Source of the DNA: an uncultured Ignavibacteriales bacterium | GTDB taxonomy: Bacteria; Zixibacteria; MSB-5A5; GN15; FEB-12 | Direction: 5' to 3' | NCBI GenBank assembly: GCA_964464605.1 | Contig: CAYXJN010000001.1 | Location: forward strand, 131,068-195,067 | DNA length: 64,000 bases | Shown: piece by piece, positions 1 to 64,000 of the stretch | Position numbering within the stretch: the first letter of the stretch is position 1 | Layout: the number at the start of each line of letters is the position of its first letter | Notes under the pieces: generated by a model | The model's database searches: none | The model's input: only the letters and a program-made list of their open reading frames with translations | Told to the model about the DNA's origin: nothing | Translations under genes and position numbers: made by a program

Positions 1-2
1 CA

Positions 3-185
3 TCCGGTGGCACGTATGAAGGAACCGTGATCTGGGCAGCGGATGAAGCCGAGTTCACACCCAAAAATGTGCAGACGCAAAAGTCTCGCGCAAATTTAGT
101 GTATGCGGTCAAGCTCTCAATTCCAAACAGTGATGGAAAACTAAAAATCGGCATGCCTGTTTATATCGCGATGAAACAACTATGA
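3..185 (+). CDS. HlyD/YbhG-family efflux adaptor, C-terminal fragment (5'-truncated by window edge)
   Basis: Frame from nt 3 reads ...GTYEGTVIWAADEAEFTPKNVQTQKSRANLVYAVKLSIPNSDGKLKIGMPV...; EFTPKNVQT is typical of YbhG-like adaptors; TGA at 183-185 overlaps the next ATG. Confidence 0.85.
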   Translation, partial: SGGTYEGTVIWAADEAEFTPKNVQTQKSRANLVYAVKLSIPNSDGKLKIGMPVYIAMKQL

Positions 186-1099
186 CCGCTGTTACAGTCG
201 ATACAGTCGCAAAATCATACGGCAAAGTCCGCGCGGTTGAACAGTTTTCCTTTTCGGTCAACAAAGGGGAAATTTACGCACTTGTCGGACCGGATGGCGC
301 TGGAAAAACAACGATTATGCGGGCAATGTGCGGGCTTTTGAAAATTGATTCCGGCTCAATTACTATTTTCAATAAAGATGTCGTTAAAGAATTTGAAGCG
401 ATCAAACCGCTACTCGGTTATATGCCGCAGAGTTTTTCTTTGTATCCGGATTTGAGCATTGAAGAAAACCTGTTGTTCTACGGCGGTATTTACGATGTGA
501 CGGGCGAGGAGTTCAAAACACAGCAGGAATATCTGTACGAATTTTCCAATTTGAAACCATTCGCCAAGCGTCGCGCGGAAGCGCTCTCAGGCGGCATGAA
601 ACAGAAACTCGCTCTTTCCTGCGCATTGATTCATAACCCGGACCTATTGGTTCTCGACGAACCAACGACCGGTGTCGATCCGCTTTCCCGTCGTCAGTTT
701 TGGGATATGCTGTTAAATCTGCGTGATCAGGGAGCAACGATTGTGGTAGCGACACCGTATATGGATGAAGTCGCAAAAGCAAATCGAGCCTCGTTTGTTT
801 TCGGTGGTCGCGTGATGGCTTCCGGAACACCCACGGAGTTAACACAATTGTTCAAGGGAACGGTATATGCAATGGAAGTCGCTGTTTCCCCCGAACAGCT
901 TGAATCGCTAAACAATATCTCCGGAATAACGGCGCGTCGCTTTGGCCGCCGGATTCATGTGTACGTACAGCCGCAGCATTCTATTTCAGAATATGCCTCC
1001 CCATTGCAGCAGGTCGGACTCCCCGTTTCGCAGTTACATCCAACCTCGCCGGATTTGGAGGATTGCTTTATTCAACTGATGGAGACAACGCATGCCTGA
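182..1099 (+). CDS. ABC transporter ATP-binding protein (YbhF-like, first ATPase)
   Basis: Walker A GPDGAGKT, signature LSGGMKQK, Walker B LLVLDEPT. Confidence 0.93.
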   Translation: MTAVTVDTVAKSYGKVRAVEQFSFSVNKGEIYALVGPDGAGKTTIMRAMCGLLKIDSGSITIFNKDVVKEFEAIKPLLGYMPQSFSLYPDLSIEENLLFYGGIYDVTGEEFKTQQEYLYEFSNLKPFAKRRAEALSGGMKQKLALSCALIHNPDLLVLDEPTTGVDPLSRRQFWDMLLNLRDQGATIVVATPYMDEVAKANRASFVFGGRVMASGTPTELTQLFKGTVYAMEVAVSPEQLESLNNISGITARRFGRRIHVYVQPQHSISEYASPLQQVGLPVSQLHPTSPDLEDCFIQLMETTHA

Positions 1100-1829
1100 G
1101 TTCGCGGTTGAAATCGAACGGCTGTCCCGTCATTTCGGAACATTCAAAGCAGTCGATGAGATTTCCCTTTCGGTGGCAACCGGTGAAGTGTTCGGATTTC
1201 TGGGTGCGAACGGCGCCGGAAAAACAACGGCGATTCGTATTTTGTGCGGACTTTTGGAGCCGACCTCAGGATCAGGCAGAGTGCTCGGGTTCGATGTCAA
1301 CACCGAGTCGGAAGCGATCAAGCGCAACATTGGCTACATGTCGCAGAAGTTTTCGTTGTATCACGATTTAACCGGTCGTGAGAACCTTCGGTTCTTTGGT
1401 TCGGTCTATAATTTAGCTGATGACATACTCAAAGTGCGAATTGATGAACTCACGACAGAACTTAATCTTGCCGATTTTCTTGATCGCCGCACCGGGTCAC
1501 TTCCGGTTGGCTGGCGTCAGCGAATTGCGTTGTCGGCATCGCTCTTGCATCGACCGAAGATGCTTTTCTTAGATGAACCAACCGGCGGTGTCGATCCGGT
1601 GTTCCGCAAGCAGTTTTGGGATATGCTGTATAAACTCGCTGCCGGCGGCATAACGATATTTGTCACCACGCACTATATGGATGAAGCGGAGTATTGTGAC
1701 CGGATTTCGATCATGCATCGCGGACGGATTGTTGAACTCGGTGCGCCGACGGAAATCGTGAAACGTCATGGCCAGTCGAATTTAGAAGACACGTTTATCT
1801 CTTTAATTCAGGACACGAGCGCCGCATGA
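1092..1829 (+). CDS. ABC transporter ATP-binding protein (second ATPase)
   Basis: Walker A GANGAGKT, LPVGWRQR signature variant, LFLDEPT, TTHYMDEAE. Confidence 0.93.
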   Translation: MPEFAVEIERLSRHFGTFKAVDEISLSVATGEVFGFLGANGAGKTTAIRILCGLLEPTSGSGRVLGFDVNTESEAIKRNIGYMSQKFSLYHDLTGRENLRFFGSVYNLADDILKVRIDELTTELNLADFLDRRTGSLPVGWRQRIALSASLLHRPKMLFLDEPTGGVDPVFRKQFWDMLYKLAAGGITIFVTTHYMDEAEYCDRISIMHRGRIVELGAPTEIVKRHGQSNLEDTFISLIQDTSAA

Positions 1830-2932
1830 AAAAAATTCTGTTTATCGCCCGTAAAGAGGTGTTTCACATCCTGCGCGATGCCCGTTCGCTGGCGATCGTT
1901 TTAGCCATGCCGATTTTGATGACGCTGTTGTATGGTTACGCCATTAACATGGATTTAAATAATGTCACGTTGGCTGTTCGCGACTACGATAACAGCGCAG
2001 AGTCACGGCGGCTGGTTAACCACTTTCTTGAATCGAATTATTTTAGTCCGGCCAAAGATGAAATCAGCCATCCTGACCCGGAAGAATTCTTGCGCGCTAA
2101 TCTTGCACAGGCAGTATTGATTATCGAACCCGGATTCGGAAAAGAACTCACGCGCGGCACGGCAACTACGGTTGGGATATTAATTGACGGCTCGGATAAC
2201 AATGTCGCTTCCGCGGTACAAAATTACGCAGCTGCCGTTATCGGGCAATTCAATCGGGAACAGATTCCGGTCGGCGTAACAATACCGGCGATCAATTTTT
2301 CCGTGCAGACATTTTACAATCCTGATTTGGAATCATCCTATTTCTTCGTACCGGGATTAGTTGCGATTATTTTGATCATGGTGTCAGCTTTGTTAACATC
2401 CGTAACTATCGCGCGCGAAAAAGAAACCGGAACGATGGAGCAATTGCTCACCGCGCCGGTCAGCCCGCTTCAGATTTTAACGGGTAAAATTGTCCCGTAT
2501 ATTTTTGTCGCGCTGATCGACGGATTGATAGTGCTGGTGTTCGCCAAATTGATGTTCGATGTACCGATTGTCGGATCGCATCTTCTCCTGTTCGGATTGG
2601 GGATGTTGTACATTTTGACCGCACTTTCTCTCGGTATCATGGTATCGACGATGGTGGCAACGCAGCAGGTAGCGATGATGCTTGCGATTACGATGACCGT
2701 GCTTCCTTCCATCATGCTTTCCGGATTCGTGTTTGCGATAAAAAACTTCCCGCTTCCGCTGCAGATAATTTCGAATATTGTCCCGGCTAAATATTTTGTT
2801 GCGATCATTCGCGGCATCATGCTTAAAGGAGCCGGAATTACCGATCTGGCGCAGTATGGATTAGGACTCTTGATTATCACGCTGGTTCTGGCAACAATTT
2901 CTATTCGCCGCTTCAAGGTGAAGTTAGGATAG
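1826..2932 (+). CDS. ABC-2 type permease (YbhS-like)
   Basis: N-terminal TM, periplasmic loop, YNP..S..FFVPG, AREKETGTMEQLL motif, multiple C-terminal TMs. Confidence 0.9.
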   Translation: MKKILFIARKEVFHILRDARSLAIVLAMPILMTLLYGYAINMDLNNVTLAVRDYDNSAESRRLVNHFLESNYFSPAKDEISHPDPEEFLRANLAQAVLIIEPGFGKELTRGTATTVGILIDGSDNNVASAVQNYAAAVIGQFNREQIPVGVTIPAINFSVQTFYNPDLESSYFFVPGLVAIILIMVSALLTSVTIAREKETGTMEQLLTAPVSPLQILTGKIVPYIFVALIDGLIVLVFAKLMFDVPIVGSHLLLFGLGMLYILTALSLGIMVSTMVATQQVAMMLAITMTVLPSIMLSGFVFAIKNFPLPLQIISNIVPAKYFVAIIRGIMLKGAGITDLAQYGLGLLIITLVLATISIRRFKVKLG

Positions 2933-2933
2933 T

Positions 2934-4031
2934 ATGAACCGCCCGTTAATAGGCATGATTCGTAAAGAATTTATTCAGGTCTTTCGTGACCGGAACATGA
3001 TCCGCCTGATTTTTGTCGTACCGATAATACAGCTGTTTCTGTTCGGATATGTCGTCAACACCGATGTAAAAAAACTCGCGCTTGATGTCTATGATTTCGA
3101 TCAGAGCCAGATGTCCCGCGAACTGGTTGAAACGATGAAAACCGGAGACTACTTTATTCCCTGTCAGGTTGCTGAACCGATCTATGATATCGAGCATGCC
3201 TTTCGCGACGGCGACGCCGAACTTGCCTTAATCATTCCTTCCGATTTTTCAAAACAATTGGAAACAAGAAATCCAGTAACTATCGGTGTTATTGCAGATG
3301 GCAGTAATTCGAATTCGAGCGCGATTGGACAGGGGTATATCCGCCGCGCGGTGCAGCGGTTCAGCGAAGCCCACGCCAATGTTACGCCGCCGGTCAGTTT
3401 GCGAAATTCGGTGCTCTATAATCCGGAAGGGGAATCGGTGTATTTCATGGTACCCGGTATTGTCGCGACGCTGTTGACGATGATTACGATAATGCTGACC
3501 TCCATGGCGATTGTCCGCGAGCGGGAACAGGGAACGCTCGAACAGTTGATGGTAACACCGATCACTAAAGGAACGCTGCTGGCCGGAAAGCTGATTCCGT
3601 TCGCTATTCTCGGTATTCTGGTTATGAGTATTGCCCTAACGCTCGGTATTCTCTGGTTCAAAATTCCGTTTGCCGGGTCACCGCTCTTTCTATTTTTGAT
3701 GGCCGGGCTGTTTTTACTCACGACACTGGGAATCGGGTTGCTGATTTCCACGCTGACGAAAACGCAGCAGCAGGCGATGTTTTTTGCCTGGTTTTTTTCG
3801 ATATTTACGATGCTTACTTCCGGGCTGTTTACTCCAATTGCCAATATGCCCCACTGGCTGCAAACGCTCACGTATATCAACCCGATGCGGTATTTTATCG
3901 AGGCGGTGCGCGGGATTATGATGAAAGGAGCCGGCCCGCTTGATATGCTTTCGGATATTATTCCATTGGCTATATTAGGGCCGACAATTTTTACCTTAGC
4001 GGTTTTCCGCTTCCATAAACGAAACGAATAG
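2934..4031 (+). CDS. ABC-2 type permease (YbhR-like)
   Basis: YNP...YFMVPG, VREREQGTLEQL motif, multiple TMs; paralog of the upstream permease. Confidence 0.9.
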   Translation: MNRPLIGMIRKEFIQVFRDRNMIRLIFVVPIIQLFLFGYVVNTDVKKLALDVYDFDQSQMSRELVETMKTGDYFIPCQVAEPIYDIEHAFRDGDAELALIIPSDFSKQLETRNPVTIGVIADGSNSNSSAIGQGYIRRAVQRFSEAHANVTPPVSLRNSVLYNPEGESVYFMVPGIVATLLTMITIMLTSMAIVREREQGTLEQLMVTPITKGTLLAGKLIPFAILGILVMSIALTLGILWFKIPFAGSPLFLFLMAGLFLLTTLGIGLLISTLTKTQQQAMFFAWFFSIFTMLTSGLFTPIANMPHWLQTLTYINPMRYFIEAVRGIMMKGAGPLDMLSDIIPLAILGPTIFTLAVFRFHKRNE

Positions 4032-4033
4032 TT

Positions 4034-4927
4034 ATGCGCGTACTTATTACTGGTTCATCCGGCCTGCTGGGCACAGCCTTACAGAATCTCCTTATCGAAC
4101 GGAGTCATATTGTCGCGCGTTTAGTGCGCGCCAAAAGCAGCGATACAGGCAATCTGTATTGGGATCCGGAAGCCGGTGTGCTGGATGCCGCGCAGTTGGA
4201 AGGGTTCGATGCGATCGTGCATTTGGCCGGGCACACACCGGGCGCCGGGCGAATGACCGCAAAGAAAAAAGGAAAGATTTTCCATAGCCGTATCGACAGC
4301 ACCCGTTTGCTGTGTGAAAAGATACTGACATTGCAGCATCCACCTAAAGTTTTTGTTTGTGCCTCAGGAATCGGTTACTACGGCAACCGTCCCGGCGAGT
4401 TATTGACTGAAACGAGCAGTTCCGGTTCTGATTTTCTTGCCGAGGTTTGTCAGCAATGGGAGGCGGAAACACAAAAACTAGCGAAACGACCCGAAATCCG
4501 AATCGTAAATATGCGAATTGGGTTTGTGCTTTCTCCAAAAGGAGGTGGACTGGCGAAGATGCTCCCTGCATTCAAACTCGGTATCGCCGGAAAGCTGGGA
4601 AACGGGAAACAGTATATGAGCTGGATTTCGCTTGAAGATACCGCCCGCGCGATGCTGCATATTTTATCGACCAATTCGCTCAGCGGGCCGGTTAACATCG
4701 TCGCACCGCACCCGGTAACCAATGAAGAATTCACGAAAACTTTGGGGAACGTAATCCATCGCCCGACTGTTATTCCTGTTCCCGCATTCCTGCTGCGGTT
4801 GCTGTTTGGTGAAGGCGCAGATATGTTAGTGTTGTGCAGTCAGGAAGTAAAACCGGCAAAATTGCAGCAATCCGGATTTGTTTTTTCCCATCCGAATCTC
4901 CCTGCCGCGCTTAAAGCTGTCCTATAA
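4034..4927 (+). CDS. TIGR01777/YfcH-family NAD-dependent epimerase-like oxidoreductase
   Basis: ITGSSGLLG Rossmann motif, ASGIGYYG, GNGKQYMSWI, GPVN..AP.PVTNEEF. Confidence 0.9.
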   Translation: MRVLITGSSGLLGTALQNLLIERSHIVARLVRAKSSDTGNLYWDPEAGVLDAAQLEGFDAIVHLAGHTPGAGRMTAKKKGKIFHSRIDSTRLLCEKILTLQHPPKVFVCASGIGYYGNRPGELLTETSSSGSDFLAEVCQQWEAETQKLAKRPEIRIVNMRIGFVLSPKGGGLAKMLPAFKLGIAGKLGNGKQYMSWISLEDTARAMLHILSTNSLSGPVNIVAPHPVTNEEFTKTLGNVIHRPTVIPVPAFLLRLLFGEGADMLVLCSQEVKPAKLQQSGFVFSHPNLPAALKAVL

Positions 4928-4936
4928 GTAGTGACG

Positions 4937-6142
4937 CTACCTTCTTTTTTTAATTGGGCTTTCTTTCAGTAAAAGCAAAAGCAGAAACGGTAGAAGAAGT
5001 ATGAAATACTTCTCCCAATGGAGATAGGAAAATGGCATTACAAGTAAAAAGCAAACCAGCGATAGAATAAGAAGCATATCGACGCCATTCGCTTTTTCTT
5101 TCCGCAGTTTCCAAAATAATGCTAAAAAGTGTACGAAAACGACTAAGCCGATAAGAAAGCAGAAGTAAAAAATACCATTAATAACTAATGGATTATCGAA
5201 CACGTAACGAAGTAAGCGATGAAACAGACCAACCGTTTCGATATCGACATTTGCGGCGGCCTGCGATGCCCGTATCGGCGCGAGCAAATAAATCGACGAC
5301 ATGAGAATTGCAATAAGCCATACGGTTTTATTCAGAAATACATTTTTTCTTCGAACCAGCAACACCGGAAACAGATAGATGGTAATACAACTGAGATACA
5401 ACACCGCTGATGACAGATGATAACTTAGTGCTGTATCTAAATAGAGTGTTCGCATCGTATTATCAGGCACTATCCCCTGCCAGTAGGCAAAAAGAAATGT
5501 TAACGGCAGACAGGACAGAATAACTACTAAGAGTGTGCGCAAACTCGCGGGACGTTTTGCCCAGATATATTCAAGAATATAAAACAGCATCAATGCAGCG
5601 ATAAAGAAAACCGAATACTGCCGACTCAGCAGCGCAATCACACAGCCGATTCCAAGCCACCACTCATTTCGTTTGATTCCCTCCCACAATGCTAACAATA
5701 ATCCAATAATGGCAAACAGATCGGTGTAGACATACATGGTAAACCCGATCAAATACGGTTGAAAAAGAAATAACAGATACGCAAAAAAAATAGTGCGTGA
5801 TTGAACGAGTAATTGCTTTGCAATTGCAAAAAATAATAATGCGGCTGCAAATCCGAGTAATAACGAAAACAAACGCAGCGTCGCTGCTTCCAGACCAAAC
5901 AGTTTTCCCCACAACGCATAGAGTACAAACGGCAACGGCGTGGACATTTCATTGTAGGTACGAAGCGTTTCGCGGGAATAGTTTTGCGCAAACTGCGTGA
6001 TAGTCGCGATAAAATGTCCCTCATCCCCGTAAATCGGGCGATTCAATCCTGAAAACAGAATTATTCCGCTATGCAAAATCACGAAAATGCTTATCGCAAT
6101 AACCCAGGGATACCGCTCTACCCAATGTGAAAATCTAATCAT
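4937..6142 (-). CDS. Polytopic membrane glycosyltransferase, GT-C fold
   Basis: About 11 TM segments; GDE motif in the first loop, YTD and RQ motifs typical of lipid-linked-sugar GT-C enzymes. Confidence 0.65.
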   Translation of the reverse strand: MIRFSHWVERYPWVIAISIFVILHSGIILFSGLNRPIYGDEGHFIATITQFAQNYSRETLRTYNEMSTPLPFVLYALWGKLFGLEAATLRLFSLLLGFAAALLFFAIAKQLLVQSRTIFFAYLLFLFQPYLIGFTMYVYTDLFAIIGLLLALWEGIKRNEWWLGIGCVIALLSRQYSVFFIAALMLFYILEYIWAKRPASLRTLLVVILSCLPLTFLFAYWQGIVPDNTMRTLYLDTALSYHLSSAVLYLSCITIYLFPVLLVRRKNVFLNKTVWLIAILMSSIYLLAPIRASQAAANVDIETVGLFHRLLRYVFDNPLVINGIFYFCFLIGLVVFVHFLALFWKLRKEKANGVDMLLILSLVCFLLVMPFSYLHWEKYFILLLPFLLLLLLKESPIKKRR

Positions 6143-6187
6143 GTGTGAAAAGTAACAGTTGTTTGTTTGGAAAAGGAGATAATGTTA

Positions 6188-8068
6188 TCAGGCGAAAATC
6201 AGCAGACGACAGTTAGCCGGTAAACGGCGCACAAGTCCTTTGAGTACATGACCGCGGAAAATATGGTACAACCGGCTGCGCTGCCCGGCTCCGACCATCA
6301 CGGTATCAACTTTCAACACTCCCGCCGCACGGGCAATCCCTTCGGCCGCATCGTACGAAACAGTCCACACAGGAATCGCGATAAAATTCAATCGGGTCGC
6401 TTCTGCAACGGCGAATCGGAGCGCATCCAGTCCGTTATCATACGGACGATCCGCTTCATCACCGACAAACAATCCGGGTCGCTCTTCAACGAACACAACA
6501 TAAATCGCATTGCCGCCCAAACCCTTTTCCCGCGCGATGGCTTCATCGATCAAACGAGGATTTTTGCCGAGTGTTGCAACCATCGTATGCGATGAATACA
6601 ACGGCAATAATGCTTCAGCACTGCGAAGGGAAACTAATTCATCGAATTCTTCGGACGCTCGATCAAGCTTTGAAATAGTACGCTGCGCGTGGCGCGCCAT
6701 GAACGGAATCTTGAAAAACTGCTCCCGATACCAGCCGGATTTGTGCGGCAGCGCAATTCCCATCCCCAAAAGCACAATCGCTCCGCCAAAATAGGTCGCC
6801 AGATGTTTGGTCACCAAGTTTACCGACCATGCTACCAAAAGAACGGCAGTGGTTAGCACGCCGATCCAGAATACCCAGTCCCGTTTTTTCTCCCGCCAAC
6901 GGATAACATCCAGCCCGAGCGATGACAACACAAACGCACCCAACAATCCGAATGCGTACATCTCGCCCAACAGCACCAGATCACCATGCACGAAATAGAT
7001 AACGATAATCGGCACAACTGTCGCCAGAATGATGGCGTAATGCGGCGTACCAAACACCTGGTTGCGCTCGGTCAATTTGCCGGGGAAAAACCCACCTTTT
7101 GAAAGGGCGAGAAAGACATGGTAGCCGCCAATAGTCGCGGTGTTGGCGGCAAATAATAACAGCGATGAGGCAGAAAGCACGACCGCGAGTTTTATCGGAA
7201 ATCCCCCCATCATAAACCCGAGTTCAGAAATAAACCGCTCCGCATCAGCCGATTTTGTCGCTTCAGGTAATAGCGCAATACTGAATAACGTAAGAAATGG
7301 CGAGGTTAGCACCATCGTAACGATAACATACCACATCCCGCGCGATGCGGTTTTGCGGATCGGCTGTTTCATGGCAGGACTTAACTGACTGATACTCTCA
7401 AGCCCGGAGAATGCCAGCCATGCTCCGGCAAAGCCGACCAAAACAGTCGATAGCGGAAGTTCGGCGTCAAAACGAACATGATTCCAAAGCTGCGCGATGG
7501 CATCCGCATCCAGATGCATATACGTCATACCGATAACGACAAGATTAACGCCAAACGAAGCGACCGCCATTATCAATGAAACATAGGCGCTTTCCCGAAT
7601 ACCGATAATGTTGATAATGGCAAGGAAGATCAAAAACAGCATCGCCACCAAAACAAGGTTCTGCTCGATTGAAACGAAGATACTTCCCAAATAGTGAATA
7701 CCGGATACGGTCGAAATCGCAGATGTCAAAAAGTAATCGACAATAATCAGCATGCCGCCGAGCGCACCCCAATTGGGCGTGAAGGCTTTGGTGGTAACAC
7801 TGACCACGCCCCCTCCTTCCGGATTACGCCAGCAGATTTCGACATATTTGGAGGCTAACAGAATAAATCCGATAGTGGTCGCAAAGACCATCAACGGCGT
7901 CAGATTTCCGATTTGGTGATACAGAATCCCCGGTACGTAATAAATCGAAGTGCCGATATCACAGAATACGACAGCCCACACCAACAGCGGCCATAGCTGA
8001 CCGGGCGGTGCGTCTTTTCCTCCCCGCTCCTGTTCGGCCTCGATTCCTTCGGGTACCGGTTCGCTCAT
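6188..8068 (-). CDS. APC/KUP-superfamily (KimA-like) putative K+/H+ symporter with C-terminal USP-like domain
   Basis: TM1 VVFCDIGTSIYY resembles the KUP motif GDIGTSPLY; IVDYFLTSAIS and FSGLESISQ match KimA acidic motifs; about 12 TMs; C-terminus AAEGIARAA...DTVMVG...RGHVLKGL is USP-like. Confidence 0.8.
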   Translation of the reverse strand: MSEPVPEGIEAEQERGGKDAPPGQLWPLLVWAVVFCDIGTSIYYVPGILYHQIGNLTPLMVFATTIGFILLASKYVEICWRNPEGGGVVSVTTKAFTPNWGALGGMLIIVDYFLTSAISTVSGIHYLGSIFVSIEQNLVLVAMLFLIFLAIINIIGIRESAYVSLIMAVASFGVNLVVIGMTYMHLDADAIAQLWNHVRFDAELPLSTVLVGFAGAWLAFSGLESISQLSPAMKQPIRKTASRGMWYVIVTMVLTSPFLTLFSIALLPEATKSADAERFISELGFMMGGFPIKLAVVLSASSLLLFAANTATIGGYHVFLALSKGGFFPGKLTERNQVFGTPHYAIILATVVPIIVIYFVHGDLVLLGEMYAFGLLGAFVLSSLGLDVIRWREKKRDWVFWIGVLTTAVLLVAWSVNLVTKHLATYFGGAIVLLGMGIALPHKSGWYREQFFKIPFMARHAQRTISKLDRASEEFDELVSLRSAEALLPLYSSHTMVATLGKNPRLIDEAIAREKGLGGNAIYVVFVEERPGLFVGDEADRPYDNGLDALRFAVAEATRLNFIAIPVWTVSYDAAEGIARAAGVLKVDTVMVGAGQRSRLYHIFRGHVLKGLVRRLPANCRLLIFA

Positions 8069-8073
8069 GGATA

Positions 8074-8769
8074 TTAGGGATTAATTAATGTAGGAAGTCC
8101 GGGTTCTGATGCGCGAAACAGTGTAATCGCTGCATCCGGGGCTATTTTTACTTCCAGTCGTTTCAAACCAAACGGAATTTTGAGCATCTGCCCAAGTTCG
8201 ACCAGCGTATTTTTCAAACTCGATTCCGGCTGCGCGGAAACATCGGTAACACAATCCAAAACAAATCCACCTTCCCACGTGAGCTGAAAGCGGGCTGGGA
8301 CAATGCGCTGGAGTAATTCCGGGCTTACTTTGGATGCTTCCGAAACGATTTTCAAAATGGAATCAGGCGTCTGCTTTTTTCCGGCGAACAGATGCTTGTC
8401 TTCAAGCGTTCGGACGACGCCGTTGCCGTCATCAAAAAAGCTTTCTCCAAAATCACGAATCGACGAAGTATCATTGTTTTCGGATTTGAGTGGATAGCTC
8501 CAAACCGGCACCGCCTTCAGGCGAAGCTCAAGTTCCATCTTTTTGAGATTGATAACCAGATACGCTTTTTCCGTGGCCGCAAGTTTAAGTTCTGCACGAA
8601 TGATTTGATAGCTTTGCTCGGCCTGCGCGGAATCCCAGGGCGTGGTTTGGGCCGTCGGTTTCGATTTTTGATTGGTATTTGTTTTGGCAGGTTTCTTGGT
8701 TTGCGCGAACGCAGCAGTCGAAAACCCGGCAAGAAACAGCAAGAGCAATAACGATATCGTACGTTTCAT
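8074..8769 (-). CDS. Secreted L,D-transpeptidase-like protein apparently lacking catalytic His/Cys
   Basis: Signal peptide ending AAFA; YLVINLKKMELELRL N-terminal strands and C-terminal DAAITLFRASEPGLPTLI resemble the YkuD fold; no HG...GC motif. Confidence 0.55.
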   Translation of the reverse strand: MKRTISLLLLLFLAGFSTAAFAQTKKPAKTNTNQKSKPTAQTTPWDSAQAEQSYQIIRAELKLAATEKAYLVINLKKMELELRLKAVPVWSYPLKSENNDTSSIRDFGESFFDDGNGVVRTLEDKHLFAGKKQTPDSILKIVSEASKVSPELLQRIVPARFQLTWEGGFVLDCVTDVSAQPESSLKNTLVELGQMLKIPFGLKRLEVKIAPDAAITLFRASEPGLPTLINP

Positions 8770-8773
8770 AGCA

Positions 8774-9439
8774 TTACAGAATGTATACGTATTCCCCTAT
8801 GCGAACCCGCGTGTATAACTTTTTCAAATCTTCCGATCCGACACGAACGCACCCATGCGTAACATTCACACCCAACAAACGTTCGTAAATAGTGCCATGA
8901 ATGAAATATCCGTCATCGCCGAACCCAATCGCGTAGTCACCCATCACGTGCGGGTCGAGCCGTTCGCTTGGGTCTTTCGGAATCTCCTCGCCATCTTCAA
9001 TAAACGCCCAGTCCGGTTTACGCCACCACGGTTCATTTAATTTTGTTTTGATCTTAAATACGCCGCGCGGTGTGTTGAAAATCCATTTTTGTCCGGTGGC
9101 GGAATCAACTAATTCACCGCCCGACCCGGTCGATGCACCAGCTTCCAGTAAAACCGAATCCTGGGTACGGAGAATGACTTTGTTGCGGTGGCAATCCACG
9201 ACAACATACTGCTCCTTTGGCATCAGTTTAGTCAGCTCTTTTTTCGCCTTGGTCAAAAGAGCCTGAGCCTCTTTTTGACCGGCCGGAAGGTGCTCCGGTA
9301 AAGTGATAGCCGGAACTTTTGCCGTTGGTCCTTCTGCGTCCACAGCTACCTGCTGCGGTTCGGAACCGGAAAAGAAATAGACAGCCGCCACCGTGAGCAC
9401 CACGAAAGCGCTGATAATAATAACCGTCATTCGTTTCAT
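8774..9439 (-). CDS. L,D-transpeptidase (YkuD; ErfK/YbiS-like), N-terminal membrane anchor
   Basis: TPRGVFKI, PWWRKPDW, catalytic IHGT...THGCVRV. Confidence 0.92.
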   Translation of the reverse strand: MKRMTVIIISAFVVLTVAAVYFFSGSEPQQVAVDAEGPTAKVPAITLPEHLPAGQKEAQALLTKAKKELTKLMPKEQYVVVDCHRNKVILRTQDSVLLEAGASTGSGGELVDSATGQKWIFNTPRGVFKIKTKLNEPWWRKPDWAFIEDGEEIPKDPSERLDPHVMGDYAIGFGDDGYFIHGTIYERLLGVNVTHGCVRVGSEDLKKLYTRVRIGEYVYIL

Positions 9440-10512
9440 GGCCAGCGATCCGACTTTCTGACAATAGTGACCGGTGTTCCTACACTGGTAAATCGCATCA
9501 AATGATCCATATCCGCATTCGAAAGCGCAACACAGCCGAGCGTCCAGTCTTCATTTTTCCCGCCGTGGCCGTGGATTTCAATCAGTCCGCCGATACGGGC
9601 AGACTTGGAAATCATACCTTTATCCTTCTCTCTTTTAAACCGAATTTTATCTTCTTCGTTCGGATAATTTAAGAGCAAGGCCTTGTAATACATACTACCG
9701 GTCGGCCGGTATTTGCTAACATAATATTTCCCCTCCGGCGTTGCGCCGTCACCGGATAAAGTCTTTTGCTGTGACGGATTAAAACCCAAATCACAGTCAT
9801 ATGAGCGTATAATATTTCCATCTTTAAGTAAATAGGTCTTCCGGTCGGATTTCACGACAATAACGGCGTATCCGTTACTCCGACTCGACTGCTCAACTGT
9901 TTCCCGAACCAGCCGTCGCCAGGTACCGATAAGGTTGGCCTCTTCCGCGGCGAAATTCGATACAAGAATACCGACGCGGTGGAGTGCATGTTTTCCTTTT
10001 TCCAGTTCTTCGATAGCATCTTCATATTCCCCGGCTTTTTCAAGCTGCTCAGAAGTACTGATAGCAAAGCGGGTGGAAGAAAGATATTTAGCAGCGCGGT
10101 TTTGCACTAATGAGCCACCGACTGAACTCTGCCATTCGGTCAGATCGGTGACTAACGCGGTCCGTTCATTGAACGCAGTAGTACGCAGGTAGTCGATACT
10201 GTCGGTTGCTTTTTTCCCGGCTTGTTTGGCGAGTTCGGTTGCGTAAAGTAAGAGTGAGTCTGCTTTGTCATAATCACGCAAAACGGCGAAACGTCCGTTT
10301 TGGCTGGCGATTTCCATCCAGCCGATCTGCACCAAAGATTCAGCGTATTTGTACTTGGGGGCAGCATACCGACGGGCACCTGCTTTGGCGGCATCCTGAA
10401 GCGCTTTTTTTGCTAGCTCCAGCCTGCTGACCGGTGCGTCCTGGCAGCCAGCTATCGCCAGGGCAACGATAGACACCAGAAGGACTCCTATAACGACAAA
10501 ACGGGCTTTCAT
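9436..10512 (-). CDS. Lipoprotein with N-terminal helical (DUF4398-like) region and C-terminal YafK/DpaA-type L,D-transpeptidase-fold domain
   Basis: Start moved to ATG 10512 (MKARFVVIG..LAIAGC lipobox); GDGATPEGKY, YYKALLLNYPN, GGLIEIHG...WTLGCVAL catalytic motif. Confidence 0.88.
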   Translation of the reverse strand: MKARFVVIGVLLVSIVALAIAGCQDAPVSRLELAKKALQDAAKAGARRYAAPKYKYAESLVQIGWMEIASQNGRFAVLRDYDKADSLLLYATELAKQAGKKATDSIDYLRTTAFNERTALVTDLTEWQSSVGGSLVQNRAAKYLSSTRFAISTSEQLEKAGEYEDAIEELEKGKHALHRVGILVSNFAAEEANLIGTWRRLVRETVEQSSRSNGYAVIVVKSDRKTYLLKDGNIIRSYDCDLGFNPSQQKTLSGDGATPEGKYYVSKYRPTGSMYYKALLLNYPNEEDKIRFKREKDKGMISKSARIGGLIEIHGHGGKNEDWTLGCVALSNADMDHLMRFTSVGTPVTIVRKSDRWP

Positions 10513-10528
10513 GGGTGACCTATGAGTA

Positions 10529-10555
10529 GTATCGGTTATACAATAAATCGACTTA
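10529..10555 (-). promoter_or_regulatory. Possible internal sigma-28-like promoter (TAAGT-N14-ACCGATAC)
   Basis: Same spacing as the three better sites; -35 imperfect; overlaps the terminator U-tract. Confidence 0.35.
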
Positions 10556-10589
10556 AAAAAACATGGGGACGCCAAACGGCATCCCCATG
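10555..10589 (-). terminator. Intrinsic terminator after the helical lipoprotein gene
   Basis: Minus strand CATGGGGATGCC-GTTT-GGCGTCCCCATG (12-bp stem, one G-U) followed by a 7-T run. Confidence 0.85.
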
Positions 10590-10618
10590 CGTGAATTCAA
10601 GCTCTACAAAAGGCTGTT

Positions 10619-11212
10619 TTATCGACCAGCTTTTTTCATTGCAGCGTTGGCGATTTCCTGAGTAATCGCGTTGGAACGGTCAACAACCTGCTGTGCCTTG
10701 GTCCGGGCGGACAGGTACTTGCCGGCGTTGAAGTCATTGTTGGCATCGGTCATCATAGCGTTTACGCCATCCAAGTCACTCTTGATCAGGTCAAGATCAG
10801 CCTTATTGCCTTTGCCGCGCGGGGCTTTGGAAAGCGCATCAGAGGCAGCCGTCCAGGCAGTCTGGGCGGTGGTCAACAGGGTCATGACTTCATTCTTGAC
10901 GCGTTCTTTTTCGGCTTCGGCCTGGGTCGCTACATCTTTGGCGATGGCTTCGGCGCGGACGAACATGTTCTTGGTGTCGGTATACGAACGGAACAGAGCA
11001 AACTTCTCATCCTGTTCTTTCTTGGCAGCCATAGCAGCATTCAGGGTATCCTGAACCATCTGCCATGCATCCGGAACATACATTTCGGCTTCAGCGCCGC
11101 GAGCATGCTCAATAGCAGCGTTGGCAGCCTGCATTTCGGCTTCTGGCGGTTTCGAGCACCCTACCAACGCCAAAAGCGCAAATACGGTGATTAGGAGTGA
11201 TATGCGTTTCAT
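10619..11212 (-). CDS. Ala/Lys-rich all-helical lipoprotein (DUF4398-like repeats)
   Basis: Start moved to ATG 11212 (RBS GAAAGGA); MKRISLL...LALVGC lipobox; repeated A..AI..A..A.A..Y helical units; C-terminus AAMKKAGR. Confidence 0.8.
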   Translation of the reverse strand: MKRISLLITVFALLALVGCSKPPEAEMQAANAAIEHARGAEAEMYVPDAWQMVQDTLNAAMAAKKEQDEKFALFRSYTDTKNMFVRAEAIAKDVATQAEAEKERVKNEVMTLLTTAQTAWTAASDALSKAPRGKGNKADLDLIKSDLDGVNAMMTDANNDFNAGKYLSARTKAQQVVDRSNAITQEIANAAMKKAGR

Positions 11213-11404
11213 ACCGTCCACATTCCTTTCTTTCCTGCATGGTTGCAGGCATTCGTTTCGCAAAGGGTTCGCGCTTGCACGCGAAGGCCTTCACACTTGT
11301 TTTGTTGTGAATTTGATCTTTTCAATTCTCTTAAGTCTTCCCTCGTAGTCACGCGGTAAATATTACACGAGTTCAATGCGTACCCTACGAAAAAAACAGC
11401 GCGA

Positions 11405-11433
11405 ACATTATCGATTTTTAAGGCGTTTGTAAA
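11405..11433 (-). promoter_or_regulatory. Candidate sigma-70 promoter for the lipoprotein-LDT operon (TTTACA-N17-TAATGT)
   Basis: Near-consensus -35, 17-nt spacer and TANNNT -10, about 190 nt upstream of ATG 11212. Confidence 0.4.
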
Positions 11434-11721
11434 TACATTTTTTCACAAATTTTAGCTGGTTCCCCTTTGCAAAGAGCCAAAAAAGCGACAGGAAAAGCAC
11501 ACTCGGCAGGGTGTGTTTGATGCTCTTTATTATAATGTCGTTCAACAGATTACGGCGATTCTTCGTATCGTGTTTGATCGAATAAAATCCTGATAGCTAC
11601 ACACCTGCGGTTAAAGCATTGGTTGAAAGATTGCCTCTTTCTTCCAAATTCGTGGCTTTGGGAAAGCAGTAAAAAAGCAGGCAAAAACGGCTTGGTGGCT
11701 CGTGAAAAAGAGAAAAAGCGG

Positions 11722-12990
11722 CTATTTGACGGTTGGCAAAAGGGCGCTGTCTAAGAGCTGGGCTTCGACCAGTTGTTCTATCACACTATTGAGTGTGTCG
11801 ACGACATACACCTGTTGAGCATCCGTGAGTGAGTGATACAACGGCAGAGCTAACGACAATTTGTCAGCCAAGTAACAGTTCGGTAAATCAAACGGTTGAT
11901 ATCCGTAGGTCTCCCGATAATACGAAAGGGTGTGAACGGCATGGGTGCCTTGACGGGTCGATATTCCTGCTGCTTCTAAATCAGCCATCAGACGGGTGCG
12001 CAGTTTACCGAGTTGATCGATACATTTTTTATCTTCCGCTAAGTCAGCAAGTTCATACCCGCCGGTAAAGGTGCAGACATACGCCTGCCATCCATGAGCG
12101 TATCCCTGTGGTTCTTTCGGAAGTACAAACGAAGGATGCCCCCCTAATAGCTGATTGTACCGTTTTGCTCTCTTTTCACGGGCGGATAAGATAGTGTCCA
12201 GTTTTTCCATTTGAGCAATACCGACTGCTCCCTGCAAATCAGTCATGCGATAGTTGTATCCGACCTCCGGAAAATCCGGCATGAGATAGGGCTGGTCATT
12301 CAGATGTCCTTTGCGCATCGCGCCATGATCCCGCAGGCGACGGAGATGGTCGGCGATTGCGTTATCATTCGTAACAATCATCCCCCCTTCACCGGTCGTG
12401 ATAACTTTACGCGGATGAAAACTAAAACAGGCAACGCCTGCTTCCGTACCGGCTTTATGTCCCTTACGGGTTCCACCCAATCCGCAGGCGGCATCTTCGA
12501 TAATAGTGCAGTTATACTTTTCAGCGAGTTTTTGAATCTCCGGCATCGGTACGCAGAGACCGAATAAAGAAACCGGAACGATCGTTTTGATTCGCTTACC
12601 CTGTACCGTGCGTTCACGCAAACAGGTTTCAAGCGCGTTTACATCAAGATTGAAAGTGGTCGGATCAATATCGATAAAGACCGGACGGGCGCCGATATAC
12701 TCCACCGCATTCGCCGTCGCAATAAAGGTAAATGATGGGAGAATAACCTCATCCCCCGGTTCCACACCAGCAGCAAGCAACGCCAAATGAAGGGCCGTGG
12801 TGCATGAAGTGGTCGCAATCGCATGCTTAACGCCCAGCCATTCGGCAAAGCGTCGCTCGAACTCGGCGACCTGTTTTCCCTGCGCCAGCCATCCGGATCG
12901 CAGGACCTGTAAAACCAGTTCCTCTTCATGCGCGTCGATAGCGACCCGTGTGATCGGGATTTTGGGTACCGTGTGATCTTTGTTTCGCAT
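11722..12990 (-). CDS. DegT/DnrJ/EryC1/StrS PLP-dependent sugar aminotransferase
   Basis: [42 protein letters not shown] (PLP Lys), GYNYRM; start may be TTG 13008 or ATG 12990. Confidence 0.93.
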
Positions 12991-13017
12991 TCTGCTCTCG
13001 TGTTTCAAACAGAATCA

Positions 13018-13044
13018 GTATCGGCATCGCATGCTGTTTCTTTA
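13018..13044 (-). promoter_or_regulatory. Sigma-28 (FliA/WhiG)-type promoter for the aminotransferase
   Basis: TAAAG-N14-GCCGATAC, close to the established TAAA-N15-GCCGATAA consensus. Confidence 0.7.
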
Positions 13045-13058
13045 CTAAACAAACGTGC

Positions 13059-13085
13059 TCAAGTTTTACGCAGTTCGGCCGATAG
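13059..13085 (+). promoter_or_regulatory. Sigma-28-type promoter for the epimerase/dehydratase
   Basis: TCAAG-N14-GCCGATAG, 7 nt before ATG 13093. Confidence 0.7.
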
Positions 13086-13092
13086 AAGGGGC

Positions 13093-14148
13093 ATGACAAC
13101 ACCAAATGCGAAACCAGAGCGGAAACCGGCGGTAATCAGCCCAATTTCCGGAAAACAGATTTTCATTACCGGCGGCGCCGGGTTTATCGGTTCGACGCTG
13201 ATCGGCCAGTTAATCGAAAACAACTATATCACTGTCTATGATAACCTACACCGTAACGCGCTTTCCAACTGCCCATATGCAAAACATCGGAATCTCCAGA
13301 TTATCAAAGGGGATATTTTAGATTATCCGCATCTTGCGAAATCGATGATGGGTTCGCAGATCGTCGTTCACTGTGCCGCTATCGCCGGGATCGATACGGT
13401 TATCAAACGTCCGACTGAAACGATGCGGGTCAATATGATCGGCACGGCCAAAGTGCTGGAAGCGGCCCTGCATATGGGTACGCTGGAACGCTTAGTTGAT
13501 TTTTCGACCAGTGAAGTATTCGGCCAATCGGCTTTTCGCAGTGAAGAAACCGCAATTACGCATATTGGCGCAGTCGGGGAAGCCCGCTGGACATACGCCG
13601 TCAGCAAATTAGCCGGTGAGCATTTAACCAAGGCGTATCATCAGGAATTCAATTTACCGACTGTTTCCGTTCGTCCGTTCAATGTGTACGGTCCCGGCCA
13701 GGTCGGTGAAGGCGCCTTAAGCACATTCATCAAACGGGCGCTGGTAAATGATGAGATACAGATTCACGGGGACGGTAATCAGATTCGTGCCTGGTGTTAT
13801 GTCGATGATTTCGTGCAGGGGCTCATGCTCGCCATGACGCATCCGAATGCTATCGGCGAGTCATTTAACATCGGCAACGCCCGCGCCGTGATTACGATTT
13901 ACGGTTTGGCGCAGACCGTTGTTCGCGTACTTAACTCAAAATCAAAAATCCGTTTTGTCGATGCGCTCAGCGCGGACGTCGAACTGCGCGTCCCGTCGAT
14001 TGAGAAAGCGAAACGTCTTTTTGGTTTTGAAGCGAAGATCGATCTGGATGAAGGGATTCGTCGTACCGCCGAAGCGTTTGCACGGCAGATGCAAACAACG
14101 TCGGCCGAAGCGGAGTCTCATGCGTTTGATCTGGTCTCAGTGTCATAG
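13093..14148 (+). CDS. NAD-dependent nucleotide-sugar epimerase/dehydratase (extended SDR)
   Basis: [22 protein letters not shown] catalytic Yxxx[10 protein letters not shown]; start moved to ATG 13093. Confidence 0.92.
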
Positions 14149-14166
14149 TTAATCTTTCCTTTATTG

Positions 14167-15114
14167 TTATCTGATTTCATCCGGACATGGACCGATTACT
14201 TTTGCCGGAACGCCGTAAACGAGCGTTTCATCCGGCACATCTTTGGTAACGGCTGATGACATCCCCACCACGCTGTTATCGCCAACAGTAATACTCGAAA
14301 TAATCGATGCAGACGGCGCAATGCGGGTGCGTTTTCCTATTTTGGCGTTTCCAAGCACATTGACATTGGCAGTGATAACGGAATCTTCGCCAAGCACAGC
14401 GTTATGGGCGATATAGGTAAGGTTATCTATTTTGCAGCCCCGTTTGATAATCGTGTCACCAAAGTTTCCGCGATCGATACAGACATTGGAGCCGATATGC
14501 ACATCGGATTCGATCTGTACCCCGCCGAGAAACGGAAAATTGATTCTGTTGCCATCGGAACAGCGAACGAATCCGTACCCTTCCCCCCCGATTACCGCAC
14601 CCGGTTTGATAGTCACATTGTTTCCGATCTTCACTGATGCACCAACCCAATTGTTCCCCTGAAACGAAACATTCTCGCCTATTACTGCACCTTTTTCGAC
14701 TAAGGCATTTGGACCGAGATAACAGGACGAATGTAAGTCTTCGGCTTTGATAAATTCCGGGTGATACCACTCGATTGATTGCTGGAACAGCCGGATAAAT
14801 TCCACTTGGGGATGTTTGGTAAACAAAAATACCTGATTCTCTTTCGGAATAACTTTGACGCGAAGGGTTTCTTCGATGAGTACGAGCGATGCAGGGCAGC
14901 TATCGATAGCGGCGATTGTCTTTTTCTCATCACGACGCGGCGCGGTGTAGGCATAGGTTACCGTCCCCTGAGCAGCATCCGACAACGGTGCGAAATAAGA
15001 AGATTCCCGAATGAGAAGATTGCCGTCTCCCACTAACTGCGGCGATGCTCCCCCCCGTTCCTTGAGAAACCGAACAATTGTTGTGGGAGTGATGGTGCGA
15101 AGACGGTATTGCAT
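14167..15114 (-). CDS. Hexapeptide-repeat N-acyltransferase (LpxD-like fold), probably acting on an amino sugar
   Basis: Left-handed beta-helix repeats, GGEGYGF, IDRG, KIDNL.YIAHN, VYGVPAK. Confidence 0.8.
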   Translation of the reverse strand: MQYRLRTITPTTIVRFLKERGGASPQLVGDGNLLIRESSYFAPLSDAAQGTVTYAYTAPRRDEKKTIAAIDSCPASLVLIEETLRVKVIPKENQVFLFTKHPQVEFIRLFQQSIEWYHPEFIKAEDLHSSCYLGPNALVEKGAVIGENVSFQGNNWVGASVKIGNNVTIKPGAVIGGEGYGFVRCSDGNRINFPFLGGVQIESDVHIGSNVCIDRGNFGDTIIKRGCKIDNLTYIAHNAVLGEDSVITANVNVLGNAKIGKRTRIAPSASIISSITVGDNSVVGMSSAVTKDVPDETLVYGVPAKVIGPCPDEIR

Positions 15115-15123
15115 GACAAAAAT

Positions 15124-16854
15124 TTATTTTACGCCCTTCCAGCTGCCCGGAAAAAATTCCTGATAATCGACTGATAAGCCGTGATAAATAAAATCATACA
15201 GATACCAGTATTTCTGAATCAACGTTTTGGAATCGAAATGTCGTTTCGCCCATTCATGGCACGCGCGTCCTCGACGCTTTAATTCTTCTTCATCTTTTAC
15301 CAATGCGGTAATCGTGTCATACGCTGTATCGGCTGTGACATGCGCGACCGGAGTGTCGGGGAAAATGTAACGGGAGAAATTGGCAAGCTGCACCACCGGC
15401 ACTAAACCCATCGCTGCGGATTCGGTCGTATTGTTGCCGAACGATTGCCAAAGCGAAACAAAATGCAGATGGCAGTCGCTTTTTCGTTTCAAACATTCAT
15501 CATTTTTCAAACCGGAAATCATGACCGGCTGCACCTTTGGATTTTCTTTAGCGACTTTGAGAATGATTTCTTCAATAATATCAGTTCGTTTGATATCCCG
15601 GTAATTCGCGCCTGACGGAGCATGGCAGATTTTGATACCGCCCGAAAAATCCATTTTTGTTTTCGGCATCTCATCGACATCGAGAAAATACGCCTGTAAA
15701 TCATAAAAGCTGACGCGCAGTCGCTTGACCATTGTCCAGTCGACGGCGGTTAAGCCTTCGAATCCGGTTTTTTTATGGAATGCTTCCACTGCCGGGCCGT
15801 TGTTGCGCAGTTCCGAACCGAAGTATTGAAAGACACAGTTGGTCGGGCAGAGATATTCTCCCCAATCGATACCAGGGAGATTCACCAAGCCGCGTCCGAT
15901 ATGGAAAAAGTCGGCGCGTTTGATAAGCTCGCGGGCTTCATCGAGAGCAGTGTTGGAAACTACGCCGTTCAAATCACGGACGAGAACATCTTTGTCGTAC
16001 TGTAAATAGTCATCCTGCAAGATCACGCAGCGCGCGACATGGTTGGTGTATTTGTTAATGGTGCGAAACAACCGGGTCAATTGCCCGGCGATATTGAAGT
16101 CAGAAATAACTAAAATACGAAGGCCATCTTTTTTCGGCGCGCCGGGCGGCACTTCTTTGAAGAAAGGATCATCAGTCGCAAGCAACTTCACCACTTTGCG
16201 AACGACTAAGTCGATATCGACCGGGCGCGGATTCGGATCCGCAGCACCGACGCGCAAAGCTATCGTTTCAATCAATTCGATGTTTGTCGTAAGAAAGGGA
16301 ATACGGGATCGTATACGATCCCGCACGGTCATTACCATCGGCGTGCGTTCTAACCATTGCCCAAGCGTTTGTAAATCGGTATCGGTGAGTGATGTTATTC
16401 CGCGCAGTAAAAACAAAACCGGATCAGCGGTGTTGGTTTGCGGCGAGGTAATCATCTTTTTCAGCAATTGCAGTTTCTGTTCTGCAGAAATGGCAGTGAT
16501 ACCTTTGCCGAGTAGTAACGAATCATCATGTGACCAGGTTTGCGTGGAGATACGGGAATACAAATGCGAAAACAGAATCGGCGGGCTGGCGATTAGCTGT
16601 TCATGAGTCAGCCCTTTGGTGATTTCGGTGATGTTTTGGAGCGATTCCCGGTAATCCGGATCAAGGCGCAGCGATTCCAGAAAATAGCTAACCGCTATTT
16701 CAAGCTGGGCGGATTCAAAAGCGATAACGCCGAGATTGTTAAGCGCCTGCTTGTTGGTCGGGTCAGCCGCGAGCATCTGCTGAAACAAACGGCGGGCGTC
16801 TTCAAGTTTTCCTTCGGCGAATAGCTGTTCGCCGACTGCAATCTGTTCTTCCAT
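15124..16854 (-). CDS. TPR-containing putative GT-B glycosyltransferase
   Basis: N-terminal TPRs (ALNNLGVIAF); C-terminal ICHAPS, FGNNTTESAAMGLVPV (EAxAxGxPV-like) and terminal helix typical of GT4-like folds. Confidence 0.65.
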   Translation of the reverse strand: MEEQIAVGEQLFAEGKLEDARRLFQQMLAADPTNKQALNNLGVIAFESAQLEIAVSYFLESLRLDPDYRESLQNITEITKGLTHEQLIASPPILFSHLYSRISTQTWSHDDSLLLGKGITAISAEQKLQLLKKMITSPQTNTADPVLFLLRGITSLTDTDLQTLGQWLERTPMVMTVRDRIRSRIPFLTTNIELIETIALRVGAADPNPRPVDIDLVVRKVVKLLATDDPFFKEVPPGAPKKDGLRILVISDFNIAGQLTRLFRTINKYTNHVARCVILQDDYLQYDKDVLVRDLNGVVSNTALDEARELIKRADFFHIGRGLVNLPGIDWGEYLCPTNCVFQYFGSELRNNGPAVEAFHKKTGFEGLTAVDWTMVKRLRVSFYDLQAYFLDVDEMPKTKMDFSGGIKICHAPSGANYRDIKRTDIIEEIILKVAKENPKVQPVMISGLKNDECLKRKSDCHLHFVSLWQSFGNNTTESAAMGLVPVVQLANFSRYIFPDTPVAHVTADTAYDTITALVKDEEELKRRGRACHEWAKRHFDSKTLIQKYWYLYDFIYHGLSVDYQEFFPGSWKGVK

Positions 16855-16900
16855 GCCGACAAACTATCGGCATGGTGATTCAGAAAGGAAGATAAAACTG

Positions 16901-18583
16901 TTACGCGGTTACTAACCGGCGATAGCGGTTGCGGCGGTTTTCGAATAACCGGTTACCGAATTCCTTGGTACGCCATTCTTCGTAGGCAGAATAGTTGCCG
17001 GTGAAAAAGCGGACGTTGCCATCCCCTTCCCACACCAGCACGTGCGTACAGATACGGTTTAAGAAAAAGCGGTCGTGGCTGATAACCAGCACGCAGCCGG
17101 AATAGTTGTTGATCGCTTCTTCGAGTAAACGGAGCGTGTTGACATCGAGATCGTTGGTCGGTTCGTCCAATAAGAGCACGTTGCCGCCGATTTTCAGCAC
17201 TTTGGCCAAATGCGCGCGGTTTCGTTCACCGCCGGAGAGCTGATTGACATTTTTCTGCTGGTCGGCCCCTTTGAAGCCGAATCGTGAGAGATAACTGCGT
17301 ACCGGCATGACGAGTTTTCCGAGGGTAACATCATCGCTCCCTTCACCGATTTCCTGCACGAGTCCGTGTTCACCCGAAAGCGTATCCCGCCCCTGATCGA
17401 CATAGGCGAGTTTGACCGCCGAACCGACTAACACTTCTCCGGTATCCGGTTTTTCCTGACCGGCGATCATGCGGAAAAGGGTCGTTTTACCGGTTCCGTT
17501 CGGACCGACTAATCCGATAACGGCAGAACGGGGAACGGAGAAGGACAGATCCTTGAACAGGAGTTTATCATCATACTGCTTGCTGACATTTTTGAATTCA
17601 ATCACCTGCTGGCCAAGTTCCGGACCGGGGGCGATAACGATTCCACCACCACCCTCTTCTTTGGCCGCGGCCGCTTCACGAGCAACTAACTGCTCAAACT
17701 CAATCAGACGATTACGGCTCAGCTCGACTTTATCCTGATTGCTCATCTTAATCCAGGCAAGTTCCCGATCCAATGCGCGCGCTTTGGGTGAGCCTTTCTT
17801 TTCGGCAGCCGCTAATTTGCCGAGTTTTTGTTCGAGCCATGAGGTGTAGTTACCTTCGTACGGAATCCCGCGTGACTCATCCAATTCCAAAATCCATTTA
17901 GTGACATTGTCCAAAAAGTAGCGGTCGTGGGTAACGATGATAACCGTGCCGGGATAATCTTTCAGTTGTCCTTCCAACCAGTCGACTGTTTCCGGATCGA
18001 GATGGTTGGTCGGTTCGTCTAATAACAACAGATCAGGGCGTTCCAATAGCGCTTTGCACAAGGCAACGCGACGGCGTTCACCGCCGGACAACGTAGCGAT
18101 TGTGCGGTCATCATCAGGCAAACACATAGCATCGCTGGCGACATTAAGGATCTGATCTAAATTCCAGGCATCGAGCACATCGAGTTTGTCCTGCAATACA
18201 CCCATCCGATCCATCGCTTTTTGCATTTCATCATCGGATAACGGTTCCGCCAGTTTATTCGTAATATCATTGTATTCATTGAGCAGCTTCATGGTGTCGG
18301 CGAAAGCCCCTTCGAGCGTTTGCCGAACGGTTAATTTTTCATCCAGTTTCGGTTCCTGCATGACAATCCCGGCTTTGTAATCGCCGAGTATTTCCGCTTT
18401 CCCCTGAAATTCCTGATCGATTCCCGCCATGATACGCAGCACGGTCGATTTACCGGAGCCGTTTTCGCCGACGATGCCGATTTTTGCACCCGGGAAAAAT
18501 GACAAATAGATATCTTTGAGAACCTGTTTTTGGCCGTAGTATTTGTTCAAGCCAAGCATCGTGAAAATATATTGTTCCGCCAT
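16901..18583 (-). CDS. ettA: Energy-dependent translational throttle protein EttA (ABC-F)
   Basis: YIFTM..L.K, LSFFPGAKIG, LSGGERRRVALC, LSGGERNR.HLAK, LLDEPTNDLDV; no TMs. Confidence 0.92.
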   Translation of the reverse strand: MAEQYIFTMLGLNKYYGQKQVLKDIYLSFFPGAKIGIVGENGSGKSTVLRIMAGIDQEFQGKAEILGDYKAGIVMQEPKLDEKLTVRQTLEGAFADTMKLLNEYNDITNKLAEPLSDDEMQKAMDRMGVLQDKLDVLDAWNLDQILNVASDAMCLPDDDRTIATLSGGERRRVALCKALLERPDLLLLDEPTNHLDPETVDWLEGQLKDYPGTVIIVTHDRYFLDNVTKWILELDESRGIPYEGNYTSWLEQKLGKLAAAEKKGSPKARALDRELAWIKMSNQDKVELSRNRLIEFEQLVAREAAAAKEEGGGGIVIAPGPELGQQVIEFKNVSKQYDDKLLFKDLSFSVPRSAVIGLVGPNGTGKTTLFRMIAGQEKPDTGEVLVGSAVKLAYVDQGRDTLSGEHGLVQEIGEGSDDVTLGKLVMPVRSYLSRFGFKGADQQKNVNQLSGGERNRAHLAKVLKIGGNVLLLDEPTNDLDVNTLRLLEEAINNYSGCVLVISHDRFFLNRICTHVLVWEGDGNVRFFTGNYSAYEEWRTKEFGNRLFENRRNRYRRLVTA

Positions 18584-18688
18584 GGGAGGGGCGACGCCCC
18601 TTTCTTTCTCTTTGGGTTTAGGTCAACGTTGTAAGGAACTGATTAAAACAAAATTATTGGGAATAATCAAGTGCGCTAAATATGTACG

Positions 18689-19306
18689 CTATTGTTTCGC
18701 CAAAAAGACTTTGGCAACCGCTAAATCTTCATCACTGAGTTCATGACCGCCGCGATACCAATAAGTGGAAACTGCGCCATGGCTCTTTTGTCCGATCTGT
18801 TGCAGCCGCTCAGATTCATCCTCTTTCCGGTACGGATCACTCTGTCCGAAGCTGTATAAAATTCGTTTCCCCGCCCAATTCGGCGTGACGGGTGGATCCA
18901 AAACTAAATTCGGTCGAAACAACACGGCACCCCCTAATAATTCAGGACGTTGAATCAATAACGCGAGCGCCATATTGGCGCCGTTGGAATAGCCGACGGC
19001 AAAAAGGTGCTGCAAATCGAATTTATATTCGACCGATGCTTCCTGCACAAACGCTGCCAGTTCTTTATTGCGATTAACGACATCAGCAACATCGAACACC
19101 CCTTCCGAGAATCTGCGAAACCAGCGCGGCATGCCGTTTTCAAGCACTTTGCCGCGTGGGCTGAGTATCGCGGCGTTCGGCGCTATTCGTTTGACGATCG
19201 AAATCAAATCCCGTTCACCGCCGCCAGTGCCGTGGAGAGCGAGAATGGTCATCTTGTTTTCAGGAACAGATGATGGCTCAAAAATATGAATGAAATCTGA
19301 AACCAT
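18689..19306 (-). CDS. Alpha/beta hydrolase, phospholipase/carboxylesterase (MhqD-like)
   Basis: LHGTGG, SPRGKV.ENG..RWFRR, GYSNGA nucleophile motif, GHEL. Confidence 0.88.
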   Translation of the reverse strand: MVSDFIHIFEPSSVPENKMTILALHGTGGGERDLISIVKRIAPNAAILSPRGKVLENGMPRWFRRFSEGVFDVADVVNRNKELAAFVQEASVEYKFDLQHLFAVGYSNGANMALALLIQRPELLGGAVLFRPNLVLDPPVTPNWAGKRILYSFGQSDPYRKEDESERLQQIGQKSHGAVSTYWYRGGHELSDEDLAVAKVFLAKQ

Positions 19307-19314
19307 AAAATGTA

Positions 19315-20259
19315 TTACTTCGGAAATGCTAAGGGTGGCAGTGCCGCCTGAATTTCAGCGCGACGCGGCTCTAACCATGGCGGCAGCGCCAGGGATGTGC
19401 CGAGTTTGTCGATCGGTTCATCGATTGCAAACCCGGGTGTATCGGTCGCGATTTCAAAAATCACGCCGCCCGGTTCACGGAAATAAATCGATTGGAAATA
19501 ATTCCGCTCATACTGGTGGCTTACTTGCAGACCGGCGGCAATCAGGTCATTCCGCATTTTGTTCTGGGTGTCATCATCCGGAACACGAAACGCGACATGG
19601 TGCACACTCCCCGCACCCATTCTCCCTTCCGATTCATTCGGCGTATGCAGGATATCGACCACCCGCCCATGTGCCGCACCAAGTGCGGCATAACGGAAAC
19701 GGTTGCCTTTCTCATCAGCTTTTCGATAGCCGTAATATTTTAACAGCAGTTCGGCGCTGGGTTCGACCTGGCGTTCCTGAATCGTGACGCCGTAAAAGCC
19801 GCGAATCTGATATTCGGCCGGAACCACACTTTTTTCCCACGGGTGAAACCCTTCAATCGATGGGTGAGCTACTAACTCGAGTTTCACGCCGTCGGGATCT
19901 TCAAAACCGAGAACTTCCTCTCCAAAACGCTCAACAGGAGTATCGAAATTGACTGCTTTCGCGGCAAATCGGTCGATCCAATAGTTCATCGCGCCGGGCG
20001 GAACTGAATATGCAGTCGCCGCGGTCAGGCCGGTTCCCTGTCTCCCCCGTGCGGCATGAAGCCAGGGGAAAAAAGTCAGCACGGTACCGGGTGACCCGGT
20101 TTTGTCAGCGAAATACAAATGGTATGTGCCGGGATCATCGTAATTGACCGTCAGCTTGACCATGCGAAGTCCCAATACCTGCGTGTAAAAATCGATAGAC
20201 TGCTTTGGGTCGCTGGAAATAGCGGTCACATGGTGAATGCCTGGAATACTCATAATCAA
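19315..20259 (-). CDS. Ring-cleaving dioxygenase, glyoxalase/VOC family (MhqO/MhqA-like)
   Basis: GIHHVTAI, TVNYDDPGTYHLYF, GSVHHVAFR, RNYFQSIYFREPGGVIFEIATD. Confidence 0.92.
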   Translation of the reverse strand: MIMSIPGIHHVTAISSDPKQSIDFYTQVLGLRMVKLTVNYDDPGTYHLYFADKTGSPGTVLTFFPWLHAARGRQGTGLTAATAYSVPPGAMNYWIDRFAAKAVNFDTPVERFGEEVLGFEDPDGVKLELVAHPSIEGFHPWEKSVVPAEYQIRGFYGVTIQERQVEPSAELLLKYYGYRKADEKGNRFRYAALGAAHGRVVDILHTPNESEGRMGAGSVHHVAFRVPDDDTQNKMRNDLIAAGLQVSHQYERNYFQSIYFREPGGVIFEIATDTPGFAIDEPIDKLGTSLALPPWLEPRRAEIQAALPPLAFPK

Positions 20260-20379
20260 TAAGATACTCTTTCTGCCGGTCTTTGGGCAACCTTCGCTTT
20301 GGCCGGCTAATTATCCGATATTTTTGCGGTTATCTATAAAACAAGGAACTTTCCTTTCCCCGAAACTGTTCCCCATATG

Positions 20380-20394
20380 GTGACTTACAGTCAC
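20380..20394. promoter_or_regulatory. Palindromic operator candidate GTGACT-N3-AGTCAC for the adjacent TetR regulator
   Basis: Perfect 6-bp inverted repeat in the divergent intergenic region, 43 nt before the tetR ATG. Confidence 0.5.
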
Positions 20395-20437
20395 ATTTTT
20401 TTCAGACAAAAAGTGTACTCTTTTTATATAGGTAACG

Positions 20438-21079
20438 ATGGGTATCGAAGAACGTAGACACCGGGAAAAGGAACAGCGTCGCAGCAATATCCTTGATGCC
20501 GCTGAACGGGTTTTTTTCGCGAAGGGGATTGATGTCGCTACAATGGATGAAGTTGCTGAGTCGGCAGAGCTTAGCAAAGGAACGTTGTATCTGTATTTCA
20601 AAAGCAAAGAGGATTTGTATTTGGGGGTAAATGTCCGAGCGCTTGAGAAATTGTATGAAATACTCACTGCGGCGGAAAATCAGAACGTTTCCGGCATGGA
20701 GCAGTTAATCACCTACGGGGAAGCATACTTCAAGTTCGCCGAAGACTACCCAAATTATTTCGAAACCCTTTTGTACTTTGAAGCGGAAACGTTCGATTTG
20801 AACAATCCGACCGTTTGTGTAAAAGAGTACAGCGAGCTTCGGCAAAAGATCGCCCTGCAAGTTAAAGCCAGAATTACAAAGGGGATCGCTGACGGATCGC
20901 TGCGTTCCGATATCAACCCGCCGCTTATTCAACTCTACTTATGGGCGGCAAGCAGCGGCTTGATTCAGGTAATGTCAAAAAAAGCGGATATGATTCAAGC
21001 CATACATGGAATAGATGCAAAACTTTTGAAAGATGTTTACTTCCATGTCGTCAGACATTCCTTCGGAACAGGGAAATAA
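20438..21079 (+). CDS. TetR/AcrR family transcriptional regulator
   Basis: ILDAAERVF..KG...ATMDEVAESAELSKGTLYLYFKSKEDL HTH. Confidence 0.95.
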   Translation: MGIEERRHREKEQRRSNILDAAERVFFAKGIDVATMDEVAESAELSKGTLYLYFKSKEDLYLGVNVRALEKLYEILTAAENQNVSGMEQLITYGEAYFKFAEDYPNYFETLLYFEAETFDLNNPTVCVKEYSELRQKIALQVKARITKGIADGSLRSDINPPLIQLYLWAASSGLIQVMSKKADMIQAIHGIDAKLLKDVYFHVVRHSFGTGK

Positions 21080-21201
21080 TCTTTCCAAAATTTGGAATGT
21101 ATTAAGCACTCACGAAGTTTTGTAAAGCAGCCAATGTTTTGAAACCTTGCGCTGCTTTTTTTACCCCCATATATTTTTGGTATGCAAAGTGACGGGCGTG
21201 T

Positions 21202-21669
21202 ATGAAATCAAGTGCAATAAGCCGCATTGCTGTAGTGATTTCTGCATGTATCGGAATTCTTTTCGGGTTGGGTTTCTACACGTTCTATTATGCGCAGGGA
21301 GCATCCTATCTATCTGATAATCCAGCGGTTTGCACAAATTGCCATATCATGCGGGATCAATTTGACAGCTGGCAAAAAGGAACGCACCACACTGTAGCAG
21401 TTTGCAACGACTGCCACTTACCGCATAGGTTTCCGATGAAATATCTGGTGAAAATGGAAAACGGGTTCAATCATTCCCGCAAATTCACTTTTCAAAACTT
21501 TCATGAACCGATTCAAGCGCGCGAGTCCAGTGCACAAGTCGTGCAGGACAACTGCCTGCGGTGCCACCAGGCGCTCGTGGGTGGATCGGCTGGGGCATAC
21601 GTGCATACTGCTGATGAGCAAAATTGTGTGCGATGCCACCGCGAAGTCGGTCACGGTGCACCGCATTGA
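21202..21669 (+). CDS. nrfH: Cytochrome c nitrite reductase small subunit (tetraheme NrfH)
   Basis: N-terminal TM; four heme motifs CTNCHIM, CNDCH, CLRCH, CVRCH; directly upstream of nrfA. Confidence 0.93.
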   Translation: MKSSAISRIAVVISACIGILFGLGFYTFYYAQGASYLSDNPAVCTNCHIMRDQFDSWQKGTHHTVAVCNDCHLPHRFPMKYLVKMENGFNHSRKFTFQNFHEPIQARESSAQVVQDNCLRCHQALVGGSAGAYVHTADEQNCVRCHREVGHGAPH

Positions 21670-21680
21670 CGGGAGGAGTT

Positions 21681-23138
21681 ATGACTAAACAGGCAAAAAC
21701 AGGTAAACAGTTACGATTCGTGTTCATTTTTATTATTCTCGCCACACTGACTTTCGCGCTCTTATTACTTTTACAAAATATCTCCCAGCGAAAAGAGGAA
21801 GCAAATCAGATTGTGTTCGCCGTGACCAATATCGATGAAAACACTATCGATCCGGCTGAATGGGGGAAAAATTTCCCGCGCCAATACGATACTTACAAAC
21901 GAACGGTCGATACTGTTCGCACCAAACACGGAGGCAGTGAAGCATTCCAGAAATTAGATGCTGATCCACGCTGGCGTGAATTGTTCAACGGCTATGCCTT
22001 CGGCGTCGATTATCGTGAAGAGCGTGGCCATGCGTTTATGTTAGCTGATCAGGATATGACCGAACGAGTAAAGAACTTTAAGCAGCCGGGCGCTTGTTTA
22101 CATTGCCATGCGGCTGTTATTCCGGCGTACCGGGAAAAAGGAAAAGAAGCAGGCATTCCGGATAGCGATACATTAGGCCAAATCATGAAAGGGTTCGAAA
22201 CTGTTTGCGCAATGCCGTACGCGGATGCGCGCAGTTTGGTGTCACATCCGATTTCCTGCGGGGATTGCCATGATCCCTCCAGTATGCGGCTTCGTGTGAC
22301 TCGTCCTGGATTTCTAAATGGCATTCAGCGTTTAGCCGAAAGTGGGTATTCTGTTCCGCACCTGCCAAGCATTACCCGCTGGCAAAAAGGGGATAAACAA
22401 ACGCCGTATAATCCGAATCAGGATGCAAGCCGTCAGGAGATGCGCAGTTTTGTCTGCGGCCAATGCCACGTTGAATATTATTTCAAAGGAAAAGAGAAAC
22501 TGCTGACATATCCGTGGCATGACGGCATCCAGGTTGAACAAATTGAAACCTACTATGATTCAGTCGGGCATAAAGACTGGGTACATACTACTAGCGGTGC
22601 ACCTGTTTTGAAGGCACAGCATCCTGAGTTTGAGATGTGGAACCAAGGTGTACATGCGCGAAGCGGCGTCGCCTGCGCGGATTGTCATATGCCGTATTAC
22701 CGTGAAGGTGCAGTCAAAATCAGTGACCATCATGTGCGCAGCCCGCTGCTCAATGTTGCCCGCGCCTGCCAGACGTGCCACAGTTTTCCGGAAGAGGAAC
22801 TAAAAGCACGAGCCGAGCTGATTCAGGATAAAACCCAAGCACTCATGATTCGTGCTGAAGAAGCAGTGCTCGATTTAATATCGGCAATCGCCCATGCAAA
22901 AAATCAAGGTTTAGATAGTATACAACTTGCGGCTGCCCGCGACTTCCATCGCAAGTCACAATGGAGGCTGGATTTTATCGCTGCGGAAAACTCTTCCGGA
23001 TTCCATGCACCTCAGGAAGCGACACGTATTCTTGGAGAAGCGATCGACTATGCCCGCATGGGGTATATGGACCTCGCCGAAAAAATTGCCATACCTGAAC
23101 GCAGCAACAAAACGATCGGGATGGCTAACAACAAATAG
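21681..23138 (+). CDS. nrfA: Ammonia-forming pentaheme cytochrome c nitrite reductase NrfA (CXXCH heme-1 variant)
   Basis: Start ATG 21681 (RBS GGAGGA); WGKNFP.QY, Y.EERGH, five heme motifs CLHCH, CGDCH, CGQCHVEYYF, CADCH, CQTCH; KAQHPEFE; AENSSGFHAP. Confidence 0.95.
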   Translation: MTKQAKTGKQLRFVFIFIILATLTFALLLLLQNISQRKEEANQIVFAVTNIDENTIDPAEWGKNFPRQYDTYKRTVDTVRTKHGGSEAFQKLDADPRWRELFNGYAFGVDYREERGHAFMLADQDMTERVKNFKQPGACLHCHAAVIPAYREKGKEAGIPDSDTLGQIMKGFETVCAMPYADARSLVSHPISCGDCHDPSSMRLRVTRPGFLNGIQRLAESGYSVPHLPSITRWQKGDKQTPYNPNQDASRQEMRSFVCGQCHVEYYFKGKEKLLTYPWHDGIQVEQIETYYDSVGHKDWVHTTSGAPVLKAQHPEFEMWNQGVHARSGVACADCHMPYYREGAVKISDHHVRSPLLNVARACQTCHSFPEEELKARAELIQDKTQALMIRAEEAVLDLISAIAHAKNQGLDSIQLAAARDFHRKSQWRLDFIAAENSSGFHAPQEATRILGEAIDYARMGYMDLAEKIAIPERSNKTIGMANNK

Positions 23139-23142
23139 CCGA

Positions 23143-23526
23143 TTATTCAGCCGGTTCGAATAAAGCAGCGACCGCACCCGCCGGATCCTGAAAAATACAG
23201 TAGCGGCCATAGCTTCCCATACTCTTCGGCTCAACCAGCAGTTTTCCGCCTAATGCCGTTACTTGGGCGGCGCTTTTGTCGACATTTTCAACGGTGATGT
23301 AGATAAGCCATTGAGACGGCAAATCTTTGTTCACACCCTGTTTGTAACAGACCCCGGATACGGCAGTGCCTGACACCGGAGTTTTCATCATGTAATCGTT
23401 GTATTCCCCCATCGCCACCGCTTCATCCACCCACCCTACGACATTTTTATAAAAATCCCGAACCGTATCCGCATTCTGAACGGTTAAATCAATCCAGCCA
23501 ATTGTTCCAACTTCCGGCTTAGCCAT
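23143..23526 (-). CDS. VOC/glyoxalase family protein
   Basis: IGWIDL, WLIYITVENVD, GRYCIFQDPAGA; start moved to ATG 23526. Confidence 0.85.
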   Translation of the reverse strand: MAKPEVGTIGWIDLTVQNADTVRDFYKNVVGWVDEAVAMGEYNDYMMKTPVSGTAVSGVCYKQGVNKDLPSQWLIYITVENVDKSAAQVTALGGKLLVEPKSMGSYGRYCIFQDPAGAVAALFEPAE

Positions 23527-23631
23527 GTGAAAACTCCTTATCGTGCGCTTGTTTTGCAACAATATGCCTACGCGTAAACCAAAAAACAAGTTTGCCAATA
23601 TGACAGGATAGGTATATTACCTGTTAGAGGC

Positions 23632-25155
23632 ATGGGTGTCATGAAAACTCGTACCATTCAATTACTCTTCTTTTTTGCGCTGACCAGTTCCACGGCGTTC
23701 GGTGCGAATTATTTTACCCTGTATAAGGAGCGAACAGCGGGAGCAGAGCAGTATAGCTGGATTGATCCGGTTATTGATTCATCGGGTGAACTTGTTGGTT
23801 TTGTTTACTGTGACGCGACGAATAAAAAATTGATAATTCATACCTCCACATTGAATCGTGAAATTTCCGTACCGGGACCTCCTCAGACAAGTATTAACCG
23901 CTTGATTTCAGCGGATTCACTAATTGTTTACTACCTCTACTTAGATTATAAGTGGTATTCTTATACCGATTGGTTAGGCAGAGCAGTAGTAATGAACGAT
24001 ACAGTTGTTACATTTGATACACTGCCACCCATACCATACGATTGGTATGCGACTATGAATACTGATTATCGAAAGCTCCGTATGCTTACCAATGAAGAGC
24101 AGCCAATGAATGGACTTCTCTTTGAATTAATAACAACGTATTCATGGTACGATGCCACGCAAGGGCCTTCGAGCGAAACTGTGGCATTTGCCGTTCTTTT
24201 TGATGAAACACTTCATTCCTTCCATTGGAAGGATGGATTTATAAATGTTCTGTTCGGTAAATTCAGTGGAAATGATTCTTTGGCATATTGCGGATTTCAA
24301 AATAACAGATCATTTCTCGACTGGAGGGACGGTCCTGACGACACATACCATTACTATGATCGTCAAAATACCCATAGTGTAATAAAATACAACCCCGCCG
24401 ACCCACCACTCTTTGACTGGAACGACGTTAACAGTAACTCTATCAATCTTTTTGCTGGCGATTTTCGAACAGACTATCCTCTTGATGAAATCATTTATTA
24501 CGGCGATCCGAAAGTTGCAGGTGTCACTGCTCCTGGTCATGGGTATGTAGCAGCATGTTATTCATTTGCCAGCGGACAACGGCAGATTCTCTGGTACAAT
24601 TATGAAGATCGATGGGATACGCTTTCTTTCTGGTATCAAGATGGTCAGGTAATCGCCGGTACTCGCGGCGACAATGTGGCTGTTTTTCTTAACGCAAGAA
24701 CCGGTATTCCGGGTGATTCAGTAGTATTCCCGCATGACATTTCAAACTTCCGTTATTTTGAAACCGGTACAAATCCAAAACAGCTCAATTTCGTGGGAAG
24801 AGTGTTTGACACAGTTATAGTTTATCAATTTGATGAGATAACGGAAGTCGAAGAACCACAAGAAGCAACATTGCCCACCCAATTTTTCTTGTCGCAAAAT
24901 TACCCAAATCCGTTTAATCCAACCACGACGATTGAATTTGAAGTCCCGCGTCGCGCATCAGTGAATCTAATTATCTACAACACGCTGGGACAACACGTTC
25001 GTACTTTGGTCAATGAATCCTTACCTGCCGGAAACTATTCACGGACATGGGATGGAAAATCCGATGCCGGAAAACCGGTCTCAAGCGGAGTTTATTTCTA
25101 TCAAGTCAGCGGCGATGCTTTTTCTCAGAGCAAAAAAATGATTTTGCTCAAATAG
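23632..25155 (+). CDS. Secreted protein with C-terminal FlgD-Ig/secretion-tail domain
   Basis: Signal peptide; C-terminal LSQNYPNPFNPTTTIEF...WDGKSDAGKPVSSGVYFY...KKMILLK. Confidence 0.8.
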   Translation: MGVMKTRTIQLLFFFALTSSTAFGANYFTLYKERTAGAEQYSWIDPVIDSSGELVGFVYCDATNKKLIIHTSTLNREISVPGPPQTSINRLISADSLIVYYLYLDYKWYSYTDWLGRAVVMNDTVVTFDTLPPIPYDWYATMNTDYRKLRMLTNEEQPMNGLLFELITTYSWYDATQGPSSETVAFAVLFDETLHSFHWKDGFINVLFGKFSGNDSLAYCGFQNNRSFLDWRDGPDDTYHYYDRQNTHSVIKYNPADPPLFDWNDVNSNSINLFAGDFRTDYPLDEIIYYGDPKVAGVTAPGHGYVAACYSFASGQRQILWYNYEDRWDTLSFWYQDGQVIAGTRGDNVAVFLNARTGIPGDSVVFPHDISNFRYFETGTNPKQLNFVGRVFDTVIVYQFDEITEVEEPQEATLPTQFFLSQNYPNPFNPTTTIEFEVPRRASVNLIIYNTLGQHVRTLVNESLPAGNYSRTWDGKSDAGKPVSSGVYFYQVSGDAFSQSKKMILLK

Positions 25156-25161
25156 CGACAT

Positions 25162-26106
25162 TTACTTCTTCGTCACTTTCACAAACACCGGACATTGCTC
25201 GATCAACGGAGATGTAGTCAGCCGGGTCACGGCTTCGGTCTTGGTGTCGTACAGATAGATATCATAATTCTTGGTTGAATCATTCCCGTCGAAAGCAAGC
25301 CAGCGACCATCCGGTGACCAGGAATGCCATCCTTGCTCATCTGTACCGGTAATATTGAGCTGCTTTTGATCGGTGCCGTCCGGTTTGATGGTGAAGATAC
25401 GGTGTTTCCCCTGACGCATCGAAATAAAGGAAATAACATTACGGTTCGGCTCCCACGCAGGCGGTCCGGCATGGTACCCTGATACTTTAACCGTATCTTC
25501 TTTGGGAAAATGGGTCAGTTGATGCTGATTCGTACCGTCCGCATTCATCAACCAGAGTTCGTCGATCCCACCCTCTCTCCTGCTGCAGAATACGATCTGG
25601 GAACCGTCGGGTGAAAAACAGGGGTCGTTATCATAGAAATCATTATTGGTAAGCTGCTGAATCTCGTTGCCGTCTTTGTCGATCAGATACAACTCTGCTT
25701 TGCCGCTCTTGTTAGATGACACAACCAATTCGCTTCCCCCCTTGCGCGAAGAGACCCAGGAATCACGCAAGAGAAACTGGCTTACTTTGCGAACCCCGGT
25801 GCCGTCGGCATTCATTTCATACAGAAAATATTTACGAAAGGTGGTATCACGGTCGGAAACGAAGTAGAGCTTATCGTTATTGGCATAATAGACCCAGTCG
25901 ACCCCTTTCCAGTTCGAGATATTGGTTTCACCGCTTCCATCCGGATTGATAACAAAGATTTCATAATTACCGGTTTCGATATTGAAGGCTGTGTTATACG
26001 CAATCTTGTATCCCGATAGCGGATTTTGCGTTTCGCCATGCGGTCCGTCATGCGCGGACAATTGCGCGGAAATCAGGGCAAAAGCGGCAAGCAATAGTCG
26101 TTTCAT
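25162..26106 (-). CDS. Secreted TolB-like beta-propeller (PD40 repeats)
   Basis: Signal peptide; repeated FSPDG/WSPDG, MNADGT motifs. Confidence 0.88.
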   Translation of the reverse strand: MKRLLLAAFALISAQLSAHDGPHGETQNPLSGYKIAYNTAFNIETGNYEIFVINPDGSGETNISNWKGVDWVYYANNDKLYFVSDRDTTFRKYFLYEMNADGTGVRKVSQFLLRDSWVSSRKGGSELVVSSNKSGKAELYLIDKDGNEIQQLTNNDFYDNDPCFSPDGSQIVFCSRREGGIDELWLMNADGTNQHQLTHFPKEDTVKVSGYHAGPPAWEPNRNVISFISMRQGKHRIFTIKPDGTDQKQLNITGTDEQGWHSWSPDGRWLAFDGNDSTKNYDIYLYDTKTEAVTRLTTSPLIEQCPVFVKVTKK

Positions 26107-26113
26107 AATTGCA

Positions 26114-26521
26114 TTATCTCCATGCGCCCAGTATAACCCCCATCAGTACCAGCGCTACAACCATGTAGCCAGCATTGATAAGCATGTAACGGGCAGATTT
26201 GTTTTCAAACAGTCCAATAATAAATATCCCCATAGCAATCCAACCGAAGCCAGCCAAAAATCCGGCCGTTGCTCCCCAGCTGATCTCGGTTTCCGGCGTC
26301 GCCAGAAAGCAGGCGAGGTTGATAGCCATGACCAGAGTCCAGACAAAAGCTAAGCCGAAAATTTTACCCATATTTCGGGCTTTGAGCTGCTCATCGGTAA
26401 ACCCGGTTTCCTTCATCCACGCCTTACCGAATAAGGCTGGTGAATACCAGACCCCGCCGAGAATAAAGGCAGCAACAGTAGCGGCAATAACAGCCAGCCA
26501 GTTAACTTGAGACATATCCAT
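26114..26521 (-). CDS. DUF1761-like 4-TM membrane protein
   Basis: NWLAVIAA..AAF.LGG.WYSP.LFGKAW, LINAGY; start ATG 26521. Confidence 0.8.
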   Translation of the reverse strand: MDMSQVNWLAVIAATVAAFILGGVWYSPALFGKAWMKETGFTDEQLKARNMGKIFGLAFVWTLVMAINLACFLATPETEISWGATAGFLAGFGWIAMGIFIIGLFENKSARYMLINAGYMVVALVLMGVILGAWR

Positions 26522-26605
26522 TTTCGTTCTCCTTTCGTTAGCCGAGCAAGGTAATACGCACACTGGTGCCTGTATTGTAAAAGTTTTACCAGTACTGACA
26601 ACAGC

Positions 26606-27424
26606 TTACTTTACCGGAACAAAATTAAGGTATTCTCCTTTTTGGGTGAGATACACAGATGGATTCATGCCGGAAAATTCCTGAAAATCTTTGATAAAAT
26701 GCGCCTGATCGTAATACCCGCATTCGAATACGATAGAGCTCCATTCAATTTTGCGGGATTGTTCGATAGTCTGAAGCACCGACTGGAAACGGAGAATTCG
26801 TGACAACAGCTTCGGTGTTAGGCCTACATGTTTATCGAACAGACTGATAAGATGCTTTTGGCTGATACCAAGGCTTTCGGCTAACAATGCCGATGTAATG
26901 TGCTGGGGCGTGGTGACGATCCGATTGACCGCATGTCGCACCGTTGCGTGGGTTTCCAGTCTGGGTCTTCCGATAGTCAACAGCAGCAATTCTAATTTTT
27001 TCAGTTTCTCATCAATTCCCGGCGTTTCCAAAAGCTGTTCACGAAACTGCTGCGCCATCCCACCCCAGATAGCATCAAACTGCACGACAGCATTATTGAC
27101 CTCGGATGCCGGAATACCAAGAAACGGAAACGCGCCTCCCGGTTTGAAGCAGACGACAATCATCGATGAGCCTTTAGCTGCCTCAAACGTAATAAACTCC
27201 TTTTGCTGGCCGGATATCCAACCACCTTTTAGAGTCGTGTACTGCTCAAGGGATTCATCGTGGTACAACCGTTTTGGCGTATCACCTAAATCGATCAGCA
27301 GAAAAATAGACCCATCCGGCAGGAGTCGTTCGACGGAATAGTCAACTTGCAGATCATCATAATAGACAATAGAACTGATATAATGAGAGAGGGGGAAATC
27401 GGGGATGTGTACGCGTAAATTCAC
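26606..27424 (-). CDS. AraC-family transcriptional regulator
   Basis: N-terminal RLLPDG sensor region; C-terminal double HTH ..F..HVGLTPK..SRILRFQ, GYYDQAHFIKDF. Confidence 0.9.
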   Translation of the reverse strand: MNLRVHIPDFPLSHYISSIVYYDDLQVDYSVERLLPDGSIFLLIDLGDTPKRLYHDESLEQYTTLKGGWISGQQKEFITFEAAKGSSMIVVCFKPGGAFPFLGIPASEVNNAVVQFDAIWGGMAQQFREQLLETPGIDEKLKKLELLLLTIGRPRLETHATVRHAVNRIVTTPQHITSALLAESLGISQKHLISLFDKHVGLTPKLLSRILRFQSVLQTIEQSRKIEWSSIVFECGYYDQAHFIKDFQEFSGMNPSVYLTQKGEYLNFVPVK

Positions 27425-27460
27425 GCCGGAATATACACATTCCCGGCGGATTCGGCAATG

Positions 27461-29110
27461 CTACTCGTGAGTAACCGGGAACCGGAAGGTAAAGGTAGTG
27501 CCGGCTCCGGGCTCACTGTCAATTTGGACTTCTGCTTTATGATTGGAGATAATTTTGGCGCAGGTGACCAACCCGTACCCATGTCCTGTTTTCTTGGTCG
27601 TAAAATGAGCACGAAAGAGTTTGTCCTTCAGCTCCGGTGTCATACCGCAACCGTTATCCGACACTTGCATAATGACGGTTTCATTCTCAAACTGCGATGT
27701 TACCGTGAGCTGGCCGTTAGAGCGCCCGGTCTCGGCGATTGCATCTGCGCCGTTGTTCATCAGGTTAATAAGCAACTGCGAGATCTGATCACCATCAAAT
27801 TCGAACGTAGGGACATTGGGATCGAGTTTCGCTACAACATGCACCCCGGAGAAACGCTTGTTCGGCATCAAGAAGGCGATAACATCGGTGATAACATCAT
27901 TCAAGCCGCTATTCGCTTTGCTGCTGTTCAAACGGCCGTAATCCAAAAGACCGGCGGTAAAGCGCTCCATCCGCTCGGCGTTTCCTTTGAGCCGTTCGAG
28001 CGATGAAGCAACCTTTTCCATATTTCCTTTGCCGAGTGCGATCTGCGTCAATTCGATTCCACCTAAAATCATCCCCAGAAAATTGTTCAGATCGTGGGTA
28101 ATCGATGACACCATAATCCCGCGTTCTGCGATTTTTTCCAGATCAAACAGATGTCGCTCGGTATCTTTCTGCTCGGTAACATCGAGCAGGGTGATAATTA
28201 AATCTTCGCCGTCATGCCGTGCATCCCTAAGTTTGCTGATAGTAGTGCTGACAATTCGTTCGCCGCTTGCCGATCTGGCAACGAGCGTTTCAATCATCTG
28301 CGTCGATGTATCAGCTGTTCGTGCCCGCGTAATTACGTCGCACCATCCCGGAAAATGGGTTGAGCAGAATAAATCCTGCCCGTTCATACCAACGAGTTCC
28401 TGATTAGCAATATGTGGTGCAAGCTCTATAAAAAGCGCGCGACAGGATCGATTAATAACCCGGATTTGGTCGGTAGAACCGACAATCAGCACACCCGGCT
28501 GAACGCTATTGAGAATTCCTTCATACCAGGCGTTAACATGGGCCAGTTCACGATAGAAAAACATCCCGCTCACGGGAGGAGAAATCGTTTCGACAAAAAT
28601 CGCAAGTAATTCCAAATCCTCTTTTGTGTACGAGCGCATATCAACTCGCTGTCCCAAGCCAACAAAACCGACAACGCGATTTTTATGGCCCAACTCACCT
28701 ACCAACTCGACCCCTGCGTCTTCCCATCGACGACTGAATTGCTGAAGTTGGGGATACGCATGCAGCACTTGAATTGGCTGCGCAAAACCGATTTCACGAA
28801 GCGGCTCTGTTCCGCAGTTGAAATCTTTGCTCAAGACGGCATTGCTGGAAGAGAAAGCGCCGGTTCCAAAATAGACAGGCTGGTGGGAAGGTCCTTCCGG
28901 GTTTTTGATGCAGACAAACACATTCGCAGTCGAAAATTGTCCGGAGAGCGAAAAGGCAATTGATTCGGCAAGTTCCGTAAGCGACTCGTTTTTCGAAAAT
29001 GCCGCTATCAATTCCCGTAACGCTTCAAGCGTGAGCGCTTCCCGACCGGTAACTGAGGCAACTTGCGGTTTAGTGGAACCATTCAGTACCGGATTCTCAA
29101 TCTGGTTCAT
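27461..29110 (-). CDS. Cytoplasmic sensor histidine kinase (GAF-PAS-HisKA-HATPase)
   Basis: H-box SITHDLNNFL, N-box NLMNNGADA, DNGCGM, FTTK..GHGYGL, GAGTTF. Confidence 0.9.
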   Translation of the reverse strand: MNQIENPVLNGSTKPQVASVTGREALTLEALRELIAAFSKNESLTELAESIAFSLSGQFSTANVFVCIKNPEGPSHQPVYFGTGAFSSSNAVLSKDFNCGTEPLREIGFAQPIQVLHAYPQLQQFSRRWEDAGVELVGELGHKNRVVGFVGLGQRVDMRSYTKEDLELLAIFVETISPPVSGMFFYRELAHVNAWYEGILNSVQPGVLIVGSTDQIRVINRSCRALFIELAPHIANQELVGMNGQDLFCSTHFPGWCDVITRARTADTSTQMIETLVARSASGERIVSTTISKLRDARHDGEDLIITLLDVTEQKDTERHLFDLEKIAERGIMVSSITHDLNNFLGMILGGIELTQIALGKGNMEKVASSLERLKGNAERMERFTAGLLDYGRLNSSKANSGLNDVITDVIAFLMPNKRFSGVHVVAKLDPNVPTFEFDGDQISQLLINLMNNGADAIAETGRSNGQLTVTSQFENETVIMQVSDNGCGMTPELKDKLFRAHFTTKKTGHGYGLVTCAKIISNHKAEVQIDSEPGAGTTFTFRFPVTHE

Positions 29111-29121
29111 AAGACCTCTTA

Positions 29122-30270
29122 TTACCTAACACCACAAGCTGCTGCCGCGTCATGCTGCGTCGGTACAATATTCAGATAATCGACCAATTCAAGCGACGTG
29201 AGCGTATTTTTTGTGGATGCGGAAACGTTGCAGAAAATGATATCTCCATCGGAGGCACGGAACATTTCGATTGCTTTTACGATCGTGTTGATTCCGCTTT
29301 GCGAAATCGATTCAAGGTCGAGAAAATCGAGCACGATCGAAGTATACCCACCCTGCTTTGCATTCGTGAACAACGTGTGCAGATCGCTGGTATTGGCGTC
29401 GTCGATATGACTTCCGGTTTTCACATGCAAAACAGTGTCGGTAAGCGGACGGGTAAAGAGAAAATGTAAATTTTGCCTGCCGGGCGCCCAGTATTTTTCG
29501 ATAGTCAGTTCATTCTGACCGATAGCAGTGCGCGTGTATTTCATCGTATCCGAAAGTTTGCGAATAAGCGAAAGGCCGTAGCCATTGGTTTGCCGTCCCG
29601 GCACGACTTTCTGCGAGCGACCCTGCTGGGTATGGCTGAAAGTCGGATCGTAAGCGATACCGTTGTCACGGAATGTCAGAGTTACGACATCTTCCTTGCA
29701 ATCGACCACGCATTGCACCGGTATCGATTTGTCGACCATTCCGTGCATGCGGATATTAGTAGCTATTTCATAAAAAACCGTCAAAAGTTCAAATTGCGTT
29801 AGCGAGGGGATTTGTAAACTGCTAAGTAAGCTGACCAAGCGTCGCTGCCCTTCGAATACTCCCTGCTCTGTGGCAGGAAACGCTATATCAAGATGGGCGC
29901 GGTCGACCCGTGAAACAGACTGGTCATCATTGGAAACGGTATGGCTCAGTTCCTTGCGGCAACCGAAGAGTTCAGCCAAATCGAGCATGTTAAGAACCCG
30001 GATAAGTCCGTCCGGAGCGCTTTGCAGTTTCATGTCAGAGCCATGACGGCTGCAGCGAAGCCGGGTTTGCCAGAGAATATGAATATGCCAGGAAAAGACC
30101 TGCTGGATTTGTGCGCACTCGATATGCAGAACATCCGCTCCGTCACCGAACAGGCTGTCGATCTGTTTGAGATATTCCTCGCGGGTAATAACCGACGGCT
30201 CGGTTGGCAGCGAAATCGACTGCTCCCGTTTCTTGCCTACTGGCTGCTTGGAAACGCCGGTGTTTGACAT
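29122..30270 (-). CDS. STAS - anti-sigma-type HATPase (RsbW/SpoIIAB-like) - STAS fusion
   Basis: STAS1 (ECAQIQQVFSWH...LIRVLNMLDL), EIATNIRMHG / DNGIAYDP / GYGLSLIRKLSD, STAS2 (IVLDFLDLESISQSG...GDIIFCNV). Confidence 0.8.
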   Translation of the reverse strand: MSNTGVSKQPVGKKREQSISLPTEPSVITREEYLKQIDSLFGDGADVLHIECAQIQQVFSWHIHILWQTRLRCSRHGSDMKLQSAPDGLIRVLNMLDLAELFGCRKELSHTVSNDDQSVSRVDRAHLDIAFPATEQGVFEGQRRLVSLLSSLQIPSLTQFELLTVFYEIATNIRMHGMVDKSIPVQCVVDCKEDVVTLTFRDNGIAYDPTFSHTQQGRSQKVVPGRQTNGYGLSLIRKLSDTMKYTRTAIGQNELTIEKYWAPGRQNLHFLFTRPLTDTVLHVKTGSHIDDANTSDLHTLFTNAKQGGYTSIVLDFLDLESISQSGINTIVKAIEMFRASDGDIIFCNVSASTKNTLTSLELVDYLNIVPTQHDAAAACGVR

Positions 30271-30278
30271 CGTATATA

Positions 30279-30305
30279 CTATCGGTCAGTCTGCCGTTTC
30301 CTTGA
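30279..30305 (-). promoter_or_regulatory. Sigma-28-type promoter for the STAS-fusion/HK pair
   Basis: TCAAG-N14-ACCGATAG, 8 nt before ATG 30270. Confidence 0.65.
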
Positions 30306-30387
30306 TGAAACTGTCTTCGTTTTATCCCTAACATAATGTCCTGTTTTGCGGTTGTAGCCGGGAGACGGATATAGTACCCTGTCCCCC

Positions 30388-31869
30388 ATGAGTTCGCTTT
30401 CCCCATACGGAATTCATTGGTTCCGCCGTGACTTACGAGTCACCGGCAACCCGGCACTGCAATGGAACTGGAAACAGCACAAAGGACAGGTAGTCGGCTT
30501 GTTTTGCTTCGATAAAGCATTTCTTTCCCGACCGGATTTTTCCGTCAACCGGTTCCAGTTTTTCCTCGAAACGCTGGTTGCACTGAAAGCGGAATTGAAC
30601 TCCTTGGGGGGTGACCTTTTGGTGTTGGATAAAGGGCCGCTGGATACATTCCCCTACCTGTTTAACGCAATAAAACAGCAGGGAGCAGCATTACCGTCGA
30701 CAGTGTCATGGAACCGGGATTATGAACCGTTTGCCCGTGCGCGTGACCAAAAAATCGAAACGCTGCTGGAAGAAAATGGAGTTAACGCACACACCGAGCG
30801 GGATCATCTGCTAATCGAACCGGATGAGCTCACCAAAGAAAACAGTCAAAATGGATTTCAAGTCTATACTCCCTTCTCCCGCAAATGGCTCGATCTGTTT
30901 AACACACCGACAATACAGGAACGGATTCATCGCCAGAAAGTAGCATTACAGCAACGAAACAAAAAAGGAGGGACGTCGTCCCTTTTTTCCTTGAGTTGGG
31001 AAGCATTGATTGGTAGTACGATCACAAAACAGGATGCACTGGAGAAATATCGAATATCAAACGGCAAATTAGTAACTATACCTATTCCGAAAGCTGGATC
31101 GCAGGAAGCACTTACTGCATTGGCTGCATTCAAACCAAAAATAAATTCCTACACCGACAAACGGGATGTTCCATCAGAAAGCGGCACTTCCCGCCTCTCG
31201 TTGTTTCTCAAAAATGGTTCTCTGACGATTTCACAGATAATCGCGTATCTTGATTTAAAAGGGTACGGTAAGCAGGAAGCAACCGGACGAGCGAAATATC
31301 TGAGTGAATTAATCTGGCGGGAGTTTTATTACCATATTTTGTACCGCCATCCCCATGTTGAATCTCAAGCCTTTCAGACAAGATACAAAAATATCCAATG
31401 GGAAAGCAATGAGAAGTGGTTTGCGGCATGGAAAGAGGGGCGTACCGGGTTTCCGATTGTCGATGCCGCCATGCGTGAGTTGCGAATGACGGGATGGATG
31501 CATAACCGGGCGCGGATGATTGTCGCGTCGTTTTTGACCAAAGACTTGCTCATCGACTGGAAATGGGGAGAACAATGGTTTATGAATCAGCTACTGGATG
31601 GTGACCTTGCTCCCAACAACGGCGGATGGCAATGGGCAGCTTCCACCGGATGTGATCCACAACCCTATTTCCGTATTTTCAACCCCTGGCTGCAAAGCAA
31701 GAAATTCGATTCGGACGGTGTGTATATCAAACGCTTCATTCCCGAACTGCGTGATTGTCCGGTTGAAAAGTTACATAAACCGATTTTGGATGCCCCCAAT
31801 GGATATCCCAAACCGATAGTGGATCATGACGCGCAGCGTATCAAAGCACTTGCCGCATATCAACTGTGA
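30388..31869 (+). CDS. phrB: Deoxyribodipyrimidine photolyase (class I CPD)
   Basis: WFRRDLR, TSRLS, ELIWREFY, GRTGFPIVDAAMR, GWMHNRARM, DGDLAPNNGGWQW, YFRIFNP. Confidence 0.93.
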   Translation: MSSLSPYGIHWFRRDLRVTGNPALQWNWKQHKGQVVGLFCFDKAFLSRPDFSVNRFQFFLETLVALKAELNSLGGDLLVLDKGPLDTFPYLFNAIKQQGAALPSTVSWNRDYEPFARARDQKIETLLEENGVNAHTERDHLLIEPDELTKENSQNGFQVYTPFSRKWLDLFNTPTIQERIHRQKVALQQRNKKGGTSSLFSLSWEALIGSTITKQDALEKYRISNGKLVTIPIPKAGSQEALTALAAFKPKINSYTDKRDVPSESGTSRLSLFLKNGSLTISQIIAYLDLKGYGKQEATGRAKYLSELIWREFYYHILYRHPHVESQAFQTRYKNIQWESNEKWFAAWKEGRTGFPIVDAAMRELRMTGWMHNRARMIVASFLTKDLLIDWKWGEQWFMNQLLDGDLAPNNGGWQWAASTGCDPQPYFRIFNPWLQSKKFDSDGVYIKRFIPELRDCPVEKLHKPILDAPNGYPKPIVDHDAQRIKALAAYQL

Positions 31870-32100
31870 GTAGCTACATCGGTGTTGCCGGTGTACTTTT
31901 CTGTTGCTTCGTCCGCCTGATTCCGCTTTCTTTATCAACGAATTACGACTCGACGCAGACGCAGGGAAATCATTTCGTACATCTTGGTCAGCTTTTCCCA
32001 AACCAACTTTGGCTTGCTCGTTTGAGTATTGTTGTCTGTTTGTAAATTGAGTAATCGCTCTTGGATTTTGGTAGGGAAACAAACAAAAAAGGAGAAAGAA

Positions 32101-33726
32101 ATGTACCGCCTGTCGAAATCAAATCTGCAGACAATCGGATTCGGATTGTTACTGCTGTTTGCCGCTTCTGCCTGCTTTGCGGGCGACCAGTTATGGGAGC
32201 AGAGTTTCCCCAGTGATATCAAATGGCAAAAACTTACTTCGACCGGCCATCTTGTGGTCTGCACGGATGACGCGCTTCGCGGTTTGAAACCGGAAACCGG
32301 CGAGATGGCATGGACAATCGAAGAACTGAAGGACTTTAAGGACGAGGACTTCGAACTCATCTACATGACTCCATACGCACTGGTAAGTAAAGGAAAAGGA
32401 ATATTCAAAGGGGGCGGAAACAACCTGTCGCTTATTGATGTCACAAACGGAACTACCGCTTGGACAACCGATGAACTTGGCATAACTAGTTCAGCCGGAA
32501 ATTGGCTTTTGCCACAGGTAAATGCGCTATTGCTTGTCGGGTCGCTCGGAAAGAATGCCAATGAGAAAACGCTGATTTGTCTTGATATAACGACCGGCAA
32601 AGAACTATGGCACCAGAAAGATTTCTTTAAAAAATACAAGGCACAATTCTGGCCAGCCGGAAAAACAAAAATTTCAATGGAAGGAAATCAGTTCCCGGTC
32701 TTTGATTCTGAAGAATCTATCATCGTCAATTGGTCAAACGAGGGATTGAGAAAGTTCAACATCAAAACCGGTGAAACAATCTGGCAAACGAAACTGAAAG
32801 TCAAAATTACGCCGGCGATCTTTGCGGGTTTTGCACAGATGATACTCAACGAAGACAAAAGCGTCCTGTACATTCCGACCGACAAATCGATTACCGCCGT
32901 CAAAACCAGCGACGGTAGCCTGCTTTGGTCCGCTGGCCCGAAACTGAAAGGCATGGTAAATTACTTACAGCTGACACCGCATGGGTTACTGGTTATGGGT
33001 GGGCCAAATCTTGAAGGAAAAGATGGTGACCCTTTTCTCACGCTCGTTGATCCGGCGACCGGCGCGTTAAAATGGAAAAAAGAATTTACGAAGCTGAAAG
33101 AGAATACGAATTACGCCTATGAAGGGGATCAGATTCTTATCTGTTCCGACAAGAAGCTCTACAAAATAGCCTTTGCTGACGGAAGCTTTACTGAATTCGC
33201 CAAAGATTTGAAATTCGAAGGGGATGAGAAACCAAGTGAATTGGAACTGCGTGAGAACGGCTATTTCCTGAAATCGAGCCAGAACCTTTTATTGATCGAT
33301 AAAAACGGTGCAGAAACGTATCACGCGTATTTCAAGGCTCCGGGCTCAGGTCTGTTCACCAAAATTGCCACTACGGCGTTGGTTACTGCCGTCAATGCCG
33401 GTTCAGCCGCCAGCGCTTACCAGCGGGCACAGACGGAAGCAATGCAGTATGGACACGGTGAGGCGAGTTACACGCTAATTAGTAACCCATACCTGAGCAA
33501 GCGCTTCAAAGCAACCAAGTCGAGTGAGAATTATCAGATTATTCTTACTAACGTTGAGGATGCCGGCAAAGACGGCGCCGGATTGGTAAAGGTGAGCAAG
33601 ATTTCGGGAAAAACTGAGAAACAGATATATCTGGGCACGAAGTCGCCTGAGTATGAAATGGATGAAATCGAATCCCGCCTTTTTTTCAAAGCTGACGACA
33701 AAAAGATTGTCTGCTATAGTTTCTAA
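32101..33726 (+). CDS. Secreted PQQ-like (BamB-type) beta-propeller protein
   Basis: Signal peptide; repeated D..TG...W blades; start ATG 32101 with RBS AAGGAG. Confidence 0.78.
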   Translation: MYRLSKSNLQTIGFGLLLLFAASACFAGDQLWEQSFPSDIKWQKLTSTGHLVVCTDDALRGLKPETGEMAWTIEELKDFKDEDFELIYMTPYALVSKGKGIFKGGGNNLSLIDVTNGTTAWTTDELGITSSAGNWLLPQVNALLLVGSLGKNANEKTLICLDITTGKELWHQKDFFKKYKAQFWPAGKTKISMEGNQFPVFDSEESIIVNWSNEGLRKFNIKTGETIWQTKLKVKITPAIFAGFAQMILNEDKSVLYIPTDKSITAVKTSDGSLLWSAGPKLKGMVNYLQLTPHGLLVMGGPNLEGKDGDPFLTLVDPATGALKWKKEFTKLKENTNYAYEGDQILICSDKKLYKIAFADGSFTEFAKDLKFEGDEKPSELELRENGYFLKSSQNLLLIDKNGAETYHAYFKAPGSGLFTKIATTALVTAVNAGSAASAYQRAQTEAMQYGHGEASYTLISNPYLSKRFKATKSSENYQIILTNVEDAGKDGAGLVKVSKISGKTEKQIYLGTKSPEYEMDEIESRLFFKADDKKIVCYSF

Positions 33727-33750
33727 TTCGACCAATTCATAGTACCATAT

Positions 33751-33779
33751 ACCCCGGTTCACCTGAACCGGGGTTTTTT
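33751..33779 (+). terminator. Intrinsic terminator
   Basis: ACCCCGGTTCA-CC-TGAACCGGGGT followed by a T run. Confidence 0.88.
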
Positions 33780-33798
33780 GTTTGAAAGGACGTGTGGC

Positions 33799-34152
33799 AT
33801 GATAACACGATATACTGAGGCATCTGAGTTTTATATCGATGAAGGGGCCTATATCATCGAAATGGATAGCGGCGAGGCAGAATGCTCTATCGCTCGCGCT
33901 CGTGTAAAAGTCGGTGTTACTACCCAATGGCACAGCCTGACCAATACCATCGAGCGGTACATTATTCTTTCCGGAAACGGGCGGGTTGAAGTCGGCAATG
34001 ATCCACCAACCGATATCGGCCCAATGGATGTGGTCACGATTGCGGCCGGGGTACGCCAGCGGATTACTAACACCGGCCCAACGGATCTGATTTTTCTGTG
34101 TATTTGCACTCCGCGCTTTCAGTTTGAGAATTATGTAAATCTCGAAGCGTAA
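33799..34152 (+). CDS. Cupin domain protein
   Basis: T.WH.L...ERY.IL.G.G.V, RQRITNTG..DL.FLCIC.P. Confidence 0.88.
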   Translation: MITRYTEASEFYIDEGAYIIEMDSGEAECSIARARVKVGVTTQWHSLTNTIERYIILSGNGRVEVGNDPPTDIGPMDVVTIAAGVRQRITNTGPTDLIFLCICTPRFQFENYVNLEA

Positions 34153-34230
34153 GGGGACACCCCTTGACAGCAGGTATTCCGTTCATCTTCTTTGCTGTAA
34201 CAATTGCACTCTCTATCGGAGGAATGACTC

Positions 34231-34530
34231 ATGTTCATCGCACGAAATGTATTTCACCTGAAATTCGGCAAAATGAAAGAAGCGAAAGAGCTTTGGAAAA
34301 CCGGAATGGAAATTCAGCGTAAACTGGGCGCGACACTCTCCACTCGTCTGTTAGCCGACGTTACCGGTCAGTACTATACATTGGTGCTTGAAATCAGCGC
34401 GGAATCGATGGGGGATTTTGAAAAGCATTATGCGCCGATGAGCCAATCCAAAGAATGGCAGGATTGGTATAACAAATTCTCCGAATTAGTCCAAGACGGT
34501 TACCGTGAGATTTTGCAGGAAGTGAAGTAA
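34231..34530 (+). CDS. Small dimeric alpha-beta barrel (NIPSNAP-like) protein
   Basis: RNVFHLKFGK, TGQYYTLVLE, G.REI pattern; RBS GGAGG. Confidence 0.55.
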   Translation: MFIARNVFHLKFGKMKEAKELWKTGMEIQRKLGATLSTRLLADVTGQYYTLVLEISAESMGDFEKHYAPMSQSKEWQDWYNKFSELVQDGYREILQEVK

Positions 34531-34558
34531 GAACCTTTTTTTGCGAAACTAAATCTAA

Positions 34559-35278
34559 ATGAAAAAATCACTTAAACAGCGAACTTTTCTTGGTTATTCC
34601 AATTTGACACGTTGCTGCCAATTGACCTTGTCAAACTTCGTTATCCTTGCCATGCTTTCTATTGGTTGCGGGAAACCTCCGGCAATACAGCAGAAACCTG
34701 ATACCTTTCAATACACCGATGAAACATCCGGTACAAAGTTGACTATGGCTATACCGGAGAACTTGGATGCGTGTTACCAAGCTCTTGATATCATATTAAG
34801 CAAAGAAAGCAGAGAAACGATTAAGCATACGAATGAAGACGGGTTGATCATCTATCACAGAGTACCTGGCATGTGGATGCGAAACGAATGGGGATTGTGG
34901 AGTGGCTCGAAGCTTGCAATATGGTTTGATTCACTTGGTATACATCACCCGGACGAAATGTCCAGCATCATCATAAAATCGTATTGGCGGTATTTGAATG
35001 ACAAGCCGATCGCTTTAGAAGAACAAATCAAGTTTTATCAGGATTATTGGAATTCTGCATCAGTAGGTTATCTGGTGTTATGCCCGCTTTGCAAAAAACC
35101 GATGCAGCAGTGTATGTCGGGTAAAGGAGTGGATCCGTTTCGACCTGATGATTCTGTCAACGTCTATCTTTGTCCAAAGAAACACAGCTTTTACTATTCA
35201 ATAAGTAGAGGGCTTTATGAACCAGCTATTGAAACAAGTAAACGGATTCTTGATTCACTTACTACCAAGTGCCAATGA
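34559..35278 (+). CDS. Hypothetical lipoprotein with HPDEMS motif and C-terminal Cys cluster
   Basis: LSIGC lipobox; GMWMRNEWGLW.GS.L..WF...GI.HPDEMS; CPLC..C..CPKKH; true start probably downstream. Confidence 0.5.
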   Translation: MKKSLKQRTFLGYSNLTRCCQLTLSNFVILAMLSIGCGKPPAIQQKPDTFQYTDETSGTKLTMAIPENLDACYQALDIILSKESRETIKHTNEDGLIIYHRVPGMWMRNEWGLWSGSKLAIWFDSLGIHHPDEMSSIIIKSYWRYLNDKPIALEEQIKFYQDYWNSASVGYLVLCPLCKKPMQQCMSGKGVDPFRPDDSVNVYLCPKKHSFYYSISRGLYEPAIETSKRILDSLTTKCQ

Positions 35279-35293
35279 TATTCAGTACCCTTA

Positions 35294-35827
35294 TTACTTC
35301 ACTCTCGCATACGGGAAGTTGATACCGCGTTCCTGATCTTGGATTTTACCTTCGATACGAGCGCGCAAAGAATCCGCCGCGATCAACTGGTAAATCACCC
35401 GCTGCGGGAAATCATGAGTCGGGTTTTCAAATACAAAACGGGATGAATCAGACGATACTAATTTGAACAGCACTGGTGCGGGGTTTTGAGAAACTTCGGC
35501 GATAAAGAAAAATCCGGAATCAGTTGCCTGCATCCACATCTTTTCAAGCCCGGTTGTATCCTGACCTTTTAGGGTGAACCCTAATCCGGCAAGACTGTTG
35601 GAATCCTTTTTCCACACTTCGTTAACAATTAAATCGGCGTGGACCATCTGCCAAGTTCCCGGCAGCCAATCAAAACAACTGAGATCACATGAGACAGCTT
35701 TTGCTTTTATAGAATCAGCTTTGGGTGCTTCGACTTTCGTTGAATCAGCATGAACGGATACCGCAGCAACAAACGCTACACAGAATGTAATTAGAAAGAT
35801 TTGCTTCAATTTCATTTGATACTCCAA
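35294..35827 (-). CDS. Secreted DUF6265-like beta-barrel protein
   Basis: Signal peptide; WLPGTW, FENPTHDFPQRVIY. Confidence 0.7.
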   Translation of the reverse strand: MEYQMKLKQIFLITFCVAFVAAVSVHADSTKVEAPKADSIKAKAVSCDLSCFDWLPGTWQMVHADLIVNEVWKKDSNSLAGLGFTLKGQDTTGLEKMWMQATDSGFFFIAEVSQNPAPVLFKLVSSDSSRFVFENPTHDFPQRVIYQLIAADSLRARIEGKIQDQERGINFPYARVK

Positions 35828-35872
35828 ATATGGAAAAGCAGTAACTTCTTTAATGAAAGGTAGAGACGCTAC

Positions 35873-37198
35873 TCACCGTTTGCCGAAACCGCGGGGACCA
35901 CGACGTTTATTGGCGCGTCCGAAATGCGGCTGCGACGGCCGTGAAGGCGCAGATGATCCGGATGAACTCGGCGTGGACGGTCGCGAATGAGTCGGTCGCG
36001 AGGGTCGGTGACGACGTTCCGGTTGATCTGAGTCTGAACGTGACGGTTCATACGCAGGACGCGGTCGTTCCGGCGGTAAAGCCGGAAGCGATGAAATGGG
36101 CAGCGCAGTTCGAATCAAGCGTTCGATATCGCGAACATCTTTTTTCTGATCGAAGGTCGCAAAAGAGATCGCGCGTCCCAAGCGTCCGGCGCGGCCGGTA
36201 CGGCCAATACGGTGCACGTAATCTTCGGAATTGGACGGCAGGTCATAATTGATTACGATTTCAATGCCGGTAACATCGATTCCCCGTGCGGCAATATCGG
36301 TCGCAATAAGAATACGATATTTACCGGATTTGAATCCTTCGAGCGCCTCACGTCGCTGCGCTAAACTGCGGTTGGAGTGAATTTCGGCAGCAGTGTAATC
36401 TGCGGTTTTCATCTGCCGTGTCAGCTTTTTCGCACCATGTTTGGTGCGGGTGAAAACAAGAATCGGACCTGGATATTGATTCAAGACGACTTCCAGAAGA
36501 CGAGTCTTTGAGCCTTTATCGACAAAGAAAACTTCCTGCGTAACTTTTTCGGCGGCTGTTCCCGGTGGAGCGATTTCGACGTTGATCGGAAGCTCCATAT
36601 GCTTTTTTGCAATCGAAACAATCTCCGACGGCATAGTAGCGGAAAACAGCATTGTCTGTCGATTGCTGGGAATCGCACTTAGAATTTTATTTATCTGCGG
36701 CGCAAAGCCCATGTCGAGCATCCGGTCCGCCTCATCCAAAACAAGAATGTGCACATCATGCAAATGTACGATGCGCTGGTCGAAGTGATCTATCAACCGA
36801 CCCGGTGTCGCGATAATAATGCGCGGCTGCTTTTCAAGGGCGCGTTTTTGATGATACATCGATTCCCCGCCGATCAACACCGCCGTCCGCATACCGATCG
36901 CGCGGCAAAACGGCTGCAATGCCTGATCGACCTGCAACGCCAGTTCACGGGTGGGCAACAGCACAAGCCCGCGACCTTTTATCTGCGCAAGCCGCTGGAT
37001 CATCGGAATACCGAAGGCGAGAGTTTTGCCGGTACCGGTTTGGGCGATGGCAATAATATCTTTGCCTTCAATACCGATCGGTATCGACTGTCTTTGGACC
37101 GGCGTTGGGGTAGTGAATTTCAAATGGTCAATGACATCGAGCAACTTCGGCGCGATGCCAAGACCGGTAAATCCGTTGGAAGTTTGTTTTACGTTCAT
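35873..37198 (-). CDS. DEAD-box RNA helicase (RhlE-like)
   Basis: AQTGTGKT, PTRELA, TPGR, DEAD, SAT, ARGID, HRIGRTGR; basic low-complexity tail. Confidence 0.95.
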   Translation of the reverse strand: MNVKQTSNGFTGLGIAPKLLDVIDHLKFTTPTPVQRQSIPIGIEGKDIIAIAQTGTGKTLAFGIPMIQRLAQIKGRGLVLLPTRELALQVDQALQPFCRAIGMRTAVLIGGESMYHQKRALEKQPRIIIATPGRLIDHFDQRIVHLHDVHILVLDEADRMLDMGFAPQINKILSAIPSNRQTMLFSATMPSEIVSIAKKHMELPINVEIAPPGTAAEKVTQEVFFVDKGSKTRLLEVVLNQYPGPILVFTRTKHGAKKLTRQMKTADYTAAEIHSNRSLAQRREALEGFKSGKYRILIATDIAARGIDVTGIEIVINYDLPSNSEDYVHRIGRTGRAGRLGRAISFATFDQKKDVRDIERLIRTALPISSLPALPPERPRPAYEPSRSDSDQPERRHRPSRPTHSRPSTPSSSGSSAPSRPSQPHFGRANKRRGPRGFGKR

Positions 37199-37267
37199 TT
37201 AGGCTCATCTCCGGGATTCATCCGGAAAGAAGCACCCGAAATGAAACAACAGGAAAAATGGTTCAGA

Positions 37268-37867
37268 TTAACGGGAATACCACTCAACGATGTGGTGCTC
37301 GTCGCAAATCACCGGAATATCCATACGTTCCGGTTCACCCATTCTGCGGATAGTGCAGCTTGCTTTGTCGAGGTCGACATACGGAACAGTCGCTCCGCGT
37401 TTGAGACCTTCGAGCACATGCGGCATATTGCGACCTTTATCACTGAGCGTGATAACATCGCCGACTCTGACCATATATCCGGAAATCGTGACGCGCTGGC
37501 CGTTAACGAACACATGACGGTGATTGATAACCTGACGGGCCGCTAAAAACGTCGGCACAACGCCGGAGCGAACGAGAGTGGCATCAAGGCGTTCATCGAG
37601 CAAACGAATCAGATTCGTTCCGGTATCACCTTTGAGGCGAAGCGCTTCTTTGAATGTGCGTTTGAGCACTTTGTCGGTAATCATGAACTGAAAGCGGAGT
37701 TTCTGCTTTTCGCGAAGCTGGGTCGCATACACGGACTGGTTGGTCCGGCTGGTGGGGCCATGCTGTCCCGGGACAGTCGGGCGTTTTTCTAACACTTTTG
37801 CGGTCTTTGGAGAGAGCGCAACTCCCAAGCGACGGGCAACTTTGCCAAGCGGCTGCGTGTACTTCAC
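37268..37867 (-). CDS. rpsD: 30S ribosomal protein S4, stand-alone, lacking zinc-ribbon cysteines
   Basis: PGQHG, YATQLREKQKLR, GDTGTNL..LL..RLD, ARQ.INH.H..VNG, IVEWYSR; GTG start. Confidence 0.92.
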   Translation of the reverse strand: MKYTQPLGKVARRLGVALSPKTAKVLEKRPTVPGQHGPTSRTNQSVYATQLREKQKLRFQFMITDKVLKRTFKEALRLKGDTGTNLIRLLDERLDATLVRSGVVPTFLAARQVINHRHVFVNGQRVTISGYMVRVGDVITLSDKGRNMPHVLEGLKRGATVPYVDLDKASCTIRRMGEPERMDIPVICDEHHIVEWYSR

Positions 37868-37944
37868 TTCCTAATAACTCCTGTTCAGTTCTTCATCTAC
37901 CTATTGTTCGATGAAACAATGTTTGATTTAAAAATCGGACATGC

Positions 37945-37974
37945 ATAATACGAAACTCTGTGGATAACTGTCAA
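37945..37974 (-). promoter_or_regulatory. Sigma-70 promoter TTGACA-N18-TATTAT with a consensus DnaA box in the spacer
   Basis: -35 at 37969-37974, -10 at 37945-37950, TTATCCACA at 37959-37967. Confidence 0.65.
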
Positions 37975-38031
37975 GGGCAGGCCGGGAATAAACCGGCAGA
38001 TTGGTATACGGGAAGTAAAGCCTATTGCCTA

Positions 38032-41000
38032 TCAATAACTTACACGACTCGGTTCGCGGCGGTAATGTTTCCAGCTCAGCACGTCCAGTTCCTTTTGCCC
38101 CATCCGGTGGAGTGATTCCGCTAGCCGCTGGGCGAGCTGTAAGTTGGTAATAAGCGGGATACCGTAGTCGACTGAGGTACGCCGGATCAGGTAACCGTTG
38201 CTGAGTTCTTCGCGGGTGAAGTCTTTGGGGATGTTAATTACCAAATCGACTTTCCGTTCTTTGATGTATTCAAGCGCGTTCGGACTGCCACCTTCGAGCG
38301 GCCAGTGGAGCGTCGTCGCATTGACACCGTGCTGCTGCAAAAACGCAGCCGTTCCGGCGGTGGCAAAAAATTCGACACCATGTTCCGCCATAATCAACGC
38401 GCTTTCCATGAAGGCGGCTTTGTTTTCAATCGGGCCTGTGGATAAGAGTACTTTTTTGATCGGTAAACGGTAGCCGACAGCGATCAACGCTTTCAGAAAT
38501 GCTTCATCAAAATCTCGGCCCAAACAGGCAACTTCACCAGTGGATGCCATTTCGACACCAAGGGTCGGATCGGCACCTTCCAAACGGCTGAATGAAAACT
38601 GCGGCGCTTTAACCCCGACATAATCGAGCTCCATAAAGGAATGCTCATCGGCATCGCACGGGCGACCCATCATGACTCGGGTAGCAGCTTCCACAAAGTT
38701 GCGTCGCAAGACTTTCGAGACAAACGGGAAACTCCGTGATGCTCGCAAATTACATTCGATAACCATCACACGATTCTGTTTTGCCAAAAACTGAATATTG
38801 AAGGGACCATTAATCGACAACGACTGCGCGACTTCAGTGGTGACACGGCGAATTTGGCGCATCGTTTCCAAATAGGTGCGCTGCGGCGGCAATACAAGAG
38901 TCGCATCACCGGAATGGACACCGGCATTTTCGACATGCTCCGACACCGCCCAGCAAATCAACTCACCATCACGGGCGACAGCATCGACATCGATCTCTTT
39001 CGCGTTCTCAATAAACTTGCTTACCACGACCGGATGATCGGGAGACACATCGACTGCCTTGCCCAAAAACGCTTTCAGCTCTTCATCGGTACTGGCAACC
39101 GCCATTGCCGCGCCGGAAAGCACATACGATGGGCGCACGATAACCGGATAGCCGACATCAGACGCGAAAGAATAAATATCATCCATTGAGGTCAGCTCCC
39201 GCCATTGCGGTTGCGGAAGTTTTAGTTTCTCCATAAGCACAGAAAATTTGTGGCGATTTTCCGCGGTGTCGATATCGCGCGGCGAGGTTCCGAGTACGCG
39301 CATCCCTGATTCAAAACAGGGCATGGCGAGTCGGTTCGGAATCTGGCCACCCATGGAAAGAATGAGACCAATCGGTTTTTCTTTCAGATAAATTTCAGAA
39401 ACAGCTTCAAACGAAAGTTCGTCGAAATACAACCTGTCACACTCATCATAATCGGTACTGACTGTTTCCGGGTTATGGTTGAGCATCAGTGTGCGATAGC
39501 CAAGTTGTCTGAGTGATCGCGCGGTGTTAACACAGCACCAGTCAAATTCAACGGAACTGCCGATTCGATACGCACCCGGCCCAAGAATGAGGACACTTCC
39601 CTCCTGTGCGAAATCGACATCATCCTCACTGCCGTTGTAAGTCAGATACAAATAATTGGTAACGGCCGGATATTCGGCTGCCAGCGTATCGATCTGTTTA
39701 AAGACAGGGTGCAATGAAAAATTCCAACGCCGTTCTCGAATCTGTTTTTCGGTTTTACCGACAGCAATGCCAATTTGCGTATCAGAAAATCCAAGCTGCT
39801 TAGCGCGTTTAAGCAAAGGTGCTTCTAATTCACCCGATTTCTTTTCTTTAAGCGCTTTTTCAGTTTCGACGATGTTTTTGATTTTTTCCAAAAACCAGGG
39901 ATTGATATGCGTGATGCTGTGAATCTCTTCAACTGTCATTCCCTGTGCTAATGCTTCGGCAACCGCAAACACGCGGCGGTCGGTTGGTTCGGCTAATTCT
40001 TTTCTGAGGTCTTCAAAATTTATTCCTTCATTAAGCACTAATCCCTTTGCGCCGATATCAAGCATGCGAAGCGCTTTTTGCAAAGCCTCTTCGAATTTTC
40101 GCCCAATAGCCATCACTTCACCGACAGATTTCATCGCAGAACCGATACGTTGCGACACGCCGCGAAACTTTTGCAAATCCCAGCGTGGCGCTTTCACGAC
40201 TATATAATCGAGCGCCGGTTCAAAACAGGCTTTGGTGACTTTGGTGACAGAGTTGCTCACTTCGGTGAGCGGGAATCCTAAGGCAAGTTTGGCTGCAACG
40301 AAGGCGAGGGGATAGCCGGTTGCTTTGGATGCTAACGCTGAGCTTCGTGATAAGCGCGCATTGATTTCGATAACGCGATACTCGCGCGCGTGCGGCGAAA
40401 GCGCGTACTGGATATTACATTCACCGACAATTTTCAAGTGTCGCACCACGCGAATCGCGATTTCGCGCAGCATCTGGTATTCATCATTCGTTAATGTCTG
40501 GCTCGGAGCCACAACAATACTTTCACCGGTGTGAATACCCATCGGGTCGAAATTTTCCATATTACAAACAGTCAGACAGGTATCGAACTGATCGCGCACG
40601 ACTTCGTATTCGATCTCTTTCCAGCCGGTGAGATATTCTTCAACCAGCACCTGACCGGTGTGGGCGAACGCGCGATTTGCTAATTTGCTGAGATCTTCCT
40701 GATTGCGGCAGATACCGGAACCTAATCCGCCAAGCGCGAATGCTCCACGCACCATTACCGGATAGCCGATTTCATCGGCTGCTTTGAGTGCATCTTCAAC
40801 TGAGGTCACTGCGAAACTACGCGGGGTGAGAACATCAACTTCTTTTAGACGATTGGTAAATCGTTCACGATCTTCGGTATCGATAATCGATTCAATCGGA
40901 GCGCCCAAAACACGCACATTATATTTGTCGAGAATACCACGTCTGTGCAATTCAACACCGCAGTTGAGCGCAGTTTGACCGCCGAAGCCCAGCAAAATCG

Positions 41001-41244
41001 CATCCGGTTTTTCTTTTTCAACGACTCGCTCGACAAATTCCGGATTCACCGGCACGAAATAGACTTCATCAGCGAGATGTTCGGAGGTTTGAATCGTCGC
41101 GACATTCGGGTTGATTAAGACAACGCGAATCCCTTCCTCTTTCAGCGCTTTGATCGCCTGAGAGCCGGAATAATCGAATTCCCCCGCTTCCCCAATTTTC
41201 AGGGCGGAACTGCCGAGTACTAAAACGGTTTTGGGTAGGTTCAT
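38032..41244 (-). CDS. carB: Carbamoyl-phosphate synthase large subunit
   Basis: GEAGEFDYSG, two ATP-grasp halves (GIHTGESI; GVHSGDAT), EFDWCCV, C-terminal MGS domain. Confidence 0.97.
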   Translation of the reverse strand: MNLPKTVLVLGSSALKIGEAGEFDYSGSQAIKALKEEGIRVVLINPNVATIQTSEHLADEVYFVPVNPEFVERVVEKEKPDAILLGFGGQTALNCGVELHRRGILDKYNVRVLGAPIESIIDTEDRERFTNRLKEVDVLTPRSFAVTSVEDALKAADEIGYPVMVRGAFALGGLGSGICRNQEDLSKLANRAFAHTGQVLVEEYLTGWKEIEYEVVRDQFDTCLTVCNMENFDPMGIHTGESIVVAPSQTLTNDEYQMLREIAIRVVRHLKIVGECNIQYALSPHAREYRVIEINARLSRSSALASKATGYPLAFVAAKLALGFPLTEVSNSVTKVTKACFEPALDYIVVKAPRWDLQKFRGVSQRIGSAMKSVGEVMAIGRKFEEALQKALRMLDIGAKGLVLNEGINFEDLRKELAEPTDRRVFAVAEALAQGMTVEEIHSITHINPWFLEKIKNIVETEKALKEKKSGELEAPLLKRAKQLGFSDTQIGIAVGKTEKQIRERRWNFSLHPVFKQIDTLAAEYPAVTNYLYLTYNGSEDDVDFAQEGSVLILGPGAYRIGSSVEFDWCCVNTARSLRQLGYRTLMLNHNPETVSTDYDECDRLYFDELSFEAVSEIYLKEKPIGLILSMGGQIPNRLAMPCFESGMRVLGTSPRDIDTAENRHKFSVLMEKLKLPQPQWRELTSMDDIYSFASDVGYPVIVRPSYVLSGAAMAVASTDEELKAFLGKAVDVSPDHPVVVSKFIENAKEIDVDAVARDGELICWAVSEHVENAGVHSGDATLVLPPQRTYLETMRQIRRVTTEVAQSLSINGPFNIQFLAKQNRVMVIECNLRASRSFPFVSKVLRRNFVEAATRVMMGRPCDADEHSFMELDYVGVKAPQFSFSRLEGADPTLGVEMASTGEVACLGRDFDEAFLKALIAVGYRLPIKKVLLSTGPIENKAAFMESALIMAEHGVEFFATAGTAAFLQQHGVNATTLHWPLEGGSPNALEYIKERKVDLVINIPKDFTREELSNGYLIRRTSVDYGIPLITNLQLAQRLAESLHRMGQKELDVLSWKHYRREPSRVSY

Positions 41245-42365
41245 GAAACAGTAGCGTAACGGCTCAGCCGCGTTACCTGCGCAACGAATTCATCAAAAAT
41301 ATATGCGGTATCAACAGGGCCGGGAAATGCTTCCGGGTGAAACTGCACCGAGGCAAACGGCTTGGAGGCATGTTTGATTCCTTCAAGCGTGTTATCATTC
41401 GCGTTGCGGAACCAAACTTTCCAGTCACTCGGCAAGGTCTGCTCACGGACGGTGTAGCCATGATTTTGTGAAGTGATTACGCATCGTCCAGTTGTCTTGT
41501 TACCGTTGTTGGTGCTGTATTCGATACATGGCTGGTTCTGACTGCGATGGCCGAACTTTAATTTGTAGGTATCAGCGCCAACCGCTAATGCAAGCAACTG
41601 CTGTCCCAAACAAATACCAAGAATCGGTTTCGATAATGCCAAAGCCCGTTCGATATTGCGAATAGTCATCGCGCACATCTTCGGATCGCCGGGGCCATTG
41701 GAAATCAGTATGCCGTCGAAATCGTAATTCAGAAAATATTGATCATGCGGCACGCGGATGACATTTACATTTCGGGCAAGCAACGACCGGATAATATTCG
41801 CTTTGCAGCCGCAGTCGATAAGTACGATAGTCGGCGCGCCGTCGCTTACTTGGTAGCGCACCATTTCTTTGACTGATACCTGTTCAACAAGATTACTGTT
41901 TTTGGTATCGACGAGGGATGCGTTTTCGACCCCATCGATTTCGATTCGGCCGAGCATTGTCCCATGTTCCCGTAGTTTTTTGGTGACGGCGCGGGTGTCT
42001 ATTCCGGAAAGAGCGGGAATCTGCTCTGATTTAAGCCATTGGTCGAGGCTTCGGGCGGCCGTGCGATGGTGGTATTGCTGTGAATATTCGGAAACAATAA
42101 GCGCGGAAGCTTGAATTTTGGGGGATTCAAAGCCGATCGGCAGGCCGAATTTGTCCGTCGCATAGGGCGGGACACCGTAATTGCCGATGAGTGGATAGGT
42201 ACAGACTAAAATTTCGCCGCTGTAGGAGGGGTCGGTAAGGGCTTCGGGGTAGCCGACCATGCCGGTATTGAAGACCACTTCGCCAGAAACCGAGCCGCGG
42301 TGTCCGAACAGCTCCCCTTCGAATACGGAGCCATCTTCCAGTACCAACCGGGCGATTTCACTCAT
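41241..42365 (-). CDS. carA: Carbamoyl-phosphate synthase small subunit
   Basis: GEVVFNTGMVGY..LTDPSY, SNGPGDP, GICLG (catalytic Cys), QFHPEA. Confidence 0.97.
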   Translation of the reverse strand: MSEIARLVLEDGSVFEGELFGHRGSVSGEVVFNTGMVGYPEALTDPSYSGEILVCTYPLIGNYGVPPYATDKFGLPIGFESPKIQASALIVSEYSQQYHHRTAARSLDQWLKSEQIPALSGIDTRAVTKKLREHGTMLGRIEIDGVENASLVDTKNSNLVEQVSVKEMVRYQVSDGAPTIVLIDCGCKANIIRSLLARNVNVIRVPHDQYFLNYDFDGILISNGPGDPKMCAMTIRNIERALALSKPILGICLGQQLLALAVGADTYKLKFGHRSQNQPCIEYSTNNGNKTTGRCVITSQNHGYTVREQTLPSDWKVWFRNANDNTLEGIKHASKPFASVQFHPEAFPGPVDTAYIFDEFVAQVTRLSRYATVS

Positions 42366-42597
42366 GACTTGGCCTTTGCCTGCGATAACGGGTATGAAGT
42401 TGTCATTAAAAGTTCAATTTACAGGGGAAAAGCTGGACTGGCAAGAGGGAAAAGTAAGGGTATTTTTTCTTTAATTACCAATTTCTAGCTTTGAATTCGA
42501 AACCAATCTTTTATCAACAACTTAAAACGAGTGATTTCATCATCATTCAATGAGCAGCTATGTGCAATCACATTTCGTATCATATTGAATTGAGATA

Positions 42598-42722
42598 GGG
42601 TCGCCCACAGCTTGCTGTGGGGTCAGTTGATATATAAGAAAACCCACCCGTTGGGTGGGGTACCAAGAATAAGAGTTTCACGATGTGTCTTGTATTATCA
42701 CACCCTCAAGGGTGTGCCACCC
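42598..42722. repeat. Cluster of three short GC-rich hairpins with GGT-containing flanks (REP-like)
   Basis: CCCACAGC-TT-GCTGTGGG (42604-42621), CCCACCC-GTT-GGGTGGG (42643-42659), CACACCCT-CA-AGGGTGTG (42699-42716). Confidence 0.55.
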
Positions 42723-42735
42723 ATATCAGATAAAT

Positions 42736-45396
42736 TTACTTCTTCAACTCTTCCGGCCAGTTTTGGACAAGAATGAATTCGGCGTTTCCTTCGGATTCTG
42801 CGCGGACATGAATCAACAAGCGTTGGCCGTCGGGTGAAATGCGAAACGGCATAAGCGTAGTTGTAGCATTGAAAAAATACGGACGTTCAAACAGCTTTAC
42901 GGGCATTCCCAATTCAAACCCGTTCGTGTACGAAACCGGAACCGACCAGAAGCCATTTTCAGGAGCCGGAGTAACATAGATTATCTCTTTTCCATCCGGC
43001 GACCATTGCGCCCCGCGTGTGCCCGATGTGGTCACTTGCCATTTCCCGCCCTGCTCGCCGAATTCACGCACAAACATTTGATAGTCGCCGGTTTCATTAC
43101 TGCCGTATGAATAAAACTTTCCGTTTGGCGCAAACATGGCATTGAGTTCGTCAGCAGGAGAATTTAAAAGCGGCGTTAATTTTTTATCGGCGAACGATAG
43201 TAAATTGATATCGACCTTTCCCGTCTGGAACGAAGTTACCAAAGCAAATCTGCCATCCGGTGAGATATCGGTTGCTCCAATGGCAGACGAATCAAGACGA
43301 ACGAAGGTTTCTTCAGCACCGGTTCCGTTGGTATTGCGCATCATAATGCCAAAGTTGACTCCGTCGATTGATTTTGAATAGATAACTTTGCTGCCATCCG
43401 GCGTGAATAGCGGCCAGACATTGTATTTGGGGCCAAAGGTAAGGCGTGATGTTACCTGCCGTTTGATATCCCGTACCCAGGAATCAACAGTAGCTCCATC
43501 GTCCATTTCAATATCATAGGCAAGCCGTGAACCATCGCGCGATAGCGTGAATGATTCGTATTTATCCGGCGCACCCTCCACACCGACTGAGTCCCCCTTT
43601 CGGTTAACCCAGATCAGGTTTTTGGACAGATTAGTGCCACCTCGCTGGTAGATAAGCGTACCGTCATCAGCCACGCTGAACAGCGCTCGGGGAACAAAAT
43701 TCCGTACCCCGGTAGCAACAGGAGCAGGTTCACCGGTTACCTTGAGTTTGTCCGCGTCAAACGGCTGTGCTAAGAGCGTATTATTTTTGGCATAGAGAAT
43801 GTACCCGTTGCTATATTCAACGCGGGAAGGCACTTCTATCAATTCCACATTTTCAAGCGATTTGATGGAGCCGACACGCAGCATGTACTTTTGTCCCCCG
43901 TCTATATATCCCACATACAGGAAATGGATACCATCCGGTAAAAACCAAGGCCACGCGGTAGCGGTTTCTTTCTTCGAGCGGTCTATTCCGGTCGCTGCGG
44001 AAGGAGTTCCGCCGGAAGCAGGAACCTGTTGAATCGAATCTCCATTGCGACCGTCAAAAAGAATCACTCCGGCGCTCCCCCATGTACCATCCGCCCCGAA
44101 GTTCGTTTCGCAAATAATCTGCGGTGTACCACCCACGAGTGAAATTTTCTTGAGCTGCTTGCCGTCGAAATAGGCCAACTGCTTGCTGTCGGGCGACCAA
44201 AAATGGCGGTTATTTTCACCCGGAGACAGATTAACCAATAAACGGGCATCCAATGAATTGATCGGTCGTACCCATATGCCGCGCTGACTAAAGGAATCAG
44301 TCGCCTGAAAAGCCAGCAGAGTACCATCGGGTGACAGGCGCGGCCAGGTAACAGCAGTAAGTTTGGCAGCAGGCAAAATGGAGAAGCGAGCCACACTCTT
44401 TTGCGGAATTTCCCGTGTGAGATACAGAAAAGCAAACGCAGCCGCACCAATCGCGAACAGAGCCGCAGCTATCCACGCAAATCGTTCACGGGATTTTCGA
44501 CGCTGCGATACCGGAATCGGTATGCCGACTTGCGAGCCGCCGTCAGTTATCCATTGTAGTGCTCGTTTCAAATCTCCGGCCGATTGCCAGCGATGATCCG
44601 GGTCTTTTTCCAAGCACTGACGAATCACCCGGTCGAGCATCGGCGGGGACATCGGCTGGATATCCGAAATCGGTCGTGGATTCTCTTTGAGAATTGAGGC
44701 AATGATACTCGCCTGGCTGGTTCCTTCAAAAGCACGTTTGCCGACGGCCATTTCGTACAGAATTGCACCGAAGGCAAAAATATCGCTGCGTACATCTGCC
44801 TCTTTCCCTTCCAACTGCTCAGGAGACATGTATTGCAGTGTGCCGACAATTGTTCCTTCACCCGTTAACGGTGTGCTCGTGCGGGTGATGTCGCTCATGC
44901 CCGTCACTACTCCGCTATTCATCTGAATTTTGGCAAGACCGAAATCCATCAGTTTCGCACCGGTTTTGGTGAGCATGATATTACCCGGTTTCAGGTCCCG
45001 GTGAATCAATCCTTTGCGATGCGCTTTATCGAGCGCGTCGGCGATTTGTGAAGTAATTAGCAGCAATTCAGGTAAAGGCAACGCGCCTTTGGCTAACCGG
45101 GCTGAGAGCGTTTCCCCGTCGAGATACTCCATCACTAAATAATCAACGCCGTTTTCATTCCCGATGTCATAGAGCGTACAGATATTCGGATGGTTGAGGC
45201 TGGAAATCGCTTTTGCTTCCCGCTCGAATCGCTGTTTTACCTCCGCATTTGCGGCAACATGGGTAGAAAGAATTTTGATAGCGACCGTGCGATCAAGGCG
45301 AGTGTCTTTGGCCTTATAGACTTCCCCCATCCCGCCGACGCCGGCAGGGGATTCGATAGTATATGGTCCGAGTTTTGTTCCGGGTGTGAGGGACAT
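42736..45396 (-). CDS. Membrane-anchored Hanks-type Ser/Thr kinase with external PD40/TolB-like beta-propellers
   Basis: GVGGMGEVY, VAIK, HRDLKPGN, DFG, YMSPEQ; one TM; repeated SPDG blades. Confidence 0.93.
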   Translation of the reverse strand: MSLTPGTKLGPYTIESPAGVGGMGEVYKAKDTRLDRTVAIKILSTHVAANAEVKQRFEREAKAISSLNHPNICTLYDIGNENGVDYLVMEYLDGETLSARLAKGALPLPELLLITSQIADALDKAHRKGLIHRDLKPGNIMLTKTGAKLMDFGLAKIQMNSGVVTGMSDITRTSTPLTGEGTIVGTLQYMSPEQLEGKEADVRSDIFAFGAILYEMAVGKRAFEGTSQASIIASILKENPRPISDIQPMSPPMLDRVIRQCLEKDPDHRWQSAGDLKRALQWITDGGSQVGIPIPVSQRRKSRERFAWIAAALFAIGAAAFAFLYLTREIPQKSVARFSILPAAKLTAVTWPRLSPDGTLLAFQATDSFSQRGIWVRPINSLDARLLVNLSPGENNRHFWSPDSKQLAYFDGKQLKKISLVGGTPQIICETNFGADGTWGSAGVILFDGRNGDSIQQVPASGGTPSAATGIDRSKKETATAWPWFLPDGIHFLYVGYIDGGQKYMLRVGSIKSLENVELIEVPSRVEYSNGYILYAKNNTLLAQPFDADKLKVTGEPAPVATGVRNFVPRALFSVADDGTLIYQRGGTNLSKNLIWVNRKGDSVGVEGAPDKYESFTLSRDGSRLAYDIEMDDGATVDSWVRDIKRQVTSRLTFGPKYNVWPLFTPDGSKVIYSKSIDGVNFGIMMRNTNGTGAEETFVRLDSSAIGATDISPDGRFALVTSFQTGKVDINLLSFADKKLTPLLNSPADELNAMFAPNGKFYSYGSNETGDYQMFVREFGEQGGKWQVTTSGTRGAQWSPDGKEIIYVTPAPENGFWSVPVSYTNGFELGMPVKLFERPYFFNATTTLMPFRISPDGQRLLIHVRAESEGNAEFILVQNWPEELKK

Positions 45397-45511
45397 TTAC
45401 AGTAAAGAGAGAAAAAGCAGACGTTGACGCAACAATAAACTCTGTCGGCCATTGTGTTAAATCCCCTTCATATATATGTTTGCAAAACCCGCAACGAAGG
45501 AGTTACCCGGT

Positions 45512-46684
45512 ATGCACTTTGGCAAACATATGCGCGAGCACTGGATGCTCGACCCAAAAAGTATTTACCTCAATCATGGAACAGTCGGCGCACCACCCAA
45601 ACGTGTTCTTGCCAAACAACAGCAGATTCGCGACGAAATCGAGCAGCATCCGGCGCTGTTCATGTTTCGCAAGCTCGGACATCATGCGGGACTGAAAGAG
45701 AACGCGAAGTTTTATCTTCGTGATGCCGCCACGCTCATGGCCGATTTCATGGGCGCCCGTGGTGAGGATTTGGTATTTGTAGACAATGCCACTACCGGCT
45801 GTAACGCGGTGCTTCGTTCACTGACGTTCAAACCGGGTGACACGGTGCTAACCACAGATATAGCCTATGGCGCAATTACGCTTGCTGCCAAATATGTCAC
45901 GCGCAGAGTTGGCGCAACGGTCAAAGAAGCTGTCACGCCGTATCCTGCTACGCCGGATGAAATGGCGGATGCAATTATCGACAGTATCGATGACACAACA
46001 AGATTATTGATTATCGATCATATAACGGCGGAAACATCGTTCATTCTCCCAGTGGCGAAAATAGCAAAACGTGCTCATGCCAAAGGTGTAAAAGTATTAG
46101 TCGATGGTGCACACACGCCGGGATCGATCGCGCTCGATATTCCCTCCCTCGATGTCGACTGGTACACCGGTAACTTTCACAAATGGGCATGGGCCCCGCG
46201 CAGCAGTGCTTTTCTGTGGGCATCACCGGAAAATCAGCAGGACTTGCATCCGGTTGTTATTTCATGGGGACTCGATAAAGGATTCACCACTGAGTTTGAC
46301 TGGGTAGGAACGCGGGATGTTTCCCCATTCCTTGCCGCGCCGGAAGGTGTCGCGTTTATGAGTGAATTAGGGCTGGATGCCGTCCGCAGTTACAATCATA
46401 AACTCGCGTGGGAAGGGGCGCATATGATTTGCGATCGCATCGGCACGACATTCGAAATCGATGAAGCAATGGTCGGCTGTATGGCAACGTTTCCGCTGCC
46501 GGAGCAATTCGGTTCGACTAAAGAAGAGGCATTTCGTTTGCGGGACGCGCTATTGTTTGAAGACAATATCGAAGTCCAGCTGCATAACTGGCGCGGACGG
46601 CTGTGGATTCGCGTTTCGGCCCAAATTTACAACGATATGGATGATATGAATGCATTAGCAGATGCGATTACCAAAAGAATGTAA
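45512..46684 (+). CDS. Class V PLP enzyme (isopenicillin-N epimerase / cysteine lyase-like)
   Basis: YLNHG..GA.P, VDNAT.G.N, LVDGAH, GNFHKW (PLP Lys), RVSAQIYN; start ATG 45512 (RBS AAGGAG). Confidence 0.88.
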   Translation: MHFGKHMREHWMLDPKSIYLNHGTVGAPPKRVLAKQQQIRDEIEQHPALFMFRKLGHHAGLKENAKFYLRDAATLMADFMGARGEDLVFVDNATTGCNAVLRSLTFKPGDTVLTTDIAYGAITLAAKYVTRRVGATVKEAVTPYPATPDEMADAIIDSIDDTTRLLIIDHITAETSFILPVAKIAKRAHAKGVKVLVDGAHTPGSIALDIPSLDVDWYTGNFHKWAWAPRSSAFLWASPENQQDLHPVVISWGLDKGFTTEFDWVGTRDVSPFLAAPEGVAFMSELGLDAVRSYNHKLAWEGAHMICDRIGTTFEIDEAMVGCMATFPLPEQFGSTKEEAFRLRDALLFEDNIEVQLHNWRGRLWIRVSAQIYNDMDDMNALADAITKRM

Positions 46685-46706
46685 AGGCTGGTAGGTAAAA
46701 GAATAT

Positions 46707-49700
46707 CTATTTCAAACATTCTTTCACACCGGGAGTAGCGAGAAACACCGTTTGAAACTCCGGAGTGGGAAGAAACGAGATAATTTCGTTAATCGTTTCT
46801 TTAGCAGCAGCAAGTGCTTGATTTGCTTTGTCGGGATTGTTCGCCTTGCGGTATAACTCAGCTACATCACGCTCCATTCGCCATAAGTAAGAACGGAAGA
46901 TTCCATCTTTCGCATGAGTGATTGCTTCTTCCAACATGGGGATAGCGTCATTGAATCGCCCAGCTGCCGCTACCACCTTCCCCCTCACCCACAGGCCATC
47001 GATAATCAGCTCACGTGCCTCAGACTGCCGGGCCATTTCAATCGCTTTTACTGAGTACGATTCCGCTTCGGACATGTTACCGATCTGCCAATAGTACAAA
47101 CCTAACGTCGTATTTGTACGAATTTGATACCATAAATGATTGATCGCCGTTGACAGTGCTAATCCTTCATGTAAAAACTGACCTGCTCTTTCGAAATCGC
47201 CGAGTTTGAGCATATCAACACCCAGATCGCGAAGGTTGTCACATTGCGCTGCTTTATTGTTTAACTGTCGTGCCATATCTAATGCCTGAAGGTGCAACCC
47301 GGTCGCTTTTTTTACGTCACCAAGCTCGCGGTAGGCATCGGCCAATCCATTGATACTGCCCGGTAAACCGTTGTTGTCGCTGATTCGGCGGCGAATATCC
47401 AACGAAGCCTGGAAACTGTGGATCGCTTCCTCAAAACGACCGCGTGGAAAATAGCCTAACCCGAGATGGTTTTCTGTCTGCGCCAAGCCACGAATATCGC
47501 CGGTGAGATTTTGTAAACGCTTTGCTTCTTCGAGTTCTTGTAATGCGGTCGGAAAATCTCCTTGATGCACATGCGCTAACGCGAGATTGTTCAAACTGAT
47601 AATCTGCCCGGCTGTATCATCAGCTGATTTTGCGAGCGTGAGGGCCTCGGACAGGATCGGCATTGCCGTACGCCAATCGGCATGACGGTTAAAATGTAAA
47701 AAGCCAAGCGCATTTAATGAACGTACCATTTCAAAATTGTTGTTCTGCGTTTTCATTACCGCTAAGGATTGCTCGGCCATCACAAATGATTCCTGTGTGT
47801 TGCCAAGAATACGATGCACTTCCGACAGTTTTCGCTGAATAACCGCTTTTCGTAATGCATGTTGATTGACGGTTGCGAAAGTAAGTAACCGATCAAAACA
47901 GTTTCGGGCATCTTCTGTTTTGCCTAATAAAAAGTAAGTGTCACCCAATCCTTCGTGGATAGCAGCACTCTGCTCTTCTGATGCATTAGCGGATGTACCT
48001 GAAACTAACGTCAGTGCTTTCTGATAAAATCCGCTCGCATTTTCAAGCGCGTACAGCTCTTTTGCTTGGTCAGCAGCTAATAGCAAATAGGTAACCGCCT
48101 GCTGGTTTTGTCGTGAGGCAAGTAAATGATGTGCAATGCGGGATGCATATTCTCGATCTTTGGCATGACGTTCGATCAACCAATCGGCAATAAGACGATG
48201 ATATTCTTCCCGAAGTTCCGGCAGGATGCCATCATACAGCACTTCACGAATAAGCGGGTGATCGAAGTAATACAAATGTTCTTTATGTCGAATTAGCGCA
48301 TGCTCTTTTTCGAGAGCTTGTAGAATTTTTAATACTTCGATTCGATTTCGCTTGAGACAGCCGACTAAAATATCTGATGGGAAACTTTCCCCTTCGCATG
48401 AGGCAAACTCAAGCAGCTCACGTAATTCACCGCCAATTCCTTCCAAGCGATTGATGATAACATCCTGTACACGCTGCGGCACCGGTAACGCTCTGGCGGT
48501 GTCGGTCAATCGCCAGGTGCCATTTACCAGCTCGACACGATTATTAGCGCGCAGCAACTTGACTAATTCGATGCTGAAAAGGGGATTTCCCAATGAGCGA
48601 TCATACACTGCCTGAGCGAATCGAGGATCTATCGCTTCCCCTTCATGAAGATTGACCAGCAACTGCACCGTTTCTTGCATAGTAAAGCGTTTGAGTTCGA
48701 TCATGTCTGCGATATTATCGATCCGTAGTTGCCGCGTTATCTGCTCTAAGCTTCCTGAATCGGTTTGCCCTTCTCTCCGTTCCTCCTCTCGATGCAGCCC
48801 GACTAACATGATAGGAAGTGAACTGGAACTGCGCGCGAGATAAGAAAACAAGGCGAGGGTCGGTTTATCCGCCCATTGCAGATCATCAATAATCAAGAGG
48901 ATCGGCCGCTCGGTAGCGATAACGGATAACAGCGAAAGAACCGCATCCCACAATTGTTCTTTATTGAGCAGCGTGATACTATCCGATGAGATATTCAAGA
49001 ATGATTTAATGACGGGAATGAGCGGCGTCAGGTCGACACCATGTGTTTTCCCTTTTGCCGTCAGACTCGCAAGGAAATGGTCATCTACCCGGATAAATGC
49101 GCTTTTCAATGCGCTGGCGAATGGGTGATATGGCAGTTGTCCCTCTTCATAAAGGCAGCGGCCATGCAGCACATTCATGCCGTGCGAACGGGCGATACCG
49201 GAAATTGCAGATGCAAATCGGCTTTTACCGATACCAGCCTCACCGCTGGCAAAAATAGTAGCGCCGTGTCCGGCGAGAACTTGCCGGAGTTGATCGGTGA
49301 TTTTTGCAACAATCGCTTCACGACCGACCATCTCTTGCTGTACCGACAATAGATTTTGATCTGTCGAAATAAATTGCAACCGCGGTGTTTGTACTGGTGT
49401 AGTTTGTTGCCCAATTGATCGCAATTCGGCAAACAATACTTCTCCATTATGAAAACGTTCTTCCTTTTGTTTGGCTAAACATTTCATTGCGATACTCACC
49501 AATTCTGTTGGTGCGAAAGGTGCGAGTTCTTCCAACGGCTGCGGTTGATGGTTGACAATTGCATAGAGAACAGCCAAATGATAATCCCCATCAAACGGCC
49601 GCGAACCGGCAAGCAGTTCATAAAAGATAATACCGAGCGAAAAAATATCGGTTCGCGGATCGAGTTGTTCCCCTTGTATCTGCTCCGGCGACATATAATG

Positions 49701-50264
49701 AGGCGTTCCCATAACCGAACCGGTGCGAGTGAGATTGTTTCTGGAAGAAATCTGATGCGCCAACCCAAAATCCATGATCTTAACACGATGGTCAGCACTG
49801 ATCATAATATTATCCGGTTTCAGATCACGATGAATAATCCCGCCGGAATGTGCCGCCGCAACACCGCTCGCGATTTCCCGCATAATTTCAATAACTGCCT
49901 CCGGCGATAGCGATTTATGTTTCAAAATCGACTTAAGGGTCTCCCCCTCTAAATACTCCATCGCGATAAACGGACGACCGTCGAACTCCCCGACCTCATA
50001 AATTGTCACGATATTAGGATGATTCAACTGCGCGGCTGCTTGTGCTTCCTGCATAAATCGTGACCTATGGGATATTTCTTTTATCAGATGAACCGGCAAA
50101 AATTTAAGGGCTACGTTGCGATTCAACCTGGTATCATAGACACGATACACTTCTCCCATACCGCCTGCACCCAAATAACCATCAACTCGGTACTGCGAAA
50201 TCTGCGTACCTACCAAAATAACGGCGTGTGATACCGTTTTATCCTGATCATCCGGTATGGTCAT
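46707..50264 (-). CDS. Ser/Thr kinase - STAND-type ATPase - TPR multidomain protein
   Basis: Kinase motifs GAGGMGEVY/HRDLKPDN/DFG; VGRE, GEAGIGKSR Walker A, LIIDDLQWAD Walker B, GNPLF; long TPR array; start moved to ATG 50264. Confidence 0.9.
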   Translation of the reverse strand: MTIPDDQDKTVSHAVILVGTQISQYRVDGYLGAGGMGEVYRVYDTRLNRNVALKFLPVHLIKEISHRSRFMQEAQAAAQLNHPNIVTIYEVGEFDGRPFIAMEYLEGETLKSILKHKSLSPEAVIEIMREIASGVAAAHSGGIIHRDLKPDNIMISADHRVKIMDFGLAHQISSRNNLTRTGSVMGTPHYMSPEQIQGEQLDPRTDIFSLGIIFYELLAGSRPFDGDYHLAVLYAIVNHQPQPLEELAPFAPTELVSIAMKCLAKQKEERFHNGEVLFAELRSIGQQTTPVQTPRLQFISTDQNLLSVQQEMVGREAIVAKITDQLRQVLAGHGATIFASGEAGIGKSRFASAISGIARSHGMNVLHGRCLYEEGQLPYHPFASALKSAFIRVDDHFLASLTAKGKTHGVDLTPLIPVIKSFLNISSDSITLLNKEQLWDAVLSLLSVIATERPILLIIDDLQWADKPTLALFSYLARSSSSLPIMLVGLHREEERREGQTDSGSLEQITRQLRIDNIADMIELKRFTMQETVQLLVNLHEGEAIDPRFAQAVYDRSLGNPLFSIELVKLLRANNRVELVNGTWRLTDTARALPVPQRVQDVIINRLEGIGGELRELLEFASCEGESFPSDILVGCLKRNRIEVLKILQALEKEHALIRHKEHLYYFDHPLIREVLYDGILPELREEYHRLIADWLIERHAKDREYASRIAHHLLASRQNQQAVTYLLLAADQAKELYALENASGFYQKALTLVSGTSANASEEQSAAIHEGLGDTYFLLGKTEDARNCFDRLLTFATVNQHALRKAVIQRKLSEVHRILGNTQESFVMAEQSLAVMKTQNNNFEMVRSLNALGFLHFNRHADWRTAMPILSEALTLAKSADDTAGQIISLNNLALAHVHQGDFPTALQELEEAKRLQNLTGDIRGLAQTENHLGLGYFPRGRFEEAIHSFQASLDIRRRISDNNGLPGSINGLADAYRELGDVKKATGLHLQALDMARQLNNKAAQCDNLRDLGVDMLKLGDFERAGQFLHEGLALSTAINHLWYQIRTNTTLGLYYWQIGNMSEAESYSVKAIEMARQSEARELIIDGLWVRGKVVAAAGRFNDAIPMLEEAITHAKDGIFRSYLWRMERDVAELYRKANNPDKANQALAAAKETINEIISFLPTPEFQTVFLATPGVKECLK

Positions 50265-50451
50265 ATCTGAATCCGAGTTATAGAGAACCAACATATTCAG
50301 CAGTTCCCGGCAAGGCAACTAAACAAAAGCGCTTCGCCGTAACCTATGTTCTGGTTTATGGTTGGAGTTTTCGTACTTAAACATCACGCTGAATATATTC
50401 CTAACTTGACTCACCTCTATGCTAACATTCTAATTTCGTTTTAGAGAACGT

Positions 50452-51021
50452 ATGACTTTGAAGCAGGCAACCAGAAAAAATGAAAAAACCGGTTTTACCG
50501 GAACACGTTTGCTCTGCCTTATTCGCCATGGAGAAGCTGCTCCCAAAGATGTCGGCTTAGATGACTTTGAACGTTCCTTGACACCGAAGGGCATAAAAGA
50601 ATGCGAGAAAGTTGCGAAAGTTTTGTATAAAACCAATTGCACATTCGACCTGTTTATCTCCAGCCCGGCCGATCGCGCAGTAGAGACTGCACATCTTTTC
50701 GCCACTGAGCTTAACTATCCGATACAACAAATTCAGATCGTGAATGCACTTTACTCCGCTCACTCACCATCCGGAGTGCTTCCGATCTTACGGAAAACCG
50801 ATGATTCAATTCGGTCGGTTGCATTGTTTGGGCATAATCCGCTGTTCAGCGATTTAGCCGCTTATTTTCTTGAAAATTTCGAGCAGTCGATGGTAAAGGG
50901 ATCGGCTGTTGGTATTGCATTACATGATACCGCGTGGCATAAACTTGACCGAAACGCAGGGTTGTTCGCTTTTTATGCCACGCCGAACGACAAACATACT
51001 CACCTGAAAGCTGTGCAGTAA
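50452..51021 (+). CDS. sixA: SixA-family phosphohistidine phosphatase
   Basis: LIRHG.A, DFER.LT..G, SSPA.RA.ETA, FGHNP. Confidence 0.85.
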   Translation: MTLKQATRKNEKTGFTGTRLLCLIRHGEAAPKDVGLDDFERSLTPKGIKECEKVAKVLYKTNCTFDLFISSPADRAVETAHLFATELNYPIQQIQIVNALYSAHSPSGVLPILRKTDDSIRSVALFGHNPLFSDLAAYFLENFEQSMVKGSAVGIALHDTAWHKLDRNAGLFAFYATPNDKHTHLKAVQ

Positions 51022-51078
51022 GCTTTAAGCCGGTCACCAAAGCGGCCTGCACAGACTGATGACACACACCGAGACGAC

Positions 51079-53190
51079 ATGAGCAAACTAAACGGAACTG
51101 GTCACGTTCCGCTAACCAGCAAGGAAATCAGCTGGTTATCGTTTAATGAACGGGTGCTCGATGAAGCGTCCGACCATACTGTACCGTTATAAGAGCGATT
51201 CCGTTTTCTCGGAATTTATTCATCCAATCTTGATGAGTTTTTCCGGGTTCGCGTTGCAACACTCAATCGCTTGAGTGAGATGCAATCAAAAAAGGCGATC
51301 GCCCTGATCGGCCATGACCCGCGCAAAGTGCTCAAGCGTGTGCACAAAACCGTTTTAGAACAGCAGGTAAAATTCGATCAAACATATCAGCAGCTTCTTC
51401 AGGACTTAGCCAAAGAGCACATTTTTATCGTCGATGAAAAACAGCTGACCGCAGAACAAGGCAGCGTGGTAAAAGAGTATTTTCATAATGTCGTTCGGCC
51501 AAAACTGTTTCCGATCATGTTATCTGCAACGACCAAGTTTCCGGAACTCAAGGATAAATCGATTTATCTGGCGGTTGTGCTTTCCAAAAAAAAGAGCAAA
51601 GACAAACCGCAATACGCCTTAATTGAAATTCCGACCGATACTCTTACCCGTTTTCTTATTTTGCCGCAGGTAAGTGATGAGCGATTTATTATGCTGTTGG
51701 ATGATGTCATCCGTTACAACCTGCCGGCAATTTTCTCGGCACTCGATTATGATACCTTTAACGCCTACACGATAAAACTGACGCGGGATGCCGAGCTCGA
51801 TATCGATCATGATATGTTTGAAAGTTATGTGCGCAAGGTGCACAAGAGCCTCAAGCAGCGCAAGGAAGGGGACCCCGTGCGATTGGTTGTCGATAGTCGG
51901 ATTCCGCCGGATCTGCTCAAACTGATCGTAAAAAAACTGGAACTCGGGAAAACCGATCCGGTCATTCTTGGATCAAGATATCATAATTACAAAGACTTTA
52001 CCAACTTTCCGGAGATTGGCAGAAAATTGCTTCGCTATGCTCCCCTGCCGCAGTTATCGCATCCGGATATTACAAACCATAAGAGCATTTTAGGTGCGGT
52101 GACGAAAAAAGATATCATGCTCACCTTTCCGTATCACACGTTTGATCACGTGATTGATCTGCTGCGGGAGGCATCGATTGACCCGGAAGTCACTTCCATA
52201 AAAATCACGCTGTATCGAGCTGCGCAGAATTCAAGCGTGGTAAACGCACTCATGAACGCAGCAAAAAACGGAAAAGCGGTAGTTGCCGTTGTCGAATTAC
52301 AGGCTCGTTTTGATGAAGAAGCAAATATCTTTTGGGCGAACCAGCTGCAAGAAGTTGGCGCCAAAGTCGTGTTCGGCGTACCGGGATTGAAAGTGCATAT
52401 GAAAGTATGCCTCATCACGCGAACAGATCAGAAAGAATCACCGCATGTGGTCGCAATCGGTACCGGTAATTTCAACGAAGATACGGCCAAAGTATACACC
52501 GATCACCTGCTCTTGACTGCCAACAAGAAAATTACTAAAGAGGCCGACCGGTTGTTCGAGTTTCTGGAAAGCAATTACAAGAAAACCACGTTCAGCCAGT
52601 TGCTCGTTTCACCGTTCAATATGCGCCGTAAATTGACACGCCTTATTCAAAGCGAAATCGATAATGCGGAAAGAGGAAAACCCGCTCATATTTTCCTGAA
52701 ACTGAACCATCTGACCGATTCGCTCATGATAAAACAGTTATATAAGGCGAGTCAGGCGGGTGTGAATGTCCGGTTGGTTGTTCGCGGTATGTTCTCGTTG
52801 CAGCCGGGAGTGCCGGATTTGAGTGAAAATATCAGTGCAGTGCGAATTGTCGACCGGTTTTTAGAACATGTTCGCGTCATGGTGTTCGCCAACGGGGGAA
52901 ATGAAAAATATTATATAACATCCGGCGACTGGATGCCGCGCAATCTTGATCGGCGGATTGAAGTTGCCTGTCCGATCATCGACCCGGAATTAAAACAGGA
53001 ACTAAAAGAGCTTCTCGAATTTCAGTGGCGGGACAATACCAAGAGCAAGCATCATGATGAGCGCTCGCAGGAAGAAGCCGTGAGCAAAAAGTCGAAAGCA
53101 TCGTACCGAGCCCAAACAGACACCTATGATTTCTTACATAAAAAAGAACAAGTTGGACCGATGAAACAAAAAAGCGGAAAAACCAAATGA
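51079..53190 (+). pseudogene. ppk1: Polyphosphate kinase 1 interrupted by one in-frame TAA at codon 38 (real nonsense mutation or sequence error)
   Basis: ATG 51079 is in frame with the 51271 ORF: [59 protein letters not shown]...; TAA at 51190-51192; downstream ARFDEEAN, LKVH, GTGNFN, RFLEH, DWMPRNLDRR intact. Confidence 0.9.
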
Positions 53191-54083
53191 TAAAACTGGC
53201 TGCTATCGATATTGGCTCCAACGCGGTTAGATTAATGCTTTCCTGCGTGTATGAAAGCAAGGCAGAAACAACATTCATTAAAGAATCGCTCGTCCGCGTT
53301 CCGTTGCGGCTTGGTGAGGATGTGTTCACCCACCAGCGTATCACCAAAGAAAAAATCGAACGGCTTGGGACGGTCATGCTCGCATTTAGGCACTTGATAG
53401 AGGCATACGAAGCGGTTGACGTTATCGCCTGCGCGACATCCGCAATGCGGGAAGCGAAAAACGGCAAAGAGGTCGCCAAAGCGGTTAAAAAGCGATCCGG
53501 ACTCGATGTTGAAATTATCGAAGGAAAGCGAGAAGCCGCGATTATTTATTCCAGCCATGTCGGGCTGATGTTAAAACTGAACTCCCCTCTTTTGTATGTC
53601 GATGTCGGCGGCGGCAGCACCGAATTGACGTTATTGCTGCGAAACAAAATTATCGAATCGGCATCGTTCAAAATCGGTACCGTGCGTATGCTCAAAAAAG
53701 GGCGACCGAAGCTTGAATGGGAACGGATGAAAACCTGGCTGCGCAATAATGTCGAACCGCACCATCCCATCGCCGCAATCGGCACCGGCGGAAGTATCAA
53801 TAATATTTTCCGGCTTTCCAGAAAGAAGGAAGGAAAACCGATTTCGTATAAACTCATCAAAGAGATTCGGGAGTTCGTAAATTCATACACGGTCGATGAG
53901 CGAATCAAAATCCTCGGACTGCGACCGGACCGGGCGGATGTTATTGTCGGCGCTTCCGATATTTATCTCGGCGTGATGAAATCAGCCGGAGTGAAACAAA
54001 TGTATGTCCCCATGCTTGGCTTATGTGACGGCCTGATACACGTGCTGTATGAAAAAATCAAAGCCAAACATATTGACATCTAA
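53187..54083 (+). CDS. ppx: Exopolyphosphatase / Ppx-GppA family (short form)
   Basis: AAIDIGSNAVR, ATSAMREA.NG, DVGGGSTE, GTGG, DRADVI; ATGA overlap with ppk1. Confidence 0.9.
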   Translation: MIKLAAIDIGSNAVRLMLSCVYESKAETTFIKESLVRVPLRLGEDVFTHQRITKEKIERLGTVMLAFRHLIEAYEAVDVIACATSAMREAKNGKEVAKAVKKRSGLDVEIIEGKREAAIIYSSHVGLMLKLNSPLLYVDVGGGSTELTLLLRNKIIESASFKIGTVRMLKKGRPKLEWERMKTWLRNNVEPHHPIAAIGTGGSINNIFRLSRKKEGKPISYKLIKEIREFVNSYTVDERIKILGLRPDRADVIVGASDIYLGVMKSAGVKQMYVPMLGLCDGLIHVLYEKIKAKHIDI

Positions 54084-54963
54084 GCGCTCCTTTGCTTCCG
54101 GAATCGACACTTATTTTTCCAAGCGTACAAACGCTTTAAAAAGGCATATCAATGACGCTGAACAGTATTATGGAGTTGAAGCAATCCATGATCTCCGGGT
54201 CGAAATCAAACGGATCCGCGCACTTTACAATTTGATTCATGCTGTAGCTCCTTCATTCAACGCCGAGCAGCATATTGAAAAATCCCGCAAGCTATTCAAA
54301 AAGGCGGGGATGCTTCGTGATGTCGATATCCAGCAAAATATCATTCGGGAAGGACACAAAACCTACGATTTGAGTGAATACCTTAACTATTTAAAAAAGC
54401 AAGAGTTAGTATTACGTCCGGAATTTTCAACCGCTTGCCATTCCTTTCGTACTCAATCGCTGAAATCGAGTCATGACGCGGTTATGAAAACAATCGCAAA
54501 ACTGTCGCACGAACAATTACAGACTAAAATTGAAAAATACGCTGATACGGTGCTGAAAAAGATCAAAGCGCTTTTACTTCGGAAAACGAAAAGAAGCCAG
54601 AGCCTGCACGATATCCGCAAACTAACCAAAGTTGCGCGCTATACGCTGGATGTGTGGAAACTCGGCATGGGGTCTTCACTGCCTGTCGAAAAGACGCTGA
54701 AAGAGTTAAAGTCTGCTGCTAACGCGTTAGGAGAATGGCGGGATATAGGAATTGCTCGTGAGTCTTTAGCTTCATATCTGGAGCATGATGCACCGACAAC
54801 CCTTTTTTCCCGACAGGATTACACCAAATACCTGCGAATGTTAGGATTTCGTGAGGAGACACTGCTTGCCAAATACCGAAAGTCTACCCCTTCGCTCTCG
54901 GCCGCTATCAACGCATTCGAGAAGAATAAAAAAAGAGTGACCAATTACAAACGCCGAGGTTGA
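54049..54963 (+). CDS. CHAD domain protein (polyphosphate-binding)
   Basis: EAIHDLRVEIKRIRA, G.LRDVDI, LHDIRKLTKVARY, LGEWRD; start uncertain (TTG 54073 possible). Confidence 0.85.
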   Translation: MKKSKPNILTSKRSFASGIDTYFSKRTNALKRHINDAEQYYGVEAIHDLRVEIKRIRALYNLIHAVAPSFNAEQHIEKSRKLFKKAGMLRDVDIQQNIIREGHKTYDLSEYLNYLKKQELVLRPEFSTACHSFRTQSLKSSHDAVMKTIAKLSHEQLQTKIEKYADTVLKKIKALLLRKTKRSQSLHDIRKLTKVARYTLDVWKLGMGSSLPVEKTLKELKSAANALGEWRDIGIARESLASYLEHDAPTTLFSRQDYTKYLRMLGFREETLLAKYRKSTPSLSAAINAFEKNKKRVTNYKRRG

Positions 54964-55019
54964 CAATGGCTGGTGATTCCTTTAGATATGGAAGAGAAAC
55001 TGCAGGCAAGGATAGCCCT

Positions 55020-55280
55020 ATGTCAGAACTACAATACTTACAAAATCTGGCGGATATGCTCGACATCTATGTCGGAGTAGAAACCCGTAAGTCTGTCCTT
55101 GAGGGTAATGAGCGGCTCACGCTTGCTACTGATGAGCAATCTTGGAACCAATACTTCTCACAAGTCGTCAATAAAATCGAAATCGCCGTCGGTCCTGAAA
55201 AAAGTAATAAGATATTGAGCGACATCGGCTATCTTTCCACTCATCCGTTTATTGCAAACTCCCGACAAGATTCATTTTAA
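55020..55280 (+). CDS. Small hypothetical protein
   Basis: ORF from ATG 55020 filling the gap; helical composition; no recognised family. Confidence 0.5.
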   Translation: MSELQYLQNLADMLDIYVGVETRKSVLEGNERLTLATDEQSWNQYFSQVVNKIEIAVGPEKSNKILSDIGYLSTHPFIANSRQDSF

Positions 55281-55389
55281 CTCATTTATTTTCTTAGACT
55301 TTCACCTGTCTCTTTTTCTGTTATAGAAAAGTCAGTTTCTGACCGTAAAGAAAGGCAGGAATTCAGACGATATAGAATTAAGGGTAGCA

Positions 55390-56247
55390 ATGAGCAATCA
55401 ATACGCACATCCAGAGGTTTTGGTTTCTACTGATTGGGTAAACGCTAATTTGACCGATCCGAAAATCAAACTGTTGGAAATTGATTTTAACACTTTTCAC
55501 TACGATGCCGGGCATCTTCCAGGAGCAATCGGGTTCAACTGGCAAACGCAACTTCAAGATCAACTCACTCGGAATATTCTGACCAAAGAACAATTTGAAA
55601 CATTAGTCGGTAATGCAGGTATCTCCGCTGATGATACGGTCATTATCTACGGCGACAGCAATAATTGGTTTGCTGCCTACGGATTCTGGCTTTTCAAAAT
55701 GTATGGTCATGCGGATCTACGGTTGATGGATGGTGGTCGTCAAAAATGGGTGAATGAAGAGGACAAACCGGTAGTGAAAGAGAAACCGAAACATACCCCG
55801 GTAAAATATATCGCCAAAGAACCCGACACATCCATGCGCGCATTCCTGCTTGAAGTGCTCGATGCAACAAAAAATGAAACCTGTACGATTATCGACGTTC
55901 GTACTACCCCTGAATATACCGGCCGAATGATTACCGCACCCGGCTCAAGCGAGCCGACGCTTCGCGGAGGACATATCCCCGGCGCTAAAGGGATCCCGTG
56001 GGGTGCGGCGGTTAATATCACTGACGGCACTTTTAAAACGGCAGACGAACTCAAGAAGATTTACATAGGTGAAAAAGGTGTCGATCCGAACAAACCGGCG
56101 ATTGTGTATTGCCGAATCGGTGAACGCTCCAGCCACACCTGGTTTGTGCTGAAATATCTTCTCGGATTAGAAAATGTCAAAAACTACGATGGCAGTTGGG
56201 CTGAGTACGGTAATGTCATCGGCGCCCCGATCGAAAAGCACGCCTGA
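55390..56247 (+). CDS. Tandem-rhodanese sulfurtransferase (CysA/SseA-like)
   Basis: LVSTDWV, GHLPGA, GGHIPGA, active site YCRIGERS, NYDGSWAEYG. Confidence 0.93.
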   Translation: MSNQYAHPEVLVSTDWVNANLTDPKIKLLEIDFNTFHYDAGHLPGAIGFNWQTQLQDQLTRNILTKEQFETLVGNAGISADDTVIIYGDSNNWFAAYGFWLFKMYGHADLRLMDGGRQKWVNEEDKPVVKEKPKHTPVKYIAKEPDTSMRAFLLEVLDATKNETCTIIDVRTTPEYTGRMITAPGSSEPTLRGGHIPGAKGIPWGAAVNITDGTFKTADELKKIYIGEKGVDPNKPAIVYCRIGERSSHTWFVLKYLLGLENVKNYDGSWAEYGNVIGAPIEKHA

Positions 56248-56251
56248 TAAC

Positions 56252-56280
56252 AAAAAGTCCTCTAACAAAGAGGGCTTTTT
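56252..56280. terminator. Bidirectional intrinsic terminator between convergent genes
   Basis: AAAAAGTCCTCT-AACAA-AGAGGGCTTTTT. Confidence 0.75.
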
Positions 56281-56291
56281 CTAACGTCCGA

Positions 56292-57110
56292 TTAATTCCC
56301 ACTCCATTGATAACGTAGGTCGCTTTCGAGAAAGCGTATGGTTACACGCGCAGTGTCCACCCATGTCGGCCGTGAATTTTCGATACTATCAAGAGCAGCT
56401 TCGAGAGCTTCGAATGATGATCCGTGCCACCAATCCGAAGAGTTATTAGGACATTCATAAAAATAACCGTGAAAATCGACACGGGCGTGATCAATCTCGA
56501 AATAGGCATACGCAAAATAGATATCGGGACAACGTTCTGAATAAAAAAAGTACTTGGTCGAATGCTTCCCTTCCACTCTGGCGATGTTTCCGATTCGCGG
56601 CCATGGTTTTTGCTGTACGCTCATCGCAGTCACACCGTGTAAATGTGCAGCTTCTATTTGTTCGGCCAGGCGTTCAGGATGAGTTTTTACCGGTAATCGC
56701 AAATAAAAAAACCGACTGAGAAACGTTGACACTATAAAATTATTTTGAGCAACATAGTTATTCCACTCCGTATTGGTACCCGCATGGATAGCAACAGCAG
56801 TAGCACTATCGAACCGTAATCCTACAGCTTCCCCCTGCCATGGAGTTTCAAAACGCGCACCGGGAAATTCAGTTAAGACATCTTTCCAGCGGGTGCGAAT
56901 TCTTTCCAACTCATGTGAAATTTTTCGGGTCAATTTCTCCGGCGGGTACATTTCTCCTGAATAATACAATGCCATATCCTGCGCTTCAATGCTATACGGT
57001 AGTTCGGACAAATCAACGGGGTCGCTTGCGGTCGGTTTATCGGAGTCGCAGGCAGTGAACAAGAGAAAAAGTAAGATATGAACCCTGATTGACAGGTTCG
57101 GGCGAAGCAT
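56292..57110 (-). CDS. Hypothetical lipoprotein
   Basis: MLRPNLSIRVHILLFLLFTAC lipobox from ATG 57110; no family recognised. Confidence 0.6.
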   Translation of the reverse strand: MLRPNLSIRVHILLFLLFTACDSDKPTASDPVDLSELPYSIEAQDMALYYSGEMYPPEKLTRKISHELERIRTRWKDVLTEFPGARFETPWQGEAVGLRFDSATAVAIHAGTNTEWNNYVAQNNFIVSTFLSRFFYLRLPVKTHPERLAEQIEAAHLHGVTAMSVQQKPWPRIGNIARVEGKHSTKYFFYSERCPDIYFAYAYFEIDHARVDFHGYFYECPNNSSDWWHGSSFEALEAALDSIENSRPTWVDTARVTIRFLESDLRYQWSGN

Positions 57111-57183
57111 GTATCTAATATAGTTCATTTTCAGAGCTATGCAACTTTTACCCGGAATGAACAAAATTCGCGCTGGAGGAGAT

Positions 57184-58596
57184 ATGACGCCGGAATCACC
57201 CTTTCACCCCGTACTTGAAAAAGCGACAGCCTACGCGCTGGATTATCTACGCAGCATAGACAACATGTCGGTAGCGGCTACCGCTACCAAAGAGGAGCTG
57301 CGGCAACGGTTGTTCCGCCCGCTGATTGATGCCGGGGTTGACCCGACACAAGTAATCGACGAATTGGTGCGGGACACAAAAGGTGGGTTGCTTAATTCTA
57401 CCAACGCAAGATTCTACGCCTGGGTGATCGGTGGATCCCTCCCTGCTGCTTTGGCTGCCGACTGGTTAACGTCAACATGGGATCAAAACTCCGGGTTATA
57501 CGCCTGCTCACCGGCTGAGGCAGTCATCGAAGAAGTATGCGGCGAGTGGTTAAAAGAGCTGCTCGGTATTCCTAAAACCGCCAGCTTTGCGCTGGTTACG
57601 GGATGTCAGATGTCGCACTTCACTTGCCTTGCTGCCGCCCGGCATCATCTGCTTGCAGTAAGAGGGTGGGATGTAGAACGAAAAGGGCTTTTTGGTGCAC
57701 CGCCGATACGGGTCATTACCGGTGAACGGCATGGAACACTCGACCGGGCAATACAAATGGTTGGGTTCGGGCTTGATAGCATCACCCCGTTACCGGTAAA
57801 CGCAAACGGCCAACTCGAACCGGAAACACTGGCTGAAACGTTGGAAAAATACAAAGCACAGCCTTGTATTGTGGCGTTGCAGGCCGGCGATATTAACACC
57901 GGCAGCTTTGATGATTTTACCAGACTTATTCCGGTGGCGCATAAGTATAACGCGTGGGTGCATATTGACGGCGCTTTCGGATTATGGGTGCGGCCGAGTA
58001 CTGCCTACGGACATTTTATGAACGGCGCTGAATCAGCGGATTCATGGAGTACTGATGGCCATAAATGGTTAAATGTACCGTACGACAGCGGCTATGCGTT
58101 TGTAGCTCATCCTGAATCACACCGAGCTTCGCTTTCTCATAAGGCGAGTTATTTGACGCATGCTGATGATGCCCGCGATCAAATGGACTGGAACCCTGAA
58201 TGGTCCCGTCGGGGAAGAGGAATTGCTACCTATGCGGCTATTCGCCAACTTGGTCGAACGGGAATCGTCGAAATGATTGACCGAAATTGTCGGTGCGCCA
58301 AGGAGCTTGTCATTGGTATCGGTTCTTTGCAAGGAGCAGAAATGGTATGGGAACCGACTATCAATCAAGGTATGGTTCGCTTTTTGGATTCACGCCCGAA
58401 TGCAACCGATGAGCATCATTCACAGCGCACCGATACAATCATTGAAGAAATCAACCGCCTTGGCGAAGCATTTTTTACCGGAACAACCTGGCGAGGGAAA
58501 CGGTGCATGCGTGTATCTGTGTGTAATTGGCAGACTGACGAAGCCGATGTTGCCCGCACGGTTGAAACGGTCAAGCGGGCGTTGACCGTAGCCTAA
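57184..58596 (+). CDS. Group II PLP-dependent amino-acid decarboxylase
   Basis: RFYAWVIGG, WDQN, AWVHIDGAFGLW, DSWSTDGHKWLNVPYD (PLP Lys); start ATG 57184 (RBS GGAGGAG). Confidence 0.92.
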   Translation: MTPESPFHPVLEKATAYALDYLRSIDNMSVAATATKEELRQRLFRPLIDAGVDPTQVIDELVRDTKGGLLNSTNARFYAWVIGGSLPAALAADWLTSTWDQNSGLYACSPAEAVIEEVCGEWLKELLGIPKTASFALVTGCQMSHFTCLAAARHHLLAVRGWDVERKGLFGAPPIRVITGERHGTLDRAIQMVGFGLDSITPLPVNANGQLEPETLAETLEKYKAQPCIVALQAGDINTGSFDDFTRLIPVAHKYNAWVHIDGAFGLWVRPSTAYGHFMNGAESADSWSTDGHKWLNVPYDSGYAFVAHPESHRASLSHKASYLTHADDARDQMDWNPEWSRRGRGIATYAAIRQLGRTGIVEMIDRNCRCAKELVIGIGSLQGAEMVWEPTINQGMVRFLDSRPNATDEHHSQRTDTIIEEINRLGEAFFTGTTWRGKRCMRVSVCNWQTDEADVARTVETVKRALTVA

Positions 58597-58599
58597 TCG

Positions 58600-60429
58600 T
58601 TATCGGTGTCCGAGATAAAGATTGGCATGGAATGAATCGATTCGCAACGAATCATTATCTATATGCCCGGAAACATTCTGGAGCAACAACATGGCAGTAA
58701 ACCGATCTATCGATTGGGCAAAAGTCAATTGACTCTGCGGAATCTGTTTACCGGGATTTTGATTGAACAATAGCAACAAGGTGTCTTGCAGTATAAATTC
58801 GAATTGTCCGACCGAGGTTACGCTGTCCTGCCGCAATTCAACACGAAATACATTGGTTGATTGATTAAAATCGGCCAGGCAGCGCAGACTATCGGCAACG
58901 CTGATTTCGAATTTCTTTCCGGTAAACAGTGAATCACCGTGAATATTCACCTGATACTGATATCCGGTAATCGTGAGCAGTGTTGTCTCTTCAGTATTCA
59001 AAAAGAAATACCGGGGTACGCCACCGCCATATTGCGCCATTGGATTTAGTTGAAATCCGAACCAGGTAGCAATCGCATGGCTATTACTCCAGCTGACAGA
59101 GTCTTTCAGCGTTGCAAGTACGCTATCCGGTAACCATGCTTTGAACGCCTCTCCACCATGCCACGCACTGAGGTACGAAATAAGCGAACTCATTTCCTGA
59201 CGATCCTCATACGTAATCTTTGAAGCAGCTTCTTTTTTATCGGTTGCGGTGAGGATTTCATATTTTTCAAGATACTCACCGAGACGGCCGACCTGATCCC
59301 GTTCCGAAACCACAAACGCTCCCCAGGGACCGAAAGCGGACAAGAAAGCCAAAAGACTGATAACGATCGAAACAATACGGATATCTTTTTTGCGGCTAAA
59401 GACGAAATATAAGACAACGATTGTTAATCCGATTGCCATCGCCAAAACGAAATATCGGTTTGGTGTAATGCCGTACTGATTGATACGGTAGGCAATAGCA
59501 AAAAAGAGCATAACGACCAGAGGAATCAAAAGGCGGAAAAACCAGTTGGCGTACGTACGCACCCATTTGCTTGCATTCAGCTCTCGAAGCGGCCAGAGCA
59601 GCAACAAAGCAAGAATACCAACAGCTGAATACCAGAGTATTAATTCTGATACCCATCCCTTCGGCCAGTTCCATGCAGCGATAATTTTGAACTCATATAA
59701 ATAGAGAATGACCAAGTACAATCCGACTAACGGCAGCAGGATATACTGAGAAAAAATCTGTAATCCCCTGGGGTACTCATGCGCTTCGCTAAGGGTGTTA
59801 AGATTTTCAGGCAGTCCAGCCAGGAATATCCATGTATTGATGACCAATGATATAATTATCCACAGTTCGAGATACGAGTCACCATCGATGTCCACTCCAA
59901 AGAGAAAATCCATCGCCGCCAGCGCAATCGCTAAGCCGATAAATAGAACAACTGAATACAACAGTGAGAGAAGAAAACGAAGGAATAGCGTTTTGTTGTA
60001 TTGCCAAAACCCGTTTATCTGTTCTCCACCAAGAAACGGCAGGTAGGCGACAAGGAAATGAAGGGTGATACTGATAAGAACATAGCGCGCCCCTGTTTCA
60101 TTGATGCGAAAGAAATCCTCCGGTAAGGAGAAATAATAACCAGCTAACAGTAGTACCCCTATTCCCTGAAACAGTAACGTCGTTACTTTTGATTTACCGT
60201 TCTTCTCGGCATAGAGTACAGCAACAGTAAAAAGCGGAATGCCGAGTGTACTCGCAGCCAAAATACATTGTAACAGATGTTTCACCGGGCTATCATACGC
60301 CACTTCAGCCAAGGCAACACCAAGTCCGGCCGAAAGAAGTGCGCAAAGCAGTGTTAAAGGAAAACGGCTAAAGGTATGAACGGCTGCTTTTAGGAGTGCG
60401 TCTAAAGATGGGAATTTGCCAATTTGCAT
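58600..60429 (-). CDS. DUF4153-like polytopic membrane protein
   Basis: RFP at N-terminus, YIL.PL..LYL.ILY.Y..KI, RI.QYG.T..RY, FGPW; soluble C-terminal domain. Confidence 0.75.
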   Translation of the reverse strand: MQIGKFPSLDALLKAAVHTFSRFPLTLLCALLSAGLGVALAEVAYDSPVKHLLQCILAASTLGIPLFTVAVLYAEKNGKSKVTTLLFQGIGVLLLAGYYFSLPEDFFRINETGARYVLISITLHFLVAYLPFLGGEQINGFWQYNKTLFLRFLLSLLYSVVLFIGLAIALAAMDFLFGVDIDGDSYLELWIIISLVINTWIFLAGLPENLNTLSEAHEYPRGLQIFSQYILLPLVGLYLVILYLYEFKIIAAWNWPKGWVSELILWYSAVGILALLLLWPLRELNASKWVRTYANWFFRLLIPLVVMLFFAIAYRINQYGITPNRYFVLAMAIGLTIVVLYFVFSRKKDIRIVSIVISLLAFLSAFGPWGAFVVSERDQVGRLGEYLEKYEILTATDKKEAASKITYEDRQEMSSLISYLSAWHGGEAFKAWLPDSVLATLKDSVSWSNSHAIATWFGFQLNPMAQYGGGVPRYFFLNTEETTLLTITGYQYQVNIHGDSLFTGKKFEISVADSLRCLADFNQSTNVFRVELRQDSVTSVGQFEFILQDTLLLLFNQNPGKQIPQSQLTFAQSIDRFTAMLLLQNVSGHIDNDSLRIDSFHANLYLGHR

Positions 60430-60515
60430 ACGATACCACTCGTGTCCGAGTTGTACCAAGATCGGGTATCAAACGTGCAATGTCAGCAAAAAAGTCGACC
60501 CGGAATATTCTTACC

Positions 60516-60986
60516 TTACGTCCTTGCAATCCTGGCAATTTGGCGAACCCCTCCCAAGTGATAGGCCGTATGCACGATAATCGCCAATGCGCCGCCGAGA
60601 CGGCTTTCATCATTCCAATCAGTCTTTTTGAACTTTTCTGAGAGTCGGTCATAATCCTCTTTTAGCTGATCACGCAACGAGTTCCACTCATGGTCGTTCA
60701 CCGTTTTGACAAGCCAGCTTTGGCTCCAGTCGGTTTCTTTTGGCGGATTCTTATCCATGTATGCTTCCAGAATCCGGATATAAAAGCGGGTATGCTCAAC
60801 GTGCCCGGCAATAGTGGTGCCGGTCGACGTTAGCGACCGGGATGCTTCCGCTGCTGAAAGCGGCGCAAGTGTTTCAAAAAAAGAGGTCCCGCCATCAAGA
60901 TAAATCCCGTTCACCTTTTCAAAAGTCTCTTGCAGTAGGCCCATAATTTGAGCGCCAAGTAATTCTGAACTGATTTGGTTCGACAT
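60516..60986 (-). CDS. DinB/YfiT-like four-helix protein
   Basis: TIAGHVEH, HTAYHLGGVRQ metal-His pattern. Confidence 0.75.
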   Translation of the reverse strand: MSNQISSELLGAQIMGLLQETFEKVNGIYLDGGTSFFETLAPLSAAEASRSLTSTGTTIAGHVEHTRFYIRILEAYMDKNPPKETDWSQSWLVKTVNDHEWNSLRDQLKEDYDRLSEKFKKTDWNDESRLGGALAIIVHTAYHLGGVRQIARIART

Positions 60987-61151
60987 ACCATCCTCCGTAA
61001 TTACCAACAGGCAACCGGTACAATAATTCAGTCCGTGACTAAAGAAGGCAAGGAAAGAAAGTACAATGTGATAATGCCTGATTTAGTCCAATCTTGACCG
61101 GGTATGCAGTATGCCGTATTCTGGCTCGTGCAATTCAATCCCGTTTCAGCG

Positions 61152-62699
61152 ATGCGCGAAGCTTCCGTTACTGATATCCGCGCCAAACTCTCCGGTACCC
61201 AGTGGTTTCTTGTTATCCTTGCCTGCTTTGCTTTCGCGCTTAAATTCGGATTGAACTACGCAGAGAGTAATCAGAATCAATACCTGCTTCCGGCCCTCAA
61301 GGCACTGCATCCTGATTTGTTTACCCGTGACTGGACAGTCAACGGCCACACCATTTTTCATATTCTCTTCCCCGCAATTTCAGAGTTCCTGTTACTACTT
61401 TCACCCGAAGGGTGGGGATTCGCCATTGCGAATGTTATTACCTCTGCGTTAGTCGGTTTTCTGATTTTTCTTGTCATTCGCACTATTGTCGAACCGAATT
61501 ATCTTATGCCGACATTTCTGATTGTAATCACGATTTCCGGATTGACGATTACCAAAAGCGCCGGAACAGTGTACATCTGCTCCACGATTTTTCAACCGTC
61601 GACATTGGGAGCGCTTGGATTTTTAGCCGGAATTTACTTTTTCATACAAGAGCGGTATCTGCTTTCGGGCCTATGTTTGGCGTTGGGGGGAATAAATCAT
61701 GCAAACTACCTGATGCTTTCTTTCCCGACGTTTGGGTTGGCGCATCTGTTACTGGGAAAAAAGCAGCTTTTCACACGATTGCTGTTGCAGTTCACGCTTA
61801 TGATTGCCGCAGTCATCCCGTTTTTACCGCTGATGCTGCAAATCGCCAATTCACCGGATGCCGCTTTGGCGAATCATATCTATGTCGACATTCGTTTACC
61901 GCACCACCACAATCCAGCCTGGTTTTGGCAAAGTCTGGTGGCCTTCGGTGTAATCGTATCAATTTGCTTGTTTGCAGGCTGGCGATACATCGGCAACCGC
62001 CTGGCGCAAACACATCTAAAAGCAATTACGTATGCCATGATTGCGGGAATCGTACTTGGTCTGTTATTCACGACGGTTATATTTTCGTACAGCGTCGCCC
62101 GTTTTATGCCCTGGCGAACGACTCCGTTTGTATTACTCATTGCACATATCGTAGGTGTCTATGGTTTATTGAAATTAGTAATGGCTACGACATGGAAACG
62201 GCATGCATATTCACTCGCGCTTGGTATCTGGGTTCTTGGTGGTCTTGGTCCGTTAGCTCTGCTTTACAAAAATTCAAATCTCCTGTCCGGTTACGGTAAA
62301 AACGAAACTGAGTTGTACACATGGGCGCGAACGACTGACAAAAACGCCTTGTTTTGTGTTCTTCCGACGATGGAAGATTTTCGTATTCAAAGTCAGCGTT
62401 CGGTATTTATCGACTGGAAACCTGCTCCCTCAATGCCGTCGGAAATTGTGGAGTGGTATCATCGCATGGAAGCAATCAGCGGAGTCGAAGGGTTTACTCA
62501 TCTGCAGCAAACTATTGACGGCTACAACAGCATGACTCAGGAACGGCTGAACATACTCTGCGAGATGTATGGGATCAATTATGTGGTGCTACGACGTGAT
62601 TGGATGAAACTACCACTTGACGCACCTACAGTATTTGAAAATCAAATCTATCGCGTGGTAAAAGCCGGAGCATGCGGCGATTCTTTACTGAATCACTAA
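61152..62699 (+). CDS. Polytopic membrane protein, DUF6798-like / possible GT-C
   Basis: About 12 TMs, LFTRDW, RLPHH, C-terminal periplasmic RSVFIDWK..P...EWY.R; start uncertain (61104 or 61152). Confidence 0.55.
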   Translation: MREASVTDIRAKLSGTQWFLVILACFAFALKFGLNYAESNQNQYLLPALKALHPDLFTRDWTVNGHTIFHILFPAISEFLLLLSPEGWGFAIANVITSALVGFLIFLVIRTIVEPNYLMPTFLIVITISGLTITKSAGTVYICSTIFQPSTLGALGFLAGIYFFIQERYLLSGLCLALGGINHANYLMLSFPTFGLAHLLLGKKQLFTRLLLQFTLMIAAVIPFLPLMLQIANSPDAALANHIYVDIRLPHHHNPAWFWQSLVAFGVIVSICLFAGWRYIGNRLAQTHLKAITYAMIAGIVLGLLFTTVIFSYSVARFMPWRTTPFVLLIAHIVGVYGLLKLVMATTWKRHAYSLALGIWVLGGLGPLALLYKNSNLLSGYGKNETELYTWARTTDKNALFCVLPTMEDFRIQSQRSVFIDWKPAPSMPSEIVEWYHRMEAISGVEGFTHLQQTIDGYNSMTQERLNILCEMYGINYVVLRRDWMKLPLDAPTVFENQIYRVVKAGACGDSLLNH

Positions 62700-62712
62700 G
62701 ACAGGCAAAGCA

Positions 62713-63207
62713 CTATTTGGCGATTCGGGCGAAATAGAACTCGTTTATTCTCGGAGCGCCGTTCAGCATACCTTCTGTTTTCACATACAGCGAATCATTG
62801 CCGCGTCGACTGCAGGTGACTGTTGTCGGAAATTCGGGGCCGGTATTGGTAAAGACAGTAGTGGTTGAATCCTGAACGGTTTCTTTAAACCGCATCGTCA
62901 ATTGAAGCATCGTCGATGTCCCGGACAAAATGAGCCCGGAATCAGATTCAACAGCCGTTGCCCGCGCATAGACAATTGTATCCTGACCATGAACAACTGA
63001 GTGCACACCGGAAAGAGTACGGTTATTTTGCAATTCCCACTTTTGGATATGGGCATTCTTAAAGGTGGTCATTTTCCATGTCCCAACCAGATATTTCAGA
63101 TTGTCGACAGTCCCGCGATTTTGAGCCGGCTGGTCATCCTTGGCAAACAATAAACTGAATAAAAGAACAAACGTGAGAAGAGTGGTCGTAACAAATGTCT
63201 TAAACAT
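62713..63207 (-). CDS. Secreted DUF6265-like protein
   Basis: Signal peptide; L.YLVGTW, FTN.GPEFP..V, DSL.V..EG. Confidence 0.55.
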   Translation of the reverse strand: MFKTFVTTTLLTFVLLFSLLFAKDDQPAQNRGTVDNLKYLVGTWKMTTFKNAHIQKWELQNNRTLSGVHSVVHGQDTIVYARATAVESDSGLILSGTSTMLQLTMRFKETVQDSTTTVFTNTGPEFPTTVTCSRRGNDSLYVKTEGMLNGAPRINEFYFARIAK

Positions 63208-63262
63208 GACAGCTAATCTCCTTGCAACTTATACACATCCCGACAACGTAGGTTCGGGATCG

Positions 63263-64000
63263 TTATTTTTTCTTCAGGGCGTTCTGATCGAATCCGTTTT
63301 GATGCAGGATCAGTTTTTCTACTTTCCCGGTACTGTCTTTCACAAAACTAATTTGGGCATCGACAACTTTTAAGAAAAACTTGGAGTCGGATTGCGGAAA
63401 CAATGAATACACTTCCTGCCCGGTCAACTGCGCTTTTAACCCACCGTTCTCATAGGTGATGGTCAAAGCTACCGCAGGATTGAATTCGTAAACGCCAACG
63501 TATGATTGCAATATCAGCGTATCAACTGTGACTGCTGCCTTGCGCGCTGGCGGCGTAAGTTCTTTTCCTAATGCCAAAACGGCAAGCTGTTCTCCTAAAG
63601 TGGTAATTTGATTATGGACGCCGGTGTTGCATAAGACGACGACGGCGAGCGCGCTATCCGGAATAACCACCATCATACCCGAGTAGCCGCCGGTCCCGCC
63701 GTTGTGCCAGCGACTGCTGCCATCCCGGGCGATATGCCAGGCAAGCCCAACAGCTGGACTGCTTGCAGAAATGAAATGCTGTTTATGCGCTAAAGCAAAA
63801 CTTGCACCCAACGGCTCGGCGCTGTAATTCATGCTGGCAATTGCGTAGTCGAGCATATCGTCACAGGTTGAGCGAAATGCCCCCGCGCCAGCCAATGAAG
63901 GCATATCCCAATTCTTGGCTTCATTCAGATCGCCGTCATACGGTGATGCCATCCGCGATTTCATTTCGGCAGTCAGCGTAATGCGCGTATCCGACATTTT
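63263..64000 (-). CDS. Serine hydrolase (beta-lactamase class C-like) with C-terminal DUF3471-like domain, 5'-truncated
   Basis: AGAGAFRST..DML, WHNGGTGGY, VVVLCN, YVGVYEF...FFLKVVDAQISF...LHQNG. Confidence 0.88.
   Translation of the reverse strand, partial: KMSDTRITLTAEMKSRMASPYDGDLNEAKNWDMPSLAGAGAFRSTCDDMLDYAIASMNYSAEPLGASFALAHKQHFISASSPAVGLAWHIARDGSSRWHNGGTGGYSGMMVVIPDSALAVVVLCNTGVHNQITTLGEQLAVLALGKELTPPARKAAVTVDTLILQSYVGVYEFNPAVALTITYENGGLKAQLTGQEVYSLFPQSDSKFFLKVVDAQISFVKDSTGKVEKLILHQNGFDQNALKKK

Follow-up and report, generated by a model that had tools for sequence, protein, structure and literature searches.

Four consecutive genes of the Zixibacteria genome studied here (FCB group), g1 to g4, constitute a conserved unit that may form a self-contained envelope cassette in which, by analogy with the Lpp system of Escherichia coli, a lipoprotein would be covalently attached to the cell wall and detached from it by its own enzymes, an interpretation whose chance of being right we put at about even. 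Together with a fifth gene, g5, they are co-directional ORFs on the minus strand of the window, the whole 64,000-nt stretch of DNA that we analysed. They encode a DUF4398-family lipoprotein of 197 aa (g1, 10619-11212), a second lipoprotein with a g1-like stalk and a YkuD hydrolase domain (g2, 9436-10512, taking as start the ATG at 10512, whereas the longest ORF would begin at 10575), a canonical L,D-transpeptidase with an N-terminal membrane anchor (g3, 8774-9439), a predicted secreted pseudo-L,D-transpeptidase with a YkuD fold devoid of the catalytic Cys and His (g4, 8074-8769) and a KimA/KUP-type K+ transporter with a USP-like C-terminal domain (g5, 6188-8068). The stop codon of g2 and the start codon of g3 overlap in an ATGA (9436-9439), and only 4 nt separate g3 from g4 and 5 nt g4 from g5. 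The ORF coordinates bear out this layout as it had been described in the original prediction, and profile and structure matches agree with its family assignments for all five genes. Comparison with a strain of 99.2% identity shows 38 coding differences, of which 32 are synonymous.

The order g1-g2-g3-g4 is kept in all 10 loci retrieved from relatives and, by coordinates, in an eleventh relative (G030), that is, in 11 of the 11 relatives carrying g4. Among 80 public loci gathered with the g3 alignment, g4 was found in 80, g2 in 76 and g1 in 69, the remainder being lost at contig ends, and conservation extends to no further flanking gene (13 of 78 loci share the largest flank cluster). The synteny anticipated for five genes thus holds for four, g5 being adjacent to the cassette in none of 80 related loci. 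This 100%-complete genome contains only two YkuD domains, those of g2 and g3. YkuD is present in 13 genomes among 41 relatives, and 12 of these 13 coincide with the set of g4 carriers; 11 of the 12 cassette carriers have no YkuD genes besides the cassette pair, and 27 of the 28 cassette-free genomes have zero YkuD genes. The lipoprotein has been gained and lost with the enzymes in 12 of 13 genomes. One genome (G038, 98% complete) encodes a complete homolog of g1 with KK as its last residues, without g2-g4 alongside and with no YkuD match anywhere. The cassette is accessory, occurring in 112 of 285 genomes of the phylum.

The g1 protein carries a lipobox (LVGC, lipid-anchor Cys19), is rich in Ala (19.8%) and ends in MKKAGR. 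Its DUF4398 match is weak (18.2 bits vs a cut-off of 27.9), and PF14346 is present in many of its homologs at 50-60% identity. To judge from the g2 model, it probably forms a rod of two stacked three-helix bundles. A KAPxGKGxK loop is invariant in the family (A130, P131, K134), and the loop bearing the invariant K134 is specific to g1. The original prediction expected a conserved C-terminal Lys, and Lys is indeed enriched at this end: it is the last residue in 46 of 69 homologs and occurs among the last six in 65, against a genome background of 15% and 43%, respectively. However, the terminal residue itself is not conserved, since 23 of the 69 homologs lack a final Lys, 4 of the 69 have none among their last six residues and the g1 of the window ends in Arg. 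Moreover, a terminal Lys is common, being found in 15-19% of all proteins of this genome and, according to one report, in >20% of E. coli periplasmic proteins (PMC12274547). Known L,D-transpeptidase attachment sites are described as C-terminal (Lpp, OutB), penultimate (Lpg1810) or internal (LimB) Lys residues, and many substitutions as tolerated in the Lpp box (PMC12274547, PMC12729407). We consider g1 a candidate peptidoglycan-tethered rod. Some 30 nt past its stop codon and about 40 nt ahead of the g2 ATG, a strong intrinsic-terminator-like hairpin on the minus strand (10590-10551; 13-bp stem with 8 GC pairs, then T7) implies that g1 is probably a separate, or attenuated, transcription unit; by a rule devised for this analysis, a comparable hairpin and T-run follow g1 in 16 of 68 related loci.

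In g2, the lipid-anchor Cys23 is followed by a g1-like two-bundle helical stalk (residues ~24-212) and by the YkuD hydrolase domain (215-358; E 1e-18), which reaches the C-terminus. There is no further C-terminal domain, unlike in LD-carboxypeptidases of the Csd6/Pgp2/Bd1075 type, which presumably carry one; g2 has an N-terminal stalk instead. Homology of this stalk to g1 extends over the entire g1 protein (hhalign probability 99.1%, E 7.6e-19, aligning residues 8-193 of g1 with 12-193 of g2); the DUF4398 crystal structure 4fm3 matches residues 24-126 of the g2 model (Z 12.7, rmsd 2.1, 94 of 95 residues), and residues ~105-190 resemble three-helix bundles. The active-site residues K250, Y276, E312, H314, C327 and A329 follow the DpaA-type pattern. 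DpaA (8ikr) is the closest PDB profile match (E 5.8e-8), ahead of Csd6, Bd1075 and Pgp2, and also ranks first with Foldseek. VIA-align of the catalytic domain gives the opposite order, placing it nearer the LD-carboxypeptidases (Csd6, Z 14.3; Bd1075, 14.0; Pgp2, 13.3; 26% identity) than DpaA (10.5), and g2 and these enzymes have in common a Lys and a Tyr in the active-site cleft. K250 aligns with DpaA Lys83, and the invariant A329 with DpaA Ala145, where transpeptidases have their Arg. The invariant E312 aligns with DpaA Met133 and Csd6 Trp158, so that g2 lacks the aromatic D-Ala pocket described as defining LD-carboxypeptidases (PMC10653827). In sequence, g2 fits a hydrolase-type YkuD enzyme with DpaA-like features. 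An uncleaved transmembrane anchor replaces the lipobox in about one third of g2 homologs, which therefore would be located in the inner membrane.

The g3 protein has a clear YkuD match (E 4e-17) and the catalytic residues H181, C197 and R199 within the motif His181 ... THGCVR (197-199); the His, the Cys and the L,D-transpeptidase Arg are invariant across the family, and a PWWRKPDW insert is invariant in its subfamily. By contrast, g4 has no Pfam or NCBIfam match, and its family alignment contains no conserved Cys or His. Its AlphaFold model (pLDDT 88.5) has only YkuD/L,D-transpeptidase structures as top matches (Z up to 8.2), and hhalign relates it to the g3 family with 91% probability, pointing to a secreted, catalytically dead YkuD-fold protein that is also the predicted partner of g3. 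The predicted g3-g4 complex reached an ipSAE of 0.82 in 3 of 3 runs vs 0.31 for the best control, with contacts agreeing at least 97% between runs and a partner pLDDT of at least 85. Among solved complexes 116 of 157 attain this ipSAE mark, and among mismatched pairs 2 of 215, a calibration that applies only approximately to g3-g4, which was run with custom alignments. The interface joins the most conserved stretch of g4 (134-155) to g3 residues 188 and 191-193, adjoining the catalytic THGC, and could stem from paralogy as an ancestral homodimer interface.

We propose that g1 would act as a rod with its lipid anchor at one end and, opposite, a Lys-rich tip, made up of the basic C-terminal tail together with the invariant KAPxGKGxK loop. 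Working as a heterodimer with its dead paralog g4, g3 would join a g1 lysine to the mDAP carbonyl of a tetrapeptide stem in peptidoglycan and so link the membrane in which g1 is anchored to the wall. The g1-homologous stalk of g2 would hold its active site level with the g1 tip, where it may hydrolyse the g1-wall link as DpaA does for Lpp, making the tethering reversible; g1, with its own terminator, would probably be produced in excess of the enzymes. Synteny, YkuD co-occurrence, the g2 active site and the Lys-rich tail speak for the earlier idea of a lipoprotein other than Lpp that is attached by its own L,D-transpeptidase and detached by a DpaA-like enzyme of its own, whereas its terminal Lys proved not to be universal.

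The same genes could instead serve peptidoglycan remodelling without protein attachment, which we consider possible but rather unlikely: g3, the only canonical L,D-transpeptidase of the genome, could simply form 3-3 cross-links, g2 would trim or cleave stem peptides in the manner of Csd6, Pgp2 or Bd1075, as an LD-carboxypeptidase or an endopeptidase, and g1 and g4 would be non-catalytic scaffolds or regulators placing or controlling both enzymes. The VIA-align ranking of g2 favours such an activity, but its invariant Glu in place of the D-Ala-pocket Trp and the missing C-terminal domain, which we take to be a feature of those enzymes, argue against it. Similarly, the accessory status of the cassette suits optional wall remodelling, and the non-universal terminal Lys and the retention of g1 in G038 are in line with it, but the full-length homology of the g2 stalk to g1, the clustering of conserved lysines at the distal g1 tip and the joint gain and loss of lipoprotein and enzymes would be left unexplained. 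It seems to us still less probable that the enzymes attach and detach another envelope protein, for instance the N-termini of beta-barrel outer-membrane proteins as in Alphaproteobacteria and Coxiella, with g1 only a periplasmic spacer or g2 partner. L,D-transpeptidase attachment of outer-membrane and other proteins is described as widespread (PMC12729407, PMC12274547), the g1 tail is variable and the genome encodes 7 OmpA-domain proteins and many further candidate substrates; nevertheless, g1 is the only candidate substrate gene conserved beside the enzymes and their sole co-occurring partner, and the g2 stalk mimics g1 specifically.

The original prediction also made the K+ transporter a fifth member of a turgor-linked system in which K+ uptake would be functionally coupled to tethering. 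We regard this as very improbable, and as a conserved system it is largely refuted: g5 is not adjacent to the cassette in related loci, just 2 relatives out of 40 have an ortholog of it, 154 kb from the cassette in one and on a different contig in the other, and 10 of the 12 cassette-carrying genomes in this sample have none. In this species g4 and g5 are 5 nt apart, three runs belonging to different studies each place the junction on a single contig, and g5 does resemble a K+ transporter. It combines an AA_permease_2 domain with a weak Usp match (E 5e-4), its sole PDB relative is Bacillus subtilis KimA, a KUP family K+/H+ symporter (6s3k, E 6e-18), and of the KimA residues described in PMC6994465 it keeps D117, Y118, T121, S125, E233 and Y377, with Ser replacing T230. 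KimA D36 and Y43 fall outside the alignment and pair with g5 D37 and Y44 by eye only. Unlike KimA, which is described as devoid of the KUP VFGD motif (PMC6994465), g5 has a resembling VFCD in its N-terminal helix, and its C-terminal domain is weakly USP-like. The transporter is an unrelated, chance neighbour in this species, outside the conserved cassette.

Reversible covalent tethering by g1-g4 would have its closest parallel in E. coli Lpp with LdtA/B/C, which attach it, and DpaA (YafK), which detaches it. Both systems have a lipoprotein whose basic C-terminus bears Lys, a canonical YkuD L,D-transpeptidase with a Cys-x-Arg motif and a YkuD hydrolase in which Ala replaces that Arg and the LD-carboxypeptidase Trp is absent; the structural gene of the E. 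coli system is transcribed separately from the enzyme genes, as g1 probably is. However, g1 is no Lpp homolog (19 bits vs a cut-off of 43), has three times the length and is a member of DUF4398, and Lpp is a trimeric coiled coil whereas g1 probably consists of stacked bundles. In addition, all components are clustered here, a g1-like stalk ties the amidase-like g2 to a membrane, the transpeptidase likewise has a membrane anchor, with a dead paralog as its predicted partner, and the host belongs to Zixibacteria, whereas Lpp is described as confined to four gammaproteobacterial orders (bioRxiv 10.1101/2021.05.31.446380). Coxiella LimB, Legionella Lpg1810 and Dickeya OutB are precedents for L,D-transpeptidase linkage of unrelated membrane proteins, but none has DUF4398 or shares an operon with a dedicated L,D-transpeptidase, a DpaA-like enzyme and a pseudo-L,D-transpeptidase. 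Leptospira LipL71/LruA, described as a DUF4398 and LysM lipoprotein (PMC5406399) and to whose N-terminus g2 has a weak NCBIfam match, likewise runs from a lipid anchor through a DUF4398-type helical stalk to a peptidoglycan-interacting module, although this module is a non-covalent LysM instead of a YkuD enzyme or Lys tail. The N-terminal domain of Borrelia BB0323 is perhaps also similar (6rjw, Z 9.0, rmsd 5.5, below the meaningful level for helical proteins). If the proposed tether is real, the cassette would be an independent counterpart, in an uncultured phylum, of the tie between lipoprotein and wall, and of its release, known from E. coli.

The five genes proposed to form a turgor-linked tethering operon in this uncultured Zixibacteria bacterium (FCB group) are confirmed as minus-strand ORFs with the overlap and gaps originally read from the DNA. 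They comprise g1 (10619-11212), encoding a DUF4398-family lipoprotein of 197 aa; g2 (9436-10512 from the ATG start used here, the longest ORF starting at 10575), encoding a stalked lipoprotein with a YkuD domain; g3 (8774-9439), a canonical L,D-transpeptidase (LDT); g4 (8074-8769), a pseudo-L,D-transpeptidase; and g5 (6188-8068), a KimA/KUP-type transporter. The stop codon of g2 overlaps the start codon of g3 (ATGA), and gaps of 4 and 5 nt separate g3 from g4 and g4 from g5, respectively. By contrast, g1 looks like a transcription unit of its own, probably expressed more strongly, because it is separated from g2 by a GC-rich hairpin of 13 bp with seven T after it (10590-10551, minus strand). 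A similar hairpin and T-run occurs 3' of g1 in 16 of 68 related loci according to a strict rule of our own devising. An Rfam search (E<=1) of positions 4800-11800 yielded no riboswitch, its sole match being a sub-threshold L20_leader on the terminator hairpin. The whole stretch lies on a single contig in a 99.2%-identical strain from an independent metagenome; of the 38 coding differences listed between the two strains, 32 are synonymous and the other 6 conservative non-synonymous, which points to purifying selection on all five genes. Positions 6100-11700 are present as an exact stretch in DNA runs of seven studies, labelled bioreactor, activated sludge, sludge, aquaculture, wastewater and rhizosphere, so that the species is widespread in engineered wet habitats. 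Around the five genes, a 401-aa polytopic membrane protein with weak PMT_2 / DIE2_ALG10 (GT-C glycosyltransferase) matches is encoded on the same strand 45 nt downstream of g5 (4937-6142, minus strand), and a DegT-type aminotransferase (11722-13008) and an apparent NAD-dependent sugar epimerase, judged by eye only (12928-14148), lie upstream of g1; these neighbours therefore indicate an envelope-sugar setting, in this genome only.

Comparison with related genomes retains the first four genes as a cassette and detaches the fifth from it. The g4 protein was found in 11 of 40 relatives; the order g1-g2-g3-g4 is kept in all ten loci fetched and, judging by coordinates, also in the eleventh carrier (G030). 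A wider scan by g3 alignment, with one genome per species (122 relatives, 80 loci kept), found g4 after g3 in 80/80 loci, g2 before g3 in 76/80 and g1 in 69, the missing g2 and g1 cases being those where the contig ends first. No other flanking gene is conserved, the largest flank cluster being present in 13 of 78 loci. The synteny envisaged in the original prediction thus stands for g1-g4 but not for g5, which adjoins the cassette in none of the 80 related loci; in one of them a permease of 25% identity lies at a distance of 6 kb. Orthologs of g5 (~60% identity) exist in only two of 40 relatives, unlinked to the cassette in both. The g4-g5 junction is real in this species; as a conserved entity, the five-gene turgor system is rejected, and with it the proposed turgor link is left unsupported: the potassium transporter does not belong to it. 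Across the phylum, g4 occurs in 112 of 285 genomes (80/198 high-quality genomes, 52/130 genera). A sample of 151 genomes from another phylum, reached via loci labelled Krumholzibacteriota and Fibrobacteraceae, gave strong g4 matches in five. Most related loci are labelled Zixibacteria, and some labels contradict the genome grouping: the contigs of L035, L037, L050, L058 and L078, publicly labelled Acidoferrum, Deferrimicrobium or Ignavibacteriales, group in the window's own family, beside Zixibacteria-labelled genomes. Submitted taxonomic labels are therefore unreliable.

The co-occurrence of the cassette with YkuD enzymes is nearly complete. The genome itself, 100% complete, has exactly two YkuD domains, those of g2 and g3. 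YkuD matches were detected in 13 of 41 relatives, 12 of which are exactly the g4 carriers, and the cassette pair represents the sole YkuD genes in 11 of these 12; no YkuD domain was found in 27 of the 28 genomes without the cassette. Two unrelated YkuD matches occur in G040. Strong g1-family matches were likewise found in 13 of 41 genomes, namely the 12 g4 carriers and G038 (98% complete), where a complete g1 homolog with KK at its C-terminus (L106, G038:C77, 3937-4611, minus strand) stands alone among unrelated genes, with no g2-g4 nearby and no YkuD domain found in the genome. This exception speaks against the view that g1 strictly requires the enzymes.

As for the transporter itself, its assignment as KUP/KimA-like proved sound, KimA being the only PDB relative of g5. 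The KimA paper gives D36, Y43, D117, T121, S125, T230, E233 and Y377 as K+ and H+ site residues (PMC6994465). In the HMMER alignment, KimA D117, Y118, T121, S125, E233 and Y377 are identical in g5 and T230 is replaced by Ser; D36 and Y43 fall outside the alignment and are paired with g5 D37 and Y44 by eye only; with that reservation for two residues, g5 keeps the K+/H+ site. Residues 34-37 in the first transmembrane helix of g5 (VFCD) resemble VFGD/IYGD, a motif of classical KUP transporters that, according to the KimA paper, is absent from KimA (PMC6994465), and the C-terminal domain is weakly USP-like. From its sequence, g5 may lie between the Kup and KimA subfamilies.

The lipoprotein g1 has a lipobox Cys19, 19.8% Ala and the C-terminus MKKAGR. 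The DUF4398 profile (PF14346) scores 18.2 bits on it, below the cut-off of 27.9; many homologs at 50-60% identity bear PF14346 and the NCBI name DUF4398, and the membership of the g1 family in DUF4398 follows from these homologs and from the fold of the homologous g2 stalk. The family comprises 364 proteins (E<=1e-3) named 'hypothetical' or 'DUF4398 domain-containing', and the ESM Atlas likewise returned only 'hypothetical' or DUF4398 clusters. A search of the g1 profile against the PDB gave nothing significant, the best match (E 0.009) being to the signal-peptide region of Lpp20, and longer fused forms are represented by one protein, joined to thioredoxin-like domains. The view that g1 is not homologous to Lpp, the lipoprotein tether of E. 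coli, was borne out, since g1 reaches 19 bits on the Lpp/OprI models (NF040598, PF04728), where 43 are required. In a whole-genome Lpp/OprI scan only g1 matched, at 22 bits, below the cut-off; with a threshold as loose as this, matches also turn up in 11 of the 14 control genomes.

Among the g1 homologs, 65 of 69 carry a lipobox, and the tails are rich in lysine: the last residue is Lys in 46, Arg in 8 and Met in 11, and 65 of the 69 have Lys within the final six residues, against a background of 14.9% and 43%, respectively, in 2461 ORFs of at least 150 aa from this genome. The anticipated conservation of a C-terminal Lys is thus seen as an enrichment but is not universal, the g1 of the window ending in Arg. 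This enrichment in the homologous sequences is real, not decisive. According to the OutB paper, a C-terminal Lys is found in over 20% of the periplasmic proteins of E. coli, and the Lpp box tolerates many substitutions (PMC12274547). LDT substrates have been reported to be linked via C-terminal, penultimate or internal Lys (PMC12729407), and therefore K134 or the tail lysines are all chemically possible sites. K134 belongs to a loop specific to g1, KAPxGKGxK, which profile-profile comparison identifies as an insertion relative to g2 and in which A130, P131 and K134 are invariant in 61 sequences. The Met-ending subfamily (11/69) has tails of the form ...GKKCM or ...CPMGM; in 10 of these 11 (L023, L024, L027-L030, L043, L046, L048 and L096), Cys-containing tails (...ICKAYEAKGKKCM or ...KCPMGM) take the place of the usual one and recall the -RICK tail of Salmonella LppB, described as redox-active.

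The second lipoprotein, g2, combines a lipobox (Cys23) with a helical region and a YkuD domain. Its residues 12-193 are homologous to residues 8-193 of g1, that is, to all of g1 (hhalign 99.1%, E 7.6e-19), in agreement with the g1-like helical region of the original prediction. The AlphaFold model (pLDDT 88.5) contains helices at 28-43, 51-72, 82-131, 137-159 and 163-212 ahead of the YkuD domain; residues 24-126 fit onto the DUF4398 crystal structure PA2901 (4fm3; Z 12.7, rmsd 2.1, 94/95 residues), and residues ~105-190 match generic three-helix bundles. We infer from this model a rod-shaped stalk in which two three-helix bundles are stacked and the two ends lie at opposite tips. Transferred to the homologous g1, the model suggests that g1 is likewise a rod, in which the KAPxGKGxK loop and the basic tail would meet at the end of the rod opposite the lipid anchor. 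Among 66 g2 homologs, approximately two thirds carry a lipobox Cys and approximately one third an uncleaved transmembrane anchor, these classes being judged partly by eye.

For the catalytic domain of g2, two types of YkuD hydrolase have to be weighed, DpaA (YafK), which detaches Lpp in E. coli, and the LD-carboxypeptidases. Profile search gives DpaA as the best solved relative (8ikr, E 5.8e-8), followed by Csd6, Bd1075 and Pgp2, and Foldseek also places DpaA first, whereas VIA-align reverses the ranking (LD-carboxypeptidases with Z 14.3, 14.0 and 13.3 versus 10.5 for DpaA). The DpaA structure paper describes residues that discriminate between the two (PMC10653827). C327, A329 and K250 are invariant in the g2 family, A329 occupying the transpeptidase Arg position (DpaA Ala145) and K250 that of DpaA Lys83, so that g2 carries the DpaA active-site signature (Cys, Ala145, Lys83 and no aromatic D-Ala pocket). 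The aromatic pair of the LD-carboxypeptidases (Csd6 Tyr133 and Trp158) is incomplete: g2 keeps the Tyr (Y276), and an invariant Glu (E312) stands at the position of Csd6 Trp158 and DpaA Met133. By its residues C327, A329, K250 and E312, g2 is a hydrolase-type YkuD enzyme without the carboxypeptidase hallmark, consistent with the YafK/DpaA type initially proposed. With 19.7 bits on the DpaA/YafK equivalog model NF040599, whose cut-off is 365, g2 is no ortholog of DpaA.

The putative attaching enzyme, g3, has an N-terminal hydrophobic anchor recognized by inspection and a clear YkuD domain (PF03734, 63.7 bits versus a cut-off of 23.4) in which H181, C197 and R199 are invariant across 68 sequences; its best PDB matches are transpeptidases. 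NCBIfam models (LdtE 31.9, PRK10260 29.6 and PRK10190 29.1 bits, all far below their cut-offs) do not discriminate between the Lpp-attaching and the cross-linking E. coli types. Residues 137-154 contain an insert, PWWRKPDW, invariant in the subfamily and followed by the mostly conserved AFIEEGExIP; PWWRKPDW was not seen in the aligned solved transpeptidases and is specific enough to serve as a search pattern, with which the cassette was recovered across genomes. Two unusual ORFs were discarded: an apparent g2-g3 fusion in L073, whose g2 C-terminus is scrambled in a frameshift-like manner, and a long g3 ORF in L083, in which the reading runs through masked letters; natural fusions are seen in neither.

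Its neighbour g4 has a signal peptide, unnamed homologs and no match in Pfam or NCBIfam, and belongs to a small family (319 representatives at E<=1e-3 among 1.84 billion). The g4 model (pLDDT 88.5) matches almost only YkuD/L,D-transpeptidase structures, by Foldseek (E ~1e-3, probability 1.0) and by VIA, where almost all of the best 50 rows belong to this family with Z up to 8.2 over 102 residues, a Z of 8 being only moderate. Aligned with the g3 family (hhalign 91%, E 1e-6), g4 shows KRLEVK opposite the THGCVR of g3, and no Cys or His is found among the conserved columns of 69 g4 sequences. With the YkuD fold kept and the catalytic Cys and His absent, g4 is, as sequences and model indicate, a dead paralog of g3, much as the first reading of an LDT-like protein without catalytic residues had it.

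Structure prediction also suggests that the two paralogs bind each other. In three runs with our own alignments, g3(45-221) and g4(44-231) gave an ipSAE of 0.82 in 3/3 runs, against 0.31 for the best control; 116 of 157 solved complexes attain this ipSAE mark, as do 2 of 215 mismatched pairs. Contact agreement between runs is at least 97% and partner pLDDT at least 85. The predicted interface involves the helices preceding both domains and the sheet edges, including the most conserved stretch of g4 (residues 134-155) and, on g3, residues 188 and 191-193 beside the catalytic THGC. The model thus supports the binding of g3 to g4, although, since both proteins are paralogs, the prediction may instead recognise an ancestral homodimer interface.

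The most economical reading of the cassette is that it is an analog of the E. coli system in which LdtA-C attach Lpp and DpaA releases it. The transpeptidase g3, with g4, would link mDAP to a Lys located at the far end of the g1 rod and g2 would reverse this attachment, its stalk, as a copy of the g1 rod, holding the active site level with the g1 tip. We favour this analogy because whatever YkuD chemistry these genomes have goes together with g1 and g4, because g2 has no carboxypeptidase pocket, because its stalk mimics g1, and because DUF4398 stalks elsewhere bear peptidoglycan-binding modules, as in LipL71, reported to combine DUF4398 with LysM (PMC5406399). Since the genome also encodes seven OmpA-domain proteins, the cassette would be an accessory tether. 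A bolder version, which we consider rather unlikely, is that of a portable four-gene covalent tether cassette that arose in the FCB group independently of Lpp, with g4 redirecting g3 and g2 acting as a ruler-bearing amidase. The dead g4 would then dock beside the active site of the live g3 and shift its acceptor specificity from mDAP to the lysines on the g1 rod tip, and the releasing amidase g2 would use its copy of the substrate rod as a molecular ruler to the bond.

To our knowledge, no covalent tie between membrane and wall other than that of Lpp has been worked out in detail, although a few proteobacterial cases have recently been added. In the open-access literature we found no account of the four-gene cassette, no description of a pseudo-L,D-transpeptidase, no function for DUF4398 and, among the papers listed on catalytically inactive proteins or pseudoenzymes, no mention of YkuD; publications on Zixibacteria peptidoglycan and outer membrane held nothing related at the level of titles and abstracts. 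The proposed system would differ from that of Lpp, described as confined to four gammaproteobacterial orders (bioRxiv 10.1101/2021.05.31.446380), in using a DUF4398 rod as tether, in the dead-paralog partner of its transpeptidase, and in an amidase mounted on a stalk homologous to its presumed substrate. If the portable-cassette version were true, g4 would be the first pseudo-LDT specificity subunit and g2 would carry the first substrate-mimicking ruler among peptidoglycan enzymes, and DUF4398 would acquire a function. More generally, a compact set of substrate, ligase, pseudo-ligase and releasing enzyme in an uncultured FCB phylum, small enough for testing by heterologous expression, would mean that reversible covalent tethering has arisen more than once; it would bring the pairing of enzyme and pseudo-enzyme into L,D-transpeptidase biology and assign a role to DUF4398 and to the ~300 unannotated proteins of the g4 family.
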